A stretch of 12,133 nt of DNA, from contig CAXIUT010000107.1 of assembly GCA_964035545.1 (NCBI GenBank), positions 1 through 12,133 on the forward strand, in the 5' to 3' direction. Source of the stretch: Bugula neritina (taxonomy: Eukaryota > Animalia > Bryozoa). The position numbers and the translations under genes are program-made. This document shows positions 1 to 12,133 of this stretch, one piece after another. Within the stretch, counting starts at the first letter, position 1; every line of letters starts with the position of its first letter. The notes under the pieces were generated by a model. It searched no databases. It saw only the letters and a program-made list of their open reading frames with translations, and had not been told where the DNA came from.

Positions 1-90
1 CCCCAACCCCAACCCCAACCCCAACCCCAACCCCAACCCCAACCCCAACCCCAACCCCAACCCCAACCCCAACCCCAACCCCAACCCCAA
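1..90 (-). repeat. Left telomere, (CCCCAA)15; G-rich strand is the minus strand
   Basis: 15 perfect CCCCAA units at the window start; C4A2 is the oligohymenophorean (Tetrahymena-type) telomeric repeat. Confidence 0.98.
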
Positions 91-136
91 TAATTGTTTA
101 TATATTTATTGATAAAATGAATAGATAGAGAAAGGA

Positions 137-856
137 TCATATGGGTATAAAGATTCCAATAGCAAAGGCAATAAGGCATAGAAAGATGATGAGTTTGGGG
201 TAGATCCAATTTTAATCGGTTTTTTATTTTTATTTTTGTGAGATTAGTAGTTCTAGTCTGGATAGTTATTTTTTGTGCATTTATAGACTTTATTATACTT
301 TTTTTTATATTTCTGCTGGACATTTTCTTTATTAGTTTTCGATATCTGGTTCTTAGTTGTAGTTGACAAAGACATTGATGATTTTTTGGTTGGGAGGTTT
401 TTTTATTTTAGATATATTTTAATCATAAACTTTATCTGATTCTTTGTAGGGGTACCATATTATTTTGAATCTATCTGATACGAATTTAGCAAAAAAATTT
501 CTTTTCAACTGGTTTATCTACTAAATACCTATTATCTGGATACTTATTTATACGATTTTACCCGGAGGAATATCACCACTTGATGGATATACCTTATAAT
601 GTTGAGGATTGTTACATTGTATCGTAAATTTAACATAGTGATTTCTACTCTAGTTATGTAACTTTAATTATCGGTTTATTAGGTTGTAAGTCTCTCCCTA
701 GATATACTCAAATCTTATCTCATCTATTAATGAATTTTAACCCAAACTAAAATCTTTTTTATTAGTAAAGTAACTGTATTTGCTTGAGGTATCCATGCCG
801 AAAGATGATGGTTGGGAGAGAAGTCCTAATTTAGTTGGAGAATTTAGGTAGCTCAT
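137..856 (-). CDS. VAP-like (VAMP-associated) protein: MSP domain, coiled coil and C-terminal transmembrane anchor, 239 aa
   Basis: 720-nt frame from ATG 856 to TGA 137 with UAR=Glu. MSP-like segment LKLHNESRNHYVKFTIQCNNPQHYKVYPSSGDIPPGKIVEISIQ...SDRFKIIW, then a charged helix (EIEKKVEESLEMHKKELSRLELLISQKE) and a terminal hydrophobic tail KLIIFLCLIAFAIGIFIPI*. Confidence 0.8.
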
Positions 857-970
857 TATTGTTATTTAAATAGAATTATTTATGCTATCATCTGTTCATA
901 TTATGATCGAAGAGGCTATTGATGTATATAGCTAAATAGGATATTTTATTTTACTACAATTGTAATAGAT

Positions 971-2256
971 ATGATGATAAGTGATTAAATGGATAAAAAT
1001 AACGAACTAATTTTATTAATCAATATAATTAAAGAGGTGATCGTAATGAATAAGAGCAGGTTGAAATATTCCAATTTGGTTCAGGCAACAAGTACAATAA
1101 ACTCAACGATTGATACAATAGTAACCAAGGGAGGATAAAAGCTATATGATAAATATTTATCTACAAAGGTATCACAGCATATGAATAACTATTTTAGTTA
1201 AACAACTAATCAAATATTCAACCCTATTGCCAATCATAATCAATAACAACAAAGTCAATTGAACAAAGTGCATTTTTCTAATGTGAATAGAATAGATATA
1301 GCGAAGAAAGGCAAAAATAAAACTTATTCGAATATTAAAACAAGTGCTTTTTCAAATGGAAGAGGAAATAGTTCAATGTCTAAAAGAAGTAAATAGAAAT
1401 CAAAGAATATCAATAAAATATAATTATCTTTTTAAAATTTATAATCGAAAAAAGATAATTATGATTAAAATGCTTAATAAAATAAAATATGGGAAGATAA
1501 ACAATTAAGAGATGATAAAAGAAGATTGCAATAAGAATAAACTAAAAATCAATAATAAAAAGTAATTTTTATCATATTTAGGCTTTGAAAATAAGAAAAT
1601 AGTTGGAAGATCAATTTAAAACTTTATAATAAAATAATTAACCTATTCCTTTTGATCACTTAACTGGTAAACTTATCGATTAAGAATATTTGAAGTCGAA
1701 TAAAGTAAGAAATAGCAGTGATAAAAAGAATATCGTATTTATCAAGTATGAGACAAACAAAGCTAAATAGAATCATTATTCTAAACCACCAATTGAAAAA
1801 GACATCAAATAAGTAAGAAAAGTCTTAAGTTTTCAACGTGTTAAAAAATAGACAAGAGATATTGATGATTAGAGTTACAATAATAATGGAAGTCGTCAAA
1901 ATTCAACTATTCCTTACCTTGAAGTCTAAGATGGAGTTCAGCTGATCGAAGACGGAGGTGCTAGAACTAAATAAACCAGAAAAACAATTTCTGGAAGAGC
2001 GAGTTCAGCACTGACTCATCGAACATTTAAATCATATACGAAGTAGAAGATGGAATCGAGTCGTTATTTTAGGACGATAAATACTGCTACATCTGGAGGG
2101 AGGACTCGATATTTGTTGGCTCAGTAGTCTAAGAATAGTAGGTCTTTGACGAGAGATAGTTTGTTGTGGAATAATCGTAGAAGTTGTCGTAATCACAAGA
2201 TAAGTAAGAATAGTGAGATAATAGATAATTTTTTTGATTTTGACTAGTAGTTATGA
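971..2256 (+). CDS. Hypothetical protein, about 421 aa, join(971..1561,1582..2256); start could be 971, 974 or 989
   Basis: Two long TGA-free frames joined by a 20-nt GTA..TAG intron; ends ...IIDNFFDFDEEL* at TGA 2254-2256. Rich in K/N/S/E, with no family recognised. Confidence 0.72.
1562..1581 (+). other. 20-nt spliceosomal intron
   Basis: gtaatttttatcatatttag; removing it avoids the TGA just downstream and joins the two long frames. Confidence 0.85.
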
Positions 2257-2273
2257 ATTATATTCAATATATA

Positions 2274-3100
2274 TCAACAGTAAATGATTTATTTTTTTAA
2301 TAGTTTTTTTAGCATTAGTACTTATACTATATTAGCTATTAAAACTATTAGAAGTTATGTGTATGACCTGATAAATACATTTTATTGATTTAAGTAGTGT
2401 TATGCATGATGATTTTGTACTTATTACCAAATTTATAAACTATCCATGAATATTCTATCGGTTTAGTTTTTTATTTATCGCATCTTCTATAATGTTTTTA
2501 TGCCATCTTATACTTGATTTATATTCTTTTGACCACTGATAGGGGAAATACCCATACTAATATGAACATGTTTTGATGATTATTGTTATTTTTATTGATT
2601 TTTCCAGTTATACCTCACTCTTAGTTCATATAGCTATGAAAAGACCTAAGTTCTGGCTAATTTGAGGTGTTTGACTTTATATGCGAAGACAACTTAGTTA
2701 GTCTAGCAGTTGATAAGATAGATTTAGATACTTTGATTATCAAATTGATGGTTTTACTGTTAGTGTGTGATGGTTAATTAGATGATGAGATTTGAGACCT
2801 ATTTACCAACAAAGTAGAGAGATTGGCTCCATGAATTGTCTTTTTTCAATAAAATTTGTGCACTTAGCTAAGGATCAGGTGTAAAATCAAAGTAATTTTG
2901 TTTTGAATGCAGTTTTGAGTATTAGTTAAGTTATTATTCATATGTTTTTTACTAGATTTATGGAAGAACTATTGATGAAAATTTTTAATAGCTTTAGTCA
3001 AACCTTTTTTATAGATCTTTATTAAATAATAACTACCATAAAGTGCTGGATTACTATGAGTAATTGATAAGATTGCGAGTGTGTAAATTATTAGTTTCAT
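2274..3100 (-). CDS. p24/emp24 (TMED, GOLD-domain)-like type I membrane protein, 268 aa, complement(join(2274..3016,3037..3100))
   Basis: N-terminal signal peptide MKLIIYTLAILSITHS, a beta-rich lumenal region, a coiled coil (GIKTLEKMREIKNETDRIF), then a TM segment and short basic tail SYTELLIVLIANIVEVLMLKKLLKKEIIYC*. The call rests on architecture and tail pattern. Confidence 0.68.
3017..3036 (-). other. 20-nt spliceosomal intron
   Basis: gtagttattatttaataaag; joins the signal-peptide exon to the long downstream frame. Confidence 0.82.
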
Positions 3101-3170
3101 ACGTTTAGTTATAATGATGCTTAATTAATTTTAATTATTTAGGATGTAAGTCTTTATTTGGGTGTTTAAA

Positions 3171-3226
3171 CAGTGATAAATCGTGATAAATAGTGATAAA
3201 TAGTGATAAATAGTGATAAATGTGAT
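3171..3226. repeat. 10-bp tandem repeat (tagtgataaa), 5 copies plus a partial, in the divergent intergenic region
   Basis: cagtgataaa tcgtgataaa tagtgataaa tagtgataaa tagtgataaa tgtgat. Confidence 0.95.
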
Positions 3227-3245
3227 TTAAGTTATTAAAGAAAGT

Positions 3246-5710
3246 ATGAGATTAATAATAGTGAATGATGATGAGTTAATAATAACAGTAGTTTCGTTTA
3301 TAATTTTATTCTGGATGGATAGTTATGTAGAATAGTTAAAATTAAGGAGCATATCGGTTGATGTTGACAATGTTCGTCCTAGTTATAAAAGAAAATATGC
3401 TAAAAATACTGATTCATAAGTCATCCCCAAAAAACCATAACTTAAAATCATTAGACTTGATTAACAGATAATCAACGGTCCTGGCAATGCTAGTATAGTT
3501 AATTTGTAGTTTGGAGAAGATAGCATTCCTCTTTTCAAGAGAGGAAATCGTAAGGTCTATAAAAGACACCAAAAGGACGATAAAAGAAACACGATAGTCC
3601 CTAAAGAACTAATTAAAACTCGATACCACTAGTTATTTAAAGATAGTTTTGAATATTTTTGCAAAAACACTATGAATATTGGTCCATGCGCTAAGGCGAT
3701 GGTAGTCTAGGACGAAATAACTGACATATACGCTCGAAGAAAGATGATAAACATTTAAAAGTTAACTTATCCTTACCGATAGAAGAAGGAGAGCGGATCT
3801 AAGATGAAATACAGAACTTTGATGAACAAGACAACAAGAAATATAAATAAGATGTAGCAGTAGCATCCCAACAAGCGAAATAAATCTCAGTTATAGGAAT
3901 AGACTAACAGTTCTAATAAGAATTCAAAGAAGGGAGAGTGGGAGTTAGATTTTATACTGGATGGTGAGGCCAGGACGGATAAGAAGGGGTTGATTCCAAT
4001 TCGCAAGCCGAGCAATCGTAAGGATTATTTTGTGTTTGGGTTGGGAGATAGGAGTAATTTATCTGAAAGTATTTATGTGGTTAGATAGATAAGATTGAGT
4101 TGTATCGAGATTTGATGTGGAAAGTTAACTATAGCAATGGTTTGTATGTGTATACTCATAACAATTTGAGTTCTCCTTATAAATTTTATGTAGGATAGGG
4201 TAATAATAGCAATTTGGTTAAAGCTATTATGAGAAGACGGTTTTGGTGGGCGCAGGCTAGTTTAAAAAACTAGGAGGGAATTAATTTTTCATGGACTCAG
4301 TTGAAAGTTAATTCGTTTTATGGTGGGCAATAATCAGGATCTGTTCCTGAGTATTTTGTGATATAAAAGAATAGTTCTGATAATGGTTTGACTAAAATAA
4401 AGACGAGTTGTTAGGAGATAGATTGTAATAAGAAGTTATTTGGTCGAATTGATTATAAAATATGGCGTAAGCATTTATAAAAGAATTAAAGATCATAAAA
4501 AAAGATCAATTAAAATACATACCAGCGAAGAGTGAAGATGTACTAGAAAAAGAAAATAATAAAGATAGAGGATTCTAGACCGATTCGAGTCCACAACCAT
4601 CTTTAATCTAACTTTTATATTGGAAATAAAAAAGCTTTATATTACAATATGAAAAGATATATTGAGTTGAAAGGAGAAGATCCTTTCAAAATCTTACCTT
4701 TGACTTTTCATATTACTAAAGGAATATAAGATAGTGAATATTTCAAATTTTTGAGGTGTTACTAAGAGATCGAATAGTAGAGGAAGAATAATCGAAACAT
4801 AAGAAACATTTGGATAGTTAAACCTGGATAGAATACTAACCAAGGAAACGGTATAAGTGTTTGTTATGGCTTGGATGATATCAAGTTGCGATTACGAGGC
4901 CGATAGAAGAACAGAAATGGCAAATTACGTACCTTTATTCTCCAAAAATACATCTAGAATCCATTGCTTTATAATAAAAGAAAATTCGATTTACGACATT
5001 TCGTATTAATAACTTGTATAAATGGTATATTCAAGGCCTACTGGTACGAGTAGGGTTACGTGAGAACATCATCATCGTAGTTTAATTTAAAGCCATCGAA
5101 AGATACTCAAATTCATTTGACTAACGATGCGATACAGAAAGGTGCAAGTGATTATGGTAAATTTTAAAAAGGTAATAAATTGTCTTATGGGTAGTTGCAG
5201 AAATATCTCTAAAGTTATCAGAAGAAATGTAATTTTTATGAGTAGTTATTGCCTCAAATGAAATAGTATGCTTTATAGGCAATAAAATCGACTTATTTTA
5301 TTTTGGATGGAAATCGACGAAAACATAACTTTTAGTTACTGGGATTAGATTTTATGATAGATTAGTAGTTGTAGCCTTGGCTAATATAAATCAATACGAA
5401 TCCCTGCTTATAAATGAATTGTCCTCTTCTTAATAGACTGATTCCTTCTTTAATATAAAATACATTCAAAATATGTGTTGATCCTCTGTTTCCCCCTCCT
5501 TAAACATGGCCCACCAACAGAAAAATCTTCTTTGGAGATGACGCTGTTGCCTAAAATAGATTTTAAGTGATATTTGATTAAAGCAGTGATGGAAGGGAGG
5601 TAGAACTTGTGTTCAAAGGTCAACAGAATGTCGATAGCAGTATGGGTCGTATATAGGAAGATGAGGAGGTGTTTGATAATGATGGGGAAGTTGATTGGTA
5701 AAAATAATGA
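3246..5710 (+). CDS. Tubulin-tyrosine-ligase-like (TTLL) glycylase/glutamylase family protein, about 790-815 aa, join(3246 or 3315..4068,4089..5710)
   Basis: TTL-domain motifs with UAR=Glu: FYVGEGNNSNLVK..MRRRFWW, HNHLESNFYIGNKKALYYNMK, LPLTFHI, WIVKPGENTNQGNGI, LQKYIENPLLYNKRKFDLR, YEEGYVRTSS, IHLTNDAIQK, DYGKFEKGNKLS, FELLGLDFMID, PWLIEINTNPCLE. Ends at TGA 5708-5710. The start codon is uncertain. Confidence 0.93.
4069..4088 (+). other. 20-nt spliceosomal intron
   Basis: gtatttatgtggttagatag; links the upstream frame (which would otherwise stop at TGA 4113) to the TTL-domain frame. Confidence 0.78.
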
Positions 5711-5741
5711 TTATTTATATACTTATTTATGAGTATGGATA

Positions 5742-6965
5742 TCAGGGTAGGCTGAGAAGCATGTTAATTTTGTCAAGTTATTGTTGCTAGATCTATCTGA
5801 GGTTTCTTTTGGCGTCCATGCAGACTTCGTATTTCTTTATTTTACCGAAAAGGCATTGTTCTTTTCTGACTAAATCTGCAATCTTTCTTTATAGCTTATC
5901 TATGTGGCTTTAGTTTTGGATGATTTGTTCTTTGAGTAGACTTTTTTCTTCCTTGAATTGATGTTTTAGAAGTTGCATGGCTTCATTGCTTTGTTTATCA
6001 TGTTCTTCCATGAGAAGGTTCATTTATTTGATTGAATATTCTTTGACTTAGCATTCTTCTCTAAGTTTTTGCCACTTTCTTTATAAAGAATCTAAATAAG
6101 ATAATATTTACAATTGACTTATTTCATATGCTAGATTTAATTTTTTAGTATTCTAACTTGACATTTCTTTTATTTTTGCAAATGATCTATTTTTTATTAA
6201 CTTTAAAGAACCATTTCGTTGAGATAGACTTCGAGTTAGTTTATTTTTTATTTTAAACAGTCATTTTATCTTTTTAGTAATCTATTTTATTAATCTTTTT
6301 GCATGATGCCAGATTTTAGGATTTAATTTTATTCTAGTTGAGTTTATTTTGATTTTTTAGTTTATAATTTAAAGTGTTAAAAATTATGTACCAATTTATT
6401 ATATTAGATTTCAAATTATTCTTATCTTTATTGATATTTTTTTGTCAAAAGTTTTAATTTATTCATAAGTTGGTCATTTAAATTTTACATTTCTTCATAT
6501 TTTTGATGAGTAACAACTTCTTTTGATTTATACTGGCCATGTAAAAATGAATAAGATTCTTCAAGTTCTTGAATAGCTTTTTGAAGGTTCAAGTTTTATG
6601 ATTTATATTCATAATTTTGTTGTTTGAATGTTGTGGTCTATTGACAGGCATGAGTCAAGTTTTTACACTTATTTTCTAAATTATTGATTGTTTCTGAATA
6701 GATTAAGATATACTTTCTTTTTCTTTGATTTGCCAGTCTTTGCTTTTGAGATCTTTAAGCAAAACATCATATTTTCCATAAAGGTTTTCAATCTATATTT
6801 AATCTATATTACTTTTTATCTTTGAATTTTTAATCTACTCACATATTAACGTTCCATCTAGACTTCATAAATAATGGAATCGTCTTGTCCTTATCCAAAG
6901 GTAGCTCCTGTTTTTTCTTGCATCAGTTGTGACACTTTGATTTCATTCTCTGGTCTATCGAACAT
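5742..6965 (-). CDS. Coiled-coil hypothetical protein, 387 aa, three introns
   Basis: ATG 6965 (MFDRPENEIKVSQLMQEK...) to TGA 5742 after removing three 20-nt introns; E/K/L/Q-rich heptad-like sequence throughout. Confidence 0.8.
6092..6111 (-). other. 20-nt spliceosomal intron
   Basis: gtaaatattatcttatttag; restores the frame. Confidence 0.82.
6694..6713 (-). other. 20-nt spliceosomal intron
   Basis: gtatatcttaatctattcag; restores the frame. Confidence 0.85.
6793..6812 (-). other. 20-nt spliceosomal intron
   Basis: gtaatatagattaaatatag; restores the frame. Confidence 0.82.
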
Positions 6966-7054
6966 TGATGATTTTCTAAAAGAAAAGTATTATAAAATAT
7001 TCTAAAAAGGAATTTGATATAATATTTTTTATATTGAATTTATTTAATGGTTCA

Positions 7055-8916
7055 TCAGATGCCTACTCTGGTCTGGTAGGTGTTTTCTGTTACGAAATAG
7101 CAAAAGACTTTCTTTCCATCAAAATATTTTCCATTTAATCCGTCTTGTCCTTTCTTGGCTTATTAAGTTCCTGAGTATTTTATCCAAATATTTCCTTGGT
7201 TGTTCTTTTCCATGAAAATTCGTTAGATGACTCCGTACTCTTCTGCTTGCTTCTGAACCTATCTTTTAAGATCCTCGAAGAAAGCAGGAGTTGTGCCTTC
7301 CATCTTGAACATATTGGTCATAATTAGATAAGGAGTAGTCACTGTGGAAATAGGAGGTTTCATCAAGTTGGAATAACTTGGACCTGTACTACCTGATAAC
7401 TTTTATCTAAGAAGAGCTCTCGTACCAGCATTATGTATGAGATCTTCTGAAGGAGTAACATCTACTCCTTGTTTTGCAGTTACTATTTGAACTGTAATCT
7501 TTTGGTTTCCAACAACATTTAAACCGTTCATTTAACGAACTGCCAATTTAGCCTTCTCTGGGTCAGCATATTGAATGAAGGCATAACCTTTACACTTTCC
7601 TGTTTGAGGATCACGATGAATATCAACATATTAAATTTATCCAAAAGGTTAAAAGAGTTCCTTAAGATCTTTTTATGGCATTTCTTAAAGTTTTCCAACT
7701 AGTCCACTTACAAAAACTTTAGTTTGACGACGAAGTTGTTCTTGCTGTTGTTCAATTGGGTCAGCAGGTTTGATCACTCTCATTTGTCTATGATTATATA
7801 ATATGTACTTAGCGGCTGCTGCAGCTCTGTTCTTTTCAGCTTGAGAATGTTGTACTCTGAGACCCATGAACTGTCTACCTTTGAGATCGAAGGGAATTTC
7901 ACTCATTGTTAGGGCTGCTTGAACTGCATCAGAAGTATAGAACTAGACGTAGGCAACTCCTTTGCTTCTACCACTTCTGGCATCTCGGATGATTCGGATA
8001 TCTCTAATTTTTCCAACTTTAGTTTTGTTGAAGAAATTCCAAATATCTTTTTCTTTGGCTTTGAGAGGAAGACAGTAGACAAGAATGGTGAGATCTTATC
8101 TTTTTGCTTCTTCCATTTCTTTTTCTGAATTTAATAAAAATTACGTGCTTATTTGAATTTTTAAGTAGCTTATTTGATTTATCTTTATTTGTTATCAAGA
8201 ATGATTTTTTTTTAAAGTTCAGCATCAAGTTAATCAGCTCTAGTTGTATTTTCTCTTCTTACCCTTTATATTTCTCTTCTTTTCTAATAATAGGGATCTT
8301 TATCATCAATAACTTTATCTTTTCGATGTTTATAGTCTCGATCTCTATTTCCATCTCTTTGATTATTATCTCTGTAATGATCTCTATGACCATCTCTGTT
8401 ATTATCTCTGTTATTATCTCTGAAATCTCTATGTCCCCCTCTATCTCTATCATCTCTTCTATCGTCTCTTCGATCTCTGTCTCTGTCTCTCACTCTATCT
8501 CCATTGTCTCGATCTCGTCGATTGTCTCGTTAATATTTACGATCATAGTCTCTGTCATTGTCGTGATGGTGATGACGAGAATGTCCATTTTATCTTTAAT
8601 GATACTTTCTTTATCTTTCAGGGCTTTATCGAGATTTATGATGTTTTTTATGTTTTCTTTATTCTTTGGATCTGGAACGTTTTTTTTTATCTCGACTTCC
8701 GCTGCGTGAAGGCCTACCTAGTACCGATTATAAAAAATACATAGAAATTTTGTCAACCTAAAACAAAATATTGTGTGAGTAGGTACCTTTAATCTCTATG
8801 TTTTTTCTTTTTTTTGTGTGTGCTTTATCGATTTGCTTAATCTCTTCTGTGGGCGAGAAGATCGTCCTGAGTTACTTTTATCTTACCCTTGCTTTATCGA
8901 GGCGGGAATGGTCCAT
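7055..8916 (-). CDS. RBM39: RBM39/CAPER-like splicing factor (RS/RD region, 2 RRMs, C-terminal UHM), about 582 aa, complement(join(7055..8124,8145..8713,8787..8866,8887..8916))
   Basis: RS/RD-rich N-terminus; RRM1 with SGRSKGVAYVEFY followed by the RBM39/RBM23 signature VQHSQAEKNRAAAA; RRM2 LFEPFGEIEYVDIHRDPQTGKCKGYAFIQY; UHM-like YLIMTNMF...FFEDLKREV...LNGKYFDGKKV. Ends with tandem TGA TGA. Confidence 0.92.
8125..8144 (-). other. 20-nt spliceosomal intron
   Basis: gtaatttttattaaattcag; joins the RD-rich frame to the RRM1 frame. Confidence 0.9.
8330..8530 (-). repeat. Low-complexity Arg-Asp (AGAGAT/AGAGAC-like) coding repeats within the RBM39-like gene
   Basis: Recurrent atctct/gtctct on the + strand, translating as RDRDRDRRDDRRDDRDR...RDNNRDNNRD; boundaries are approximate. 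Confidence 0.85.
8714..8786 (-). other. Atypical 73-nt intron of the RBM39-like gene
   Basis: gtacctac...ggtactaggtag. This AT-rich block interrupts KKHRDER|PSRSGSRD, contains an in-frame TGA (8755-8753), and has a GTA donor and an acceptor with the -6 A seen in all other introns. Confidence 0.7.
8867..8886 (-). other. 20-nt spliceosomal intron
   Basis: gtaagataaaagtaactcag after MDHSRLDKAR; puts the ATG in frame with THKKKKKHRDER. Confidence 0.8.
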
Positions 8917-9234
8917 AATTGTTGCAATCTATTATAAAAATAATAAAAATTGATCTCAATCCAAAATATTAATTTTCTGGTTAATATTGGTATCGGGGTT
9001 AGTAGTTTATCTTCTAAAGAATCTTGGATAATCGATTGAAAAACTTTTTTTATGAATCAAATCTAAAAACATAAAGATTTGGAGTTTATTTTTACAGAAA
9101 AAGGAATAATCAGATTTTTTTTCCTTAATATATCTGTTATTTTTTAAATTATAAGCTTTTGATAAAGAGGATGACATAGTTTATTGACAATTTAGTCTTT
9201 TACTAAGAGAGTTTTTTTGTATATTGTTAATTAA

Positions 9235-9699
9235 ATGAGTGAGAGTACTTAGAATAAGAGCATCATTTAAAGAGACCTAAAAAAGAGAAAGATATGTCGA
9301 ATATCGGGGTTGGGGTTGGGGTTTGGGTTGGGGTTTGGGGTTGGGGTTGGGGTTGGGGTTGGGGTTGGGGTTGGGAGTGTGATTATGCCTTCCATCTATA
9401 CCGAATAGTTTGAGAGTTGTGATAGTCCGATTTATTGTGGAACGATTACGAGTAAAACTAATCCTACTCTCTCCCTTATGGAGCCCACTCCCCAAGATTC
9501 CTTTGATTTCTCTGAAGATCTCCAGGAAATGACTCTGTAACATAATTTTTTTGATTTGCAAGAGGATGATGGGTAGAGGCAGTTTGACTAAAAGGAAGAT
9601 TAAGGCCATACTTAATGGTCTAATTTACCTTTGAACGAAGATTTTGTGGCTGCCTAGATGGATGGATTGACCCTAAACAATCTCTCTAAATAGTACTGA
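9235..9699 (+). CDS. Hypothetical acidic protein (154 aa as assembled) interrupted in frame by a telomeric tract
   Basis: ATG 9235 after AT-rich sequence: MSESTENKSIIERDLKKRKICRIS-[GLGLGFGLGFGVGVGV...G]-SVIMPSIYTEEFESCDSPIYC...NNLSKEY* (TGA 9697-9699). The 9376-9699 part looks coding; continuity across the tract is uncertain. Confidence 0.5.
9306..9375 (+). repeat. Internal telomeric tract 1 (70 bp, TTGGGG with TTTGGG and TTTGGGG variants)
   Basis: ggggttggggttggggtttgggttggggtttggggttgggg...ttggg, in the same orientation as the right telomere. Confidence 0.97.
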
Positions 9700-9747
9700 T
9701 TACAAATATTTCATATTTTTTTACTACACATCAAAAATAGAATTGTT

Positions 9748-9800
9748 TTGGGGTTGGGGTTGGGGTTGGGGTTGGGGTTGGGGTTGGGGTTGGGGTTGGG
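9748..9800 (+). repeat. Internal telomeric tract 2 (53 bp, perfect TTGGGG)
   Basis: (ttgggg)8 ttggg, in the same orientation as the right telomere. Confidence 0.97.
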
Positions 9801-9849
9801 AACTTTTGATTAATTTAGAAAGAAGTTATATTATATCGTTAGGTTTACA

Positions 9850-10068
9850 ATGACAACTAGAATTTGTACTTCATCGGAGGATAAGGAAGATTTCTTTACC
9901 AAGTTATCATTTTCTGATTTGATGGGTGAGCTAGGAGATAAGGAAAATACTATGTTTTAAAATATGTAGATTTAGTAGTCTAGAAATAATGTTCGATTCG
10001 ATAGAGATGTATCAAGATGGCTTAATATGAAAAAAGATAATTAAATAATTAACCTTATCCTGATGTGA
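9850..10068 (+). CDS. Small hypothetical protein (72 aa) or the 3' part of a gene whose 5' end is obscured by telomeric tract 2
   Basis: MTTRICTSSEDKEDFFTKLSFSDLMGELGDKENTMFENMEIEESRNNVRFDRDVSRWLNMKKDNEIINLILM*. The frame is also open upstream to the tract, and the stop lies 29 bp from the convergent MORN stop, similar to the other gene pairs. Confidence 0.45.
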
Positions 10069-10097
10069 GTTATCTTTAATAATTATTGAGAATTTTA

Positions 10098-11164
10098 TCA
10101 ATTTCCAGGTAACATCTTCACATCGATTCCTTCAATCCAATCAGTCCTCATTTATTTACCTCCTTTATAGACATATCCTGATCCATGAGGCAATCCCATC
10201 TTCATTTCTCCTTTGTATGCAATCGAATCATCTCCGTTGAAAATGGTTCCATATCCATCTCTGTAGCCTTTAACGTAAGTGCCTTCGTATTTGGTTCCGT
10301 TATCTCCAAAATAGGTTCCTTTTCCATCTTTTTCTCCCTGTTCGAAGTGTCCTTCATAGTATCCCATTGGTTCTTTCATCTTTCCTGAATATTTATTTGA
10401 ATACCTGTGCCGTGGAATTGATTTTTTGAATTAAAAGGTCCTTAGTATTTATATTATCCTTTGTAGTCTTTCCAGGTGAGAACTCCTTCACTTCTTGATC
10501 CTTCATTATATCTTCCTACAAATTTATAATCTTTTCCTTCTTCTGTAGCTTATCCATCAAAAGTGTTATTTCTGAACCCTCCTTTATATGTGAATTGATT
10601 TGATTTGTACTCTCCATTGTTAGATTAAGCATGGTTGTTATTGAAGTCTCCGCAGTAGTAAGATCCATCTTCAAAGATAAAAGCTCCTCTTCCTTGAGCT
10701 CTTCCATGATCGAAATATCCCAAGTAAACACTACCGTTAGGTTTGTACATTCTTCCAAGACCATGAGGTTTGGTGTTAAACTGTGTTATTTAAAAGCTAC
10801 TTCATCAAGTTATCCTGCATAAACATCCGATCCGTATCTCTTGGTTTAACCACTACCTGCCAGGATGAATTAGTTGAAAAAGAATTCTTTATTAAAATAT
10901 CGTTACTTTCCTGATCGAGGGTTTCTTTGGCTTTATAGGATGGATCTGGAATAGGGATATATTCTTTTAATTAAGATTGACCTCTGTAGGTAGATTCTTC
11001 TTTTCTTTATGATGATGGCCATCTGTTTTCTTACTATCTTTCGGGCTTGATTAATAATCGTTTACCTCTCTTGGTTCCATCTTAGATCTAGCGACTTCTG
11101 GTTTGACTTCTTCTAAGACTGGGTTGTTTATTCTGGTTTATTCACAGCAAACTTGGTTTCCCAT
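10098..11164 (-). CDS. MORN-repeat protein with a predicted N-terminal acylation motif, 328 aa, four introns
   Basis: MGNQVCCEE start; MORN repeats PHGLGRMYKPNGSVYLGYFDHGRAQGRGAFIFEDGSYYCGDF, YKYEGPF, YYEGHFEQGEKDGKGTYFGDNGTKYEGTYVKGYRDGYG, YKGEMKMGLPHGSG; TGA at 10100-10098. Confidence 0.92.
10385..10404 (-). other. 20-nt spliceosomal intron
   Basis: gtattcaaataaatattcag; splicing restores the MORN motif FHGTGKM. Confidence 0.92.
10781..10800 (-). other. 20-nt spliceosomal intron
   Basis: gtagcttttaaataacacag; splicing gives YAGELDE|FNTKPHGLG. Confidence 0.88.
10887..10906 (-). other. 20-nt spliceosomal intron
   Basis: gtaacgatattttaataaag; restores the frame. Confidence 0.8.
11046..11065 (-). 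other. 20-nt spliceosomal intron
   Basis: gtaaacgattattaatcaag; restores the frame. Confidence 0.8.
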
Positions 11165-11233
11165 TCAATATAATTGATATGATAGTTCAATTGAATTGAA
11201 TTTAAACTGAATAAACTATTAAATCAAATGATA

Positions 11234-11950
11234 TCAAATGTCGTTAAAATTACCTTTGAGATATTTTTTCCTTTTAGTCTCCTAAAATTTTTATATTGCG
11301 TATCTCAGAGTAGTCCTAGGAAGATCACTATAATAACTTTTGATGAAAGTTTCTAGAAGAGTCATTTCTCTTTTACCTACTTATCGAAGCATCCAACCAA
11401 CAGCTTTATGAATAAGATCTTCTTTATCTTTGAGGAGTATTTTAGAGATATTAAGTGTATCTTTGAATTGATAATCTCGGATAAATGTAAAGGTTGATAT
11501 TATTGATATTCTTCTGTACCAAAGTTTTGGACTGTTTGCCAATTAGTAAAGTGTATTTATCTCTTGTAGATCGTTTTAAAGTAGAAATTATCCAACTATA
11601 TTAGGAGCCGAAATATCGACAAGATCCCAGTTATTAATATGATCTATCTTTTTGAAATAAAGCTAATATATTTTTCGTTTATTGTCTTTTTATTTATACT
11701 TAAGAGTCATTAATGCAAGAGCTATGAATCTTTATTCATGAATTTTACTTTAAATAAGTTACTAAATTTATGGAAGAGTGATATTTTGATTAGTTTTTGC
11801 TATATTTCTGCATTGTGGACTTGATAATCCAACAAAAATATCCCCTTAGCTGTACGATTCAGGTCCTGTTTTGAAAAATTTCATCGTTTGTTTTGCTCTT
11901 TCAGCATTTTTAAGCAAATTTACTTGAGCTCTTACTGCTTCTAGAATCAT
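11234..11950 (-). CDS. AlkD-like DNA alkylation repair protein (HEAT-like repeat glycosylase superfamily), 238 aa, no intron needed
   Basis: Motifs typical of bacterial 'DNA alkylation repair protein' sequences: FFKTGPESYSEGDIFVG, SKIHEERFIAL, INNWDLVDISAPNIVG, LWYRRISIISTF, KDKEDLIHKAVGWMLREVGKR, LPRTTLRYAIEKF. Confidence 0.9.
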
Positions 11951-12002
11951 AGGATTGTATAATATGATTCAATATATATGATTTCCTATTAAATAACTCT
12001 AA

Positions 12003-12133
12003 GGGGTTGGGGTTGGGGTTGGGGTTGGGGTTGGGGTTGGGGTTGGGGTTGGGGTTGGGGTTGGGTTGGGGTTGGGGTTGGGGTTGGGGTTGGGTTGGGG
12101 TTGGGGTTGGGTTGGGTTGGGGTTGGGGTTGGG
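12003..12133 (+). repeat. Right telomere, (TTGGGG)n with some TTGGG units distally
   Basis: G4T2 repeats run to the window end. Confidence 0.98.

Follow-up and report, generated by a model that had tools for sequence, protein, structure and literature searches.

Within an RBM39-like gene on the minus strand of the window (the whole stretch of DNA analysed, 12,133 nt), positions 8714-8786 are a genuine spliceosomal GT-AG intron of 73 nt. Comparison across orthologues indicates that the core of this intron is under strong purifying selection. We propose, at roughly even odds (about 0.5), that 8714-8786 is a structured cis-regulatory splicing module, probably mediating RBM39 feedback via use of the distal AG versus retention or use of a proximal AG. 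The intron is ~3.5 times the normal 20-nt length, we suggest because it houses a conserved RNA element. To our knowledge, few intron-length regimes are as rigid as that of peritrich ciliates, which makes a deeply conserved exception a natural experiment. Alternative splicing in ciliates is mostly viewed as noise; if the proposal is true, this would be the first candidate in ciliates for a conserved regulatory intron and for splicing-factor feedback.

The gene (7055-8916, minus strand) runs from an ATG at 8916 to a TGA at 7057-7055 and comprises 575 codons. Its translated model consists, from the N to the C terminus, of an RS/RD-rich part, RRM1, RRM2 and a candidate UHM-like end. UAR encodes Glu in this gene: TAA and TAG are both read as Glu, and a TAG aligns with the Glu of GIAYVEF. 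Given the many UAR codons, profile comparisons with the SF-CC1 family were made with stop-free pieces only. TIGR01622 (SF-CC1) was the top match, in collinear order, for four protein pieces (profile positions 119-166, 168-206 and 249-278 among them). The C-terminal piece matched positions 467-495 of 500 weakly (E = 0.032), with U2AF_lg scoring about equally. The TIGR01622 scores total ~123 bits over ~160 of the 575 residues, from pieces scored separately, and the curated cut-off of 231.65 bits applies to the whole protein. Pfam RRM_1 matches both RRM pieces. The best PDB matches of the RRM1 piece are RBM23 and RBM39, the RRM2 piece has a higher PDB score for PUF60 than for RBM39, and the piece after RRM2 has no useful PDB match. 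By these sequence comparisons, the gene is a member of the SF-CC1/RBM39 (CAPER) family. The 73-nt intron lies in its RS-coding 5' part. Ahead of the intron, orthologues share a conserved N-terminal coding sequence, which places the intron inside the CDS.

Splicing was seen in one cDNA-like contig from run X3, the sole RNA contig across the site: 8787 is followed directly by 8713, and the stretch missing between them is precisely 73 nt long with GT..AG ends. We treat run X3 as cDNA-like because the 20- and 21-nt introns of the gene are missing from its contigs. The orthologous introns likewise point to excision as one phase-2 unit. DNA-like contigs of runs X1 and X2 retain 8714-8786, and run X4 contains intron-spanning words, which fit DNA or pre-mRNA alike. 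The intron fits the genome's own splicing signals, with a GTA donor (8786-8784), an AG (8715-8714) and an A at -6 (8719). The initial annotation had argued that this block is removed as a 73-nt intron, and the X3 junction bears this out. Its minus-strand coordinates (donor 8786, acceptor 8714, the -6 A, an in-frame TGA, an internal GTA at 8740 and AGs ending at 8758 and 8718) are correct, as are the sub-lengths that it derived from them (29, 17, 23 and 27 nt) and the insertion of LTKFLCR by an in-frame route. It had also interpreted the block as an AS-NMD element. The intron is indeed conserved and its non-productive routes give premature stops, but the contigs, which drop rare forms, hold no PTC isoform: across the site there is one low-depth cDNA-like contig with the productive junction only.

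The other introns of the gene are tiny. Intron 1 (8867-8886; 20 nt, phase 0) is predicted from its GTA..A at -6..AG motif and the reading frame, and the X3 contig stops at ~8818; orthologues carry a 20-23-nt intron at this place. Intron 3 (8125-8144; 20 nt, phase 1) is absent from the cDNA-like X3 and X5 contigs, and its counterparts are 20-22 nt long and unconserved in sequence. Intron 4 (7788-7808; 21 nt, phase 2) is supported by gaps of 41 nt (20 + 21) in the X3 contig and by the boundary of an X5 piece at 7809. The 73-nt intron had been described as the only one that is not 20 nt long; it is real, but the RNA-supported 21-nt intron at 7808-7788 makes that description too strict. Among orthologues the tiny introns span 20-23 nt and are unconserved, and one has been lost in lineage L001 and one in L013. 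We considered whether intron 1 and the long intron together always make a multiple of three; this is true at four loci and fails in L001, L003, L004 and L005. Narrow intron-length distributions have been described for three peritrichs (PMC13685798), and gene callers restricted to ~20-nt introns would mis-annotate the RBM39 gene.

Twelve distinct peritrich-like sequences with upstream sequence, from metagenomes, served as orthologues. All twelve carry a long phase-2 intron of 68-88 nt at the same site, where ordinary introns are 20-23 nt; the alignment of orthologues that had been suggested as a check thus yields a conserved long intron. The A at -6 is kept in 11 of the 12, and L013 has an A at -7. 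The long intron has an interior identity of 0.71-0.74, rising to 0.88-0.93 in its hairpin part, which is comparable to codon position 2 of the RRMs (0.88). For reference, identity is 0.38-0.44 in tiny-intron interiors and 0.47-0.51 at codon position 3. The first 13 interior nucleotides of the long intron sit at this neutral level (0.42-0.50). The conserved position, the unusual length and the hairpin, shared by a dozen related species, argue for a functional, probably regulatory, splicing element.

Following the donor, a spacer at intron positions 4-17 (8770-8783, minus strand) is free in sequence (identity 0.42-0.50), and within it the base at intron position 15 is an invariant A (8772; column A25, alignment A2). 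The distance from donor to hairpin is constant, at 17-20 nt, in all orthologues. The hairpin itself pairs 8769-8762 with 8754-8747 over 8 bp. Its left arm, AUUUUGUU (8762-8769), includes UUUG at 8767-8764. The loop, UUAGGUU (8755-8761), has an internal AG at 8759-8758. The in-frame TGA begins with U in the loop and continues with G and A in the right arm, GACAAAAU (8747-8754). Across orthologues the stems are 7-11 bp and the loops 3-18 nt, always in the same place. The loop AGGU is retained in nine of the ten orthologues of the AT-rich clade; it is absent in L008, which despite this keeps and even lengthens the hairpin.

The hairpin was resolved by a covariance model. In the alignment fitted to that model, pairing is complete (80 of 80 cells), two of the pairs have changed on both sides, and the arms persist around loops that range from 5 to 18 nt. 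Covariation is modest and comes mainly from L013, in which a G-C pair has become U-A and a U-G pair A-U; L008 and L012 show U-G to U-A. Only 4 of 500 shuffles attain the observed pairing, and slid controls pair at 50-63%. In a search of 73 kb of related loci the covariance model matched this intron only, and only on the sense strand. The hairpin is AU-rich, and single-sequence folding is not significant (z = -0.07 in this gene) except in L008, at -3.6. A shuffle test for a correctly placed stem gave P = 0.006-0.05 in AT-rich lineages. The L014-L016 clade has a differing hairpin sequence that is not significant alone (P ~0.2 for both L014 and L016). RNAalifold found no structure in a 10-sequence MAFFT alignment, which we attribute to misalignment of the arms around loop indels.

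The tail after the hairpin is 31-36 nt long and ends in the conserved UACUAGGUAG (8714-8723), which contains the -6 A at 8719 and two AGs, a tandem one at 8718 and, at 8714, the one that is used. RNAalifold, run on an 8-sequence alignment, proposes a weak second stem, with CUAUGUA (8738-8744), which includes the internal GTA, as the candidate left arm. In this predicted fold the last 7 nt of UACUAGGUAG may form the right arm, and the stem would then mask the 3' splice site.

How might such an intron regulate its own gene? We envisage that the loop would display UAG|GU as a decoy or proximal 3' splice site. In the folded state the proximal AG would be hidden, the distal AG at 8714 used and productive mRNA made. 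In an opened or protein-bound state the intron would be retained or cut at the proximal AG at 8758, and either product would carry a premature stop leading to decay or to a truncated protein. The tail may fold back on itself and so mask the real 3' splice site. The most likely effector would be RBM39 itself, giving negative feedback. Retention of the 73-nt intron in this gene brings in the TGA at 8755-8753, and premature stops result from the non-productive routes in all 12 orthologues; five of the retained pieces have a length divisible by three, and each of these contains an in-frame TGA.

The initial annotation had invoked autoregulation of human RBM39 through poison isoforms, and PMC10477243 confirms autoregulation through a poison exon. 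That exon, 2b, sits at the gene start; RRM2 of the human protein binds N(G/U)NUUUG immediately 5' of this exon's AG, and RRM1 binds stem-loops, an inhibitory stem-loop having been described (PMC10477243). By analogy, we tentatively suggest, while regarding it as the less probable outcome, that the hairpin, UUUG and AG form an RBM39-binding autoregulatory device like the human 3'-splice-site module, either ancient or convergent, which would double as a length adaptor for a spliceosome with a ~20-nt ruler. The 7-mer here, UAUUUUG, mismatches the human motif at position 2, and a U-rich sequence will often contain UUUG by chance. If the suggestion is true, RBM39 feedback by unproductive 3'-splice-site choice either predates the ciliate-animal split or was reinvented convergently, and it becomes possible to test how far back in eukaryotes autoregulation of RBM39 reaches.

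The same hairpin could also belong to a constitutive structured intron, a reading that we consider possible but rather doubtful. [quoted passage not shown] The geometry agrees with this: the hairpin begins 17-20 nt from the donor in every orthologue, about where a normal intron ends, and if stem 2 forms, the unpaired spacer and linker together measure 19-23 nt in the close clade and in L008. That sum lies in the length range of tiny introns and so fits an adaptor, and in yeast, zipper and downstream stems do such a job (PMC12350175). However, stem 2 is weak. Most species have a central G.G mismatch (replaced by C-G in L005 and A-U in L008, with no clear covariation), and the stem was not found in L013. 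Adaptation to length also leaves unexplained why a long intron has persisted where its neighbours are minimal and tiny introns come and go, and why the loop AGGU and the tail are conserved beyond pairing. A regulatory module with a proximal AG remains the reading that we prefer.

We regard as unlikely the original form of the proposal, in which the internal donor at 8740 (which leaves the TGA in place and gives a 27-nt intron) or a 17-nt microexon at 8757-8741 makes poison isoforms and intron length acts as the sensor. The sites are present at the given coordinates, and a homologous GTA occurs in seven of ten sequences and the AG in nine of ten. In a single sequence, however, an internal GTA, an AG and an in-frame TGA occur together in 21% of composition-matched shuffles, which is chance level, so that they become meaningful only through orthologue comparison. 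There the model fares poorly. L005, L008 and L012 do not have the GTA, and L008 has also lost the microexon acceptor. As a cassette, the microexon is 17, 18 or 19 nt long depending on the species, and therefore shifts the frame in some and is in frame without a stop in others, neither consistently poisonous nor coding. The noted TGA straddles the loop-stem junction; in L008, L012 and L013 substitutions that maintain the pairing have removed it, and in L004 a change in the loop has done so. The sole RNA contig lacks all 73 nt. For length as a sensor there is no evidence; the conserved feature is the RNA hairpin. Recursive splicing through AG|GU was also considered and is unlikely, as most species would then have to use GUU as the donor and GTA looks invariant in the genome.

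We see little likelihood that the conserved core has some other role, as the source of a small stable RNA or as a site that boosts expression or export. Strong conservation specific to the sense strand is compatible with such a role, and the G-U pairs could not pair on the opposite strand. Against it, there is no match to an Rfam family, C/D and H/ACA boxes are absent, the element is only ~55 nt with a single short hairpin, and it occurs in this gene alone among the 73 kb of related loci. Finally, an ordinary intron that is long by accident and functionless is very improbable: it would account for internal motifs at chance level in one sequence, but is already contradicted by conservation far above that of synonymous sites and tiny introns in 12 lineages.

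The proposed module offers a compact 73-nt, one-hairpin system in which to ask how a tiny-intron spliceosome measures length and picks its 3' splice site, and it may be set beside several known systems. Genes for SR proteins and other splicing factors have ultraconserved poison exons and undergo unproductive splicing. As in SR-type poison exons, the non-coding piece here is at least as conserved as the surrounding coding sequence and the alternatives all end in a premature stop; unlike those exons, it stands in a setting of tiny introns with TGA as the sole stop codon, and its conservation is documented among peritrich-like ciliates only. A second parallel is the rule that retention of tiny ciliate introns introduces a PTC (Jaillon et al. 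2008, as cited in PMC13685798). Here too retention leads to a premature stop, and versions with a length divisible by three contain in-frame TGAs. The rule, however, concerns error control in bulk constitutive introns and predicts neither sequence conservation nor great length.

Yeast has structured introns with zipper stems or downstream stems, and intron structures exert autogenous control there (PMC12350175). These introns resemble the present case in having a conserved stem in an unusually long intron that could shorten the distance between signals and hide a cryptic AG. Yeast introns are 300-500 nt long, whereas here an 8-bp stem lies within 73 nt and its role is predicted from sequence. 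The closest counterpart is poison exon 2b of human RBM39 (Campagne et al. 2023, PMC10477243). The human element is a cassette exon within kilobase introns, whereas that of the ciliate is an intron, 73 nt long where the norm of the genome is 20 nt; the ciliate UUUG sits in the stem, and its 7-mer only partly fits N(G/U)NUUUG. The two nevertheless belong to the same family, each has its element at the beginning of the gene, within or ahead of the RS-coding part, and they share a UUUG a few bases upstream of an AG, a stem-loop that sequesters (in the ciliate, by prediction) splicing signals, and a PTC in the non-productive products.

The long intron in the RBM39 gene of this tiny-intron ciliate (minus strand, 8786-8714) is real, deeply conserved, and structured. 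We compared contigs of four public sequencing runs over window positions 3400-9300, at a level that neither shows nor excludes rare isoforms. Contigs of X1 and X2 are DNA-like and unspliced; in the cDNA-like runs X3 and X5, the 20-nt and 21-nt introns are absent (gaps of 20 and 41). The sole X3 contig across the long intron joins 8787 to 8713 and omits precisely 73 nt, bounded by GT and AG; 8714-8786 is thus a real intron excised as a single unit, as the initial annotation expected of a productive mRNA. Introns of the gene are thus 20 (predicted; 8886-8867), 73, 20 (8144-8125), and 21 nt (7808-7788) long on the minus strand, and since the last is RNA-supported, the 73-nt block is not, as first described, the only non-20-nt intron. 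In a second run search, intron-only words were present in X4 (from the same study as X3; its DNA or cDNA kind is not recorded) and in many marine and algal metagenome runs, which fits a widespread organism and conservation of the intron core.

The window is ciliate macronuclear DNA. Telomeric repeats occupy its start (C4A2, 1-90) and three internal stretches (G4T2, 9306-9370, 9748-9795, and 12003-12089). Positions 1-9370 resemble a complete minichromosome of ~9.4 kb (C4A2 ... G4T2), followed by two further G4T2-ended pieces; the extra internal G4T2 ends could reflect alternative telomere addition, concatenation of ends, or chimeric assembly. The gene runs on the minus strand from an ATG at 8916 to a TGA at 7057-7055. 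Its RRM1 reads GVAYV-TAG-F, versus GIAYVEF in RBM39; because TAG sits at the Glu of this motif, TAG and TAA encode Glu (peritrich code), with TGA as sole stop. As the gene contains many UAR codons, protein searches used stop-free pieces only. TIGR01622 (SF-CC1, RBM39/CAPER family) was the best family for four pieces, in collinear order, and two pieces matched Pfam RRM_1. Among solved structures, RBM23 and RBM39 are closest to RRM1; for the RRM2 piece alone, PUF60 outscores RBM39 (PDB). Membership in the RBM39 family, judged from these stop-free pieces, is well supported.

The conserved motif TTTATAATAGATT (8925-8940), ~10-25 nt upstream of the ATG, is a candidate element of the core promoter or transcription start. 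The window shares it with every AT-rich-clade metagenome locus for which upstream sequence was printed (L001, L003, L004, L005, L007-L009, L012, and L013), with slight variation in L004, L008, and L013; the printed stretches of L014 and L016 stop short of the start codon. X2 carries a 6-nt insertion (TCTCTG, plus strand) at 8473 in the RD-repeat coding region, an in-frame two-codon length polymorphism. Many 1-2-nt indels relative to X1 and X2 contigs occur in the AT-rich non-coding stretch between gene and telomere (8973-9276) and may be assembly homopolymer errors or strain differences. At 5000-5150, one X1 contig skips 149 nt (ends TC..GT, shorter side 25 nt), perhaps because the allele carries a deletion, an element was excised, or the contig derives from a paralogue.

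Scanning metagenome contigs with a 50-residue RRM1 piece yielded 22 loci (51-92% identity). A long intron occupies the same phase-2 site, between ...KKKH(K/R)D(D/E)R and (P/R)SRS..., in all 14 peritrich-like loci with enough upstream sequence, giving 12 distinct sequences with the window. It measures 73 nt in the window, 74 in L005 and L007, 75 in L009, 76 in L001 and L008, 77 in L003, 78 in L004, 82 in L013, 88 in L012, and 68 in both L014 and L016. Ordinary introns of the orthologues are 20-23 nt, freely variable in sequence, and sometimes absent (intron 4 from L001, intron 3 from L013); the long intron is never missing among the 12. Ordinary introns thus turn over, whereas the long one persists. 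No intron was found in the RS-coding region of two more distant ciliate-like loci (L017 and L019).

Identity, given for all pairs and for window versus others, is 0.38 and 0.44 in tiny-intron interiors and 0.47 and 0.51 at third codon positions of the RRM region; first and second codon positions give 0.79 and 0.79, and 0.88 and 0.89. The long-intron interior scores 0.71 and 0.74, its positions 17-40 score 0.88 and 0.93, and its positions 4-16 score 0.50 and 0.42. By these values synonymous sites are saturated, yet constraint on the intron core equals that on second codon positions; the sequence of positions 4-16 is neutral.

The conserved element is a hairpin. Intron positions 18-25 (AUUUUGUU, 8769-8762) pair with 33-40 (GACAAAAU, 8754-8747) around the loop UUAGGUU, and every orthologue shares the layout: a 17-20-nt spacer, a 7-11-bp stem, a 3-18-nt loop, and a 31-36-nt tail. 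In L013, AUUUUUUAUU pairs with GAUAAAAAAU; the L008 stem measures 11 bp around a 5-nt loop, and in L012 the arms are preserved and the loop is 18 nt long. At the same place, the GC-richer L014 and L016 instead pair GGCUUC with GAAGCU. A four-sequence covariance model matched this intron alone, on the sense strand alone, across 73 kb (window and loci). On the alignment fitted to this model, 80 of 80 cells are paired, with double changes at two pairs and U-G to U-A at one, the covariation coming mostly from L013. Observed pairing was reached by 4 of 500 shuffles, and slid controls were 50-63% paired. Rich in A and U, the stems have little thermodynamic stability.

RNAalifold (8 sequences) predicted a second stem, CUAUGUA (8744-8738) with UAGGUAG (8720-8714), which, if formed, would mask the 3' splice site. 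It is weak and lacks clear covariation; most species carry a G.G mismatch at its center, where L005 has C-G and L008 has A-U. It was not found in L013. With both stems formed, the unpaired donor-acceptor path in L008 and the close clade would measure 19-23 nt, the normal intron length there; this arithmetic is suggestive, no more. The main rival explanation is that the fold is purely a structural length adaptor, for which the yeast zipper and downstream stems provide precedent (PMC12350175). The constant spacer favors such an adaptor, which we nevertheless consider unlikely.

The initial annotation proposed a poison-splicing switch using sites inside the intron. Its coordinates are all correct (donor 8786; acceptor 8714 and its -6 A; TGA 8755-8753, in frame with the intron kept; GTA 8740; AGs ending 8758 and 8718), as is its arithmetic of a 27-nt intron from 8740 or a 17-nt microexon between 29-nt and 23-nt introns. 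Internal GTA, AG, and in-frame TGA co-occur in 21% of composition-matched shuffles and in one sequence mean little. The GTA at 8740 is missing in L005, L008, and L012. The microexon, 17, 18, or 19 nt depending on species, would shift frame in some and insert in frame in others, and was rejected. The AG at 8758 lies in the hairpin loop, and 9 of 10 sequences retain AGGU there. The TGA straddles the loop-stem junction (U32 in the loop, G33 and A34 in the right arm) and is lost via pairing-preserving changes in L008, L012, and L013 and via a loop change in L004. Every non-productive route, whether full retention or use of the proximal AG (8758), nevertheless leads to a premature stop in each of the 12 sequences; where the retained length is divisible by three (five cases), an in-frame TGA is always present, though not the same TGA across lineages. 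The general idea of a switch is plausible and gains comparative support; the specific splice routes are not supported.

Conservation of the N-terminal coding sequence ahead of the intron makes it unlikely that translation starts downstream. Introns 1 and 2 sum to 93 nt (20 + 73) in the window, and the fully unspliced reading (8916-8145, minus strand) lacks TGA, so retaining the two together would preserve the frame; the in-frame sum recurs in L012, L013, and L014, fails in L001, L003, L004, and L005, and is probably coincidence.

Length kept against a strong genome-wide trend, the conserved hairpin and loop, the conserved tail, and the premature stop in every alternative argue for a function requiring extra RNA in this one intron. 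We favor, at a probability of about 0.5, a regulatory switch controlling splice-site choice. In the folded state the proximal AG would be concealed and splicing would use the distal AG (8714); with the RNA unfolded or occupied by protein, retention or splicing to the proximal AG would make the transcript unproductive. If such a switch operates, its effector is probably RBM39 itself, a combined reading somewhat less likely than the switch alone.

Splicing-factor feedback elements and structured introns are known kinds. A close functional model is human RBM39, which promotes use of a poison exon located at its gene's start; its RRM2 binds N(G/U)NUUUG just upstream of the poison-exon AG, its RRM1 binds stem-loops, and an inhibitory stem-loop sequesters a splice site (PMC10477243). 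Just after the hairpin, L014 (1127-1135) and L016 (572-580) carry UUCUUUG, a full match to this RRM2 motif and near the human site CUCUUUG (PMC10477243), which may be chance in U-rich sequence. The ciliate element shares with the human module a stem-loop and a UUUG, here four bases before the conserved AG, but the window 7-mer, UAUUUUG, misses motif position 2, and UUUG is frequent by chance.
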